This document shows positions 1-64,000 of a DNA stretch of 64,000 nucleotides, piece by piece. Position 1 is the first letter of the stretch. Each line of letters begins with the position of its first letter. Source of the DNA: Phyllosticta citribraziliensis. Taxonomy: Eukaryota. The notes beneath the pieces are model-generated. The model saw nothing but the letters and a program-made list of their open reading frames with translations. It made no database searches and was not told the DNA's origin. The DNA is taken from assembly GCF_038025025.1 (NCBI RefSeq), contig NW_027117338.1:1-64000 (forward strand). The letters are read 5' to 3'. A program made the position numbers and the translations under genes.

Positions 1-18
1 AAGATGCCAAGTCTGACG

Positions 19-186
19 TAACCCTAACCCTAACCCTAACCCTAACCCTAACCCTAACCCTAACCCTAACCCTAACCCTAACCCTAACCCTAACCCTAAC
101 CCTAACCCTAACCCTAACCCTAACCCTAACCCTAACCCTAACCCTAACCCTAACCCTAACCCTAACCCTAACCCTGACCCTGACCC
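19..186 (+). repeat. Telomeric repeat tract (TAACCC)n, left chromosome end
   Basis: 26 perfect TAACCC units at 19-174, then two TGACCC variants at 175-186. The C-rich strand is on +, as expected for a left end. Confidence 0.97.
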
Positions 187-648
187 TATAGGAGTATTAA
201 GAAGGGCGGTAGATTAATACTAACTTACTAGTACTAAAGGAGGTAATTTATACTTACTTATTAAACTAGAGCTATATCCCTTTTTAGTTATTACTACTAA
301 TAATGGTGCTATAAGAGTATTTCTTAGGCTTAAAGAATAGATCTTCTACTATAATTATAACTATTTTATCTACTAAGTAGTAGTTTATGGCTATGCTGAA
401 TTCTCTAAAGTATAGGAGTCTAGTTAGAGGTATAAGTATATAAGATGGGGACTACTATAGATAGAGAGGAGGTTAAGAGATATAATATTAGGTAAGGACT
501 ATAATACTATATTATTAAATAGGCTTAAGGTATGCCTGTATAATATGGGGAAAGTGGTATAAAAAATTAGAATAGATGAATAACTTATAAAACGAGGTCA
601 TATTTATATAAGAATATAAGTTTTTAGATATAGAAACACCACGTGAAA
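187..648. other. AT-rich, RIP-like degenerate subtelomeric sequence
   Basis: Abrupt AT-rich block with abundant TpA and visibly scarce CpA/TpG. No ORF. Sharp return to GC-rich coding DNA near 650. Confidence 0.8.
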
Positions 649-2442
649 CTAGTACACGGGCATTTTGATCGAGTCGAGGGAAGGGACCTAGGTGTCATAC
701 GACGCCTTGTTGAAGATACAGTCTATGGTGGCATTGTCCCTCTAAACCGGTCGCAAGGGAAAGCTGCACAGCTTTTGGTCGACATCAGTAGTAGTGCCGT
801 CGAGGACAGTGGCATTGAGGCGCTCAGGGTTGATTCCCTTCTCGACCCAGTCGATGACGCTCTGGAGAACGTTCTGCGGGAAAGGGCCGTTTGGCTGCTC
901 GCTACTGGGAGAGCAGTGGGCAGCGCCAGGTACGAGGAAGAGCCTGTACCAGTCGTGCAGCTGGGCGTAGCTCTCGTTCAGGCCGAGGTCGGGGTACATG
1001 ATCTTGCGGACTGCGTCGTGGTAAATCACGGACGAGCCGGTGGGAATGCTGGGATCCGACTCGCCGTGGAAGTGAACGACCTTGCCACCGGCATCGTGGA
1101 AGTCTTCCAAGTCGGGCCAGGTGGTCTGCATAACGCTGTCGTACTTTTGCATGCCCTGCAAGATCCAGCCGCGGAGGTCGTCGTAGGTGAGGCCGTCAAG
1201 CGACAGCTCAGTAGTCGCAATCTCTTTGATGAAGTAGTTGACCCACTGCGCACCGATACCACTGGCAGCGGCTTCGTACTTGCCCGTCGCCGAGTTGTAC
1301 GTCGTCTTCGCGTCGTCAAAGTCGGCTGCGGGCTGGTATGAAATGTAAAACTGGCGGCCCTTCTTGTCAAACATGCCCTTCCAGATGTCGTTGGCGATCG
1401 CGGCAGCCTTGGCCGAGACAGTGCCGTTGATGGCAGGCTCCGCGCTTTGGGCCATCTGCCTCTTGACAAAACCGCTTGTGGCGGCCACAGCTGCGCACGA
1501 GTACGACTCGCCGACACTGGCGTTGGCGCTGTAGTGGAGCTTGCACAGGTCGGTCCTGGAGACAACACCGTCTTCACGGCCGTCGAGCTTGTCACAAGCG
1601 GCAATGGTGTCGTTGTTGATCTTTTCCATCTCACAGGGCGAGGGATAGTAATCATGCGTCTGCTCGACAATGGCGCTGAAGAGATGCGCAACCTGCTGGA
1701 AGGCCTGGCGGAAAGCAGGAGCACCAATCGCAGCACCGTCGAACTGAGATCCGTATCTTTGGACCTGGCTCCAACCCTCACGACCACCTTCGGAGCAGCC
1801 TTGGTAGTAGGAGTAGAGAGACGAAGCGTTGTAGAAGTTCTTGGAGAATTCCTTGCCGATGACGCTCAACTCGTGGATGGAGCGGTAGCCAAAGTCGTAG
1901 AGCATGTCAAAGTTCATGGTGCCGTTGGAGGCAAGGATGACGTCGGACAGATCGTTGCTCCAGCTTCCAAAGCCTCCGTCAGTGGTGCCAGCCACCGAGC
2001 CGTAGACGATGCCATTGGCGAGACCAGCCTCCCCAGAAGTGATAGAAAAACCGCCACCGCCGGTGGTCAGGTAGCGGCCTTCCCACTGCTCGGGGCTCGG
2101 GAGCCAGTACCAAAGGTTCGTCTGCAAAATTCGGTCAATGTTGGCGCGTCAAGCCAGTGGCGATTGACTTACGGTAGAGTTGGACAGCCCATTTCGCGTG
2201 TAGGACAAGGTGACATTACAAAAGTCGAGGCCCGACTTTCCAATCCATAACTCGCCAGCTTCCGAGCTGTAGTTGTAGACCGCGTTGGCGGTGATCGAGT
2301 TCTCGTCGAGAGTGATGCCCGCGACGGCATCAAGTGGGAGTGCCGATTGAATGTGGGAAGACGTGCAAACGCTGGCAAGACTGGAAGCAGTCACGCGCAG
2401 GGCCGCAGTGGCGGCGAGGCCGAGGGACTTTTTGGAGTGCAT
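649..2442 (-). CDS. Secreted tannase/feruloyl esterase family protein; premature TAG at 742-744 and 688-690, inferred ancestral stop at 649-651 (C-terminally truncated or incipient pseudogene)
   Basis: Signal-like N-terminus MHSKKSLGLAATAAL at ATG 2442. Intron 2172-2122. Motifs YYQGCSEGGREG, HFHGESDPSIP and PGAAHC. The frame continues past the stops as RDNATIDCIFNKASYDT*VPSLDSIKMPVY*, a tannase-like C-terminus. Confidence 0.92.
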
Positions 2443-5400
2443 CTTGATCTCTTGGTGAATCAATCTTGGGAGCGTTGGTGTTTGAATATAAAATGGTTGC
2501 ATCTCCTAAGACCGAGCTGCAAGTCCGAGGACCCGAGGACCGAGTTCGGGGTCAAGCTTCCCCTAAGCAACAAAAAGGACCGCATCAAGGTGAAACCAGA
2601 CGCACGGTTGAATGTGATATGAGAAAGGTCCGACTGTGGACGGAACACCCTGCTGGCACCACAGAGGCGGAAAAATCATCGACGTCAAGCGTCGAGGACG
2701 GGGCGGTGTCCCGGGAATCGGATCCTCGACGCGCGTCGCCTCCCCGTACCACTCCTTACTCTCGCAGTTGTCTGTCCAGAAACTCAGAGGATCTGCTGGG
2801 AAGAAGCAATGAAATTTTGAAAGTGAGAGCTTCGGAGAACAGTACTTGACATGGAACAGCGGCGAAGATGCAGAATAAACCCGTGCTTTCCTTATGGCGC
2901 GTTCCACGGTACTCCTCAAAGAGACAAGTCACTACGGGAAATCCCATCAACACGAAGGCGTCACAAGCGGTTCCCCTGGGTTTGCGGCTTGGACTACGTA
3001 CGCGTGTGAGCTAGGAAGAGTCTTGCTTGTCCCCAATTTTCGTGCAGTGGTAATTTCCCGAGCAAGGAAGCAGGCCCTCTTCTGCATCGACATGACCTGA
3101 AAGGCCCAAGATCAGTGGAATGGATGAAGACACGTCGGTTTCCTAGCGAGCCTCCATGGTTCGGCGACATGTCCTCGTCTACGGTAGACATGGTCCTGTT
3201 TGGCCAACATTGACCGATGCATGCAGTCGAAAGCTATCAGATCTTCGCTTCTCTCCGATTAGCCGAAGATGCGGCTCCATACGACCCCTGCTCTGGGCAT
3301 GAGATTCTGGGGAAGCGCGTGTACCCCGCAAAAGGATGATCACACCTCACCTCGTGGTTCATCTGGCGTTACTTGTAGACTCCGGTCTTACCTACTCCAA
3401 AAGTACTGCTAGCAGTAGTCGAGGCAATAGAGTTGGCCAAGATTGAATTAAATCAGTTCTCTCGCTTCCACCAAAACGCCAGTGTCCTAGCAGGTTCTCG
3501 ACATGCAAAAGCTTGAAGACGATGCTCTCTCTTGGCAACAGTTTCATCGCAGCGGTACGACCCGAGCCGATCCAAAAGGTGGAAGTCTCACCCAACCGAT
3601 CTTTCATGACGATCGATGGTGCGCGGATTGGCAGATCAGAATAACTTGAGTTGAAGATTTGCATGATCAGCACCGTTGGATGGTCGACCTTGCGCAGCAG
3701 TCGCACAGCGCGATCCAAGTCTCCCGGGACATGCTTGCGAATTTGAGACCTGCCGCGGAGGACATGTTGATTTCCAAATCGACATGGCAAACGGGAACAC
3801 GAAGATCCATGTGAGCAGGACTTGACAAATGTGTTGTGTTGGGTTTCCGAAATCAATGCCCTTCCACGGATGTAAAGACGTTGTGCGACCCGATCAATAT
3901 TTCTCAGAAGTGCCGCTGCGACGAAGGCGTGAGGGCAACTCGACGATGGGCATCCGGAACCATTGCACCAGCGCCGGGCGTCGCGGCCCTGCTGGAACGT
4001 GAGCGATGAACTCCAGGGCTAGCTAATGCCAGCCGAGCTTCTGAGAGCCTTCGAGTCCAGCGTCTCTTCCAATAAATACTCAATGCGTTTGTCCCGCCCA
4101 GGCAGCCCTCTCTGTTGTGTCCCGCCGTCGCGTAGATGGCCGTCGGGGTGCCGGTTGCGTCAGATGGAGGAGCACGGAGGAGCGGTCCCGGATCTTGACG
4201 GAGGGCATGGCGAGTTGAGGCTGTAAAATGAGCAATGAAGAGCACATTTGTTGACCATGGAGGTGGTCGTTTCGTGATGGTTGAGGATACCTAGCGACAC
4301 GGGCGGACGGCGTCTACTGTGATGTCAACAGGGTCCGTGTGCCGACCGCCCGCCGCGCCGGCCTCCGCTCCGCTCCGCCCACTCCTGGCTTCCGCTCCAC
4401 CCTCCACCCTCCCCTGCTTCATCAACCAAGCCTGTCTAGCACCATCTTCGAGACCTCCACGAGACAAGCTCCGGTTTCCGTCGACGCCTCATTTCAACAA
4501 AACTCCCTCACCGTGTGCACCGCTCTACTGCCCCTTCGAAACCGTTCATCGTATCGGCGTCTGTGCCTTGCTCTCGCGCGTGGTTCTCCGTACGCAGCGG
4601 CTTTGGCGTTTGACATACTCCAAGCTTTGCGCGGAAATTCTATCGCTCTCAATGGGAATTGCAACTTCTTTTCTGTCGGAGAATTTCCGCTGTTGTCAAC
4701 CTGGACGAAAAGCACCTGTGAAGTGCTATTCTTGCTACTTGAGAACGGCATGTCCATTTACGACACAACTCACAGCGGATCGCGACGCGGCTTTCATGGC
4801 TTTCATGGGCCGCCATTCTTTCTGTCTCGTGCGTCCCAGTCATACAACACGAAGCAATCTCAAGAATCACAGAATGGGGGTATCGATAGCTTTCAGAACA
4901 CATTGTGTTGCTTCCCGATGCCGCTGCTCTACTGCGGTGCGGTTGTCAAGCCTGTTTTTGTGCCTGCCAGCGAGGGTCGATTTCTATCCAATCGCCACAA
5001 CTTTTCCAACCTCTTCAGGTTCAAGCTCCTTGGGTATAACAATTGCTGCTTTACTATTTGCGGCTCTTCTGCTACTTCAATCGGTAGAGGCTCATCCGCG
5101 TTTGCCTTCGAAAGTCTTGCCCCTTATGCCATCATTTCTGGTACATGCTCATGGATTGACTCTTTGCTACGTGAAAGTCCCCGAGACCCAGCGAGAGTCG
5201 CCGCATCAATCGATTGTTGCGATGAAATGCATTCTCGAACTCTCATCTTCTGACCTCCCCCAGTCCAGGGACATATTCGGCCATCAACTTTCGGCACGTC
5301 GAAAGACCCTGTATCCCACCCCATTTCGAAGCAAAAATGTTCTGGTCCACTGGAACGAACAAAAAATGCGCCACTGAAGAGCACTTGCTGGAATTCAGAA

Positions 5401-5725
5401 CCTCCGATGATGCAGGAGACGAAGCGGAAGCCCATGCCCTCCGACTGCGTCACGGAACTCTTGCGAATGTTTGCAAGCGATCAAGCCAAAAGTCTCCATG
5501 CACCAGCACCATGATCAAGTGGCCGACGCGTTGCGGTCTTGGCTGGATCCCGCATTGGGATCCCATCGGCGGATATAAGAGGCGAAAGTCGAACTGTTTT
5601 CGATTGAGAGGTGTACCGCGTACGCGGAACTCATCAAAAGAGCATTCATGACTACTTAGGGAAAGACAGTGACATCAGACCCCCGACACAGACCAAAGAA
5701 ACTCCCTCCGTCGGATCTGACCTGA

Positions 5726-6295
5726 TCAACAGTCATACAGCACGCGCAACCCAGCCCCATTCTCCTGCCAAAACTGGACGAAACCCTCCTTCTGACCGCC
5801 GCTTTTCTCAATCTCAACGCGATAATCCAGCCCCGCAGCCGGACACCCAGAAGAAGCAACCTCAATGACGGTATCCTCCTGACGCGGCTTCAAAATCTGC
5901 ACATCCGCCGTGCCAACCAAGCTGACCTTGCCCGGATAGTGGTCCCAATTATCGAGCTCCACATCGACGGTGCGGTTGACGGTCCAAAAGTTGAGCTTGT
6001 GGTTGTTGGGGTTGGTTTCCAGGCGGCCGCTGCCGTCCTTGGAGAAGAACAGCTGCAGCCGGCAGCCGTACGAGCCGGCGGCGAAGCCGTCCCAGTGCAG
6101 CTCGGTCACGTACTCCGTTTCTCCGCTGATGCCCGTCACGACGATGTCGTGGTTCTTTGTGTTGTGCTGTCTATCGGTCGAGATGAGCTGGAAGTGCTGC
6201 GTGGGGTAGGCGATCTTGCAGGCGCGCTTGTCTAAAGAGGGGGAGGGGATGGCGGCGGCGAGAGCGGCAAAGGAGATGATAGCTGGGAGGAGCAT
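5726..6295 (-). CDS. Small secreted Cys-containing protein, But2 C-terminal-like (189 aa)
   Basis: Signal peptide MLLPAIISFAALAAA, KR processing site, GSYGCRLQLFF motif and terminal Cys. Coding-like codon usage. The family call is from recalled pattern. Confidence 0.75.
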   Translation of the reverse strand: MLLPAIISFAALAAAIPSPSLDKRACKIAYPTQHFQLISTDRQHNTKNHDIVVTGISGETEYVTELHWDGFAAGSYGCRLQLFFSKDGSGRLETNPNNHKLNFWTVNRTVDVELDNWDHYPGKVSLVGTADVQILKPRQEDTVIEVASSGCPAAGLDYRVEIEKSGGQKEGFVQFWQENGAGLRVLYDC

Positions 6296-7107
6296 TTTGA
6301 GTAGAGTTTTATGGCAGTTTCTTTTGAGTGTTGATGTAATCTTGTTCAAATTGATTTCTTGGATGCTCCTGGAGTGTGCGCTTTGGAGAGATCTCGTCCC
6401 CTTTTTATATCAATCCATCATCCCCTTCTCAAGACCTGAGCCAAAAACATCTCTCATCTTTCCTCTCAAGAGACGCTCCAATGCAACGCCGTGGTGTGAC
6501 TGGTGTTCCAAAAATCAGCATCTCCAGATCGAAACACTTCGTATACCACAGGTGGCCCATCATGCCAGGGACCCCGTCAGATGGTGACCGGCAACGAGGC
6601 GCGTGGACGCCGCAGTCAGCTAAGCTCGTAAAGCAACCGCAAGGCAAGACCACGCTCGACGAGGTGGTTAGGAAAGTTGCAGCCCATCATCCCGTACGGT
6701 GTCAGCGAATTCCTCCATGCGGACACGTCTTGACATGTATAAGCCTCGCCAAGCGCTCCGGAGCAGTTTCCGAGTCTAATTCTGGCCGTGTTGCTCCAGA
6801 ATGGGGCGTCTGTCAGTAACGCCCGCCGTGTGTAACAGCCTGGCAGCTTATAGTGAGGTGGGGTGTGGGCGTTGCATTGGACCTCAGCTGCCAAGCGTCA
6901 GCAATCCTCTCCTCAACCAGAGTTTATACACTCACGTGCACATGGCTTCTCAGCGGCAGCATAATTGGGCGACAAGAGACGGGTGGATCAATAGATCTGG
7001 GAAAAGAGCGCAGATGAACTTAGAAACTCGTTGAATTAGAAAACGTTATGCTAACATGAACTGCATGAATGTTGTATGCTTTTTCCGTCTTTCGACACCC
7101 CCAGACT

Positions 7108-9116
7108 CTAACCGCGGAGGTAAGCACGCGCACCACGCTCGAGAATGGCACCGCCGGCGCCCACGGCAAGGACCGCCCAGGTCCACTTGTTCTTGAGCTC
7201 GTTGAAGCTGGGCCAGAAGCTGTTCTTCTCCATCCGGTACTCCTGGAACTGCTGGTACTTGAAGGGGTTCGTCTTCGCGTAGCGCTCGGCCTGGGAGGCT
7301 TCGTTCTCCTTGTCGCCGCCGATGAAGCGCAGGAAGAGGTAGTTGGCGACGGGGGCCAGCAGGACAAGCGGGTGCATGATGCCAGCGCTGTAAAGAAGGG
7401 CGGGGAAGGAGAGGTGGACGAGAGCATCACCAAGGTAGCTGTGGCGGGTTAGCACATGAACATTGCAAGACATGTTGGGATGCTTACTTGGGGTGCCTGA
7501 CGATGCTCCAGACTCCCTCGCGGTAGAGATCAGAGCTCTTGCGGGTGTGAGACTCGAGCTGCGAGTCTGCAAGGACTTCCAGGGCATAGCCAGTGGTGAA
7601 GAGGAAGACGGCCAGGGTGTGAGCGATCGAGGCGTTGTCAGACAGGGGCGAATTCAGCGCGCTCGTAACGCCAGCACGGAAAGGAAGAGTGAACGGCAGA
7701 GAGATGATGGTCTGAGCCACTGCCTCGGGCAAGAACATGGTGAACAGCGCCTTGTTCCAGAACGAGGGGACTTCCTTGAGAGCAGTGTAGCGAGCGTCGT
7801 CTTCGCCGCGCCTGACGGATCGAGAAGCTACGCGGTAGAAGAGGCGGACGCCCCATGCCGTGACACCGGTCAGCAACAGCTTCTCCGGGTACGTGACGGA
7901 ACTCCATGCATCGCTCAGAGTCAATCCGTCGTAGAGAACCCGAGTTCCAATAGCACTCCACCATGCGTTGGCCACTGGTGCAGAAGGCCATAGCCAATCC
8001 TTGCCATCGATCTTGTTTGTGTATCTGGAGATGCCGTAGGCAATGACGGACATGCCCGAATGGAATCCGAACGAGGGAATAATGGCTGACTGCAAAAGTC
8101 CAACCGCCGTGGCATTGACCGGGTTCCGAGCGCCTCGTGAGAAGTGCGAGCCGAATCGATCTTGCTCAGCTCCAGATGAAACGCTGCCAGAGGACCATCC
8201 AGAAGGGCCGGGAGTGGCCTCTACGGGGTTGCCAGGTCTCGTGTTGAAGTGCGAAGCATAGCCTATCTTTGTTAGCTTTGCTAAATTACGGTTTGTGTTG
8301 AACCTCACGGTCTTGCTCAGCACCCGACGTTTGTGGAAGTCGTTCTTGGATCTTGTCCGCGGAGGGACCCTTTCCGCCAAACCAACCACCATAGCGATCT
8401 TGCTCAGCGCCAGAGGTCTTGGGCAGATGCTCCTGCACCCGGTCGGCTGAAGGGCCTTTGCCGCCAAACCATCCTCCATACCGCTCCTGCTCAGCGCCGG
8501 AGCCGTTTGGCAGGTGTTCTTTGACTTTCTCATTTACTTCCGAGGCTGATGGTGCTTTGCCGCCAAACCAGCCGCTGTAGCGGTCCTGCTCAGCGCCAGA
8601 AGTGTTTGGCAGGTGTTCTTTGACCTTCTCTCCCACTTCCGAGGCCGACGGAGCCTTTCCTCCAAGCCAACCGCCGAGACGGTCTTGCTCAGCTCCGGAA
8701 GTCTTGGGAAGCTTTTCTTGGATCTGGTCAGCGGAGGGGCCCTTGCCAGCGAACCATCCTCCGAGGCGGTCCTGTTCAGCAGCAGAGGGCTTGGGGGGCT
8801 CCTCCTTGCCGAAACCAAACCAACCGCTGGATTTCTTCGGTTCGGTGTCTGGGAGCTTCTGCTTTAGCTGCTCAGCCGAAGGCGCCTTGCCTCCGAACCA
8901 ACCTCCATAGCGGTCCTGCTCAGCGCCAGAGGCTTTGGGAAGAGATTCTTGGACCTGTTCGGCAGAGGGCCCCTTGGAGCCAAACCAGCCGCCATAGCGA
9001 TCTTGTTCGGCGCCGGCGCCCTTGGGCAGGTTCTGTACATTGATGTGAGGGGAGTCGTGGACGGGATTCGAGGGATTGGCGCCCAAATGAGAGGCGTATT
9101 TGTCTTGTTCAGCCAT
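7108..9116 (-). CDS. DUF1295 (steroid 5-alpha reductase-like) membrane protein with N-terminal tandem AEQDR repeat array
   Basis: Exons 9116-8309, 8262-7488 and 7438-7108 join in frame. Motifs WGVRL, EDDARY, ADSQL and WSIVRHPNYLGD. Confidence 0.88.
8150..9116 (-). repeat. Intragenic tandem repeat encoding ten AEQ(D/E)(R/K) units (most 29-35 aa)
   Basis: Repeated SGAEQDRYGGWFGGK(G/A)PSA...LP units in the translation. Recurring ctgctcagcgcc-like motif in the + strand DNA. Confidence 0.92.
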
Positions 9117-9389
9117 GGCTGCGAGGAGAGAGACGAGAGGTGTGGTGACGGAGCAAGGGCGGGGAAGCAGCAAGCTTATATGAATGGCAACCTGGTTGCG
9201 GTCATTCCTCTCGGTTCCGTGATCGAGGACAGGTCCATGGGGAAGCTTGGCCTATGACGTAGCCATGGATCATAGCTCCACCCCTCTGGTACGGCAGATT
9301 GTCGGGCACATCAATTGGACATTGTCATCTCCGGCCCCGGGCGAGGGACAAGGTGGTAGCACGAGACTTGATTCGTGGAATTGCTATCC

Positions 9390-10903
9390 TCATTGCAGGT
9401 ACTTCTTCAGCGCCCTCAGCCTGTCTTGGGCCTGCTCCAGCACGTCGTCGTTCTTGCAGACGGCAAACCGCAGCCAGTCCTCAGCAATGTGTGCATTCTT
9501 GTCCGTGAAGAACTCTGTGGGCGGGATTGCCGCGACACCAATCTCCTGGATCAAGAACCAGCAAAGCTTAAAGTCCCGAGGTCTGTCTGCTACGTGCGGC
9601 GGGAACTGGTAGTCCTCTGGGAGCTTCACCTTGGCCATATTGACCAGAACAAAGTATCCTCCCTCGGGGTCTGAGTAGGGCAGGCCCAGCTCGTCCCAGA
9701 TGGCATTGAACTTGTCCATTTTGCCCTTCATGTCCTTCTTGGCCGTCTCCCAAAAGCCGTGCTTGTCGGCGTCTTCGAATGCCACAGCAGTCGCCTCTTG
9801 CAGAGGAGAGACGGAAGAGAAACAAATCCTAGTATGTGCTGCGCTGACGTACTTGATCAGGTGCTCGGGGCCAATGAGCCAGCCCACTCTCCATCCCGTG
9901 GCGTAAAAGTTCTTTCCAGCCGAACCTACCGTGAGGGTGAGCTTAGCAATCTCCGGGGAGAGCGTAGCGATGCGGGTAAAGGGCACGTAGTTGAGCCGGT
10001 CGTAGACTTCGTCGGAAAGAATGAGAATGTTGTGCTTGACGCAAAGGTCTCCAATGGCCTTGAGCTCGTCCTTGGAGAAGACCTTGCCGATTGGGTTGTG
10101 GGGAGTGTTCAAGACAATCATGCGCGTCTTGGGAGTGATGGCAGCCTCGAGTTCCTTCAAGTCGACCGTCCATTCGGCGGCCGACGTCGTCTTGGTGGCA
10201 CCGTCCTTGGGCGGGTGCATGGGGACGTAGACAAGCTTGCCGCCGGGCATCTCAATGTTGGAAATGTACTGGTCGAAGAAGGGCTCAAAGACGATGACCT
10301 CATCACCCGGCTCCACGAAGCCCATGAAGGCGCTGAGCATGCCTGGATTCCAGTCAGCAATGCCCCGACGCATCAAGGTAGCCCATACCCTCATTGGCAC
10401 CGGTTGTGATGGTGACCTCGGTCTCGGGGTCCAGCTGGCGGCCAAAAAAGGGCGAGTACGACTCGGCGATGGCCTTCTTCAACCTCGGACGACCCTGACA
10501 AGATCAGCGGGGTCCTCGATGACGTTTTGTGGTTGTACCTTGGTCGGCGAATATTGGTTGCAGTCGACCCTGTCGAGAGCGGCTTTGGCGGCATCGAGGA
10601 CGAAGTTGGGAGGGTTGTAGCCAAAGAAGCCCTGGCCCATGTTCACAATGGGCTGGACGGGAGAGGCGGCAGCGGCTTCATTCACGATGGACCTGGAATC
10701 GGTTAGATTTGGCAAGCAATGGGTTGGATGGTTGGGTGAGACAGCTACCAGACATCCTTCCGCTGGCCAGCGACGCGAGCAGCGGGCTTGAACGGGTCGG
10801 CGCGGGCGGGGGCAGTGGCAGACATGGCTCTCGTCGCGGTTCGAGGAGGGAGAAGAGGAAGAGAGAGGCGTAGCGTTGGACGAGCGAGGAGCATAAGACT
10901 CAT
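9390..10903 (-). CDS. BNA3: Kynurenine aminotransferase (class I/II PLP aminotransferase)
   Basis: Multi-exon. Motifs VNMGQGFF, NTPHNPIGK, SDEVYD, GSAGKNFYATGWRVGW (PLP lysine) and LRFAVCK. Confidence 0.92.
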
Positions 10904-11377
10904 AGCGCAGGGCAAGCCGGGGGATTTATTTTACAGAGGGAGACATCCCACCCTGTGACGCGACAGTCGCAGGCCAACGTCCCGCGTCTGTTTGGCGGGG
11001 CTCTTGTCCTCGTATCCCTGGGGTATGTTCATACAGTTCGAGCTGACGCAGCAGCCCCAAGATTCACCAGTTGTTCGACGCGACAAACTGGCCATCTCCA
11101 AATTCCAACCTAACCACACCTTGGATGCTTCCGTCCCACTCTCAACATGCGGATAGCGCACCAGCCGTTCGGCGGGAGGTGCACTTCGTGGGACTTGTTG
11201 TAAAAGCGGATAGATAAGCCGTAATCATTTCGTTCATTACCCGGCAATTGCGCCATCCATGGATGTGTGTGCCCGCCCGGTGTCGGCGGCATTTGTCGCG
11301 TCATCCTCTCGAGCTCCCGTCCACTCGCCAACACCCGACGCGTCGTGACGCTACAGAACACGCCCAATTGGCCGACA

Positions 11378-13024
11378 ATGGTCGACTGTCCCATTTGTTC
11401 CAAGCCCGTCCTGGAGAGAGACATCAACGACCACATCGACTCGGCCTGCCAGTCCTACCTCGCCGACCAAAATGGCAGCACCCAGAAACCCGCTGCCGCC
11501 GCCGCCGTCCACAGCTTCTTCCAACCGTCGGCTTCGAAACGCTCCTCCACCAAGCAAGTGACTTCGTCGCCCACTTCCTCGCCCTTACCTACCCGGAATC
11601 ATCCGGAAGACAAGATCAAACGGGAGCTGCCTGATTCACCCCAGCTCCAAAATGCTGCAGCTCCGTCCAACGGCACGAAGCGTCCTGTCGAAGACGGCCC
11701 TGCCGAGAATGCATCGTCTCCTCCTCCAAAACGATCAAAAACAACCGCGCTGCAAAAGGTGGCGCCGTTGGCAGAAAGAATGCGTCCTCGTACCCTCGAC
11801 GAAGTCTGCGGTCAAGAGCTAGTTGGACCCAACGGCGTCATACGCGGCTTGATTGAGCAGGACCGGGTGCCCTCCATGATCCTCTGGGGCGGGCCCGGCA
11901 CAGGCAAGACGACCATTGCCCGGCTCATAGCGCACACGGCTGGATGTCGCTTTGTCGAGATCAACAGCACAAGTAGCGGCGTTGGCGAGGTCAAGAAGCT
12001 GTTTGCCGACGCGCGGAACGAGCTGGCTTTGACGGGTAGAAAGACTATTATATTCTGCGACGAAATACATAGATTCAGCAAGAGTCAGCAAGACGTCTTT
12101 CTCGGACCCGTAGAGGCCGGCCAAGTGACGCTGATTGGGGCCACGACGGAGAATCCGAGCTTCAAGGTCGTGAACGCACTGCTGTCGAGATGTCGTACTT
12201 TTACCTTGGCCAAGCTGTCCGAGGAGCACATTGTGACCATCCTGCGCAGGGCGTTGGAGCGAGAGGGCAATTACGAAGCCTCCTTGGTCGACGAGGAGTT
12301 GGTCAAATACCTGGCAGCATTCGCAGACGGTGACGCCCGGACTGGCCTCAACCTCTTGGAGCTGGCCATGGACCTTTCGAACCGCCCCAAAATGACCAAA
12401 GACAACATCAAGAAATCTCTGACCCAGACACTCGTATACGATCGCGCCGGTGACCAGCACTACGACACCATTTCCGCCTTTCACAAGTCTCTCCGAGGCT
12501 CCGATCCCGACGCTGCACTGTACTATCTCGCTCGAATGCTTCAAAGTGGAGAGGATCCCCTATATGTTGCCAGGCGATTGATTGTCGTAGCATCAGAGGA
12601 CATTGGCCTGGCAGACAACACCATGCTGTCTCTCGCGACCGCAACGTACGCTGCATGCGAAAAGATTGGCATGCCCGAATGCCGAATCAACCTCGCCCAC
12701 GCCACCGTCGCTATGGCGCTCTCTCCTAAGTCCACACGATCGTACCGCGGCCTCAATAACGCCATGGCGGCCCTCAGCGAACCGGGCATCGCAGGACTCC
12801 CGGTCCCCGTGCACCTTCGCAACGCGCCGACCAAGCTGATGAAGGAGCTGGGCTACGGCAAAGAGTACAAGTACAACCCAGATTACCTCGAGGGCCACGT
12901 AATCCAGGAGTACTTGCCAGAGAAGCTCCGCGGACGAACATTTCTCGAAGACCGAGACCTTGGGACGAAACTCGACCCGGACATTCCGCACGAGGACGAG
13001 GTGTACGAGTACGATCTGGGGTGA
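11378..13024 (+). CDS. MGS1: Mgs1/WRNIP1 DNA-dependent AAA+ ATPase with N-terminal UBZ zinc finger
   Basis: CPIC...INDHIDSAC zinc finger, PLAERMRP, Walker A GPGTGKTT, DEIHRF, GATTENPSF, and MgsA C-terminal motifs (ISAFHKSLRGSD, VPVHLRNAPT). Confidence 0.95.
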   Translation: MVDCPICSKPVLERDINDHIDSACQSYLADQNGSTQKPAAAAAVHSFFQPSASKRSSTKQVTSSPTSSPLPTRNHPEDKIKRELPDSPQLQNAAAPSNGTKRPVEDGPAENASSPPPKRSKTTALQKVAPLAERMRPRTLDEVCGQELVGPNGVIRGLIEQDRVPSMILWGGPGTGKTTIARLIAHTAGCRFVEINSTSSGVGEVKKLFADARNELALTGRKTIIFCDEIHRFSKSQQDVFLGPVEAGQVTLIGATTENPSFKVVNALLSRCRTFTLAKLSEEHIVTILRRALEREGNYEASLVDEELVKYLAAFADGDARTGLNLLELAMDLSNRPKMTKDNIKKSLTQTLVYDRAGDQHYDTISAFHKSLRGSDPDAALYYLARMLQSGEDPLYVARRLIVVASEDIGLADNTMLSLATATYAACEKIGMPECRINLAHATVAMALSPKSTRSYRGLNNAMAALSEPGIAGLPVPVHLRNAPTKLMKELGYGKEYKYNPDYLEGHVIQEYLPEKLRGRTFLEDRDLGTKLDPDIPHEDEVYEYDLG

Positions 13025-13153
13025 GCCACGAGAAACAATTAATTGATCAAGCAAGAAACCCTCTATCCAAAAGTCTAGATGCAAAGGAAAAGACGCCACC
13101 AAACTCCGGCCCGTGCCCTCTATATCTCATGAACGCCAAAAACGGGCAGCTGC

Positions 13154-13691
13154 TTACTGGACCGACGGCATGGTGCGGCAGTTGTAGCTGGCAATCGCGT
13201 TGTCAAAGAAGATGGGCCTCAAGTCCTTGTACCCGGGGTAGCCAACGGTCTTCTTCTTGCCCGAGCATCCGCGACCCCTACAACACAGCAGCGTCAGCAA
13301 AGAACACACAAACACGCGGTGAAAGACGGAGTGAAGAATGCCGCAAAACTCACTTGAAGATGTCGCACGTAACCTCCCAGTCGGGGCCGAAGCTGCTCAT
13401 CTTGCCGCGCCGCGCTGGGTCGTTGACGTCGTAGCACACGCCCATCTCCATGCCGAAGTGCCAGCACGTGCCCTGGAAGTTGTACCCGGTGCAGTAGTAG
13501 ACGCCGTCGCTCTTCCAGCCGATGTTGATGACCTTGGCTGGCTCGCGCTTCTCCAGCGCAGCAGCACCGCCGTCGGACGGCGTTGGCCACTGCGACGAGG
13601 GCTCCGCCGTCGCGTTGAACGCGGGCTGCGGGAGGGCGAAGGTGCTGCCGAGCAGCCCGAGGGTGAGGGTCGTCAGGGTGATGGCGACCAT
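13154..13691 (-). CDS. Small secreted Cys-rich beta/gamma-crystallin-like protein (effector candidate)
   Basis: Signal peptide and KR site. Exons 13691-13354 and 13277-13154 give ...GVYYCTGYNFQGTCWH...MSSFGPD...CDIFKGRGCSG...YPGYKDL...FDNAIASYNC, with six Cys. Confidence 0.8.
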
Positions 13692-14266
13692 GGTGGTGAT
13701 TCTTGGTGTTGGCGTTGAAGTGTTTGGATGGGTTGTGTTGGATACGCTGTGCGTGCTGTATGTACAGTAGATAGAACCAAATGTCGGTGACTCGAGAAAC
13801 TCCTCCTCGCTCGGCCCATCATGACCTATAAATCCTCGCCCAGCACAGCGCCGTCCGTGGCCTGGCCTTGCGCCCGCTTGCCAAAAATACGCTATTGAGG
13901 CCTGCAATGGGAGCGGCGGATGCAAAGCTGGGGGTTGTGTGTTTGTTCTCGCGCACGCATGAGCGCGTGGCGAGCGTAAAGCCTTGTCTCGCCCTTTGGG
14001 AAACAATCGGCTTTCATTCTGATGGGGAATCGGCTTTGTGGGAATGTCTTTTCAAAGGGGGGCACGTGGGATCAATGGATGATGGATGATGTTGGTGTTT
14101 GCCAAGGCTTATTGGGTGGTGTTCTGGGTCGCTGCACGGAGATCTGGCTTCATTGCTATGCTTCCGAGTCTAAAATTCGACCAGTCGTCGTGAGGGGAAC
14201 ATTAAAGGAAGTGAATGATGCCAGGGTCGAAAGCATTTTGGGAAAGGAGTCGTCTTGCCAGCTTCT

Positions 14267-15464
14267 TCATGCCACCTCTTGCACCATACGCCCTCTGCTG
14301 AAGGTCGTCTTGCCATTGGCTCGTTTGGACCCGCGCAAAAGCTCGCCGACTGGAGACTCGACCCACTCGCTGGGGACGGCGATTTCGCTTCCTTGCACCG
14401 TCTGGACGTAGCGGACGTAGACGGGATGGGCCCGGTCCACGTCCTCCAGCCTCTCGTCCATTGCCGCGTCGGCCTCGACCTGTGCCTTGGTCCTGCGCTT
14501 TGGTGCCTGCTTCTTGAGGAGACGGTTTATGGTGTCCATCTGAACTGCGTTAGTGGCTGCAACGGCAGAGGCAAAGGGGACTTGCCTTTTCTTCCTCGTT
14601 CCGTTTCTCGCTGAGGTTCTTGCGTCGGCGTGCCATTTCTGCCCTCCTCGTTTGGTGCTCCTCCGCAGTGAGATGCTTCTTCTTTTGGGCCTCGTTGGAG
14701 AGTGCAAGTAGCTGCCCTTCGTCGATCGCCCCGCGCTGTCGCCGCGTCAATTTGCTCAGATCGGGTGTAGCGCTACGGCTGCCTGTCAGGGGCGTCTCTT
14801 CGTCACTGTCCAGTTCATCGTCTTCCTCGTCGTCGTCGGCAATCTCATCCTCGCCACCTTCCTCCTCGTCCAGCGAGTCTTCAAGCTCTGACAGCTCCTC
14901 GTCGTCGCTCTGGTCGTCCACCATGGCCATCTCCTTAGCTTCGACGCTTGGCACCTCTGGTTCGGGACGACTGATGCTGATGGCCGGTTTTGTTGGCTTG
15001 GCAGCGCCTCGACCTTTTGCCGGTGGTGTTGGTTCAGGCAGAGCGTCCTCCATGTCGACGTCTTCGTCGGCGTCGGCGTCCTCTTCCTCGCTCAAGTCTT
15101 CATCCTGGTCGTCGTCCTCCCCGTCCTCTTCGCCGTCATTGTCCTCGTCTTCCTCCTCGCTCGACTCTTCCACAATGGCTTTCTTGTTGCGCGAGGCCCG
15201 CTGGCCGCTGACGACATCGCCGCCCTCAAGCGAGCCGCGCCCCCGGCGGGAGGTGGTGGCCCCGCTCGTAACTTCGCGAAGCTTGTTGGGAGCGGCTTTT
15301 ACCGTGAGGTGGATCGACTGGCGGGTTTCTTCGGGAGAAGTGCGCTCAATTGTGGCGGAGGTGGGCGCTGCGGCGGCGCGACGAGGACGCGAGGTTGCGG
15401 CAGGCGGTTGACTGGTGGAATCAGCATTGATTTGGGCGCGCGAGCGCAGGCGACGGGTCGTCAT
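14267..15464 (-). CDS. IES2: INO80 complex subunit Ies2 (PAPA-1 domain)
   Basis: Acidic N-terminal region, PDLSKLTRRQR and RRAEMARRRKNLSEKRNEEEK. After one intron: MDTINRLLKKQAPK. Confidence 0.9.
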
Positions 15465-15927
15465 GTTGACGGTGGGGCAGAGGGGGAGAGGGATGGTTTG
15501 GGAAGCAGAAGCTTATGTGGTCCAGTCGCGCATTAAACGGAGCAGTGGCTTGTGTCTGTCTGCATGTGGGCGTGGTACATAGTACATACATACCTTGTGT
15601 CTTTGTCTCCGTACCAATCGTCGCTGCCCACCGACGAGTCGTCCTCGGTGCTCAGCCTTCTAAGCCGCTTCACGGATCGTCCAGTCATGGTGGCTGCTTC
15701 CCGTCGTGCTTATCCTGTACAAAAGGGATTGTGGTCGGGATGAGGCTTGGGATGCGATAGACTCGCAGCATTCCGCTCACTGTCCGGACGGAACCTTGGG
15801 AGCTCCAGAGCAGCTGACTCAGCGCCGTCCAAGTCACAAGCCGAGGTAGGTCGACGACCTTGGGCGTAGTCCTCCATTCTTGACAACCTCATCCACATTT
15901 CACACCTACGCATTTGTCTCCCTCAAA

Positions 15928-17194
15928 ATGACTGGACCTCCTTCCGACCCCAAGCCCGGCATCCCCGCCTGGCAGCGCGCTTCGACTCCTGCAACATCGT
16001 CATCGTCGGCTACAGACGACTCGCGTCCGAGCACGCCGAGCTCTCCAAGCTCAACTTCAGAGGCAAAGACCGCCGATGATTCGCAAGCATCGCAAGAATC
16101 ACCCAGCAATGACCAGGGACAAAAGTCGGGAATATTGCTGGAGCATGCGAAACAGTTTCTCAAAGACGCCACCATTCGCGACGCGCCCGCAGAGCGCAAG
16201 CGGCAGTTCTTGCAGTCAAAGGGAGTGAATGACGAGGATATCAACGAGTTGCTGGGAGATTCCAAGATTCAAGAAGCTGTGCCAGCTGCAATCGCTGCCA
16301 AAGAATCTCCACAAGAATCGGCCAAAGTGCGTATCCCACTTGCAATCCAAGCATCATCCGCAGCATCCTGATCGTGCGCAGGGAACCTCCAAAAGCATAC
16401 CATCACTTCAAACCACCTCGCAGACAACCTCCCGAGAGGTTCCTCCAATCGTGACATATCCCGAATTCCTCACCCAGCCGACGTCCCCGCCCCCACTCAT
16501 AACTGCTTCCCGGATATTCAACGTGGCGACGGCGCTTGCGGGCTTTGGAGCTGCAACTTACGGCGTGTCTAACTATTTGGTAAAACCAATGACCGAGGCG
16601 CTCACCGATGCCCGACGCGACTTTGCCTCCAACACGCAAGAGAACCTCGACAAGCTAAACACGAAACTGGAGAGCATGGTGTCTACATTACCGGCGGGTC
16701 CCAAAAAACCTGTCCCGGACCTCGACAAAGAAAACTCGGATATCGAATCTGCCTCTGATCCAACAGAGCTGTATCACCGAGACATTGGCGTCCAAACTTC
16801 GCCTTCCCTCTCCCGTCGGGCTTCTCACTCGTCCGAATCGTCTCAATCATCTGCCGATCTGACGACATCACAAAAGCAAGAAGAGAATGTGGAAAAGCTC
16901 TCCGGATACGCACAGGATTTCAACAATCTGATGGAGTCCAACATGAAGTCAGAGGAGGCTGTTGCATCTCAGTTGGGTGAACTGCGCACGTATCTGACGG
17001 AAATGGCCTATTCGAGTCCTTATTACGGCGGCGACATGTATAGCTCCAGATTCGGGTCAACCAAGCGCCCAGAAGACGATGCCGTTGAAGCTTTCAAAGC
17101 AGACATCAGAAGCGTCAAGGGCGTCTTCTTGAGCGCCAAGAATTTCCCCAGTTCTCCACAAACCATTCCTGGTCGGAGCCCTTGGCAGCGATAG
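15928..17194 (+). CDS. PEX33: Peroxin Pex14/17 (Pex33) of filamentous fungi
   Basis: Pex14 N-terminal-like AKQFLKDATIRDAPAERKRQFLQSKG. One intron (about 16327-16381). PPIVTYPEFL, a hydrophobic segment, coiled coil and KADIRSVKGVFLSAKNFP. Confidence 0.85.
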
Positions 17195-19938
17195 GATCGT
17201 CACTGTCGAGAGCATTGGTGACACACGGCATGATGCAGCTTACGACTGTGTCAAGTCTTTCACAGCATTGCTTTGGCTTGAAGTGCCTTGATCAGCAGCG
17301 GACGTACAAAGGCGTCCCTCTCAATTCTCGTATGCAACCGCATCCCGCCGCGGCTCGACACATTCGCATCCCTAATGTTTACGCTCTCACGATCATGTCA
17401 CCGCAAGAGCGCAAAGAGATTCGCTGCACAACAATGGCTAGAGACATGGTCCTGCCGGCCCCACCGAACTGGTCATTTCAGCTTCTCGTGACATCTTCCA
17501 CCGCTGCTGCGGTGAATCTCATGAAGTTAAGACACGGAGTTCCATCTGGGCATTGAGACATCGTGTACGACTGCAGCATTGGAGGCCTGTGGCACATTCC
17601 GGGAGCGCCACGACAGGCAGGAAAAATACTCCGAGTCCGCCACCCAAAGTGTTCCGAGCAAATACCCGCCGCCGCATCAGTCTCTCGTTGCACAATGCGG
17701 GGCACCGGATCTAAGTGTTTTGGACCACTGGCCCATGTGGAGGTGCACTGCTGCAGATTGTCTCTTCTATCGGAGACGCAAGTGGGGTATTCGGACTTGC
17801 TCAGCAGACGAGAACACGGCAGCTGCGAGAGCTTGTCGTACTTCCCGTAAAGGGGAGTTGAACTGTGAGCTGTCTCAGTGCATGTTGTCGGATGGCAGCT
17901 CCGTCGACGCAGCCGCCTTGTCGAATGATAGCTCCTTGGATTCAGCTGCTGTGCTTGAACAGGCAGTTGTTTTGACGTTGTTTACCGCCCTGTTATCCGG
18001 GGCGGGGGTGGTCGTGCACTCGTTTAGCAACGGCCGAACAAAAAGTCGTGACAGCTTTGGTCAATTGACGATCCAACATCAACAATATACTTTTCCTGGC
18101 ACTGCCCTCTCGTGTTCTGGTTACCGCTTTGCTACTTACGAGACTATGACTTCAGACCTCGACTCGGCACATTTTTCTCGCTTCGTCTCGTATCCTGCAA
18201 ATTGCAATGGCTCCGAAACTCATCCGCTTCGGCTCGGCAGCGTTCAGGCCGCGCTGCCCGAGTTGAGAAGTTGAACAGAAGACGTCGCATGTACACACGC
18301 GAAAGCTGCCGTCAGTTGGCTTGTCTGCTACGGGTCTCTCTTGGACCAAATTTCCGTATCCGTTCGAAGGTCACGGAACTCGGACACGGCCACTCTGCAT
18401 CGCCGAACGGACGCGAAGGAATCAACCGAGAGCTCTGGGGACGGGAAGCGGACCGTGGAACACGGTCTTGCCAAGAGGGCATCGAGAAGTCGCACGGGCG
18501 AGAAGTTTCCAGCTAGCCCGGAGACTCGGGGAAAGACGTAAAATCGAAATTGGATAAACGGCTTTGGAGTCATGATGACGCGATGAAGGATTCGAGGCTC
18601 GTGTCTGGTGTTGAAGCGTACAGAGTGCCCTTTCCAATGTAGATCAACGAGAGGGCAGACGTCGAGGGCTGGAAGGAAGTGGATGATCAGCGACTCGGTC
18701 CCTGGGTAGAGTCTAGACTGCATACCCGACGAGCAGGACTGCACACGCACCAGGAATTGACGCTCAACACAGCGTCACTCGAGAATGACCTTGCTCCAAA
18801 AGGCACGCAAAAACAAGAACCAAAAAGCATCACAAGTGAAGGCCGCAGTCACTGGAATCTGACAAACGTGGAGATTCTAGGCTCATGCAGTCGCTTGGGA
18901 CCCAACTCTCATGGCGTAGAACCACCACCGCGCTAGCAGCATGTCATATCAGAACATCACGAGCGGCGAAGAAAAGGAGAAAAGGGGACCTTGTCAGCCA
19001 CAACTGTTTCTGCGGTCTCACAAAATCAGCACCAGGACTGTTGAATTTCCGTTCTTGTTGCTGGACAATTGCATTTCATAGGTCTCTTGATTCTGAATGC
19101 TCGACCGATGAGTTTACAGAATAGAGGCACTGCTGCACTTTTTGCTTCACAAGTATGTTCAGCGCCACTGAACCGATACACCTTTCCAAATCAGGGAGAA
19201 GTTGCGCAAGAATCAACGCCTCTTCGGGGCCCGGATGGCCTGGGAAGCCGGTGATCAGACCTCCTCCCAAGGTACCACCTACGTTCTGTTTTCAAAAACG
19301 ATTGCCGGTGGCTGTTGTCATCATTCCTCAGGCCAAGTGTGAACAGACGGTATAGGGCTGTGGATGTGTGGTCATTGTGTGACAGGGGAACACATTGGAC
19401 CACATCGTGATTGCGCCGTGGAGTATAGATAATGACAGCGTGAGATAGGGGATTGATTCAAATTCTCTCTTTCACATTGAATTACTATGGAAAGCCGCTG
19501 ACCGAATCGCAATCCGTCTGGCTCTGGCTGGTGAGCACGCATCCAAAACGCGCTGCGGCACTTGGCCTCAACCGTAGCGGGACCCCATGGTCAACGCCCA
19601 GCTATCCAGCCAACACCAGAGTCGCGATAAATTGCGTGTCAAAGGATTTTCAAGGCCAGCTCCTTCCCGTGCAGCCAGAGGGCGTCCGGCGTGATCGACA
19701 AGCGCGCAAGAAAGCCAGAGGCGCTGCTAACAAGACGCCATGGGCGGTCGACGCCACCACTTGGTAGAACTCGTGGCATCTGGCTGATCGAACCGCGGGT
19801 CAGCGGTACAGGCGGAGCATGTCGAGCGAGAAGGTCTTTCGCTATAAACCACAAGGCGTAGCCGTTGACAGTGAGACTTTTTGCGCCGTTACCAATTGCT
19901 TGCGCCTACCGAACACGCTTTCCCAAGAGCCACGCAAA

Positions 19939-21245
19939 ATGCTCGCCCATCACGAAAGCATCATCGTGGAGATTTGGGTCGAGTATGTCCTTGGTCTCTT
20001 CGTAATGGCAATGGGACTCGTTGCGCGTTGGAAGATCGGCGGAGCTCACCTCTCTTGGGACGATTTGTTCGCGGCGATTTCGATCGTACTGTGGACCATT
20101 GACCCGGCGCTGGAGCAATACATCGGTCAGTGACTTTTCTCGAATGATGGAGCAAGACTGACCATTGATAGCAACCAAGGGAACGTTCGTCGGAGTCGAC
20201 GCATCGACCGCACAAAATTTGAGCACGGCAGAGACCAGCTTACTCGAAAAAGGCTCCAAAGCCCTGTTCGCCGCATGGTTCATCTATGTGACCTTGATTT
20301 GGACGCTGAAGGGCACCGTCTTGGGCTACTATTATCGTCTCACGTGAGTTGAGGCCATCGGGACAGAGGACATTGCTGACTTTTTCAGCGTTGGGCTGTG
20401 GCAGCAGCAGTACGTCAAGTACATGGCCGTCGTCTGCTCCATGTCATGGGTAGCGGTGGTGATTCAAATCGTAAGTTGCCAAGACAGCTCCAAGTGACGT
20501 GGACTCACACTGCCAGTTTTGCCGCTGCACTCCAGTCCAGCGCAACTGGGGAATCGATCCATATGTTGGCGACCAATGCATGCAGGCCTCCTCGTCGCTC
20601 ATCACGCTCATGATTCTCAACATCGCCAACGAGATTGGCCTGGTCTTCATCCCAATCACAATCATCCGCGAAGCCAAACTGCCGTTCCGTAGAAAAGCAA
20701 CCCTGGCCCTTTTGCTATCGTCGTCCTTTTTCATCATCATTTGCGCCCTACTCCGTGGCATCCTTGGACTGAAGGCCATCCAGGATCTCGTCGTCTCAAT
20801 CCACTGGGTCGCGCGCGAAACATTCGTCACCGTCATCGTCATCAACGTGCCCGTCATCTGGCCGCTTTTCCTGGAGCGCACAAAGACCACTCGTGGATCC
20901 CCCAGCGCCATGGGCGGACGCATCAGCTGGTACGGTCCGACGTCTCGCGGCCTCGCGCGCACGCTCTCACGGCGCATCTTTCGAGACTCGGAGGGCTGGT
21001 TTTGGGGCAGCTCTGAAAAGTCGGTGCAAGGCGCCGACGCGTGGAGTTGCGACATCGAATCGATCGATGAGAGGAAGGGGGTGGATTCGCGGTCCATCGA
21101 AGTAACGACCGATCTGGAGGTCATCGTTTCCAACACCGAGGCCTTCACCGCGTCGCAGTTGGACTTGACGCGCGAATTTTGGCGGTGGACGACGCCAAGG
21201 CAGGAGGACGACGTCAAGGGGTCCGGGACAAGACAGTCTGTTTGA
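19939..21245 (+). CDS. PTH11-like (fungal rhodopsin domain) multi-pass membrane protein, no CFEM domain
   Basis: Four exons. Motifs WDDLFA, YVTLIWTLKG...YYRLT, CTPVQRNW, IPITIIREAKLPFRRK and WVARETFVTVIVINVPVIWPLF. Confidence 0.85.
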
Positions 21246-22318
21246 ATCCATGTTCTTGATTTGTGCCACACCGGGGCCTGGAAATGTGTGCGACTGCGGT
21301 CGACGGACGCTTCAACATCCACATGCGGCAGCTGCCTGCTTTGCCGCCTGAATTTGTGGATCGAGAGCCAACGGGCCATATTTGCTCGTTTCGACCGTCT
21401 TCCGGGCGTCCCTTCGACATGCGATGGCGTGTGGAGGCGTGGGTGGTTGGATCCCGGTTGCTTCCATGTTCGCTCGACATCTTGTCGAGTCGCTCGCTGC
21501 TGCGCCTGAGGTCCGAGTCCGAGCCTGAGCCACGATATGTACCACCGTTGGGCATGCATTATTCTACGAGCCAACCAAGCGACAGCCACCGCCAAAAGCA
21601 AACCCACGAGCTGAACGTCTGGGCTGCGCGGACTGAAGCTTCGCACCGGCTCCGTCCGCGCTCCGTCCGCACTCCGTCCGCGCTCCGTCTTGATGGCCTT
21701 CTCAATAATCAGGTTCATGGCAGCCACAGGTTAGGCGCCCTCCTCCACGTCATGTGCATGCGCGAGCAATCAAGGCGTCGCTTACTGGCTCCTCGCGTGA
21801 GCGACAAGGTACTTGTTCCGGCGTACCGATTATGCGCTGCGGCGCATGGACAGCCCATTCTTTCGATGCCCTCTTATCTCTGCAATTTAGGGGAAACGAG
21901 ATGATGGTCGCCACCAACGCGACTGATAAGGCGGTATGGTGTATCGATTCTATTTATTGACCCAGTGCTGGGAACGTGCAGTCGTTGGCTTGTGGCAAAA
22001 GTAACCTGTCGGCTGTTGTCAGCGTCTTGTCGAAATGAAAACGAAGTAGAATAAAAAATATGCGCGAATAAATGAAGTATCCATCGATTGAGATGACAGG
22101 TCTATATGTTGGTACTATACAGTTGGGTATGAAGCTCCTCTCGCCGCCCTGTTTTTCCACACTCCAGCTCTGCATTAGGTTGATTCGTGAAAAGGGTGCC
22201 TGCGGCCACCGCATATGCAGGCAGGTATTTGCTTGGTGGCCATTAAATGCAAAGGAAAATGCTGATGATGCTGCAATCGACCGCCCATCGCTTCGGGTAG
22301 GTAGTAGGAAAGAACCGT

Positions 22319-24752
22319 CTATAGGAAGAAAAAGCTGGTAGCGAAAATGAATGCGGTGAATGCTGTGCAGAGCGTGTACTGTCCTTCGCGCCACAGGACG
22401 CGGGGACCCCAGCGCTGCTTCTTGTACATTTCCTTGGGGTGCGCAACGCCCGTCTTGGGGTCGCGTTCCAGGAGCTCCTCGCGGTCGGGCATGCTGGGAG
22501 GGAAGAGAGCGTAGCGGAGGGGCTCGCAGCAAGCGGCAATGCAGGTAAGCCACAGGACAGGGGGCCACAGGGCGTGCGTCAGGAGATAGATGAGGAGCGA
22601 GCGAGTAGAGTCCGTTGATTCGACGCCGTTGTAGGTGGAGAGACCGACGGCAGCCAAGACGTAGCAGACGAACAGAATGTGCAGGTAGCACTTGCAGTCC
22701 CAGATGACGACCTTGAGACGGCGCCACATGGGGGCACGGTTGGCAGGATCGCGCTCGTTCATCTCGTCCTTGATGGAACCGGAGGAAGTGAAGCCCTGGG
22801 TCTTGCCGCCGAGCCAGGTGGGCAGAATGAAAGACCGGATGATGGTGAGCGTGTGGAAAGGCGCCATCCACATCATGGCTCCAATCTCGCGCTGACCCAG
22901 CCTGTATCCAGAGGGGATGTAGGTGACCCACTCGTTGATGCGCGTAGTGATGAGGTAGATGAAGCAAAGGCGAGTTTGCCAGCGGAGCTGCTCAGTGTTG
23001 GTGTAGGCAACAAGGTTACCACCGCTGATGAGGACCGTGGGGATAGTGATCAGGGAAATAACGAAGAAAATCTTGAAGAAGGCGTCGATGGTGAAAATGA
23101 AGCCGGAAAGACGTTGGAGGAAGGTCATTTGGCGGATATCCTTGCCGAAAAGGCAGAACTTGAGCTTGACGGCAGTCTGCAACGTTCCAAGAGTCCAGCG
23201 AGTACGCTGCTTGAGATGACCGATGATGGTGTCGGGAACGGTTCCAAATTGCAGAGGCTCATGCACGTAAGCGGTCTTCCAACCGGCACCGAGAAGCATC
23301 GAACTGGTGCAGACATCCTCGGCGAGCGAACCAATGGGCCAGCCGCCAATGTTCTCGAGGGCCGCGCGGCGAACTGCATATCCGGAGCCAGTGCACCACG
23401 CAACACCAGCGGCGTCCTTGGTGGGCTCCATGACGTGAATGAAGCCGTCAAGACTTTGGACGAGCGGGTCGTTTTCGGGAACGTTGTAGAACATCTAAAA
23501 ATATGTGAGCTCGTGTCGCACGTTACACAGCCCATGCAGCAACATACTTGCGGTGGGCAGACAAGGGCCATCTTCGGGTCGGACACCATATGGGCCATGA
23601 TCGAGCGGAGCCAGTCAGGTTCGGGAATCATGTCAGCGTCGAGAGCTGCGATGAATTCTCCACAGCCGCCCGGAAGCTTCGTCACGAATTCAGTGCCGCC
23701 AATCAAGTTTCCGGCCTTGGCGTGGTGCGGGACGCCCTTGATCTTGATGCGTGCAAAGTAGTAGACATTAGGGTACTCGCGGCTGAGATTCTCGACGGCC
23801 TCTTTGAGTTCGGGATCAGCACCGTCGTCAAGAACGACAACGCGGAAACGGTCCTGCGGGTAATCGACAGTGGCTGCAGCCCGGGTGGTGTCAAGGACGA
23901 CGTCGACGTCTTCCTTGCAGCAAGTGACGAATACGTCAACCGTGGGAACAATGTCGCCGACGAGCCTCAACTTGGCACGTTGACGACCCTTGACGTGAAG
24001 AAGTTGCCACATTTGGTGGAAGAAAGCCGGGCCTGCATGATTAGCGAGAGTACGAAGCGAGGAGTTTCGAGCTTACAGGAAACGCAGGCTTCGGCAGCAA
24101 TGAAAACCCATGCCATGACGTAGACCTTGTTGTACTCCTTTTGAGCCATGATGGTACAGTAAATACGGAAAGCAAAGTAAAGATAGTAGGCGCCAACGGC
24201 CAACAAAGTAGTGATCGGACTGAAGTGGTTGATGGTACGCTTCCAGCGCGGCATAAGGTCGATGTCATCGTGCTTGTGCAGTTTTTCGGATTGGTACTGA
24301 GAGTCTTCGAATCTCACGGCGAAAGTGTTTTGGGCTTCCGAGTCGCTGTCAAAGGGGTTCTTCGAGGATTAGCGCGATCCAGATGCTACGGTTCAGCGAC
24401 GTACCTTTTCGTACTCCCGACCCTTCTTTGCGCCTTCTATGGAGGAGAAGTCGTCATCCTCGCCGTACGGTGTGGGGGTAGGGCAGGCGGTGGTTCCGTT
24501 TATGGTGGAGTAGGAAATGGTCGAGTAGGTAGCGTTGTCTCCACGGGAGTAGATGGCCCGGGGTGGGCGAGGAAGACCCTCGGAGGATTCGAATCCTCTT
24601 TCGTGACGACCAAGAAGTTCAACGGAGGGCGAGGACAAGCGATCGGTGGATTGGCAGGCGGATTCCAGATGGTACCCTGACAGGCCGGGACTGGGCAGGG
24701 GACTCATGGGCGGCGAGTAGTCGCCATACCGCCTCTCTTCATGGGAGGCCAT
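22319..24752 (-). CDS. Cellulose-synthase-like processive GT2 glycosyltransferase (CelA/Tft1-like beta-glucan synthase)
   Basis: Multi-exon. D,D,D,QxxRW signature: VLDDG, HHAKAGN, ALDADM, CPPQMFYN, CTGSG, LAEDV, QRTRW. Two N-terminal and several C-terminal TM segments. No PilZ domain. Confidence 0.92.
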
Positions 24753-26473
24753 GGTCGATGGAGAGACTGAACGAGCGTGAGGAGGACAGTGACAAACCAG
24801 CGACGAGCAGTATTAAATGAACGAGTGTGGGGTGGAGCTAGCGTCAAGACCAGCGTAGCAGTGGGAGAGGCGGGACAAGTTGCGGTGGAGCAGAGAATCG
24901 GTCGACTGATATACAAGAGTGGAAGGGAGATGGGCTCGGAGCATGCGTCTTGCGTGGGTCTTGCCCGTGGCCGCGCCTCTGGCTGTGCAGATGGTCGTGG
25001 AGCAATCATCGTAACAGTGTCTAAATTTGTGCCCATAACCCAGTTCGGTTCGGACATCTCCCGCACAAGAGAGCGGCGGCAAGGATTCATGCAAGAGGCG
25101 GCAACTCCGCCGAACACGATTCTGACGGCCTTATCAAGAACCATGCACAGAGACGCTGGTACAGGCGATGATCGCCCTCGAGGGCGGGTAGCCCTGCTGA
25201 GACTTGATAGCGCATGGCATGCAAGAAGGGCTGGGAAGCAGTCAGTGAGGGGCTTGCAAACAGACTGAATGGGGCAGAGTGCGTGGAATCGTCAAACGAA
25301 TGGGGGGTGAGGCGGTGCAGGAAATGCGCCGTAGACGGTAGGTGGCAGAAGAGAGGGAGGGAAAAAAAAAAAGAAAAAAGACGTAGCAGGCCGAGCGTCA
25401 CGGCGTTGATAGAGAATTGAGTGGGCCGGACCGGGGGGGGCGAGAGCAGAGGACAAGGTGCATGATGGAGGTTACGCCGCGTGTGGTGGTGAGGCAGAGG
25501 GCCGGGTCACGTGCAGCGCGTGTGATTGGCCGACGTCGTCAACCGCAACGACATCCCAAGTGCCTGTGCTGTGCGACAGCAACACAGTCCACACAGTCCC
25601 CGAGCGCACACGACACAGCCCGCCCATGGTCCTGACTGCTGGAAACGCCGCGAATCCGCGATTGATCACCGCATCTGTCGACTCGCTTGCGTCCTATTTT
25701 TGAAGCCTCGCTCGCTGCTCTCCGTCCGTCAGTCACTCTTTCTCATCAGGCCTCCGACGCGCGCCATCGAGTAGCCCTATCGTACAAACGACGAAGCGCC
25801 CGTCCATGTAACACGAGATCCTGCCCTGCCATGGCTTTCTCTCTTTCTTTTCCCCCCAGTCTTCTTGTTTCGTGTCTCTTTGCGGCCTCGGTCGTCCAGC
25901 GAGCCGCACGCAGTGGCCAAAGTTTAAACGAGAAAGAAAATCCTGTGGCGCCCGTCTCAGGGCGCGGCCCAGCCGAGCGATAACACGGCCACAATGACAG
26001 AGGCGGGCGGCGAGCACGAGACGGCAATTCGATGGCGAGTTGCAGCGCTCAGGAACAGCATGGGGCCAGGTTGCAAGCGCCAGGGGGTCCCCAGCTCGGC
26101 CTCGTACTTGTTCAGACCGGGGACTCCCACTTTTCGGCCCTCCCGTTTGTTCGCTGGCAAGCCGGTCCGGCGCGAGCGTAGTCTGCATCGCGCGCTCCCT
26201 GCCACAGCTTTGACGGCCGCCAATGCCCGCCGTTGCTTTGCTAATGCCGGCCTCGCAACCTTTTTGCTTGCTGCCCAGGCAGCTTGACGGCTCTCGGCAG
26301 AGTGTGCCCCCGCCCCCTCCCAGGTCAGGACCGAGAGCCTTTTCCCTCTACACCCCCTCGTCCAGTCGCCCCATCTATTGCCGTATGTGACTGATTTCAA
26401 AAACACTTCTCCTGCAAAACCGTCCCGCCCTGGCCTGCCTTGACCGTCTCCGTTTAACATGCATCGAACTATC

Positions 26474-27638
26474 ATGCGTGGCGCGTGGGCCTCCGCGCTG
26501 ATCGCGGCCCTGCTGGCGTGGCCACTGGCAGTCGTCGCCGATGATGAAGAGACGGAAACCATGTGCAGTCCCGAGTCTGCTGTCAACACGACGTCGCTAC
26601 GCTACACAATCCTCTCCAATCAGTGGGGCGACGACGGTTCCGGTTTACAATGCGTGACTGTTGGTTGCCGCCCGTCCTGTACCAGGGTGGAATTCCCTCT
26701 GCTGACCTCCAACGTGTACAGTCCGAACTCGGCAGCAAAGATGACAACTCGACGTCCTTTAATGCGACCTGGAGGTGGTTTAATACTCGCACAGAGGTAA
26801 GACTTTATAGCCGTGTCCCAAGTCAGGCCGCTTACGACTACACGTTTCAGGTCCACTCGTTCCCCAGTGTCATCCTGAATTCCAATGTAATGCCCGTAGT
26901 GGTGTCCAACCTGACGTCCATCACCATTGATGCGTCTTGGGCAATAGTCCCCTCTCCTTCTGATGAGACTGAGACCAACTCAACCTTGCTGGCGTCTCTC
27001 GACACCGTCGCCGACGTTGCCCTGGACATGTTCCTGGACGATGACCCGCTCAAGTCGTCTAACGCGTCTGGCGCCACGACCGAAGTCATGGTCTGGCAAT
27101 CTGCATATGGTAACCTGAAGCCGCTCGGTTGGGACACCATTTCGGCAGACCCTCCCATCCGTGAGCTATCCGCCGTCAACTAGTGAGTCGCCTCGTGCGC
27201 CTGAAGAAGCCTCTCAGGCCCCCCAAGCGCCTCATGGTCGCATATTTTTAGCATGCCCCTATGCTAACGTCCTCCACCAGCACGCTATACAAGGGCTTCA
27301 ATGCCAATGGCCAGACTGTCTACTCATGGGTGCCGAACCAGAACCAGTCGACGCTGAACACCGACTTGTACCCTCTTGTCGACTACCTGGTCAAAGATGG
27401 CGCCATTTCCGACAAGATGTATCTCGGCCGTTTGCAGTTTGGATCTGAAACGATGCACTCGGGTCAGAACCAAAACATTTCGTTCATCGTGTCTCATCTT
27501 GAGATGAACGTCAACCACGAGGTTTGGACTCCTCCCAAGGGTTCCGGGAGCGGAAGCGGACACCACAAGGGTGCCGCATCATCATTACAGCCAAGCGTCG
27601 CATTGATCGTGGCGATTGTTTTGTTTTTGGTTGTGTAA
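26474..27638 (+). CDS. Glycoside hydrolase family 12 endo-beta-glucanase with signal peptide and putative GPI-anchor signal
   Basis: Four exons. NQWG, VHSFPSV, ADVALDMF, TEVMVW (nucleophile Glu 27082-27084) and QFGSE (acid/base Glu 27447-27449). C-terminus GSGSGSGHHKGAASSLQPSVALIVAIVLFLVV. Confidence 0.88.
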
Positions 27639-30600
27639 AAGGCAACAGCGAGTCGGGTGTTTGGTTCTGGCACTTTTGCTGATTCCTTCTTGACGGCCTT
27701 TGACGCTGAAAGTTTTGCTTCGTTGTCCAATTTTTTTCTTCCATTTGGTTTCCATTACGATTCTACGGTCCTTCGATATACCACGGGGTAGGAACGGTTC
27801 TCATGTAGTAGTCCCGCGGCGGCGCGTCATATCGAAAGCGGCTACTTCAAGATGTATCGCTTTGTGCGGCATTCTAATGTAACTAATTGACCAGTCCAGC
27901 CATGCGTTTTGATAAGCGTGCGTTTGGAACAATATTGGTTTTCTTTTCAGCCACAGATCTGGCCAGCGGGCGCGGCTGCATGGTATCGTGTCAGTGGATG
28001 CACCTCGTGCATTGGACCATCAAGGATCCTGTAGGCTCCAGGGGGCCGGTATGCATGGTTAGGGGCAAGCATGCATGAAACAGGAACAGACAGCGTTAGA
28101 AGGACCTTTTTCTTTGCTCTCCTCCACCACGACTAGAAGGGTGCGCGAGTGATTGGACAGAAGCAGAGGACACCCCATTCTGCTGGCCCCACTTCAAAAT
28201 GGCGAGCTACTCCTCTCGATGCACTGAGAGACGGTGCCAAGAGTGGAGAGCTGCTTCTACAGGATTCGTCCAACGGCGGATGGCAGGGATAGTGGCACTG
28301 CAGCCCAGCAAGATGCAGCAATCCAATCAGCACGCGGGCGGAGGCAGCGGTGGGGATCCCGCGTGAACGTTGATGCTAAAGACAGAGCCGCAGGAAGAGG
28401 ACCAAGTACTTTGGCCGTGTTTGGTGGTGAGATGTTCCTGTGACTTTGGGTCGAATCAAGCTCAACACAAACTCGGCGGGAGGCGCCGTCCCGCTTTCTT
28501 GGTGCTCGACATCTGAACAAAGTTTCCGGCGTGGCGGGAACCAGGTTGGTTGTTCAAAATAAGCTCACAAGCTTTTCCAGGAACTACCGACCGAGCCTCT
28601 TCGATAGTCGACGACGACCATGTTGTTCCCCTCTCCGCGGGGACTCGCCGTTGCAGTCAGTCGTTGCAGAAAATGCCCGACGCGTGCCAGCCTCCAGCCC
28701 TGATCGCTGGTGCAGCTTGCGACAGCTGCGTGCACCGCAACGCCTGGCCACATGGACCGTATGTACCTATGTATGTAGTGTAGGTACATACCGTGACACC
28801 AGCCACGACTTGTCCCTAGACGCAACAACTTCCGCAAGGCCAACCCGGGCTTTGTGGATAAGTGGGATGTTTGACGACTGATCCAGGAGCCAGCTTTCTC
28901 GCCTCGCCCTGTCCCATCTCTGGCGGTCGCCTCTCAAACGCTCCATCAACAGGGTCCTTTGCTCTGGCCGGAAGCGCGCTTAGTCTGTTGTCGGACAGAC
29001 CCACTCGCCAACGGCCATATCCCACTTTTCTCGATCTACAACGCCGCGCTGCATCTTCGTCGCACTTCAACGTTTGGCCTGCTGTCCTTCACTTTCCCCC
29101 CGCTGCATGTCAAAAGGAAGCGCGTGCAAAAAGCCGTCTCGCAGGAGGTCCAGTCTGAATGGGATGCCAGTGGCGATCCCGACGCTGGGCCAGATTCATG
29201 CTCTGTCCAGGACCTGGCTCAGGCTCTGTGGTGCGTTTCTGCGACGATTTCTTGATCGTCGCGGTGCACAAGTGTCGTTCCGCTGGTCTGTGAGGAGCTT
29301 GGATGTTCCGTACGTACAGCTGGTGGCACGACTGGTCGTCGTGGATCTTCCGTCCATTCTTCCTCAGGCGCAGAGCGTTGAAAATAGAGCCGTGAGGCTG
29401 AAAACTGGCACACATGCTCGGCTTCTTCCTGGATCGTAGCTGGACGGCTTTCCCCCTTTGCCATGACATGATTGGACATGCATGGAAGATTCAGCTCAGC
29501 CAGGTCCATCCAGATACATCGCCGAGCTCAAAAAGCGGATGCAGATCCGCCTGCCGCCTGGTGCTCCACCCACCAATCAACGCCGCTCCACGCCAGATAT
29601 GCAGACGCTGCCACAACCAAAACGCGCCCGTCCGTCTTATCCGCACCACCCAATACCTGGAGCTTTTCGCCCCTATGTATGTCTGTATGTACCTACCGAA
29701 TTGCGCGGTGTTGCAAAGGGTACAACGGGGCCAGGATGTCCCTTTCACGCGCTAGTGAATTCTGCGCCACGCCCCAGCATCTTGCAGGTTTATTGATCAA
29801 GTATTGTCTTCCTGCACAGAACACGGCACTTGCAAGCGGACATGTCGACATTTTTGCAGCGTCTGCGGTCAGTGACAGTCGACTCCGTCCGCACTCGGCG
29901 TCAACGGCATCATCGTGGCCTGTCGCACTCGGCGTGCCGGCCGGTGCCTGCTTCGTCGGCAGTGCGTCTCTGGGCGATCTCGTCTTCCCCGTGGTGTTCA
30001 ACAAATGGCTTTGCGCGTGGAGAACATCGCCAGGTGTGCGTGCGACCGCGTCCTATGTAGAGGCAGGTCTTTTCGAGGTGGTTCGTCGGTTGACGCAAGC
30101 GCTGACGACGCGCGGCGATCCCAGACACTTGCGAAGCGACTGCGGCGGCCAGCCTCACTCACGACCTTTTCTTGCTCATACTGATTCCTTGATGAGTCGC
30201 GGTGCAGATGCCAACTTGTATGGCGGTGACGTGCGGACTCGACGCGAAACCTCGCTGCCGAACCGTAGGGCTTGTGTGGGGGCTCTCCGCCTTGAAACGT
30301 CACGGAACGCGCGCGCTGCACGGCACTGAAACCGAGTCAAGAGCGTTGAGTGATGTGGAGGCGCGAGGGCTTGCGTGTTGTGGGCTTTGGATTGTGGGTG
30401 TCGTGGCGGTGCTGTTGCTGTTGAACAAATGGCACCGGTCAGGATGGGTGGTGGTGTCAGTGTGCGACGCGAAGCCTCGCCATACTACCATGGCTGGCTG
30501 ACGAGTAGGTTTTGATGGAGGTGTCTCGCAGCCTTCACTCGCTCCCTGTCCGAAAAGTGGCGAGGAGAATCGTGGTAGGTGGCTTAATGGCGGCCATCAT

Positions 30601-31740
30601 CATCTTGTCTCAAGACCAAGCAAGATGATGTGGCACCCTCTCTGCCCTACCGGCGGTAATTACGTCGTCTGTCTCACCTCTCGAGTCTTCGGGATCTCTG
30701 CGTCTTTCGTCAGAGCCTGGAAATCGCGGGAACAATATGTTCTGGTTGATCCTTGGTCGATTTGTATCCTGTTTGCTGAGGCGTATGACATTGTTCAATC
30801 GCTGACTGCAAAATCACTTGCTCCAAAACCAATAAGGAGACGAAAGGCTAGGATCGTCTCACAGTAGACAGGCTGACTTCTTCTACTGAATGCCGATGCA
30901 AGCTGACCGCGGCAGCTCAGTGCCCTCGTTTTTGTTTGTTCAAGTATCAAAACACTTCTCCGCCGAATTGACAGTCTTGCGAGCGTGCTAACTTTGTTTC
31001 CATAAACCTGGTAGCAAGGCAACCACAATCACGCTCAGATTCCCGTTGTCGACTGAAACTGGCGTGCCAATCTCTTGTGTGAGATCTAGGATGGGGAGCG
31101 CAGACCCTTGCAAGATAACCACCCTTTGATTCGCAACCATTGTGGCAGCTCAACTATGCAATCACCTTTTACTATACACAGACAGACCCTGAGCCAGGCG
31201 AAAGTGAGACAGAAGACCAGCCACGACGTGACCCCCCAACACGTGGATGCCCTCGTGCTGTTTCTAACACTGAAAACATCCACACAGTGAGGCTCTTTTG
31301 TCGCACTCGCTGGCAAGCGATTCCGCGCCTTGTTGGCTTGCCTCGCAAGAGAAAGAACTAAATCCAAGTCAAGGTTGTCGCAAGCTTCTTTCAGTTCTTC
31401 TGTTTTTGCGGACAAGATCTGTTTTCGTTTCCAAATTACCAGAGACGAATCAAGAACTTCCGTCGTTCCTCTGCCGTCTGGCTTCACCTGGAAAATGAAA
31501 CTTGCGCAAAAAACGATCGAAGCGGTTCGGTGAAAGCCCTGCATGATTTATTTCGTGTTCAGGAAGATTTGGGTTTGGTTTTACCCTGTCATTGCGAGAG
31601 TATATACAGGTAAGTCCAACTAATACCTACAAGAGATCTGGATAGTGAAGAAGAGCACGAAAGATACCGATGACATGTCGGACGAAGCGCGGAAGTAGTT
31701 GTTCGGAAAGAATTACCGCCAACGCTCAATCAATCCGCCA

Positions 31741-33138
31741 TCACAAGTCATCCCCGCCGCCCAAGCAATCCAGCGAGCTCAAAAACGCCTGGACGATGCT
31801 CCCCCTCCTGCTCCTATTTGCCTCGTCATCGCCTCCCAGCAACGGCGCCTGCTCATTGCCAAAGAGCCCCATGATGGCGTTGGACCAGTACTGTGCGCCG
31901 TGCCTCATCGAGCAGCCGGAGCCGACATCACTATCCGAGTTATCAGAGTCATCCGAATCGTCGTCTTCGACAGCAGCATAGTACCGCGCGTCATCGTCCT
32001 CCTCCTCCTCGGGCTCAACTTCGACGAGACGCCCCTTGCCCTTCTGTTTGTCTCGCTCCTCGGCCAGGGCCGTGTCGCGTTCCCACCGCATGCGTTCGGC
32101 GTGTCGCCGCTCGAGGAGCGCGACCACCGGCGCGTTGACGGCCCACTGGGCGTCGAGGGGTTCGCGGTACTCCGGCTTGCGGTAGGGGTTGCCGAGATCC
32201 AAGAGGCCGGAGTGTCTGCACCACGCGCCGCGCTGCCAGACGGGGTCGAGGGGCGGGCAGGGGGTGGACAGGAAGTCCATGTACGAGTCCTCGGACGCCT
32301 CCGAGTGTGCGGACAGGGAAGAAGGAGCGCGAGTTTTGTCGTTCTCCTGGGTCTCTTGGCCCTCGATTTCATCGTCTTCTTCGTGCTGCGCCGCTTCTGC
32401 CTCTTCTTGCGTCGCTTCTCCGTTCTCTACCTCCTCTTCTCCCTCTTCCGGATTTGCTTCCTCCCCCTCCTCGCCCCCTTTTGCCTTGTGTCTCTCACGC
32501 TCCGCCATTCTGTCCTGTAGCACGCGCAAAAAGTCAAAGAAATGCACCTCAATCGGCCGCCTCAGCGGGTCCCTCATATCCAAAAACAACAACGAGCCAC
32601 CACCCTTCGCAACGCCCGGCGCAAAGCCCAACCCAGGCCGCTCTGGCGCCATCATGGCCTCCCACAGCACATACGCGACGAGGCGATCGCGAGTGGTAAG
32701 CCAGGTCGCAACGACGCCCGCCTCAGCCAACGCGCGCTCAAAGTGCGGCCAGTGGGCCAGCGCGATCTCGGTGCCCTTGAGCAGGTCGACGTAGCCATGA
32801 GCGCCACCGATCTGGGGGCACGCGTCTGACAGGCTGAAAGTGTCGTCGCGCGGGACGGCGGGCGTGGCGGGGCCCGCCGTCGACGCCGTCCACTCGGCGC
32901 TGTACGCGCTGCGGTCGCGGCTGCACACGTAGCACGGGTACGGCGTGAAGAGGCGGCGATGCTGGGTCTCGTTGAAGCAGAGCGGGATCGTTGACGGGGC
33001 GCTGGGGCTGATGTGCTGCGTTTTGTTGCGTCTCTTCCGTTTCTGGTTCGTGTTGCGGATGAGGCGCTTGGTGTTGATGCGCTTGCCGATTCTGCTGCTG
33101 CGGGTTTCGTCCCACAGCTGACGGATGGGCGGAGCCAT
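31741..33138 (-). CDS. Hypothetical protein (basic N-terminus, acidic coiled-coil-like regions)
   Basis: Long uninterrupted ORF with GC-rich third positions. No recognised family. Confidence 0.7.
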   Translation of the reverse strand: MAPPIRQLWDETRSSRIGKRINTKRLIRNTNQKRKRRNKTQHISPSAPSTIPLCFNETQHRRLFTPYPCYVCSRDRSAYSAEWTASTAGPATPAVPRDDTFSLSDACPQIGGAHGYVDLLKGTEIALAHWPHFERALAEAGVVATWLTTRDRLVAYVLWEAMMAPERPGLGFAPGVAKGGGSLLFLDMRDPLRRPIEVHFFDFLRVLQDRMAERERHKAKGGEEGEEANPEEGEEEVENGEATQEEAEAAQHEEDDEIEGQETQENDKTRAPSSLSAHSEASEDSYMDFLSTPCPPLDPVWQRGAWCRHSGLLDLGNPYRKPEYREPLDAQWAVNAPVVALLERRHAERMRWERDTALAEERDKQKGKGRLVEVEPEEEEDDDARYYAAVEDDDSDDSDNSDSDVGSGCSMRHGAQYWSNAIMGLFGNEQAPLLGGDDEANRSRRGSIVQAFLSSLDCLGGGDDL

Positions 33139-33751
33139 GATGGACTGGAAAGCGTCAGTGGGTATGAGGGGGAAGGGCGAAATATTTGGAAATGATAGGC
33201 TCACTGTAGGACTGTAGAGTCGACAGAGAATTTCGAGTTATGTTCTTGTTTTGCTGAACTCGAAAGATCGAGTATGAGTCCGCTGGGGCTTGGATTGAAG
33301 GGAGATGAAAGCAGCGAAGAATCTGCAGCCAGAAGTCCTTTTGAAGAGGAAGTAAAGGTCATGTCCCAAGGAGAGTCTTTATGTTTGGGTCACCCAAACC
33401 AGAGTTACGCCAGCATGCATTGACAACTTGGAGTTTTGACTGAGGACAGCACCTCAATATTCGTTAAAATGTCGCCGACTTGTTGTACGAAACGAACTGT
33501 CAAGCCAAAGAATCCATGCAGAGAAAAAGTCTAAATTCTCATGACCGAGAGAGCCAGCGCGAGTGTTGGGTATTGACAAGGAAAAGACCGAAGACATTCA
33601 ACCGTGGTAGGCATCCAGAGTCCTGTTCAACCCTCTATTCCGCAACATAACCAAGGATGGTGAAAATCGTCAAAGAACCAGTCTCGGGGAGAAATTTCAA
33701 ACCTATGTACTTACACAGTCCACAGAATTAGACAGATACAGCATGAACAAC

Positions 33752-35952
33752 TCACTGGTCAGCGACTAGCGCCCTCGCATCTTCCACCGCACACCTAGCC
33801 ACTCTCTTGAGAACGCTCTTGTGGTCCGCCTCTCGGAACCGCTCCCAGTGGTCCAAGCCCTCCTTGGCTTGGATCGAGAGCGTCTCGTAGCCCTGCTTGA
33901 TGACCTTGCTCACTTCACGTGGGCTCAAGTTCTTACTTCTGACTTTGCCCTTCTCGTCACCCTGCAGCAACTCGTAATAGTGACTCGACACGCTGATGAG
34001 GGTCTCAATGGAGCTCGACGATTGGTGCTTCGACAGTTCGTACGCGTCGCGGAACTTGGTGAGAATGTCGCCAGTTTCGACGAGCTTGTAGAATAGGTCG
34101 TCGTATGCCGCCGCATCGGGAAGGAAAGTCTCTCCGGTTGACAATGATAGGGCAATTAGATTGACGGTGTCATCAATCAGACGGGAAGACTGGTGCAGCG
34201 TCTTGATGTCCTTGGCATACGTCGTAAGGAAGCGGATAAATGACAGTAACGAGCGCCATAGTTCGGACCAGTGGTAGGCTGCTACAATTTAGCACGTGTA
34301 AGAAGGACGAGGGCGAAGACTTACCAAATCGAACCCGAGATCGTCCCAGGAATGATATGAGCCGCAAAATCACACCGACGCAAAGGCTATTGAGTCAGCG
34401 ACGAACAAAGCAACAGGTCAAGGGACTCACATGTAAAACTCTGTGTCAAGACGTCTCCTCAGATTGTGATTGATTCCGTCGACCATAATGTCCAGAATCG
34501 TAGCAGCGATGGCCCGATCTCCTTTGGGGAGCGGCAAAAATGGTTGTCTCTGCCTGCAGAGCCGTACGGGTGTCTTGCTCTCATCGCTGCAGATACGCTT
34601 GGCGAGTTGGGGGTCTTCGATGATGATGTGGAGAATGAAAAGGTTCACATGGGTATAGAGCGCCGTCCTTGGAGACCGATGAGCATGCTGAAAAATGTAC
34701 GAAGTGAAAGAGAGAAATGCGCTAATGGGTGAAACGTCAGTCTTGCTCGCCGCCGGCTGCGTGACGAGATTAAAGCAAAAGAGTTTGTTGGCGTTGGCAA
34801 AGTCGTAAGTTGACAGGAGGATGGCGGCTTCGGCTCCAGGTCTGTTCGCGTTAGTGGCAAGTCCAATAAGAGGTACGCCAACTTACAAAGTTGCAAGCAA
34901 TTTTTGCGCCTCCTCTTCAGGAACCGATGATTTCTTGTTCGATCCCGTCAGGTATCCAATGGCGCTGCCAAGGGACCAGCCCTCTGGAAGGTCGTCTTGG
35001 ACAGCGACATACTTGTCTCTTGCGTCCCGGCAAGTGTTGCCCACACAATGGACCGTCTTCTTGATTGCCATGTCATTGACAAAATCGTCAAGGCGGAGTC
35101 TGTACGGATTCTGGAATTCAAACTTGTTGTAGTTGACCAGCAGCCCGAGGAGGATAAAGGGATCGAGTATTTCGGTGGACGATTCAGAATCTTGGACAAA
35201 CTGCATCCCGTCAGAACGCTTCACTAAAATGAATACACAACAAACCTTCATGAGGGACGGGAAAAGATCACGGTGCGTGAAGTACGAGATCAGCCCGGTC
35301 GAGTACGCCCCCGATGTGATGGACAGGCCGACCCTGATGGCCTTGCGGCGAATCTCCACTGCTCTTGGGTTAGCTAGCCCAACAAGCTGGACGCTTCGTA
35401 CGTACTGCTGCGACCACTGCGGATGATTGTGTCCAGCGCGCCCACCAATTCTGGCAGCACCACGTCTGCATTGTCCAACCCAGCGAGCACGGAGAGGATG
35501 TCGGAGCTAGGATTCGTGTACTTTTTGCTCAACACGGCGCCTAGAAAGACTGTCAAAGTCTGATACGTGTGAGTCGGCAGTCGGTTTTTAGGAAGCGAAT
35601 GCGCAGCTTACATCGAGGGCGATGTCGTCCGAGGGGCCTTGGGCATTCTTTATGCGGGCAATGGCGCGAGAGAAGAGCTGTTGGGCAGGGAGCTGGAAAA
35701 GATGTGAGCAGGTTGATAAGCGCATGGGCGCGGCAAATGTACCTGAAAATGGAGCATGGCGTCGGCGCTCAGGTCGCCCAAGACGCGTCGCAACCGGGGT
35801 GGATCGGGCTTGAGGAGGAAGAACTCCTGCCAGAAGCCCTCCGAGAACTCGGGCTCGTCATCTTGCTCGGTGAACAGGAGTTCGTATAGCTGGACTATCT
35901 TTGGCGTAAAGGTTTCCGGGCGAGACTGCTGGGTCAAGGGCGAGGGCTCCAT
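33752..35952 (-). CDS. ARMH3/C10orf76-like armadillo-like helical protein (DUF1741)
   Basis: Multi-exon. PETFTPKIVQLYE, FWQEFFLLKP, LLVNYNKFEFQNPY and YDDLFYKLVE. Confidence 0.85.
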
Positions 35953-36126
35953 GGCGGGGGCCTATGGGGCAGGGCGTCTGGAGTGAAGACACGGTGGTGT
36001 TGAATGATTTCCGCGACAAGGCATCGATCGGCTAATAAGGGTCCACTGCGCCGACGACCGTCGTCATCGCTGCGTGGGGTCCCCGGCCGCAGCGATTCAA
36101 CAACACCACACTCTCACTCGTCGTCA

Positions 36127-36894
36127 ATGGCCTCCGCCGACCCGCCAGCCTTCCTCCTCGCCCTCTCCGGTCCCTCCTCGAGCGGCAAGACTACGCTTGC
36201 TCGGCTGCTCCGCGACATCCTGCCCTCGGCGTACATCTTGCACCTGGACGACTTCTACAAACACGACTCGCAAATTCCCGTCAACGACGCCGGAATCCAA
36301 GACTGGGACTGCCTGGACGCCATTGACATTCCACCGCTGCGAAACGCGCTCGAACACATCAGGGCTCATGGGACACCGCCGCCAGACTTTGTCAGCAAGG
36401 AGGACCAGAATGCCGTGGGGGAGTGCGGCATCTCGAGCGCCGTGGTCGACAAGTGCCGTGAAAGGGTACAGCAGTTCTTTGGATCCGTGAAAGACAAGCG
36501 GGGCGCGAAGAAGACTGCCATCGTCGACGGCTTTCTGCTCTTTTCCCCGGAAATGGCGGACCTTGGAATCCGCGACCAATTTGACTTGAAGCTGTTCTTG
36601 CGCACGTCGTATGCGACGGCCAAGACACGTAGAGAGGCGAGGAACGGCTACGTTACGCTCGAAGGGTTCTGGCAAGATCCTCCAGGCTACGTCGACGACA
36701 TCGTGTGGCCCAACTATGTCAAGGACCACAGGTTCCTCTTTCAGGACGGCAACGTGGATGGTGAGTTGGATCAGGACGTGTGCAAGAAGATAGACGTGCA
36801 CGGCATGCCTACAGATGCCCAGGGCGACATGGCCAAGGTCTTGGAGTGGGCCACAGACACAATACTTGAGCGGTTGAACAATGGTTTGCAATAG
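36127..36894 (+). CDS. NRK1: Nicotinamide riboside kinase
   Basis: P-loop SGPSSSGKTT, HLDDFYK, DWDC and RREARNGYVTLEGFWQDPPGYVDDIVWPNY. Confidence 0.92.
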   Translation: MASADPPAFLLALSGPSSSGKTTLARLLRDILPSAYILHLDDFYKHDSQIPVNDAGIQDWDCLDAIDIPPLRNALEHIRAHGTPPPDFVSKEDQNAVGECGISSAVVDKCRERVQQFFGSVKDKRGAKKTAIVDGFLLFSPEMADLGIRDQFDLKLFLRTSYATAKTRREARNGYVTLEGFWQDPPGYVDDIVWPNYVKDHRFLFQDGNVDGELDQDVCKKIDVHGMPTDAQGDMAKVLEWATDTILERLNNGLQ

Positions 36895-36939
36895 AAAGGG
36901 CTGCGGCGCAGCGGGTATCAAACGGGGTCATCCAAGTCT

Positions 36940-37932
36940 TCAGCTCGTCAAGCGCAGAAACCCAAAGATGATGTTGAGCAAAAAGCCCGTCAAGACGGCA
37001 ATCTGCCGCCTCCTGCTCCAGACTCCCTCCTCTCTAAACCCCCATCCCAGCGCCCCAAGCGGCCAAAAGAAGCCAACAACGTTTCCGTGCAGCATGTCAT
37101 CCAGTCCGCCGTTGTCCGACCACGTCGCACTGCCCCATCCGCCGCCAGCGGCATCGCCCCCACCGTCCCCTCCAGCCCCGTCTTCTACCCCAACAGGCCG
37201 GTTTGCATTGTCATTGTCGAGCCAACGATCCTCGAGCACGCGCATCTCCGCCGCAGAGGGCATCGTGTCCGGTGTGTGCGTAAACGACAGGTTGGCGCGA
37301 AACTGGCTGCGCAGAGCAGCCACCTCGGCAGCCGTGAAGCCCGCGCTGAGCAGGCGGTCGAAGCCTTGCGGTGCGGCAGTCGTCGAGCTCGCGGCATCTC
37401 CAGCTGCACATGATGTAGATTCGTCGACAGCGCTGCTGCTTCCCGCTCCCGTCAGGCTCCCGGCCTGGGGGCGCGGTGCACCAGATGTGAAGGCGGCTGT
37501 GAGGGCAGCTTCTGCGCTTGCCGCATCGTTTTTCTCGGCCGTGAGCTGCGACGACGTGAGAGTGTCGCCGATGGAGCAGTGAATGTACAGCTTCCGAGGC
37601 TCTGGTGGTGCGTCATCGGGAGCGCGGTCTTTGCCTTTGCCTTTGCCTTTGCCGGCGTCGGTTGAAGAGGTGTCGGGCGGTTTGGCGCGCGGCGGAGGTG
37701 GGGGTGGGAGGCTGAGCGACGATGTGAGCGGCGCAGTGTCGGCGAGGACTTTGCCCGCGTGAATTAATCGCAGTCGACTTGAGGCATGGGTTGCGGGGAG
37801 ATGTTGGCGGATTGACTGCTTGAGCGAGAGCGCGGTTGTAGTCTTGGGGTTGTGAATCGGTAGCGGCAAGTCTGGTATCGAGGCTGTGAAGCGGACAATG
37901 AGGATGAGGTCGGGCGGGAGGGCATCCGCCAT
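36940..37932 (-). CDS. DSC3: DSC E3 ubiquitin ligase complex subunit 3 (ubiquitin-like DUF2407)
   Basis: IVRFTASIPDLPL...RLRLIHAGKVL, YIHCSIGD, PQGFDRLLSAGFT, LEDRWLD and C-terminal TM segments. Confidence 0.9.
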   Translation of the reverse strand: MADALPPDLILIVRFTASIPDLPLPIHNPKTTTALSLKQSIRQHLPATHASSRLRLIHAGKVLADTAPLTSSLSLPPPPPPRAKPPDTSSTDAGKGKGKGKDRAPDDAPPEPRKLYIHCSIGDTLTSSQLTAEKNDAASAEAALTAAFTSGAPRPQAGSLTGAGSSSAVDESTSCAAGDAASSTTAAPQGFDRLLSAGFTAAEVAALRSQFRANLSFTHTPDTMPSAAEMRVLEDRWLDNDNANRPVGVEDGAGGDGGGDAAGGGWGSATWSDNGGLDDMLHGNVVGFFWPLGALGWGFREEGVWSRRRQIAVLTGFLLNIIFGFLRLTS

Positions 37933-38332
37933 TGCAAAGGGGTTGGGAGTCGTAGTTGACGGTTGAATGTGGAAGGTTGTCGTGATACATGGATGCCGAA
38001 AGCTATGGCGGTCGGCCGCCAGGGTCCTGGTTCAGCCTGCAGGCCTTCAACCACACGTTTCGAGAACCCGAGCGACTTGTGTCGTTCAGAAATAATGTCC
38101 AGCGCTCACATCGCCTCTAATCAGAATTAAGCCGGAGCCACTTGAAAATGCAACACAAAAAGTCTACGAAGCAACCTCGGAAAGCGATATGCGGACTGCA
38201 GGTGCTCCTCCGGTTAACTCCATGCACACGTCATGAATACCAAGGGCGGGGTGGAGCCTCTCCACAGTACTTATGTACCTCAACTCGCCGCTACTCTGGA
38301 AGCACAACATCGACGTTACCGACACCGACATC

Positions 38333-38790
38333 ATGGCAATCATCCACGTTGTCCAATTCGGCTTCAAGCCAGAGGTGCCGAAGGAGCAGGTCGACGAGGT
38401 GTGTATTCAAATGTACTGTACATCTATGTACTGTCTGTCTTCTGACTGCTGTCCATCCAGGTCTGCCGCCGAGTTCTGGCACTGAAGGACGAGTGCATCA
38501 ACCCGACCACAAAGAAGCCGTACATCAAGTCATTTATCGGTGGTATTGACAAAAGCGAAGAGGGACTCCAGGTATCTTTCTTTGTCGTCCTCTATCGTAT
38601 CCGCCTCTCTAACAGCCGGTCCCAGGGCGGCGTCACTCACGTTTTCGTTGCCGAGGTTGAGAGTAAGGACGACCTTCAGTATTACCTCGAAAAGGATCCA
38701 GTTCATTTGGCCTTTTCCAAGTCTGCGCTGCCTTTGATTCAGACTGCCCGAGTGGTGGATTTCGAGCCCGGGAGGTTCTCAAAACTGTAG
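38333..38790 (+). CDS. Stress-responsive A/B barrel (Dabb) protein ending in SKL
   Basis: Three exons: IIHVVQFGFK, LALKDECINPTTKKPYI...GG, THVFVAEVESKDDLQYYLEKDPVHLAF...DFEPGRFSKL*. Confidence 0.88.
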
Positions 38791-38899
38791 TGTGGTATCC
38801 AAAATGCACGAGACCGTCCAAGCAGTGTTTCTGCTATTCCCAACGCCTTTCCATGCAACGCCATAAGTAGAAAGACCCACGGGTCCTTGGTGATCGTAA

Positions 38900-39705
38900 T
38901 TAGTTGACACTGAAAGATTCTCCACATCCACATTGCTCCGCTGCAAAAATTTGTCAGAATTGATGCCAGAGTGAAAACGGACAAACTTACTAATGTTGGG
39001 GTTCTTGAAGACAAATCTCCGGCTCAGCTTGTCCTCCAACCAGTCCATTTCGCTTCCGAGAATGTGAATGAGGGCCTTGGAGTCTATCAAGACCTTGACG
39101 CCGTCTTGCTCGACCACGTCGTCAAACTTGCCGGGCTTGTCGACGTATTCCAAGTGGTATGCGAGACCGGAGCAGCCCTTGGACCTTGTCCCCACTTTGA
39201 TCAACTTTGGCTCAGGGCCATCCAACAGCTCGCGCAGTGCGGAGACAGCTTGAGGGGACAACGTCATGGCGGCCTTCTTCGGCTTAAACTTGAAGCGACT
39301 CGGCCTCTCCCTGGATGAGGGGGCCGGCTTTGGTGCAGCAGCGGTCTGCGACTCTTGCGTCTTGGTCTCGGAGCTGGAGAGGGTGTTGCGGGTCTTTTGG
39401 GTGGGTTCGGGTGATTGGAAACGATGTCCAGCCATTCGCGAGGGGTGCTTCTCGGCGTTTTCAGACTGGTTGCCGACGAGGGTGGTGTCCCGAATGTCCT
39501 TGGACCGCGGCGGAGCCGGCGGCGGCTGGAGGTGATGGGGCTGGTATGCGGTCGCAGTTTGGAGATAGCGAGCCTGGCGGACAGCCGACCACGAGTGAAA
39601 GCATTGAGGGCATCGGCGAGCAGCAGCCAGCGATGACGAAGTGGCGAAGCGGAAGAGGGAGGGCGCAACGGCGAAGGCGCCGGTCACAGCAGGCGTGGCC
39701 GACAT
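38900..39705 (-). CDS. ISA1: Mitochondrial iron-sulfur cluster assembly protein Isa1
   Basis: Presequence-like N-terminus, KGCSGLAY and GSEMDW. Intron 38990-38941, then EQCGCGESF. Confidence 0.93.
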
Positions 39706-40788
39706 GTTGAGGTGTGATGGTAACAATGCGTGGGACAGGACAGGTTGTGATGTCGAGAGTCAGGGTCGGTGAGTTCGGTTGACGGGAAGAGGGTTTAGAC
39801 TGGCAGTCCGGTAGTCATAAGCCGCGGCGTTGAGCGCCATCGTCATTACGTTTTGCCGACCAGCCAATCAGAGGCCCCGCAAAGTAAGAGACCCCAGCTT
39901 ACCAATGCGGCAACCCCGTTCGTCCTTCCACCGCCACTTTTCAACGTCACAAACGCCAACACCAACACCAACATCAACTTCATCAGCTCACTTGCTCCTT
40001 AATTGTGTCAATCATCAACGCAATTCATACTCTGCAGGTCCATCTACAAAAGGTCATCCATCTCCTTGCTCCTCTGTCCTAATCCATCCTTTTTTGCTCT
40101 TCATCAGTCTGTGTCATCCACGTCTAAATATACTGTTTCTCAATCTCAACCTTTCTGCTCGCAGTGTTAAATTAGCAGACCATTGTGCTCTCGCGCGCCA
40201 GTATGAGCTCCGCGAGACTCATCTGCGTACCATGCACGTTTCCGTCGGGGGAATCCGAGGCCATCGCCAGAGATGCGGCTACGAAGGCTGACGAGGATCT
40301 TGCGGTTGATCATGTTGTCATCAGCAACAAGGATGCGCTCCATGAAGACTTCTATCTACCATGCATGCAAATCTACTAGAAATATGGCGTACGTTGGCCA
40401 CCAGCGCAAGATCAACTCTGCCGCATCCAGGGGGCACCCTTTCACTGCCAGAGCTGCGTCTGGGGAGCTGTTATTCACTGTAATTAGATCATGGAGTGCA
40501 TTTTCTCTTGCCGTTCTTTTCAGTGAGCATTTCCCATCAAACCTGCCATCGGCCTCCCGCAAATGCACCAAGATTTCCTGTTCGGGCGTAGCGCCTCTTT
40601 GCGCCCACAACGATTTGGCAGACTTCCAAGTTGCGCTGCTTCGACCAAAAACAGCACCACATCCTTCTCGCCATCGATTCTGCCAGGCCTCTCATCACTG
40701 GCTGCAAAGCTACAAACCCTCCGTGAAGCCGTAGCCTCTTTCGCACCACCAAGACGGCGAACAGCATCCAGCCCTCGCCGAGCCAACG

Positions 40789-41847
40789 ATGTTTTCCTGG
40801 AAGGCTTTGATCATGATTGCTTTCACTCTTGCAATCATCTCTCAGAGTCATTCCTTTGGCGCAGCAGGCAGAGTCATTGGCAAATCAGCACAAGTCATGA
40901 ACGACAGCGTACAGTTGCTCGACATCACATTGGGGGTCGAAGCAGGCGCCTCGCCGTTTGTTCAGGGCTTCACGTTGAAGTCAGGTCTCCTGCTGAATCC
41001 GGTACCCATCACGATAGACTCCTCGATGCCTGGACTCTATCTCCCAGCGTCTGGATGCTCCGCTCTCGCGTCGAATCTTCCCATCACTCTCGATTCCAGC
41101 ACTGGCTACTACCTATGGAACGTCGATGACCCGGCCTACGAAAGACTCATGACATCTCCGGCTTATATAGCTTTCACTTTTCCACCTGCAGCAGGACAAT
41201 CGGACAATGTCACAATCAAAGCGGCACTCCGGCTCCTTTGCCTGACCCTGGACACCCCACTCGTCGAAAGTCCAACGCTCTACTTTCCATGCACCAGCAT
41301 ATCCCACAGCAACAAAGCCTATTTGGGGCGCGCTCTCTTGCAGGCTGCTTCTATCGGAAAGAACTTTCAGACCAACGTCTCATGGCTGGCTCAAGCTGCC
41401 CGCCCCAGGCACGACAGAACCGGCCTTGGGATGATGGTCAAGGAACTCTCGACTTCTGACGCTGACCTCGCGAGTTCGGAGGCGAGCAGCGATACGTGGA
41501 AAAAGATCTGGGAAGGTCACTTGACTCCTCTGCCGGAGCCAGGTGCTACCGAGTACCCAGACACTTCCAACGCTTCGCCAAAAGGAGAAACGTCAGCCGA
41601 AAATACGTCGACAGGAGACATGGCAGAAAAGCCGATGTCGACAGGAGAGATTACGGCCGTCATCTTCACCACAGTCCTTCTCATCGTCGGCGCCATTGGA
41701 GGCTTCGTGTGCTTGACATTGAAACGCAGGCTGATCCAACACTGCGAACGCGGTTGTCCTGACGAGGCGCACGTTCTGGCATGTCCACAATTTGCCCACC
41801 CGGTTGTCGAGATGGAAAACCTTAGCTCCCGAACGACACTCGCCTGA
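40789..41847 (+). CDS. Aspartic-peptidase-like type I membrane protein, apparently C-terminal lobe only
   Basis: Hydrophobic N-terminus, TIDSSMPGLYLP, YLGRALLQAA...NVSWLAQA, Ser/Thr-rich stalk and a TM segment followed by KRR. Confidence 0.65.
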   Translation: MFSWKALIMIAFTLAIISQSHSFGAAGRVIGKSAQVMNDSVQLLDITLGVEAGASPFVQGFTLKSGLLLNPVPITIDSSMPGLYLPASGCSALASNLPITLDSSTGYYLWNVDDPAYERLMTSPAYIAFTFPPAAGQSDNVTIKAALRLLCLTLDTPLVESPTLYFPCTSISHSNKAYLGRALLQAASIGKNFQTNVSWLAQAARPRHDRTGLGMMVKELSTSDADLASSEASSDTWKKIWEGHLTPLPEPGATEYPDTSNASPKGETSAENTSTGDMAEKPMSTGEITAVIFTTVLLIVGAIGGFVCLTLKRRLIQHCERGCPDEAHVLACPQFAHPVVEMENLSSRTTLA

Positions 41848-42126
41848 CGAAGCGGTCGCCGCATCCGAACGCCTGACATGGCCGACTCCGCTCTCTTCTC
41901 TTGTACTGTACTTTGGATTCAAACAAGGATTCGGTCGAGCACTGCGCAAGACTTGCACTTTGGGCACCCGGATAGAAAAGGCACGGGTAGAAAGGGCAAG
42001 GATAGGAAAGTTAGAGGCTTTAAGAGTGGATAAAATCATAGAAATTAAAAGACTGGTCTGATTCATTTACACTTGTTCCAACACTGACTGAGAACCCAAT
42101 CCTCCATGCCCATGCTAATTAGACAT

Positions 42127-42622
42127 TTAGCTGGTGCCGGAGCAGCCAACAAAGTTGTTGCCACTGGCGCCAGTGTGAGTAATGGTACCAGCCCACTGGC
42201 AGTTTGAGTTGAAGACGACACGGTCAGCGCCAGGGGAGCCTGCATCGATGTCAGAACCAACACAACACTTCATCGTCACACATTTGCATGAGAGATCGAA
42301 ACCACATACCACCGCTGTACGATCCCGAGGTCAAGAGAGGCCACTCCTGGTACGGACCGCTGACGACAAAGTCAAAGCCCTCGTAGTTGTTGTAGGTGTG
42401 CGGGTAGTCGTTGCTGCCGACCGTGTTGCCCGCCTCGTAGTAGGAGCAGCCGGCGCTGACGGCGGAGCTCTGCTGGCTGGCGCTGTACGACGTCGAGCCA
42501 CAGGTAGTCGACGACTGGCGCGAGACCAGCTGGTGGTCGGCGGGCATGGGGGTGGCGAGGGCAGTCAGGGGGAAAGCCAGCATGGCGGCGGCCAGGGGGA
42601 GGAGGGTCTTGAGGATAGACAT
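42127..42622 (-). CDS. Secreted guanyl-specific ribonuclease (RNase T1/N1 family)
   Basis: Signal peptide and [13 protein letters not shown]...PYQEWP. After one intron: [10 protein letters not shown]...[14 protein letters not shown]. Confidence 0.95.
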
Positions 42623-43743
42623 GGTGGCAGTGTTTGAAGAAGGGGTTGGTTGGCAGGAAACGAGCGAGTGGATGGCACGTATGGTGTCAATTCAGTACAT
42701 CTGGCGTGAGAAGCGCTGTGAATATATACGACATGTATGCGTCGCTGCAGACAAGAGAGACGCGCGAGGCCGTGACACGGTGTCGTCCATGTTTGCTACG
42801 AGCGCTGCCGAATCGAGACGCGTGCTATCTTCATGGTCGAGGCACTGCCGGCCAATGGCGCGCCCACGAGATAGGAAACGTCTACGAGCACGGCAGCCGA
42901 GCGCTGCACAGTCGCTGGTAGCGTCGGCGCACCAGCAGTAGATCAGTGCCTGCTGCTCGGCTAGACGGAGGGTGGTGGAGTACGGAATAGCTGGCCGTGG
43001 GACAAGCGTCCAAGATGGAAGGTGTCGGTGGTGTTTGGAAATCATGGCGACGGAAGGGCGTGCTTAATCTCCATTGGATCCGGAGATACGGACAACGCTG
43101 CTGGTCTCCCAGGAACCAAGCCTGGTTCTGCTCGTATAGATAGATACATGTTGCAGACCTGATCTTCAGGGCACCCGCTGCGTGGCTGAGGCGACGAGAG
43201 GGGGTGACCAGGGGGTGAGAAGCTGGAAATGGACTATACAAGTCAGACAACGAAATGAAATGGCCGTGAACCAACCAGTCAGAGGCACAAAGAGCACCCT
43301 CGGCGTGACCGATGGAGCTTGGAGGTTGGTGTTGCAGGAAAAAGAAGCGCAGCGGGGATCGTCGGCGGAGAGCGGCCAAGCCTTGCCTGAAGCGGCAGGC
43401 GTTCAACTTGTTCCTCGCATCGTCGCCGGTCGACTTTCACCTCTCCACCACGAGCCTATCTACCTCTGTTGATTGGGTCCACGACCACGGCTTCATGTTT
43501 CGGCCGCAGCTGGTGTATCCCGTCGGATCTCGCCACTGTCCAGCCCACCCACCCGCCGTCGAACATGGCCGCGGTTGAGCCTCAGCTCCAGTCCATGCTC
43601 CATGACGTCGTTCCATGAATGTGCTGGCGGTTACCATTGTGTCTCTGCGGCTGCCTAGGCCTCTGTTTGCTAACCTCCTCACCAACTCTCGCTCCAATCG
43701 CCGTCACCTCACGTCTCGACTGCGTCTACTCCAGTCCACCAAC

Positions 43744-44535
43744 ATGGCAAGCAACGATCCCATCTACTCCCGCTTCCAGAGCAGCAATTCTCTCCACGAG
43801 ACTTTTGCGACGGCTCTCGCGCTGCCTGTCCAGATTGCTGCTTCTCAAGATGACACGGAGGCCGTCGAAGCGGCGCTGCACAAGCTGTGGAAGCTGGTGC
43901 TCGACACAGCAGATCAGACACCGCCCACCCAACAAACGTACCTTGTCGACGTAATACAGGCTCTCAAAAACACAAAGGATGACGGGAAGTGCTGCACGGT
44001 CTGGGGCGAGCAACAGAGCTGGGCCGACTTGCCTCTACTTGGACTCGCAATGCGCGAGAAATGGAATCAGAGTAAGCAGTTTCCCCCGGCGCCTCATCCA
44101 GTAGCAAGTCGCACGCTCTAACCATGCACAGGCAACAAGAGCTCGGCCTCATGGGTCAACATCAACGCCTTCGCCGCACGTCTCACCGCCACCAACACCT
44201 GCGACTTTTCCCTCTATGCCATCTGGACCCTGCGCGAAACCCTCGAAGACCCCGAGGTCTCGAAAATCGCCGTCGAGACCGATTCTACCGCGCTACACGC
44301 CGCCGCCGTATGGCTCGAGTACGCGGCCGAGTCGCTGCGTAGTCTCAGCAAGGAAGAAAAGGCGTTCGATGGAAAGATGGCCAAGCCCGGACAGAGCCTC
44401 AAGGATAAGGAGTGGAGAGGGTATTGTCAGGAGCGGTGGCAAGAGTGGGCTCGTCGCCTCTCAAAGGTAGCGGCCGAGAAGCCTGATCTGGCGCCTGTGC
44501 TGGACAAGGCTGTTGCGGAGGTGGACAAGCGGTGA
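43744..44535 (+). CDS. DUF3632 family protein
   Basis: Two exons. WADLPLLGLAMREKWN, WVNINAFAARL, YAIWTLRETLE, AAAVWL and ERWQEW. Confidence 0.82.
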
Positions 44536-46885
44536 GGTGTCTGATGGAAGAATATTGTCCATGGGACTCTCCGCTTCCGTCTCAGCTGCTCTCAATCCAC
44601 GTATCAAAAATACTCAATTGGAGAAAATTCAACGGCTTTGTTCCTGCGTCTTTGGAAGATTGGAAGTGGCGTTGGTTCGCGAGCATCTCCCGACTGGCTT
44701 CTGCCGAAAACCTCTCTACCGTGCAGACTTGGTGCTTGAAGTCCTGCCAGCTGCGTGAAAGAAAGCATGGAAGGAGGGATCTTGACGCTGATGAGACCAC
44801 TTCTGGTCCTTTTGTCCCATCGATCATCGTCACCACTACCAGTGCCACTGCTACACAATCCCGATTTGGTAGGCCGGAAAGTGTGGCAGGAGCATTCTGA
44901 GCAACCGCCGAACAGTTTTCCAGACATGTTGCAAAGCCTCTGCTATCGGGATACCACCATTACGGAACCACAGGTCCCGAAGCTAGATACGATGCTTGAC
45001 AATGGACAGAGCTACAAGCGGAATCTGAATCCACGAATTCCACCAGGTCAGTTTTAGACTTCCGACTCTTTGGCTGAGGGAATCAGAATAGCGAACTGCG
45101 GAATTGGCGTTTCCGCACCATCTGACGAGAAGCTGGCATTCTAAACGGATGCCATGATTTGCAGAAGAGGTATGTCTTTCCACTGCGTTCTGTGTCAAGG
45201 TTTAAGCTGACGGAGTGCCGATCAACCTGCCAGAAGCAGACAAATCGCCTGGGAGCATCCGATCCGAAGCTCCTCTATCAGACCGACCTCGTCTCAGACG
45301 GCACGGTCTACCATTGGCCGGCCGGCAGAAAACTTGCTGCGAAGGGAGCACCACTTGCCTCGCAGCACCACTTGCCCAAAAGTATCGCGTCGGGAACCCA
45401 ATTTCAGCGGCTCAGCTCAACTCCCACGGGCTCTTAGGTTCTGCCATCCCACGCGTGCGGCGGACCAAACACGCCGAGCGTGCGTGTCGTCCCAAAGAGG
45501 AAAGTCATCGCGGGCATGGGTTCGCGACTCTCTTTCCGCGCTCCTCGCCACACAGCGTTTCGCTTCGTTCATTATCAGAGTTCTAGACAGACGCAGGAGG
45601 TTCTCGTCGCAAAGCGAAAGGCGGGCGGTTCGGAACAGCTTTTCCACACCGCCGCCGCCGCCGCCGCTGCGGAAGACGCTGTGCGCTTGCTTGCTTGCTC
45701 GCTCCGTCGCTCGACTGAGGCCCGCCGTCAACTCTTTTCCGCTGCGCAGGAAAGACTCGCGCGTTCGTCGGCCTGTGTCGTCGCTGTCTGCAAGTTGTCG
45801 AAGCGGGTTTCGTCTGCCAGCCAGTTAGTTTGTCGTCCGCCGTCGGAAGATAGGATCCTGAAGACGTCGGCGTCTGGATCCATGCGTTCGGGTAGTGGTC
45901 GAGAGATGGCGGCGGGTTCTTTCTGCTGTGATGTGTGATGTCGATGCCGATGTCCAAAAACGACCGTGTTGAGCAAAGAGTTGGCGTCCGGTCTTTCGGC
46001 GCTGTGGACGCTCACGCACGCTGCTTCTCCCGCTGGTCTTACTGTATTGTACAGCCCTGGCTGGCACCACCTTCTCCTCGCTTCCTGGTCCAATGTCGAA
46101 AATCGGTCCTGGAACTAGGTCTCGGTTGCGCCGTATATGCCGCAGGAATGGAGCACCTACCGGACGAACTGCACGGCTTGCACGGGGGGGAGAGGCCGAT
46201 GCTGGCCTGCGCAGAGCAGGCGACAGGATACCTTTGTATGACGCCCTCGACATTCTGCGTCTAGTATCAAGTCAAGTCAGCAAACTACAGTACCGCCTGC
46301 CCTGCCCCTTTTGCAGATACACCTACACATGGATACGCACATCCCGTACACACTATCGAACTGCGCGCGCGCACCGACACGACGCAGCGTGCCCGGCATC
46401 CTCAAGATACTTTGGCGAAAGGAGCAAGACCCAGCGTAGCCGGTCGAGTTCGCCGATGCGGAGACAGGGGGTGTGTGGAGGCCACTTGGCGGAGGAGGTG
46501 TGGTTGCCACAGGAGGTGTTTGGCAGGCCCAGCGTGTAGAAGGGCGCCGCCTTGCCAGGTCGTGGGTAGGACGAGCGCGCTGGACAGCAGTGGTTGAGAT
46601 GGGCTAGGGAGGTAATGATGGTGAGCATGTCTGGCAATCAGGGGCCAAGTTCCCGCAGTGGGGAGTAGATCGGGGCGCGGAGCCATGCGGGAAGGGGAAG
46701 ACATTGGGCCCTTGGAGCAGAGTTGAGTCGAAGTGTAGGCAATGACAATGGGAGGCACCACGGACGAATTTGTAAAAATGATTCGCTTTTTCATTGTAAC
46801 ATGTATATATATCCGTAGTGTCATAGCAGTCATAAATCATACAGCCTCTCCCCATCTCCCCATACCCATCAATCTCCCACATCCA

Positions 46886-47351
46886 TCACAAACCCAACGG
46901 ATTATCCTTCCCCTGCTCCTTGCCACCAAAGCGCTCCTTATCGCTCTGATCGCCCCAATCCTGCGGCCTCTTGTTGCCGCCGAGGATCTCGGCGCGCTCG
47001 TCCTCCTGGCCGAGCGTGGGGCTGAGGACGGGCTTGGTGATGCCGCCGACGGTGCTGGTGACGGGCTTGGTGACGCCGCCGACGACGTAGCCGACGGGCG
47101 AGAGCACCTTGCCGAGGCCGTTGCCGAGGGGCGTGAGCGTCTTGTTGATGATGCCTGGTGCGCGGTTTAGTCAGTGAGTGAGAGAGGAAGGATGGAGGGA
47201 TGTGGTGATGAGGGACTGCAGGGAGGTGGTGGTGGGCAAGGGTATGATGGAAGCTTGGAGACGCACCGCTGGGCTGGTTGTCGGGGTCGTAGTTGGGGTT
47301 GTTGGGGTTATCAGATTGCTTCTTGACGGTGTTTTCCTTGCTGTTCGACAT
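46886..47351 (-). CDS. Small fungal protein with 11-aa repeats, C-terminus GGKEQGKDNPLGL
   Basis: Two exons join in frame (GTGCGT donor, CTAAAC...CAG acceptor). Strong codon bias. 33-bp internal repeat. Confidence 0.75.
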
Positions 47352-48831
47352 GATGGAACGCTTCTTTTTCCTTTGTCAAGCTAGAAATCGAAAAGGCGAC
47401 AAGGTGTGTAGTAGATAGTACTCGTAGTCCGCGGTTGATTGGTTATTTGTGCAGAGTGGATTTTGTCGCAACGCAGCAATGGTCAGGCTGCAGCTGCGCA
47501 GAGGTTTACCTTAAAGCACAGCATCAGTTTGGGCCAGACAGGGTTCGCGACTGGTTCCGTCCAAGTTTGGTTGCGCAATGAGGCGGTCATGCAGCCCATG
47601 ATGTCATTGGGAGGTTCAGGGTTCCCGTTGGTTTTGGCGGGGTGCGTCAGTCCTCCTGCGCCTTGACCTCACACATTTGGTCTTGTCCAACCCAAGCTCG
47701 ACACTGACGCCGAGTAGCCGCCACGCCGGTTTTCGCGGCTGCTGCACAGCGGCTGGTGGTCTTCTTTTTGCTTGTGAACATGTTCGGGTCGTTTGTGGCT
47801 TGGAAATCCTCAAGGCGCCTCCTGAAGACACAAGTCGAAAACAAATCGGAGTGACGACACAAGCAAAGAAATAGAGACTTGCAAGCCAAGACGACATCAC
47901 AACCTAATCAAGCTCCACAGAACCTAGCTTTGCTGAGCCACAAGCTTGTCGTCTCGCCCAGTGCTTCGACGTCGAACAACATCTGCGAGTTCCGAACCAG
48001 TTTCGGAACACGCCGACCTTTAAGACCGCTGGGACATTTTGAGCTGAAAGATACCCTTGCGGCAGGGCTGGATGGTGCAAAGTACAGTACCTAGGTACAA
48101 CCGGCAACTCAACCGACGCGTTGCACAAATCTCGGAGGCAGCGGGAACTGCGCCAACACATCGTATTCGACACTCAAGCATCTTTAACGACCAACCAAGA
48201 TGGGGGAATGTGGAGTCAAAAATGTTGGATGTCCCCGAGTGCAATTCGTGCTGTAAAAAGTCGCCGCCGAATGGTTGCAGCAGGGTAGGTGCTGTGGAAT
48301 CCCGTGGTGGCGTTCAGATGTAGCAGTCGAAGTCGAAGGTAAGGGGGTGAAGATACGGAGGCTTCGTCCAGCAAGATGATAAACTGAACTGTTCCAGCAG
48401 TAGTGTCGTTGAGTGGTGTCTGTCAAAGGGCACGACGGGTAAGCGGAGAGTTTTGGTTCGCATTGGGTTTGCGCGGCCCAAGCTCAAGCTCCAGCTTCCC
48501 TCTCGAATCACGCATCGCGCGCCGGGACAGGCTCCACAAACAGTGAATCGTAAACACATCCTGGGCAGAGAATAGCGACGGGAGCAGCGGGGTTAGAACT
48601 TAGAGACCGTGTGAGCCTCTAGAGAAAGGTGGAACGGTGGTGACAAAAAAGCGGGAAAAGGCGAATTTTAGTTCCCGCTCTGGGGGTCTGCGGGACAGCA
48701 GGGGCACCCCACTCTCTTGCATCCTCAGACTCGATTGCGCTTCAAATAAGCGCCTCTCCGCTTTGCTCTGTCATATCATTCAAACGCTTCGCTTGACACG
48801 TCCAATCGACCCGACTGATCGCATTGCCAAC

Positions 48832-49771
48832 ATGACGGAGCCGACGGTCAAGGAGTTTGCGTCCTTCGCCGTTGTACCCGCGTACTTCATCTCTCTGGCC
48901 GTCTACCGTTGGTCCCTCAGCCCGGATAGACAGTCGCTTTGGCCACTGACTTTGACATTAGAATGGATCTTGACACTCCTCGACGTCGTCTTCATACGCC
49001 GTGATCTGAGACTGCTGCTCGACGTCCCCAAACTCAAATCGTACGCGTTTGGGCGCTTCTGGAATAAATATGGTAGGTCAAATCGGACAGCATCGGCTTC
49101 AACAACTTACAAGTCCAGGCGACTTCATGTCTGCGGATATGCCCCCGGAAACGACGCGGCTGCTTTCGACAGTCCGCGGCACAATCCTCGACGTCGGTCC
49201 CGGCACTGGCGACCAGCTCTGCCACTTTGACTCTGCCAAAATCACTAGGGCTTACGGAGTCGAGCCCACGACCAATCTGCACGAGAAGCTGCGCTTCAAC
49301 GCCAAAAAGGCCGGCCTAGGAGAAAAGTACACGGTGCTGGGCGCCGGCGCGGAACCCGAGAGCTTGATTCCGGCCTTGGCCAAGGAAGGAGTGCTGGCTG
49401 ACGGCGCCGGCGAGGGCATCTTTGACGAGATTGTCGTGGTGCGCTGCCTATGCCACATGCCCAAGCCGAGAGAGTCGCTCGACACCATGTATCGGCTCTT
49501 GAAGCCTGGCGGGAGGTTGGTGACGCACGAGCACGTGTGCAACCCGTGGGGCAAGGAGATTGGAGGCAGCTTCATGTCGTTGGTGTTGCAGTACCTTTAC
49601 GTCTACCCTTGGGAATTCTTCATCAACTGCAGGCTGAACCAGGACACGCGGAAGATGCTGTTCAACACCGGAGGCAGAGACGGGTCTGGGTGGTCTGAGA
49701 TCCATTTGGAGCATTTGCTGCCGTGGAGCACGCTTCCCACCCTCGTTGGGTATCTGATCAAAAAGACGTAG
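48832..49771 (+). CDS. Class I SAM-dependent methyltransferase (METTL7-like) with N-terminal hydrophobic segment
   Basis: ILDVGPGTG motif I, YGVEP, FDEIV...LCH and LLKPGGRL. One intron. Confidence 0.88.
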
Positions 49772-50800
49772 AATGATGGTTGGAGGTGTTGATTGCTCTG
49801 GGGCTGCAGAAGAATGCGGGGATAGACATGGCGTGGGTGGATGGGTTCGGGGGCCTAGCACAAAATAAACAACGTCCACGCGACCGCTTTGAAACCGTTT
49901 TGCTTTTGAAACCGTTTCTCTTCGACAGGCAGAGGCTGAATACCCGCGTGTCCGGAGCTGCAGCCACCCTTTTGCAATCCACGATCGAGCGTCTCCCCAT
50001 GGTGTCGAGACATTTGACGCTTTGGATGACGACGCTCGGGTCAATGGCGTACGAGATAGACTTTGGTCGAGTGTTTCGACTCCTATAGGAGCGTACGTCT
50101 GCGTGAGGGATTATCCGGTGCCAGCATGCAGTAATGCACAGTGGTATTGGCGGCCCGAGAGCAACCGAGTTCGGCAACCGAGAGGCCCTGGTTAGTGTGT
50201 CGACGATCCATGAGCATGGGGTTTTGGTGTTGAGGGGGAGGCGGAGGGTATTGGGAGCATTCGAGGGTCAGAAGCTGGGAAGACTGGTGACGGACGGGGA
50301 GCATGGAAATTGACAGGTGGAGCTATTGGAATCGGGTACGTCTGCGCCAAACCAAGAGCACCATGGTGGATATAAACACTGGACAAGGGGACATGCACGT
50401 GAAAGGAGGGAGCGGAGGTGCAGGCGGACAGGCGGGAGATTCTGCGGACCGGCTGGCCCTCGGCGCGGTGCAGTGACCTCAGTACCTTACCTTACCTCCA
50501 AAAAGAACAACCCATGACTCCTCCGCCTTCGCTCCCAAATTCCATTGACCTGCCCTTCGCCGCTCCGCGTCTCTTTTCCTCGACCTCGTCCTCGCGACCC
50601 TCGCCGTCTGCTCCTCACCCTCCAGCGCCTCGCCCGCTGCCCCGCGCTACCTCGGTTGACCGGTCCCGGAGCTGCCAGTGGACCTCCCATCTGCTGCTCC
50701 ACTCGTCCGTCGACCACCACCCGCGCACGAGACCACGCGCCCAAGCACCGCCGCATTGAGGGACGACTAGAGGGCCGTGTGGCCTTCAACAACCGCCAGC

Positions 50801-52342
50801 ATGTCGTGGAAGAAGAGCGAGAAGCTGATGGACACCATTAAGCACTACGCCAGCTTCCCGGCTACCGGCGTTAGTCTGAGGCAGATGGTCCAGTTTGGCC
50901 AGAGACCTTCGACAGGTTTGACGCCTCCTCAGCCTCCGCCTTGCTCTCTTCTGACAGACAATCCAGGAACCCTGTTCCGCGCCTCACAGTTTCTCTCCGA
51001 GGAGCTTCCCATTCGCCTTGCCCATCGCGTGCAGGAGCTCAACGAGTTGCCCGATGGCCTAAGCGAAATGCCCTCGATCAAGAGGGTTCAGGACTGGTAC
51101 GCCCAGTCTTTCGAGGTGTGTTGCCAAATCCGAGTCGCAATTCGAGACGCTTGCTCACTCGACATCGTATGACAGGAGCTCGTTACCATGTCGCGGCCCT
51201 CGATATCCCAAGAGGTGCGCCAGCGCCTCATTGCGCCGTCCAAGCGGAATAGGGAATCAAGAATTCTCAGCCAAACGACGCAAAATCCAAGCGTCAGAGC
51301 TGGACAGTACAGATCGGCGCCGCCGGAGCCCGAGGAGAATGGAAATGGCAACGGCCATGGCAAGATTGCCTCGCAAAAGAGATATTTCGTAGCGTCGGAC
51401 GGCCTGGAAGACTGGCCGCCGGAGCTCAACCAGTACAACATCAGATTCGCCCAGGTCCTCGAAAGAATCAAGCGGCGGCACGACAGTGTGGTGACGACAG
51501 TTGGTGAGTACGTACAAATCGGGCGGAGCGCGGCTCCTAACACCAACCAGCGCAGGGCATCCTTGAATACAAGCGCAAGCGCCAACGAATGCAAATCGAC
51601 CACAACATCCAGGCCTTTTTGGACCGCTTTTACATGTCGCGCATCGGGATAAGAATGCTCATCGGACAGCACATTGCCTTGACTGACCAAAGACAACGAA
51701 GCGATCCAAACTACGTGGGCATCATATGCACAAAAACCAACGTCCGGGATCTGGCCATGGAAGCCATTGAAAATGCACGGTTTGTCTGCGAGGACCACTA
51801 CGGCCTGTTCGAAGCACCCAAAATCCAGCTCATCTGCGACCCAAACATCCACTTCATGTACGTCCCAGGGCACCTGTCGCACATGCTGTTCGAGACGTTG
51901 AAGAACTCGCTCCGCGCCGTCGTGGAGCGCCACGGCCAGGACAAGGAGGAGTTCCCCGTGACCAAGGTCATTGTTGCCGAGGGCAAGGAGGACATTACCA
52001 TCAAAATCTCGGACGAGGGCGGCGGGATCCCGCGCAGCGCCATTCCGCTTGTATGGACCTACATGTACACGACCGTTGACCAAACGCCGAATCTGGATCC
52101 TGATTTCAACAAAAGCGACTTCAAGGCGCCCATGGCCGGATTCGGGTACGGGCTGCCCATCAGTAGGCTGTACGCGCGGTACTTTGGCGGCGACTTGAAG
52201 CTGATTAGCATGGAGGGGTGAGTCAATTACGCTGATCTATTTCACGTACAACAACAGACACATCTAACGCGCCAACAGCTACGGAACCGACGTATACCTG
52301 CACCTGAACCGGCTCTCGTCGTCGTCGGAGCCGCTGCAATGA
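50801..52342 (+). CDS. pkp1: Pyruvate dehydrogenase kinase (PDK/BCKDK family)
   Basis: Five exons. ELPIRLAHR, FLDRFYMSRIGIRML, ETLKNSLRA, ISDEGGGIP, MAGFGYGLPISRLYARYFGGDL and GYGTDVYLHL...EPLQ*. Confidence 0.93.
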
Positions 52343-52642
52343 CAACTGCCAGTCATGAGGAGCGATTGGATGCGAAGTGCACGCAACAACAGCAGTAGCA
52401 ACGGCGGCGGAAGTTATTACAGCTCGACCAAATCCATGCTCCAAGGATTGACGCGGCAGAAATCGGTCAGCGCGCAGAGTCAGGCGCTCGCCATGGCGTC
52501 GCGCGTCAAGCGCCTCAAGGTCGACCCCGACATGGAGGAGCGGGCGTTGTGGGAGGTCAGCGAGCGCCGGCAGGTGGGCGACGCCGAGGCCCTGTTGCAA
52601 GGGGCCTGGTGGCGCAAGGTGGGGATCGAGGAGGGGGTGTGA
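52343..52642 (+). CDS. Candidate in-frame readthrough extension of PDK (99 codons), or small downstream ORF (ATG 52355)
   Basis: Same frame as the PDK stop, open for 99 codons, with coding-like G/C-ending codons in its second half. Confidence 0.45.
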   Translation, partial: QLPVMRSDWMRSARNNSSSNGGGSYYSSTKSMLQGLTRQKSVSAQSQALAMASRVKRLKVDPDMEERALWEVSERRQVGDAEALLQGAWWRKVGIEEGV

Positions 52643-52699
52643 CGGCGACGGCCGTTGATGACGATGATGTAGTTGTGGTGGTGGTGGGTGTCGTTTATG

Positions 52700-54350
52700 T
52701 TTTCAGCTATCCGTTTTTCTCTCTCTTTCAACGGGCGGGGTCCAATGTCCAATGACGTTCTCTTTTCGTTCTTGGGGGGTTTGGTTGTTGCCGTGTACCG
52801 CCTCGCGACCCCTACTTTTCTCTTTTCTCCTTTCTCCCTTCCCCCCTTTTCCTCCCCTTTTCTTTTCTCTTCTTCTTCTTCTTCGTCGTCTCACCTCCTC
52901 CCTCCTCGTCCTCGTCCTCTCGGCGGCTCAGCAAGGAATCATCCCTTGGGTGGTGCACAGGTACATGTATGTAGGAGGGAGTCGTTTAGGATGTTGGACA
53001 CTTCTTCTATCTATTTGTCTTTTTTTCCCTTTTCCCGGGTGTTTTGTTTTGTTTTGTTTTGTCGTCGCGTCTCGTCTCGTCTCGCGCAAATTGGGTTTGG
53101 TTCTTGTCCGGTTGCGCACCCATCCTACTACCTCCATACCTATCTACTTACTTACCTACCTACCCACTTACCTATCGTACGTACGTACGTACCGTACCGT
53201 AACATGCGTACGCCGCTTTGGATCTCGCCTCTTCTCTCTCTCTCTCTATTTCTGTTCTTTCGCTTCGCGTTTCCTTCTCTTCTCCTTTTTTTTTTTTTTT
53301 TTTTTTTTTGGTCACCGTGTCGTTGCTGGCAGGTTGCAGGTTGCAGGTTACAAATTGCAGAATGAGATGTGTGTAGCTGGCTGACTGGCTGTGCGGTGGG
53401 GAGGGATGAGCACAGTGCAATACAGCCAGTTGCGTGAGACTGGAAAAATAAAGGACAGACGGACGGGCGGACAGGCATGGCTGAGTACTCCGGCTGTAGA
53501 TTGTACGTGATTGAATAGGTGGGGTGGGATGGGATGGGCAGTCTAGGCAGGATAGGATTGGCAGGGCATCACGAGTAGGTGGGTGGGTGTGTAGGGTGGA
53601 AAGGGTAGGGTAGGGCATGAGGCATCTACCAACGCATTATGCATCGATTCAGCAGTTCAGCAGTTCAGCACTTTGTCTACGTGAACGGCAGCTTTGTCGT
53701 GCATGCATGTTGAAGTCTCACGGCGGGACGGCATGACGCCATTTAATGAGCCAGTCAATCAGTCTAATTTGATACAGATACAGTATAACCCCCATATTTT
53801 CCTTGCTCCCCCTATCCCATCACGTCACACCATATAACAGCAACCACCTGAGGTATGTGTACATACATACATATTTATTCATTCGCTCCTGATGCAGTCA
53901 CTCACTGCTCAACTATCCCTCCATCCATCCACGCATGCATTCACCGACCACCTCAACCCACCCATCACAGCCGTCTTTTTCGCCGCCAAAGGGAAAAAAA
54001 AGCATCGAGAAAAGGAAAAAGTGAAAGCGCATAAATATATCCCGAGACCCAAGAAACTCCCACCATCAAGTAGAGAAAAAGGAAAATCGTAGGAAAATCC
54101 GCTGACGGGCTGGCTCACTGGCTCACTGACTCACTGGCTTGCCAGGGGCAGCAGCAGCAGCAACAGCAGCCACGCACCCACGAGACGCTTCTCATCTCTC
54201 TCTCTCTCTCTCTTTCTCTTGCATGCATCCATCCGTCGTCGTGACATGGAAAAAAGACCAAACCCCCATTTTTGATGTTTTAGTTCGGTGGTGAGTGGTG
54301 AAGTCGCGTCTCAACGACCAATCAACCAACCAACCAACCGAACGATCGTC
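52700..54350. repeat. Microsatellite-rich, low-complexity intergenic region between convergent PDK and homocitrate synthase
   Basis: (TTTTG)n, (CTCGT)n, (TACC)n, (GTAC)n, (TC)n, poly-T at about 53285-53308, (GGGAT)n, (CAG)n and (AACC)n. Confidence 0.85.
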
Positions 54351-54471
54351 CGTCTATACCGTTTGATGATTTGCGACCCCTCAAAAAACCGACGAGGGAG
54401 TCGCCACTTTTGGAGCCGCCGGCAGCTGGCGAGCTGCTCGTCAAGCAAGTCAGGACACAACGAGAGGACGT

Positions 54472-56225
54472 CTATGCGGCGACCTTGGCCTTCTTGGCCG
54501 CCGGAGCAGCGTCGGCCTCGGCCTCCTGCTCGAGGGCCCTCTTCTCGCCCTCGCCCGAGAGCTGCCTCTCGGCCTCCTCGAACTTGGCCTGCTCCTCCTC
54601 GGTGAGGTCGGCGATGAGCGGCTTCTCCTCCTTGGAGTGCAGGTTGAGGTGGAAGGTGCGGATGATGGAGTCGGCGTCGTCGATGGCGATGGGGCGCACG
54701 TCGGCGAGGGCCTTGATCTTGGCCGTGACGAGCTTGATCTGCGCGTCCGTCATCTCCAGGCCGAGCTGCTCGACGCGGCTCTTGATGGCGTTCCAGCCCG
54801 TCAGCCGCGACGCAAAGTGCACGTAGCGGCTCATGCCGAAGTCGGCCGGGTTGATGATCTCGTACGTGCTGGGGTTGTTGAGGATGGCCTTGGCGTGGAT
54901 GCCGGCCTTGTGGGTGAAGGCGCAGAATCCGGTGATGTAGTTGTTGAAGGGGATGTTGATTTGCACGGCCTCGGCGACCATGTCCTCAATCTCCTTGAGC
55001 TTGTGCAGCTTGTACTTGCCCGTGACGTAGTCGTGGTCGGCGACGATCATGCGGGCCATGAGACCACCGAGAGGAGTGATGCCGTTGCGCTCACCGATAC
55101 CAATGACGGAGGTGTCAATGTGGGTGGCACCGGCCTCGAGGGCGCAGTAGGCGTTGGCTGGATCAAATTAGCGACATTCGGGTCCTCGAATCCAAGAGAC
55201 TCACCAATAGCGCAGCCAGTGTCGTTGTGGAAGTGCGTCTCAATGTCGCAGCTGACAACACCCCTCAGAGTACGGACGAGGTCGTAGACCTGGCGAGGAG
55301 AGGCGCACCCGACGGTGTCGGCAATACCGACTCTGCCAACGCCAACCTTGTCGACAGCCGAGTAGATGGAGAGCAGGTCGACGAGGTCGGAACGGAACGA
55401 GTCTTCGGAGGAGAAGCGGATCTCGAGGCCCTTGGACTTGACAAACTCGATGACTTCAATGGCGGCCTGCGCCTGTTAGCAACGTCCAACCAGATGCAGT
55501 CGCTCAACTTACATTCTTGATGTAGGTCATGTCCTTGCCGTGCGAGTGCTCCCTCAGGTACGACGAGGTACCAATGACGACGTCGACACCATCGACACCG
55601 GTCTCGACGGCCAGCCTGGCGTCGTCCATGTGGCAACGGACGTGGGTGAGAATCTTGGCCTATTTCTTTGTCAACGCCACGCACACAAGGGCGGCGGCGG
55701 CGGGCGAGCTCTCACCTTGAGGCCGAGCTTGCAAATGGCCTCGCAGTCGAGGCGAGACTGCTCCGAGGCGGCGGGCGAGGTGAGCTCAATGTAGTCGACG
55801 CCAAAGTCGTCGAGGGCCTTGGCAATCCTGATCTTGGTCTCGGTGTCGAAAAAGGCATTGGCAAACTGCTCGCCCTCTCGCAGGGTGCTCTCGATGATCT
55901 TGAAGCGCGAGACGTTGCTGAGGAAGTCGCCCACGGGCTGGTAGGGGTTCGAGGGCCGCGGGTGCGGGTTCTGGGCAGTCTGCGGCAAAGAAAAAAAGTC
56001 AGAGGAGGGTTTGGTTTCGGAGTTTCAAGGCTGGCGCGACGTACGCGAATGCCAGTGAAGCCGGGGTGCGAGGCTGCAGTGGGCGAGAGGTTAGAAGACA
56101 CTGACTTGGTCATTTTGGGCTATGACGGCATTGGACGTACAGTCGGCACCGTTGGTGCCGTTTTGATGGCCGTTTTGGTGGCCATTGACGCCGTTGGTGG
56201 CGGGGGGATTGGCGGAGGGGCTCAT
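54472..56225 (-). CDS. LYS20: Homocitrate synthase
   Basis: Multi-exon, including a 29-nt microexon at 56073-56045. [31 protein letters not shown] and C-terminal NLS-like PAAKKAK. Confidence 0.95.
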
Positions 56226-56703
56226 GGCTGTGAATCGAGGAGCGGGATGGATGTGTCGTGTGTCGAGTATTGGAGCGGCGAGGGCAGTATTTGAAGTTTT
56301 TGCTGGATGACTGGACTGGAAGATGGGCGGTGCCGTGCGTGCGTGCGCTGGGGCCCAGAAGCCAGCCCAGCCCAGCGGAGGGCCCGATCTCGGCAAAACC
56401 AGACGTTGGCCTTGAAGATGCGGGGGACGTGGAATAAGCAGCCGCCAATTTGTTTGTCTGTTCTTCTCTGCCCTCTTCTTTGTTCCCCATCCCGACTCGC
56501 CAGTGCAGTACTGACAAAGCCAGAGCCTGCATCGACTCTCAATTGCCCTCCGTCCATCACCACCACCTCCTCAGCGTCCGTCCGAGGGCCCGTCAGTGTC
56601 ATGGCATTCATATCCAGATTTGCGTTTGCCCCTGGCTACGGCACCCACTGCGTCATCGCTTCCCAAAAAATGCACCTCACTGTGCTGCAAACTGTTCCCG
56701 ACG

Positions 56704-56710
56704 TGACTCA
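56704..56710. promoter_or_regulatory. Gcn4/CpcA (cross-pathway control) consensus site TGACTCA upstream of homocitrate synthase
   Basis: Perfect 7-mer about 480 bp upstream of the ATG of an amino-acid biosynthetic gene. Confidence 0.6.
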
Positions 56711-57091
56711 CCTCACCTACGGTCGGTACCTATGCATCAATCAATTGCCCCAGCCATGACGCTCCCCCATTCCCCAATCCGCCCATTGACCCACTGTTCC
56801 CTCTCAATCCCCTCTCATGGCCATCCATCAATCTCGTTCATGTCCCGCAGGCACGCGACAGTGCGCACCACGAAAAAATTTACTGTCAGCTCACCACCTG
56901 CAGCTACTGCTAGCACCACGCGACCAATCAGGCGGCCCGCAATCCATCCTCGTCTGGGGTAATGCTCCATCTTCCCCTGTCCACATCTTGACGTCGTGCC
57001 ACTCCCTCCCGCAAAAGACCCAAGACTCCCGACGACAGAAAACTAAAAACAAAGTCTGTAGTCCAGTCACGCTTTTGTCCGTTGTGACTCT

Positions 57092-57953
57092 TCAGAACGG
57101 CGTGTAGGGTGGCGGATCATCCCCCGGGAACTTGCCAGCCCTCAAACTGCCCATCATGCTGCTTTCTCCATCCTCGTCCGGATTGTACGTGTACTCGACC
57201 ACTGTCCCAGCCCGCTCACGCTCGCCGCCGCCATCTTCTCTCACGCCCTGTTCGTTTCCCGCCGCGTCGTACGTGTGGTACCTGACGCCGCCTTGGTCCT
57301 CGACGCTAATCCGGAGCGCCATCTTCAACGTCCGCAGTTCCTCCTCGCGCTCCGCCAATTCGCGCGCACTGGCTTCGAGCGCCTCGTCCAAGCACGCCTG
57401 CTCGTCGTAGTTGTAGTCGATGGTAAGATTGCGGCTGCTGCCGGCTAGGGTGACGTCTGTCCCCGAAAGCCTGGTTCGCTGAAGTGCCGACGCAAGGTCA
57501 TCTTCATAGTTGGCCCTCGGCTCGTCGTCGTTGTTGAGGCTTGGGTGCTGGTCCAAATGCCGGTAGAACTCTTGATCGTTCGCTGCCGGCCTGCTTGCCC
57601 TGGACGCCATCGAAGAAGCTCTGACCGGACCGTCCCGAGTCGCCACCTCTCTGGTACCCGGGTCGCTGGCCACTGTTGCCGTCTCTGCTTCTTCTTGCCC
57701 CGTCGTTTGGCTGAGCTGGTCTGTTTTGCGACCATGGTCATGGCGACGACTATTCCCGTGTCAGTATTCCGAGCTCGTTGAGACATCGGGCGACGCACTG
57801 CAACAGCCTTGCTGCTTTTTGCTTCAGCATCTCCCGCTTGGACTTGAGCATCACCTCCAGCCCTCGCATGTGCGTCTTGGCAAATGCGTCCACCCGCTCA
57901 TGTCCCTTTCGGCGTGGTGCCTCGTGCTTGTCGCTACTGCGATTCTTGGTCAT
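57092..57953 (-). CDS. Hypothetical protein with UIM-like helices and C-terminal PPPY motif
   Basis: Two exons joined in frame (GTGCGT donor; CTGAC branch; TAG acceptor near 57750). Ends DDPPPYTPF*. Confidence 0.65.
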
Positions 57954-58219
57954 TGGTGGTCGAGGTTGTGTCGGGTGGTTGTGAGGTTGTCTGATTGTGG
58001 TGATGCGGAGGTGATGCGGAGGAAGCTGTGGTCTGTTTTACTCCGGCGGTACGTTCCTTCCTTCTCAGAATGCCCATGTTCGGAAATGGGCTTTGGCAGT
58101 GTACCTCCGGCTTCCTCTTCGCTTGACAATCGCTCCAGGCAGGCACTTGTGATCAACGAGACGCTCATCCAAAGATGTACATCATTGGGCTTGAAGCATT
58201 CATCTAGACTCTCATCAAC

Positions 58220-60123
58220 TCAACCAAGCCCGTTCAACTTGATGACCATCTCTCGTGCTACCTCTGGTCCAACTGCTGCCGCCATCTCAGCAAACACGCC
58301 CTTGATTGAATGATTGTCCATCACACTGCCCTGGTCCCACATGACAAGATCTTGCGTCTTGACAATCAGATTTGTCTGGTCAGGCCGCGGTATCAAGAGC
58401 TTCATCTCGTCCAGCTTGACCTGCTCCTGCAGCTCCTGGGCATTCAACACGCCTGGCACGCCAAGCTCAAGCACCGACATGCCCTCGTCGACCGCCTTGA
58501 ATGCACTCACAGGCGAGCCAGGTGAAGATTCGTCACTTCCATCTTCCCGCATGGGCGTGTCACCGCCAACGTCGACTGGCTGGTCTTGCTTCCTGCTTCG
58601 CTCCTTGGACAGGGAGACGTACTTCTTCTTGTCCAATAGCTCGCGCAGCTCCCCTTCGAGTGGATCCCACTCATGTGTCTCCGGATCCAGTACAAACTGC
58701 GGTCGGTAGTCGCCCTTGTACCGCATCTTCTTGCAAGAGTGGATGTAGTAGCCCATGTAGTAGTACTGCAGTCCCAGCTCGTGGGCCAACGACGCCTCTC
58801 GCAAAGCGCTGATTTTGCCAAACGAGTACTTTTCAAAATCCGAGTGGTAGATGAAGTAGACGCCACTGACGGCATGAGGGAGCAAATCAAGCACGGCCAT
58901 TGCAACCAGTCGCCCGTCTAGCCTGTAGCATTGGTGAAAAGATCCCAGCTGAACAGACAAATTGCCGTCTCCTGTTCGCCTCTGGAGACTCGAGTCGCAG
59001 AGGAACCGCTGAAACTGCCTGGAAGAAATGTCCTCGGGGTTGTCATGATGTACTGCTTGCTGGTAGTTGGAGTAAAGCTCAAACTTTTCGTCGGTGAAGC
59101 TGTCTCGCTCCAGAGTCACTTCGAATTTGTGAGCAGGCTCAGGGGGTGTCTTCAAAGTCGAGTATTCGGCCTCGTGCACAGCTTCGCCAAGATTGAACTC
59201 GTTGCGGTCGCGTGCTTTTTCCCTGGCGTCGGATCATGAGCTTGATGATCCTCGAGCGATGGCACCGTCTTACTCTTTGGACTTTCGGTATCGCTTCTTC
59301 GCTTCGGCAATGTACGCATCGCCAAGGACGAACCGATTCCAGCGGTTCTGAGCTTGCCGCTGATCTCGCGTGGCCCTGAACTCGGCTGCTGGAAGTCTTG
59401 AAAGGAATCAATACCGGCCGCGGTTTTTGATGATTCGCCGACTTACCGGATCGTGTAGTGAGGACAGCATGATCTCTTCAAGTCCGGTTTGTAGAGAAGA
59501 GTCCCCGATCTGCATTGAGCCGGATTAGCTCTGGCCTGATGATGGGACGGGAACGCCCGCAAAGAAGCGCATCCCACATGGTGTGGGGGATTACCTTCTC
59601 CATCCGCGGTCGATGAGGGCTTGGTAGTGTCTGACGTCGAGATTCCTGCTGCTGATGTAGTAGGAGGCGCCTGGAGAAGGAATCAACCGTCAGCCTCGGG
59701 GAGCTAATCAGGCTCAAGGACACGACGGGACGGCTGCTGAAAGCAAGTCGAATGGTCCAGCCAGCACACCAACGGCGGAAACGTGGGGGATCATCTCAGG
59801 GCGACCTGACGCGAGGATGGTGCATCACGTGATGGGATGCTGTCGAGACGTGACGGACGTGATGGACGCAGAACGGCGAGAATCATGGTGGTGGTGGAAA
59901 AGCTCACGCGAGTCTGGGGATCTCTGACTTGTCTCTTCATTTTTGCAGTATCCACATGAGCCCGTCGAGTAGCCTGGCGAGGGAAACGTCAGCCAAGCAG
60001 CGCGGGTGGCTTTTGGACCAGCCAGAGGCCCACGGGCCACGACGGCGGGCGATGAGTGGATTGCGGCTTACCGAGCGGCGTAAGGAACGAAACGGGAGCT
60101 GGGTCAGCGGCCAGGGCCTGCAT
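58220..60123 (-). CDS. ATE1: Arginyl-tRNA--protein transferase
   Basis: Multi-exon. SCGYCK, CCPHYTIR, GSFHQCYRLDGRLVAMAVLDLLP and YYYMGYYIHSCKKMRYK. Confidence 0.93.
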
Positions 60124-60582
60124 GGCGGTCGGACGAGGGCGACGGGAGGTGAGGTGTCGTGGGAGATGGTCGAGCAGCGCAGCAGGCAGCGCAGCGCGGG
60201 AGCGGGCAGGAGGAGCAGAGGGGCGAGGCGGGGGATATGTACGCAGGCCGCGGACGATTGAGGAGCGAAGAGAGCAGAAGCATGTCTTGTGTGTAGTCGT
60301 TGGAGGGTTCGGCTGGCGTCAAGTGGTTGGCAGGACTCGGTGCGTCGTGTAGATCATGGCCGCCGCTTGGCGCCCTTCGTTTTTTGGACCCTGCCCTGCG
60401 CTGCCCCGTCAAAGACCACGGCTCGATGCGAAGCCGACTAACACTCTTCTCTGCCCACGATGCCTCTCTCCTTTCACTCCCCAAGGACTCCCGCTCTCCC
60501 TCAGCCCCGTCCTCCGCGGGACTGAGCCCCAACTCCCTCTGAACGCCGTCTCGCTCCCATCAAACCTGCCCAGACCTCCCCC

Positions 60583-60613
<31 letters not shown>

Positions 60614-60759
60614 CGCCGCCGACGTCCGTGTTTGCTCCGCTTCACCCAGCCTATTCTCAGGTCGCCATCGTCCGGCGTCCCAGGTTGCACGCGACCTCGT
60701 CCGCTCGTTACCGCACTCACCCCGCCGACACGGTTGCACACTCGTCACCGTTGGTCGAC

Positions 60760-61312
60760 ATGGCCCAGCAGAATCTGTCCATGCAGGCGCGCACCGGCCG
60801 CAGCAACCAGCGTACGTGACCTCGTCCATCATCTCAAGGCCCTGCGCGTGCGCCTCCGCCCGCTAACAAGTCTGTGTCTTGCAGGCTACGGAACCAATGG
60901 CGAACGTCTCGTCGCCGGCATCGTGCCCCTCTCCTCTGACAAGTACTACGTGCTCTTGATTCAATCCACCCGCCACGACACCTGGGTCCTTCCCAAGGGC
61001 GGCTGGGAAATCGACGAAGCCACCGCTCAAGACGCCGCGTGTCGTGAAGCTTGGGAAGAGGCTGGCATTATATGCAAAGTCACATATGATCTGGGCTGCA
61101 TCGAGGAAAAGCGCAGCCCCTCGCAAATGACAAAGGAAGCTCCTCGTGCCATCTACCACTTCTTCGAAGCGTCGGTCGACAAGCTGGAGAACGAGTGGCC
61201 CGAATCCCACAAGCGGAATCGAAAGTGGTGCACCTACGCCGAAGCAGCGCAGGCACTCAAGGACCGCCCGGAGCTCTTGGCCGCTCTGAACAAGTCCACC
61301 ATGCACCGGTAG
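60760..61312 (+). CDS. DDP1: Nudix diphosphoinositol-polyphosphate diphosphatase (Ddp1/Aps1)
   Basis: ARTGRSNQR, intron, then YGTNGERLVAG. Nudix box PKGGWE...AACREAWEEAG and WPESHKR. Confidence 0.92.
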
Positions 61313-62346
61313 CCTCGACTCACCTCGGTACCGTCGACTTTTTTGCATTCTCCTTCTAAAGCATTCGGGTTTTGGCTTTCGGCTCGACATAAAACGGCGG
61401 CTTGGTGGCATAGACTTGCGGTTTTCTTTCACATTGGCGTTTTTGCACGGCTGCAGAAGCTAGAAAAGAGCCGCCGGCTAGGTTGGAACAAGCCCTCGGG
61501 AGCACCGCTCCCATATCATCCACTCTCAACTCTAATACTCGCGGTGCCTGTGCCAGGGTACCTGCAGACATGGAGGATTCTGCAATGTGCAAAACTCTTC
61601 CTCCTTTTCGCACGTGATGCATCTGCGTCTGTTGAAGCTGACTGCAGGCTCATGGCGCTTCTGAAGATTACACGAAACCTTGCACCGTTGTAGCTGTAGG
61701 GATAATAACCATCAATCCCCGGGTTGAATATCACACCATCACGTCGGTGTTGAGCAATCTCAATATGCCAAGGCGGAATAGATTGGACATTTCTTCTGCC
61801 ACGTCGACCAAGACGCATCACACGAGCAGCCTGCGTCGCTGGCGGCTACTTTAGCCCCGTAATGAAGAATTTCCGGGTTTGTCATCTTGGCAGGGCCGCA
61901 GGGCGGCCTTACGGAACTCTGTCTTGTTGCACAATTCCATCGCGGTCGAGAAGACCTGAGTGCCTGATGCACGTGTCGTCCTCGAATCCGGATGCCACGG
62001 CGGGACGTTTGAAAAAGACGTACCGCTGCGTTCCGAGGCACGTTGGGCAATACGAGCATGCGAGGACGGGACGGGCTGAAACTTGGGCGCTGCAATGTGA
62101 GAATCAACGAGAATTACGGTAGAAATGCACAAACATCATCTGCAGGCGAATACCTTACGTTAAACATGCTGGTCGGCGGTGCTGCTTCGCCAAGACATGT
62201 TGCGCCATCCGTGTTGGGACTAGCTTGGTTTAGCCGAGCAACCCACAATCCTCTCAGAAACTTTCCTTGGACGCACCATCGACGACACCAGCGACATCGC
62301 CCACCCGACCCCGACCACCCTCCACGGACGAAGATACGACAAGAAG

Positions 62347-62620
62347 GTTAGTTCTCGATGCGCTCCCGCTCGCTGCACGACTCGACTGCGACTTCACGAT
62401 TGGATATTGGACGACGACGAACGAACAACGCCAGCCGGTCACCCACGCCTCGCGCCCTCGGCAGCCAGCAGCCATCGCAATGGAATTGGCAAGCTTGGGA
62501 ACGGGTTGGATACGAGGCGGCTGGTCTGGATGGCTCTTTCGAAATCGACCAATATTCTGTGAACTCGGTGTCGGGGAGGCGGAGCTCAAGGACGAGAACA
62601 GACGCTAATTCGACATACAG
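62347..62620 (+). other. Probable 5' UTR (leader) intron of RPS8
   Basis: AAG|GTTAGT donor, GCTAAT branch site, and TACAG acceptor 21 nt before the ATG. Confidence 0.65.
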
Positions 62621-62641
62621 TAATCTTCGACCGCCGCAATC

Positions 62642-63349
62642 ATGGGGTATTTTGAAATCAGCTCCTCTACCTCTACAACGGACATGGCTGACATTCTGCA
62701 GTATCTCTCGCGATTCTCGTCACAAGCGCTCGGCCACCGGCGCTAAGAGGGCATACTACCGCAAGAAGAGGTATGCATAACCCGATCGCTCTGCTAAACC
62801 ATGTCTGACATGGCTCGCAGGGCTTTCGAGAAGGGTCGCCAGCCGGCCAACACCCGTATCGGTGCCAAGCGCATTCACCTTGTGCGCACCCGCGGCGGCA
62901 ACCGGAAGTTCCGCGCTCTGCGTCTGGAGGCGGGCAACTTCTCGTGGGGCACCGAGGGCATCTCGCGCAAGACGCGTGTCATCGTCGTCGCCTACCACCC
63001 GTCCAACAACGAGCTGGTCCGCACCAACACCCTGACCAAGTCGGCCGTCGTCCAGATCGACGCCGCGCCCTTCCGCCAGTGGTACGAGGCCCACTACGGC
63101 ACCAACCTCGGCCGCAGGAGGCAGGCCAAGGCTGAGGCCGAGGAGGTCAAGAAGTCCAAGTCGGTCGAGAAGAAGCAGGAGGCCCGCGTCAAGGATCACG
63201 GCAAGGTTGACTCTGCCCTGGAGAAGCAGTTCGAGGCCGGTCGTCTGTACGCCGTCATTGCCTCGCGCCCCGGCCAGAGCGGCCGCGTCGACGGCTACAT
63301 CCTCGAGGGTGACGAGCTCGCCTTCTACCAGCGCGCCATCAGGAAGTAG
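62642..63349 (+). CDS. RPS8: 40S ribosomal protein S8 (eS8)
   Basis: [25 protein letters not shown] across two introns, [14 protein letters not shown] and [16 protein letters not shown]. Confidence 0.97.
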
Positions 63350-64000
63350 AGGCTTGGCAGCTAGCATGCGGGTTCTTTACGGTTTATGCGGGGTTCAAAA
63401 TTCAATGGTCAATTGGGCATGAGACCACTGGGCTGCATGTCTCTTTCTGGGGGGGAAAGCTAGATATTCGATCCGGTATGACGAATACCAACAAAAGTCA
63501 ACCGTCGGCACTTCCGATACCCTTTTCAAAATTCAAATTGTGAAACTGTTCCACTGTGCCAGTGGTGGACGGCTTCGACTGTGCTCTCACAAAGTTCTCG
63601 ACAGCGCTTGTGGAGCTTCTCCACCTCGCCAGACCTTTGCTACTGAAGCTTCATTCCAATTCCCACGACACGAGTCTGGATGCTGGACATCTCACTTTGC
63701 AAACTCTCCCTTCCAAGTGCCTCCCCGGCACCATTTACCCTCTTGCGCATTTCCAGGCTGAATCCCACGTCCACTGACTCTGCCACAGGACCATTCGACA
63801 TGTCGACACTGCGATTGGTCAACAGCCAACCGACACACGTCCAGAGACCGAAAGCCCTTTGGTCCAACAGTCAAGTCCCCATCAGCCCTGCCACAGTCTT
63901 TCGTCGAGTCAAACCAGCCAGTCCCTGTCCTGTCAGTCCAGTCAAGCCCCGGTCCGGGCCGTCCCTCCGCCGCAGCCAACCCTCCCATCCGCACCGCCAG

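Follow-up and report, generated by a model that had tools for sequence, protein, structure and literature searches.

Conserved head-to-head linkage of a cellulose-synthase-like GT2 and a GH12 glucanase points to an overlooked partner in fungal wall-glucan processing

Does a fungal glucan synthase of the cellulose synthase type have a glucanase gene as its neighbour because the two enzymes work on the same polymer, or is the arrangement only an inherited gene order? The question is raised by the window analysed here, a stretch of 64,000 nucleotides of Phyllosticta citribraziliensis (contig NW_027117338.1), in which a GT2 gene and a GH12 gene are transcribed divergently. The literature that we searched yielded no description of such a GT2/GH12 pair: nothing on it was found in the accessible text of PMC4309609, PMC6638348, PMC5872309, PMC7140844, PMC7997180, PMC4176579 and PMC13208840, and the available parts of both papers on Tft1 mention no partner hydrolase. 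The data suggest that the pair is probably a two-gene wall-glucan module, in which the synthase is accompanied by a tethered GH12 that processes the fungus's own glucan.

The GT2 gene lies on the minus strand and consists of four exons encoding 763 amino acids with no internal stop; its introns of 45, 44 and 53 nt are all GT..AG, and the model is identical to database protein P0330 in 763 of 763 residues. Exon 1 (24405..24752; gene model, RNA contigs and an orthologue model) encodes a disordered N-terminus and exon 2 (24077..24359; gene model, RNA contigs) the first transmembrane helices. Exon 3 (23548..24032; gene model, Pfam, RNA contigs, structural matches) carries the DDG (D279-D280), HAKAG (314-318) and DAD motifs, while exon 4 (22319..23494; gene model, Pfam, RNA contigs) contains AED (E431-D432), the QRTRW motif read directly from the sequence (residues 468-472, 23195..23209), the switch-motif equivalent placed by alignment to AfTFT1 (residues 583-593, 22832..22864), the C-terminal membrane helices and the stop. 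The intact D,D,D,QRTRW signature of a processive GT2, claimed in the preliminary description, is thus present in full. Pfam assigns the protein to GT2/Cellulose_synt. The predicted model of its orthologue P0006 has a GT-A domain inside a BcsA-type multi-helix membrane channel, and a fold search with the same orthologue returned BcsA as the top structural match, followed by plant CesA and CslF6.

The GH12 gene, on the plus strand, encodes 321 amino acids in four exons: exon 1 (26459..26659; gene model, orthologues, RNA contigs) with the signal peptide at about 26459-26539 and a second Met that is the start in orthologues, exon 2 (26722..26796; gene model, RNA contigs), exon 3 (26851..27182; gene model, Pfam, structure/alignment) with the nucleophile Glu170 at 27082-27084, and exon 4 (27281..27638; gene model, RNA contigs, structure/alignment) with the acid/base Glu259 at 27447-27449. 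Both catalytic glutamates announced earlier are therefore in place, together with the helper D151. Pfam PF01670 was found on orthologues, and exon 3 of the window gene alone scores 26.7 against a cut-off of 27; the orthologue P0003 models as a clan-C jelly-roll with a pLDDT of 86.7 and a TM of 0.9 to fungal GH12s. A hydrophobic tail and a separate tree branch set the window enzyme outside the canonical secreted fungal GH12s. At its C-terminus (27540..27635, plus strand) a Gly/Ser spacer is followed by GAA, a short polar spacer and a hydrophobic end with no cytoplasmic tail; the mean KD of the last 14 residues is 3.36, and the N-terminus is hydrophobic too. By inspection and hydropathy, as had been described, this anatomy is GPI-type: a signal peptide, a small-residue omega site, which general GPI anatomy would place near Gly300, a spacer and a hydrophobic end. 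The tail is missing in the B. dothidea orthologue.

All six introns of the pair appear as joints in RNA contigs, GT2 introns 1 and 2 in 4/4 runs and intron 3 in 3/4, and all three GH12 introns in 3/4. Spliced transcripts of both genes thus occur in three of the four runs, in contigs that carry no expression levels. The low-depth run X5 leaves the GH12 without cover, at a depth too low to mean anything. The two ATGs are 1707 nt apart, close to the 1.7 kb reported for this divergent pair, and enclose an intergenic region (24753..26458, from gene models and RNA contigs) into which spliced contigs of run X1 extend as far as 25403 from the GT2 side and 25600 from the GH12 side. Contigs do not mark transcript starts, and these ends hint at a compact promoter shared by the two genes. 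Motif comparison offers a GATA-like CCTTATCA site (25129..25136, plus strand) as a lead only. CCTTATC is present in the intergenic regions of 12/19 linked pairs, but it was picked as the best among all 7-mers and is also found upstream of 4/10 unlinked synthases, so it is not evidence for co-regulation.

Conservation of the adjacency outside the genus, on which the earlier proposal had been made to depend above all, is well documented. Of the 23 independent synthase loci that offer 5 kb or more of upstream sequence, 15 have a related GH12 head to head on the upstream side, in every case on the opposite strand; the 22 downstream flanks that served as the control have none. A 3.5 kb cut gives 18/26 (Fisher p 3e-7), but this cut was set after the data had been seen and 15/23 is therefore the figure to quote. 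The pair turns up again in loci and genomes that are assigned to the Dothideomycetes, the Eurotiomycetes and the Sordariomycetes, and the two genes bear consecutive identifiers in six assemblies of Phyllosticta capitalensis, in Saccharata, in two species of Metarhizium, in two strains of Aureobasidium, in Chaetothyriales, in F. graminearum and in A. fumigatus (tft1/Afu3g03610). No third gene common to distant loci travels with it among the 30 regions compared, which rules out a larger gene cluster, just as the empty downstream control and the scrambled other neighbours rule out chance adjacency. The linkage is not universal. The Leotiomycetes form an exception, with the pair unlinked; in the window's own synthase clade linkage holds for only 2/5 metagenome loci; in S. 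borealis both genes are present, but on separate contigs; the pair's identifiers are non-adjacent in two Sporothrix genomes; and in Exophiala dermatitidis and Microdochium the GPI-tailed GH12s do not lie beside the GT2s examined there. An unfiltered HMM search of the unlinked synthase loci revealed no overlooked GH12, and none lies within ~26 kb around the second GT2 of the window's genome. Taken as a whole, this conserved linkage suggests that the synthase has an overlooked partner, one that processes the wall polymer of the fungus itself.

The synthase had been described as CelA/Tft1-type. It is indeed related to Tft1, with 53% identity to AfTFT1 over 621 residues, but falls in a sister clade and is no strict orthologue, the AfTFT1 lineage being delimited at 70-96% identity in the accessible part of a preprint. 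A. nidulans CelA proved ill suited to the comparison: a DUF3431 gene lies next to it, the species has no member of this GH12 orthogroup, and one study reports it to be without Tft1 and without mixed-linkage glucan. The tether described earlier also needs qualification, since the GPI tail holds for the window clade while most linked GH12s carry a predicted N-terminal signal anchor. This anchor is found in the partners of 16/16 TFT1-clade synthases, and anchor type follows synthase clade in all 18 linked loci. The expectation of one GPI-tailed GH12 clade co-occurring with the synthase was abandoned: the GH12 tree gives no single supported clade, and GPI-tailed members are often unlinked. Of the 59 full-length non-canonical GH12 matches, 54 have an N-anchor motif or a hydrophobic tail. 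Pairwise identities of synthases and GH12s run in parallel (Spearman 0.88 over 22 pairs, 0/5000 permutations), although shared descent alone is expected to correlate them, and the long branches of one lineage appear in the synthase tree as well as in the GH12 tree. A Pro after the acid/base Glu is absent in all 31 and all 28 members of two overlapping GH12 alignments, a difference from the secreted fungal GH12s.

The module explanation is built on the gene structures, the catalytic residues, the head-to-head linkage, the matched divergence and the transcripts of both genes; its product, substrate, anchor and co-regulation are what we infer. The joint absence of tft1, the polymer and this GH12 orthogroup from A. 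nidulans also speaks for it. Judging by AfTFT1 and the BcsA-like fold, the GT2 would use UDP-glucose to build a glucan with beta-1,4 bonds, most likely a mixed-linkage (1,3;1,4) one, and extrude it via its own membrane channel. The GH12 would be held at the outer membrane face, with a GPI anchor as the tether in the window clade and an N-terminal helix in the TFT1 clade, and would cleave the chain at a 1,4 bond as it emerges, through the retaining mechanism with two glutamates. The cut end may then pass to water, giving release and length control, or to wall glucan, giving grafting. If the module explanation holds, release or trimming seems slightly the likelier outcome and grafting slightly the less likely; grafting by the GH12, judged by itself, is doubtful. 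AfTFT1 makes mixed-linkage glucan and was proven to be its synthase only in 2026. According to the accessible part of the preprint, AfTFT1 alone in Komagataella yields a polymer of near-native fine structure, which makes the GH12 dispensable for synthesis. This independence of AfTFT1 and the reported transfer of lichenin by GH72 enzymes in Neurospora count against the module explanation, as do the unlinked loci, the tail-less orthologue of B. dothidea and the Gln found at the acid/base position in three linked loci.

The product of the window clade may differ from that of the TFT1 clade, and a second synthase clade is hereby marked. His586 of the window GT2 aligns with AfTFT1 Ile551, so that the TFT1-type switch motif is absent, with the caveat that the motif swap in the preprint implies a register three residues off. 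That preprint, in its available part, changes Ile551 to the Tyr of CslF6; in CslF6 itself, Tyr787His gives an enzyme making mostly cellulose. The switch region lies beyond the alignments to CesA and CslF6, with no residue-level match there. The order of Pyrenophora, a genus reported, in a source available in part, to contain mixed-linkage glucan, belongs to the His clade of the synthase tree. The His residue and the CslF6 result together suggest a bolder combined reading, in which the tethered GH12 would be the missing transglycosylase grafting the product onto the wall core and the His-switch clade would make a mostly 1,4-linked, cellulose-like glucan; we regard it as a long shot, which if true would mean a cellulose-type synthase/glucanase machine in true fungi.

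Among the alternatives, turnover by the GH12 of mature wall glucan and not of the nascent chain (branching, autolysis or trimming of potentially host-sensed fragments) is unlikely but survives best. Linkage would then merely keep enzyme and substrate inherited and expressed together, as would suit a synthase that works without GH12 (AfTFT1, in the preprint as available), the frequent unlinked GPI-type GH12s and the tft1 deletion reported without a growth phenotype. The fixed head-to-head geometry and the clade-matched anchors are, however, tighter than such a role needs, and both transcripts occur in the same runs (3/4).

A chiefly non-catalytic role of the GH12, as an accessory subunit that would bind the synthase or guide the glucan in the manner of BcsB, is improbable. 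Conservation of the type-B N-terminal helix goes far beyond the need of a plain anchor, and one lineage has Gln at the acid/base position and yet keeps the linkage. Among 31 aligned members, however, the nucleophile Glu is kept in all and the acid/base Glu in 30, the processed window form would have no membrane helix, and AfTFT1, in the partly available preprint, works alone. An apparent Gln nucleophile in locus L028 was an artefact; the locus encodes Glu.

We find it equally hard to believe that the GH12 works at the hyphal surface on glucans of plant origin, with the linkage an inherited gene order without shared function, even though the solved structures closest to it are those of plant-wall xyloglucanases, cellulases and lichenases and database annotation of the family says the same. 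Every other neighbour differs between distant loci, insect-associated Metarhizium and black yeasts have retained the pair, the genome also encodes a distinct, canonical GH12 of the secreted type, and the GH12 Fg07892 of F. graminearum is not induced in wheat, being barely expressed during infection, unlike two secreted GH12s.

With the module explanation preferred, a broad GH12 group counted as plant-wall-degrading in genome papers is re-filed as probable fungal-wall enzymes. Mixed-linkage glucan accounts for about 10% of the wall glucan in A. fumigatus and has been described as forming a branch of the insoluble core, and a Neurospora review calls its cross-link to beta-1,3-glucan not verified. 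The linkage supplies one candidate enzyme for the release or attachment of this glucan, and a yeast assay already exists.

The closest known system, Tft1 of Aspergillus fumigatus (Afu3g03620), shares with the window the fungal GT2 family, its motifs and a GH12 neighbour (Afu3g03610), and differs in clade and in having Ile551 in place of His. Secreted GH12s such as Cel12A, XEG and Fg05851 have the fold and catalytic residues of the window GH12, which stands apart by its position outside their canonical clade, its predicted membrane tether and an identity of about 22-26% to solved fungal GH12s. By analogy, the window enzyme may be set beside GH16 Crh, GH72 Gel and GH76 Dfg5, surface-tethered retaining glycosidases acting on their own wall, although these belong to other families, linkage to a synthase does not appear in the descriptions consulted, and transfer by the window GH12 is only putative. 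BcsA/BcsZ and CesA/KORRIGAN each combine a synthase with a dedicated endoglucanase, the partners being inverting enzymes of GH8 and GH9. The window likewise has a BcsA-fold processive GT2 and a linked, putatively cell-surface beta-1,4-glucanase, and the conserved genetic linkage by which a module of the Bcs/KOR type is recognised was found; it differs in comprising two genes only, with no third conserved, and in a retaining GH12 that could transglycosylate.

We show that a processive synthase keeps its head-to-head arrangement with a catalytically intact-looking, probably tethered GH12 in three classes (Dothideomycetes, Eurotiomycetes and Sordariomycetes) while their neighbours change. In the 31 Mb genome containing the window, which has its nearest named proteins in Phyllosticta, the GT2 (22319–24752, minus strand) encodes 763 aa in four exons, is identical to the database protein P0330 at all residues and retains DDG, DAD, AED and QRTRW, the intact signature read in the preliminary description. 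The GH12 (26459–27638, plus strand) encodes 321 aa in four exons, and the ATGs, estimated earlier to lie about 1.7 kb apart, are separated by 1707 bases. In RNA contigs of 4 runs out of 24 listed, GT2 introns 1 and 2 are contig joints in all four runs, intron 3 in three, and all three GH12 introns in three. In one run nearly free of letter differences (X1) the spliced contigs extend to 25403 (GT2) and 25600 (GH12), about 200 bases apart; this is taken as a hint of a compact shared promoter, transcript starts not being readable from contigs. Tail-to-tail with the GT2 lies a gene for a fungal rhodopsin-domain (PTH11-like) membrane protein (19768–21245, plus strand), which was not kept beside other synthases in the neighbour comparison across loci. 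An ORF at 8286–9251 (minus strand) is rich in repeats of a short EQDRYGGWFG-like unit.

A metagenome scan with a synthase alignment retained 80 of 105 confirmed loci, forming 44 clusters at 90% identity, with taxonomic labels taken from best hits. Among the 23 clusters whose upstream flank measured at least 5 kb, 15 carried a tethered-type GH12 in that flank, on the opposite strand (16/24 at 4 kb; 18/26 at 3.5 kb, a cut picked afterwards; 18 clusters were too short for a call); the 22 downstream flanks of at least 5 kb contained none. The synteny sought in the preliminary description does recur. No third gene common to distant loci was found beside the pair. By synthase clade, linkage was 16/16 for TFT1, 2/5 for the clade of the window synthase (His clade) and 0/5 for others. 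All 16 GH12s linked to the TFT1 clade were tail-less at the C-terminus (N-anchor motif detected in 9), and both linked to the His clade had a GPI-type tail. On one contig, two synthase paralogues (L037 and L059) lie about 90 kb apart, with a GH12 beside the TFT1-clade copy only. Pairwise identities of synthase and GH12 correlate (0.88 over 22 pairs; 0.79 within N-anchored type B), which shows long joint inheritance, not co-adaptation.

Consecutive identifiers, which prove adjacency but not orientation, place the two genes together in P. capitalensis (6 assemblies), Saccharata, M. acridum, M. anisopliae, Chaetothyriales (DV738_g1075/1076) and two Aureobasidium strains (8 numbers apart in a third). 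Known here from identifiers rather than GH12 sequence, FGSG_07891 adjoins the GH12 gene Fg07892 and tft1 (Afu3g03620) adjoins the GH12 gene Afu3g03610. In S. borealis the synthase and the GH12 sit on separate contigs. By identifiers, the two genes are not adjacent in Sporothrix curviconia and S. thermara, nor do the GPI-tailed GH12s known from E. dermatitidis and Microdochium adjoin the GT2s compared for these fungi; paralogues could be behind some of these misses. The Afu3g03610 orthogroup is listed as missing from A. nidulans, the A. niger group, A. terreus and three Onygenales in the accessible part of PMC5307856. The A. nidulans CelA named earlier is a poor comparator: although an extract of PMC5519750 calls it a Tft1 orthologue, PMC11343165, in its available portion, reports neither Tft1 nor, by solid-state NMR, its polymer in that species.

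The database protein P0100, which carries the exact AfTFT1 switch motif at a numbering offset of 11 residues, was taken as AfTFT1; the window GT2 is 53% identical to it, and the AfTFT1 lineage has been set at 70–96% identity in a 2026 preprint (10.64898/2026.09.17.752320, accessible text). A tree of 69 rows gives support 100 to the TFT1 clade and 98 to that of the window synthase; position 551 is Ile, rarely Leu or Val, in the former and His in the latter. The product of the window enzyme is possibly more cellulose-like, because its His586 aligns with AfTFT1 Ile551, treated in the preprint as the position of barley CslF6 Tyr787, and Tyr787His lowers the 1,3:1,4 ratio from 1:2 to about 1:24 (PMC9651860, in part); the register of the switch motif against plant enzymes is ambiguous. 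A second His-clade GT2 of the genome (L007, G000:C8:1248800-1251400, 57% identical) has a long gene-poor stretch upstream and no GH12 within the approximately 26 kb examined around it. Synthases nearest the lichen fungus Stereocaulon (L063/L064, L088/L089) form a branch of their own, have no GH12 in the upstream flank and are candidates for lichenan synthase.

In the window GH12, D151, E170 and E259 align with catalytic residues of solved GH12 enzymes, in agreement with the two retained Glu reported earlier, and the orthologue modelled (P0003) has the GH12 fold. The C-terminus, as had been proposed, has the anatomy of a putative GPI signal on inspection. Relatives were the best 150 of 649 from a profile search plus 33 from a second. 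Among the matches listed, with 9 canonical and all short rows left out, 59 full-length non-canonical GH12s comprised 31 with a hydrophobic C-tail like that of the window GH12 (type A), 23 in which an anchor motif lies at the N-terminus (type B), and 5 with neither. Quick midpoint-rooted trees put canonical enzymes on a separate branch and support a type B clade; a single clade of GPI-tailed members, the check proposed earlier, found no support. The Pro following the acid/base Glu in canonical alignments occurs in none of the aligned tethered members. The only other GH12 of the genome is canonical and on a different contig. GPI-type GH12s also occur in Neurospora and Sordaria, and several in Fusarium (P0142 cluster) are labelled 'glycosyl transferase' by the source, which may reflect an adjacent or fused transferase. 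Two near relatives of the window GH12, P0005 (B. dothidea) and P0126, have no tail, through either true loss or gene-model error.

The GATA-like 7-mer CCTTATC is present in 12/19 linked intergenic regions, where flank controls average 1.4 (0/150 draws), but it was the top scorer among all 7-mers and also stands upstream of 4/10 unlinked synthases, so it is a lead rather than a sign of co-regulation.

The substrate of the GH12 would be the product of the adjoining synthase. Since AfTFT1 by itself produces mixed-linkage glucan in Komagataella (10.64898/2026.09.17.752320, accessible text), the GH12 must be dispensable both for polymerisation and for the linkage pattern, which leaves it a role after extrusion. 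There it would cut the extruded chain for release or sizing. GH12s are retaining enzymes, so the chain might also be grafted onto the wall core. The mixed-linkage polymer is described as a branch on that core in an extract of PMC4344333, and GH72 enzymes are rival agents of grafting in Neurospora (PMC6796803, in part). The behaviour of Fg07892, barely expressed in wheat and eliciting no cell death, in both of which its secreted paralogues differ (PMC10037148, in part), fits a non-plant role. A fast-evolving lineage comprises P0194 and the loci L039, L042 and L078, in which a minus-strand GH12 precedes the synthase. It keeps the head-to-head pair, has long branches for both proteins and carries Leu at the synthase switch position. 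The three linked loci of this lineage have Gln at the GH12 acid/base position and the linkage is lost in Leotiomycetes, which disfavours strict dependence within the pair.

In the accessible main text of 10.64898/2026.09.17.752320, GH12, hydrolase and synteny do not occur. Neither the pair nor tethered fungal GH12s were described in the full-text literature searched, mostly outside subscription journals, and Afu3g03610 was absent from its main texts. Bacterial and plant synthase–glucanase systems share the proposed working design of the fungal pair, which differs from them in using another hydrolase family and in having two anchor solutions.

What the first reader, a model, noticed from the sequence alone, without database searches (positions are those of the whole stretch)
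52337..52642. Pyruvate dehydrogenase kinase with a leaky stop context and a 99-codon in-frame, coding-like extension
Seen: PDK ends CAA-TGA-CAA-CTG (TGA 52340-52342), and the same frame stays open to TGA 52640-52642. It encodes QLPVMRSDW...ASRVKRLKVDPDMEERALWEVSERRQVGDAEALLQGAWWRKVGIEEGV, with strongly G/C-ending codons, unlike the low-complexity DNA that follows. The nearby alternative AG at 52351-52352 would not join this frame. Established: UGA-C is the leakiest eukaryotic stop tetranucleotide, and CAA-stop-CARYYA is a known readthrough context (5 of 6 matched here). Inference: programmed readthrough gives a C-terminally extended kinase isoform, or a 95-aa microprotein is made from ATG 52355 on the same mRNA.
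Basis: partly seen in the sequence, partly recalled or inferred. Interest (0 to 1): 0.75.

Follow-up and report, generated by a model that had tools for sequence, protein, structure and literature searches.

The report
Kink-turn leaky stop extends fungal PDK
The stop codon of this fungus's pyruvate dehydrogenase kinase gene is followed by a known leaky-stop signal, a paired RNA element with the sequence pattern of a kink-turn and a protein-coding tail, all kept across at least four classes of filamentous fungi, so ribosomes likely read through the stop to make a longer kinase that genome annotations miss.

Summary
The gene is the Phyllosticta PDK closest to human PDK1-4. Among 92 usable distinct fungal PDK ends, found by the last exon alone, 77 carry an in-frame tail with an invariant E..R.QVGD core under protein-level selection (pS 0.87, pN 0.13). 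The stop varies (TAG 34, TGA 28, TAA 15), but the CAR-NBA leaky context is kept in 74 of 77 loci with a tail and in 0 of 15 without. New here: 9 nt after the stop begins a covarying stem with the kink-turn consensus (3-nt bulge, tandem G·A/A·G, mostly U·U) in 67 of 75 loci, against about 2 in randomised controls. In two loci an intron splits it, so it forms only in spliced mRNA. Spliced RNA contigs carry the stop and the whole tail with no bypassing splice. The best reading is programmed readthrough, likely tuned by the k-turn, giving a kinase with a basic, motif-bearing tail. The microprotein reading is weak, since its ATG is missing in 10 of 75 loci. No readthrough measurement was seen, and ten paper searches found no report. 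The window itself departs from the consensus at +9.

The parts
50801..52342 (+). PDK gene (BCDHK_Adom3 + HATPase_c), five exons, 440 aa, ending ...SSSSEPLQ-TGA; the PDK paralogue closest to human PDK1-4
   Evidence: (four spliced joints)
52337..52348 (+). Leaky stop context CAA-TGA-CAA-CTG (relatives: CAA/CAG-stop-CAR-YNA; the window alone has G at +9)
52343..52642 (+). In-frame 99-codon readthrough tail ending at the second stop TGA 52640-52642
52352..52364 (+). 5' (non-bulged) arm of the predicted k-turn: GUCA (NC helix), U (3n), GA (2n, 1n), GGAGCG (C helix); contains ATG 52355
52437..52452 (+). 3' (bulged) arm of the predicted k-turn: UGCUCC (C helix), AAG bulge, GA (1b, 2b), U (3b), UGAC (NC helix)
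52493..52522 (+). Basic segment of the tail (MASRVKRLKV); net charge of the 20 aa before the core averages +4.5 over 75 distinct tails
52553..52588 (+). Conserved core motif EVSERRQVGDAE; E, R, Q, V, G, D invariant in 62 aligned tails, codons free
52607..52639 (+). C-terminal WW[RK]xVxxEEGx motif, found in about half of the tails (Dothideomycete-type)
52643..53523 (+). Remaining 3' UTR; one spliced contig runs to 53221 and RNA-run cover ends near 53500 (strand not given by contigs)

Best explanation
The PDK stop codon is followed by a conserved leaky context, a conserved k-turn-pattern RNA stem and a conserved coding tail, so a fraction of ribosomes likely read through it and make a kinase about 100 residues longer. 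Step 1 (context shown; effect known from virus and yeast work, not measured here): CAA before and CAR-NBA after the stop weaken termination so that a near-cognate tRNA is accepted, at any of the three stops. Step 2 (pairing shown by covariation; fold and role inferred): a stem that starts 9 nt after the stop, where 3' readthrough stimulators typically start, carries a standard k-turn sequence and likely raises or tunes readthrough at the ribosome's mRNA entrance, possibly when an L7Ae-family protein binds it. Step 3 (selection shown; function inferred): the tail's first 50 codons mostly serve the RNA structure, while the basic segment and EVSERRQVGD core likely act as a short binding or targeting motif that gives the long isoform another partner or location. 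Odds: readthrough 0.87; k-turn stem stimulates or regulates it 0.6; tail works as a binding or targeting motif 0.5, against nascent-chain stalling 0.2, degron 0.15, other 0.15.
For: Loci were found by the last PDK exon only: 113 matches with the window, 96 distinct; 3 cut by contig ends and 1 duplicated contig dropped; 77 of the other 92 have the tail, 2 of them after removing an intron. Stops TAG 34, TGA 28, TAA 15; CAR-NBA in 74 of 77 with tail, 0 of 15 without; background 20 of 3,308 stop triplets in the window. Codon before the stop: CAA in 64 of 77 (34 of 34 before TAG), against CAA 194 / CAG 257 in the upstream exon and CAG in 8 of 8 Gln-ending loci without tail. Core motif pS 0.87, pN 0.13, like the last ten PDK codons (0.74, 0.10); the two RNA arms have low pS (0.36, 0.38). 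Tails of 53-120 codons keep the frame through large indels. K-turn pattern complete in 67 of 75, always starting at +10; 2.2 of 75 on average (max 6) after synonymous randomisation; 0 of 29 other own-genome sites with the same 5' pattern. RNAalifold finds the same 8 pairs unprompted; 5 show two-sided changes, and slid controls fall to 29-58% paired against 99%. In L093 and L048 an intron 15 nt after the stop splits the arm; only the spliced form gives frame and k-turn. Spliced contigs of runs X1, X2 and X8 show only the four normal introns, and X1 holds stop and tail on one 1,920-nt contig without differences. 19 distinct already-spliced metagenome loci have stop plus tail. 38 of 39 longer proteins hit by the tail profile are PDK models, joined by many different predicted introns, none by a sense codon. 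The two other PDK paralogues of the genome lack context and tail.
Against: No ribosome profiling, proteomics or reporter data were seen; the N. crassa readthrough table (Table S6 of PMC12790415) was not among the files that could be read. The window has CAA-CUG, not CAR-NBA, the only such case of 77; L010 and the Colletotrichum-type L015 also break the hexamer, so efficiency may be low there. 8 of 75 loci lack the full k-turn, among them the Fusarium-type L032, which keeps TAG-CAA-TTA and the tail, so the stem is dispensable in some lineages. The window's local fold is not unusually stable (z -1.2). Alignment A2 held 39 of 47 short-loop loci already scored as k-turn-positive plus the window, so its pair counts lean towards the structure, and kin share changes. 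Contigs drop rare isoforms and edits. In A. nidulans, a GFP-tagged PkpC complemented growth and reached mitochondria on acetate, and loss of PkpC did not change PDH activity (PMC6027865); if the tag replaced the stop (inferred from the name PkpC::GFP), the tail is not needed for those phenotypes.
Confidence: 0.85

Rival explanations
1. The tail is a separate microprotein made by reinitiation or internal initiation at ATG 52355 (or a later Met), and the k-turn helps that start.
For: ATG at codon 5 in 65 of 75 loci. 988 short predicted proteins match the tail profile, and 110 of 116 newly listed ones begin 'MR', though these are gene-caller ORFs.
Against: The ATG is replaced by ACG, AGG, AAT, CTG or ACT or deleted in 10 of 75 loci, and ACG goes with a matching change on the other arm (3n·3b C·C in 4 loci). 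L032 has no Met before the core. It does not explain the CAR-NBA context, the CAA bias before the stop or the fixed frame with PDK.
Confidence: 0.06
2. A-to-I stop-loss editing (stop to UGG) during sexual development yields the long form, as for Fusarium DBF2.
For: Known in Sordariomycetes for hairpin-embedded UAG (PMC13123824 passages). Most loci placed with Sordariomycetes here have TAG, so editing could add to readthrough there.
Against: 43 of 77 stops are TGA or TAA, TAA needing two edits. The paper places the origin of DBF2 stop-loss editing in Sordariomycetes, while the element spans at least four classes. The stop lies outside the conserved stem. No row of the 403-gene F. graminearum stop-loss list is annotated pyruvate, pdk, ketoacid or lipoamide, though many rows have no annotation. 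X1 and X2 contigs match the DNA at the stop, which excludes only majority editing in those samples.
Confidence: 0.04
3. Alternative splicing from the intron-4 donor to an acceptor inside the tail skips the stop, as in the fused database models.
For: 38 fused PDK-tail models exist. 62 of 88 loci with the core have some in-frame YAG before it. Several Penicillium models share one junction, at the AG of ATG-AG.
Against: The junctions differ from model to model and many delete the last conserved kinase strand. 26 of 88 loci have no in-frame YAG, and the shared Penicillium acceptor would be GAG. No such joint in X1, X2 (depth about 3,000) or X8. It does not explain the leaky context.
Confidence: 0.03
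4. Readthrough is real, but the k-turn serves something else (mRNA stability, localisation or feedback by an L7Ae-family protein), and readthrough rests on the hexamer alone.
For: L032 keeps hexamer and tail without the stem. TMV-type signals work without structure (PMC3542737).
Against: The stem starts at exactly +10 in 67 of 67, although its loop varies from 3 to 91 nt. No locus without a tail has it. L015 keeps the stem where the hexamer is broken.
Confidence: 0.3

Closest known systems
Type I readthrough signal (tobamovirus UAG-CAR-YYA; yeast CAR-NBA), as described in PMC3542737 and PMC4132726 (passages read)
   Same: 5' CAA and 3' CAR-NBA; 15 distinct loci have exactly CAA-UAG-CAA-UUA; works with any of the three stops.
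   Different: A cellular nuclear gene kept across at least four fungal classes, with a conserved 3' structure added; the window has G at +9.
3' stem-loop readthrough stimulators (alphavirus and other type II cases, benyvirus compact stem-loop, gammaretrovirus pseudoknot; PMC3542737)
   Same: The structure begins about 8-9 nt after the stop and closes a loop of variable length.
   Different: The conserved core is a k-turn pattern with only about 8 Watson-Crick pairs, combined with a type I hexamer and all three stops.
Standard kink-turns (Kt-7, box C/D, U4; PMC4382518 part 1 of 4 and PMC5689011 part 2 of 5 read)
   Same: 3-nt bulge, tandem G·A/A·G, -1b:-1n C:G in 67 of 67, 3b:3n U·U in 51 of 67, which those papers call middle-folding.
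   Different: Lies in translated mRNA just behind a stop codon; bulge ends in G; not box C/D in sequence or order; folding and protein binding untested.
Eukaryotic SECIS element (PMC2761289 passages)
   Same: A putative k-turn with tandem G·A pairs linked to reading through a stop codon.
   Different: SECIS acts from the 3' UTR on UGA only and inserts selenocysteine through SBP2 and EFsec. Here the position is fixed at +10, all three stops occur, the bulge lies on the 3' strand and no SECIS family matches in Rfam.
Fungal readthrough giving peroxisomal isoforms (Freitag et al. 2012: title seen in a reference list; details recalled)
   Same: A fungal metabolic enzyme gains a C-terminal extension by readthrough.
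   Different: The tail is 53-120 aa with an internal conserved motif; only 1 of 68 complete tails ends in a PTS1-like tripeptide.
A. nidulans PkpC (AN6207) and human PDK1-4
   Same: This gene family matches human PDK3 at E 4e-81 (P0025), while the genome's two other paralogues match BCKDK better; PMC6027865 names PkpC the only orthologue of human PDKs. Orthology to PkpC is inferred from that, not tested by sequence.
   Different: The fungal stop falls where the human C-terminal tail begins, but the readthrough tail profile matches no PDB sequence at E<=10, so it is not shown to be homologous to the human tail.

Membership tests
Programmed stop-codon readthrough | Conserved stop followed by an in-frame region under protein-coding selection | tested here: met
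   77 of 92 loci; core pS 0.87, pN 0.13; frame kept through indels
Programmed stop-codon readthrough | Stop and extension on one mature mRNA without a bypassing splice | tested here: met
   X1 and X8 spliced contigs; 19 distinct spliced metagenome loci; rare isoforms are not visible in contigs
Programmed stop-codon readthrough | Measured translation past the stop (footprints, peptides, reporter) | not testable with these tools
   The N. crassa RRTS table could not be read
Type I (CARYYA / CAR-NBA) signal | Stop followed by CAR-YYA or CAR-NBA | tested here: met
   Family-wide: CAR-NBA 74 of 77, CARYYA 57 of 77
Type I (CARYYA / CAR-NBA) signal | Full hexamer in this window | tested here: not met
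   CAA-CTG, 5 of 6; G at +9
Kink-turn | 3-nt bulge followed by tandem G·A and A·G between two helices | tested here: met
   67 of 75 loci including the window; 2n G 72, 1n A 72, 1b G 72, 2b A 69 of 75
Kink-turn | Flanking C and NC helices supported by covariation | tested here: met
   5 of 8 pairs with two-sided changes, 0 of 500 shuffles; alignment pre-selected for the motif and not corrected for kinship
Kink-turn | Kinked fold and binding of an L7Ae-family protein | not testable with these tools
   Needs FRET, gel or structural work
SECIS / selenocysteine recoding | UGA-specific recoding by a SECIS fold | tested here: not met
   49 of 77 stops are TAG or TAA; no Rfam match at E<=1 in 6 loci
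A-to-I stop-loss editing | Edited reads at a hairpin-embedded UAG | tested here: inconclusive
   Window stop is TGA; X1 and X2 contigs match the DNA, but contigs hide minority edits and the stage is unknown
Peroxisomal (PTS1) readthrough isoforms | Extension ends in a PTS1 tripeptide | tested here: not met
   1 of 68 complete tails; the window ends EGV
Termination-arrest peptide | Conserved motif at a fixed distance from the second stop | tested here: not met
   Distance from the core D to the second stop is 12-45 codons, mostly 16-28; arrest during elongation is not excluded

The most novel reading that the evidence does not exclude
A k-turn placed at the ribosome's mRNA entrance works as a protein-gated switch: binding of an L7Ae-family protein (eL30 or Snu13) folds it and sets the readthrough rate, so that filamentous fungi tie the ratio of short to long PDK, and with it the kinase's partner or location, to ribosome-protein supply or growth state. 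This would be SECIS-like, k-turn-dependent recoding for standard amino acids at any stop codon.
Probability: 0.25. Interest if true: 0.92.

Novelty: new variant of a known kind. Interest (0 to 1): 0.78.

Why it matters
PDK controls the entry of carbon into respiration, and a hidden long isoform kept across filamentous ascomycetes would change how its biology is read. C-terminal tags placed at the annotated stop would remove the long form, which may bear on the puzzling behaviour of A. nidulans PkpC (cytosolic on glucose, no PDH partner found; PMC6027865). It also explains dozens of wrong gene models with invented introns. For translation research it offers a compact, naturally varied readthrough cassette (shortest about 40 nt) whose stimulator has a k-turn pattern; the paper search for kink-turn with readthrough listed selenoprotein work and unrelated topics. 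How 3' structures promote readthrough was stated as unknown in the 2012 review read, and this element makes the question testable with well-known k-turn mutations.

Tried and rejected
Pfam gave nothing above cut-off for the window tail or the 62 aligned tails (best E 0.004). The PDB had no match to the tail profile at E<=10, the ESM Atlas no usable hit, and Rfam no match in 6 loci. A classical NLS pattern is in only 15 of 75 tails, and a PTS1-like end in 1 of 68. The hydrophobic-moment scan (median 0.49) had no control and is not used as evidence. No second copy of the element was found in the genome: of 31 matches to the 5' pattern, 30 were fetched and only the PDK site has the k-turn or a strong model score; a k-turn of other sequence would be missed. 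The exon-4 tree is a quick tree with 6 of 124 branches well supported, so lineage labels rest on it only where no named protein matches a tail. Run X3 laid nothing. The first spliced translations used wrong exon limits and were replaced by the joints. Paper searches found no report of PDK readthrough in fungi; the library lacks most subscription papers, and three large supplements of PMC12790415 were unreadable. The NCU and FGSG gene numbers used as search terms were recalled; NCU03796 and NCU06760 were confirmed as PDKs in a supplement, but which is the orthologue was not determined.

Full report
The observation. PDK ends ...SSSSEPLQ at CAA-TGA (52340-52342), followed by CAA-CTG, and the frame stays open for 99 codons to TGA 52640-52642. 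GC3 is 0.84, rising to 0.96 in the last 50 codons, third highest of 312 long open frames in the window. The open frame alone is unremarkable (881 of 20,000 shuffles). Exon 4 is 100% identical to Phyllosticta PDKs. The gene family matches human PDK3 at E 4e-81, while the genome's two other paralogues match BCKDK better and have neither context nor tail.

The tail is conserved protein-coding sequence. Seventeen of the 120 listed PDK homologues carry the tail's core motif, joined to the kinase by differing predicted introns. With the window this gave 113 matches, 96 distinct. I dropped three cut by contig ends (L052, L056, L067) and one duplicated contig copy (L078). Of the 92 left, 75 have the in-frame core directly, two more after removal of an intron, and 15 have no tail. 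Complete tails are 53-120 codons long. E, R, Q, V, G and D of EVSERRQVGD are invariant in the 62 of 68 complete tails aligned, while their codons vary freely: pS 0.87 and pN 0.13, like the last ten PDK codons. Named proteins place the tail in Dothideomycetes, Sordariomycetes, Leotiomycetes and Eurotiomycetes; the quick tree adds lichen-type fungi with weak support. In 38 of 39 longer hits the tail is attached to PDK, and no database protein held has a sense codon in place of the stop.

The stop context. Stops are TAG 34, TGA 28 and TAA 15. CAR-NBA follows in 74 of 77 loci with a tail and 0 of 15 without, against 20 of 3,308 stop triplets in the window. The codon before the stop is CAA in 64 of 77, though CAG is the commoner Gln codon in the upstream exon. 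These are the type I signal of tobamoviruses and the yeast consensus; the passages read state that CARYYA also works at UGA and UAA and that 5' adenosines help (PMC3542737, PMC4132726). The exceptions are L010, L015 and the window itself, whose +9 base is G. Loci are related, so these counts are not independent events.

The RNA element. Two short stretches of the tail are conserved as nucleotides: Val is GTC in 66 of 67, Arg is AGR in 70 of 72, and Gly is GGA in 68 of 71, whereas the same residues in the core use all their codons. The stretches pair as GUCA-U-GA-GGGA with UCCC-AAG-GA-U-UGAC. This is the standard k-turn pattern: 3-nt bulge, tandem G·A and A·G, -1 pair C:G in 67 of 67, and 3b·3n U·U in 51 of 67 (definitions from PMC4382518 part 1 and PMC5689011 part 2). 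It is complete in 67 of 75 loci, always starting at +10, with loops of 3-91 nt. Controls: 2.2 of 75 after synonymous randomisation, no locus without a tail, and 0 of 29 other own-genome sites with the same 5' pattern. RNAalifold returns the same eight pairs on an alignment of 39 of the 47 short-loop positives plus the window; five pairs have two-sided changes, and slid controls fall from 99% to 29-58% paired. That alignment was pre-selected and not corrected for kinship. The window has its own compensated C helix, GGAGC/GCUCC, and RNAfold places both helices, though the overall z-score is only -1.2. In L093 and L048 an intron sits between the G and A of the 5' arm, so the element exists only in spliced mRNA. 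Rfam has no match.

RNA evidence. Runs X1 and X2 (RNA by guess, but their contigs skip introns) and X8 (RNA, a relative) show only the four normal introns on the gene. One X1 contig runs from 51281 to 53221 with no differing letters, so the mRNA covers the second stop. X8 has a 3-nt insertion inside the tail and 2-nt and 1-nt insertions just behind the second stop. X3 laid nothing. The table of differences was cut, so the X8 bases at the stop and at +9 were not seen, and contigs hide rare forms.

Mechanism and rivals. Readthrough (0.85) explains context, frame, stop swapping and the joint presence or absence of signal and tail. The k-turn starts where the review places 3' stimulators, about 8 nt after the stop, so it likely raises or tunes readthrough (0.6). 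Against this, 8 of 75 loci lack it, including the Fusarium-type L032. A microprotein from ATG 52355 (0.06) fails where the ATG is replaced (10 of 75) or no Met precedes the core. Stop-loss editing (0.04) fits the TAA and TGA stops and the wide range poorly, and no annotated PDK is in the 403-gene F. graminearum list (PMC13123824: passages, part 1 of 3 of Dataset S1 and term searches; many rows unannotated). Alternative splicing (0.03) has no common acceptor and no joint in the contigs.

What the tail does is the weakest step. It has a basic segment (net +4.5 on average), the invariant core and, in about half the loci, a WW..MEEG end. It matches nothing in Pfam, the PDB or the Atlas, is not a PTS1 (1 of 68) and has no consistent NLS (15 of 75). 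The core lies 12-45 codons before the second stop, which argues against arrest at termination. I favour a short binding or targeting motif (0.5). The fungal stop falls where the human PDK tail begins. A. nidulans PkpC, the reported orthologue of human PDKs, is cytosolic on glucose, partly mitochondrial on acetate and was not found with PDH (PMC6027865: sections 26 and 36 and passages). A tag at the annotated stop would hide the long form, but the tagged gene complemented growth and deletion did not alter PDH activity, which limits what the tail can be needed for. No structure prediction was available.

Novelty. Ten paper searches found no report of PDK readthrough in fungi. The one search for kink-turn with readthrough listed 14 papers on selenoprotein recoding and unrelated topics (listing only, apart from PMC2761289 passages). 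The library lacks most subscription papers, and the N. crassa readthrough table of PMC12790415 (passages and five supplements searched) could not be read. Five earlier AI notes of this scan reached the same readthrough reading in other genomes, one mentioning a hairpin; none was returned for kink-turn wording. They are not independent support. Verdict: a new variant of a known kind, a type I leaky stop joined to a k-turn-pattern stem on a core metabolic kinase; interest 0.78.

Noticed in passing
L093 and L048, 15 nt after the PDK stop: A GT..AG intron (139 and 100 nt, branch sites CTGAC and CTAAC; the L048 acceptor is AAG) splits the 5' arm of the k-turn; frame and structure form only after splicing.
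   Followed up: yes
L006, after the PDK stop: A locus placed with Sordariomycetes that ends EPLP-TAA, has lost context and tail, yet keeps a GGATTGACG remnant of the 3' arm: a likely recent loss.
   Followed up: partly
L032 (tail identical to Fusarium model P0275): Keeps CAA-TAG-CAA-TTA and the tail but has lost the k-turn and every Met before the core.
   Followed up: partly
window 52346-52350 with 52455-52459: RNAfold extends the stem by a CUGCC/GGCAG helix that includes the unusual G at +9; not seen as conserved in relatives.
   Followed up: no
77 loci with tail: CAG before the stop occurs almost only with TGA (11 of 12), and CGA at +7..+9 goes with TGA (16 of 17), as if weaker contexts are tolerated only at the leakiest stop; kinship not controlled.
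   Followed up: partly
window 50801-50836: The PDK starts about 12 residues before the conserved kinase fold, with no obvious mitochondrial presequence and an in-frame stop 10 codons upstream; this fits the non-mitochondrial prediction reported for PkpC.
   Followed up: no
window 54472-56024 (-): Convergent neighbour that looks like homocitrate synthase (name from recall of the sequence motifs, not from a call), GC3 0.92.
   Followed up: no
window 49010-49771 (+): Upstream SAM-dependent methyltransferase gene (Pfam Methyltransf_23/11).
   Followed up: no
L078: Contig with a duplicated PDK 3' end, probably a misassembly; its first copy was dropped from counts.
   Followed up: partly
P0265 (Fonsecaea nubica model): The tail has been fused by annotation to a CorA-like neighbour instead of PDK.
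   Followed up: no
same genome, earlier finding e1-7567046: An AI note reports a leaky stop with a hairpin in a C2H2 transcription factor; whether that hairpin is also a k-turn was not checked.
   Followed up: no
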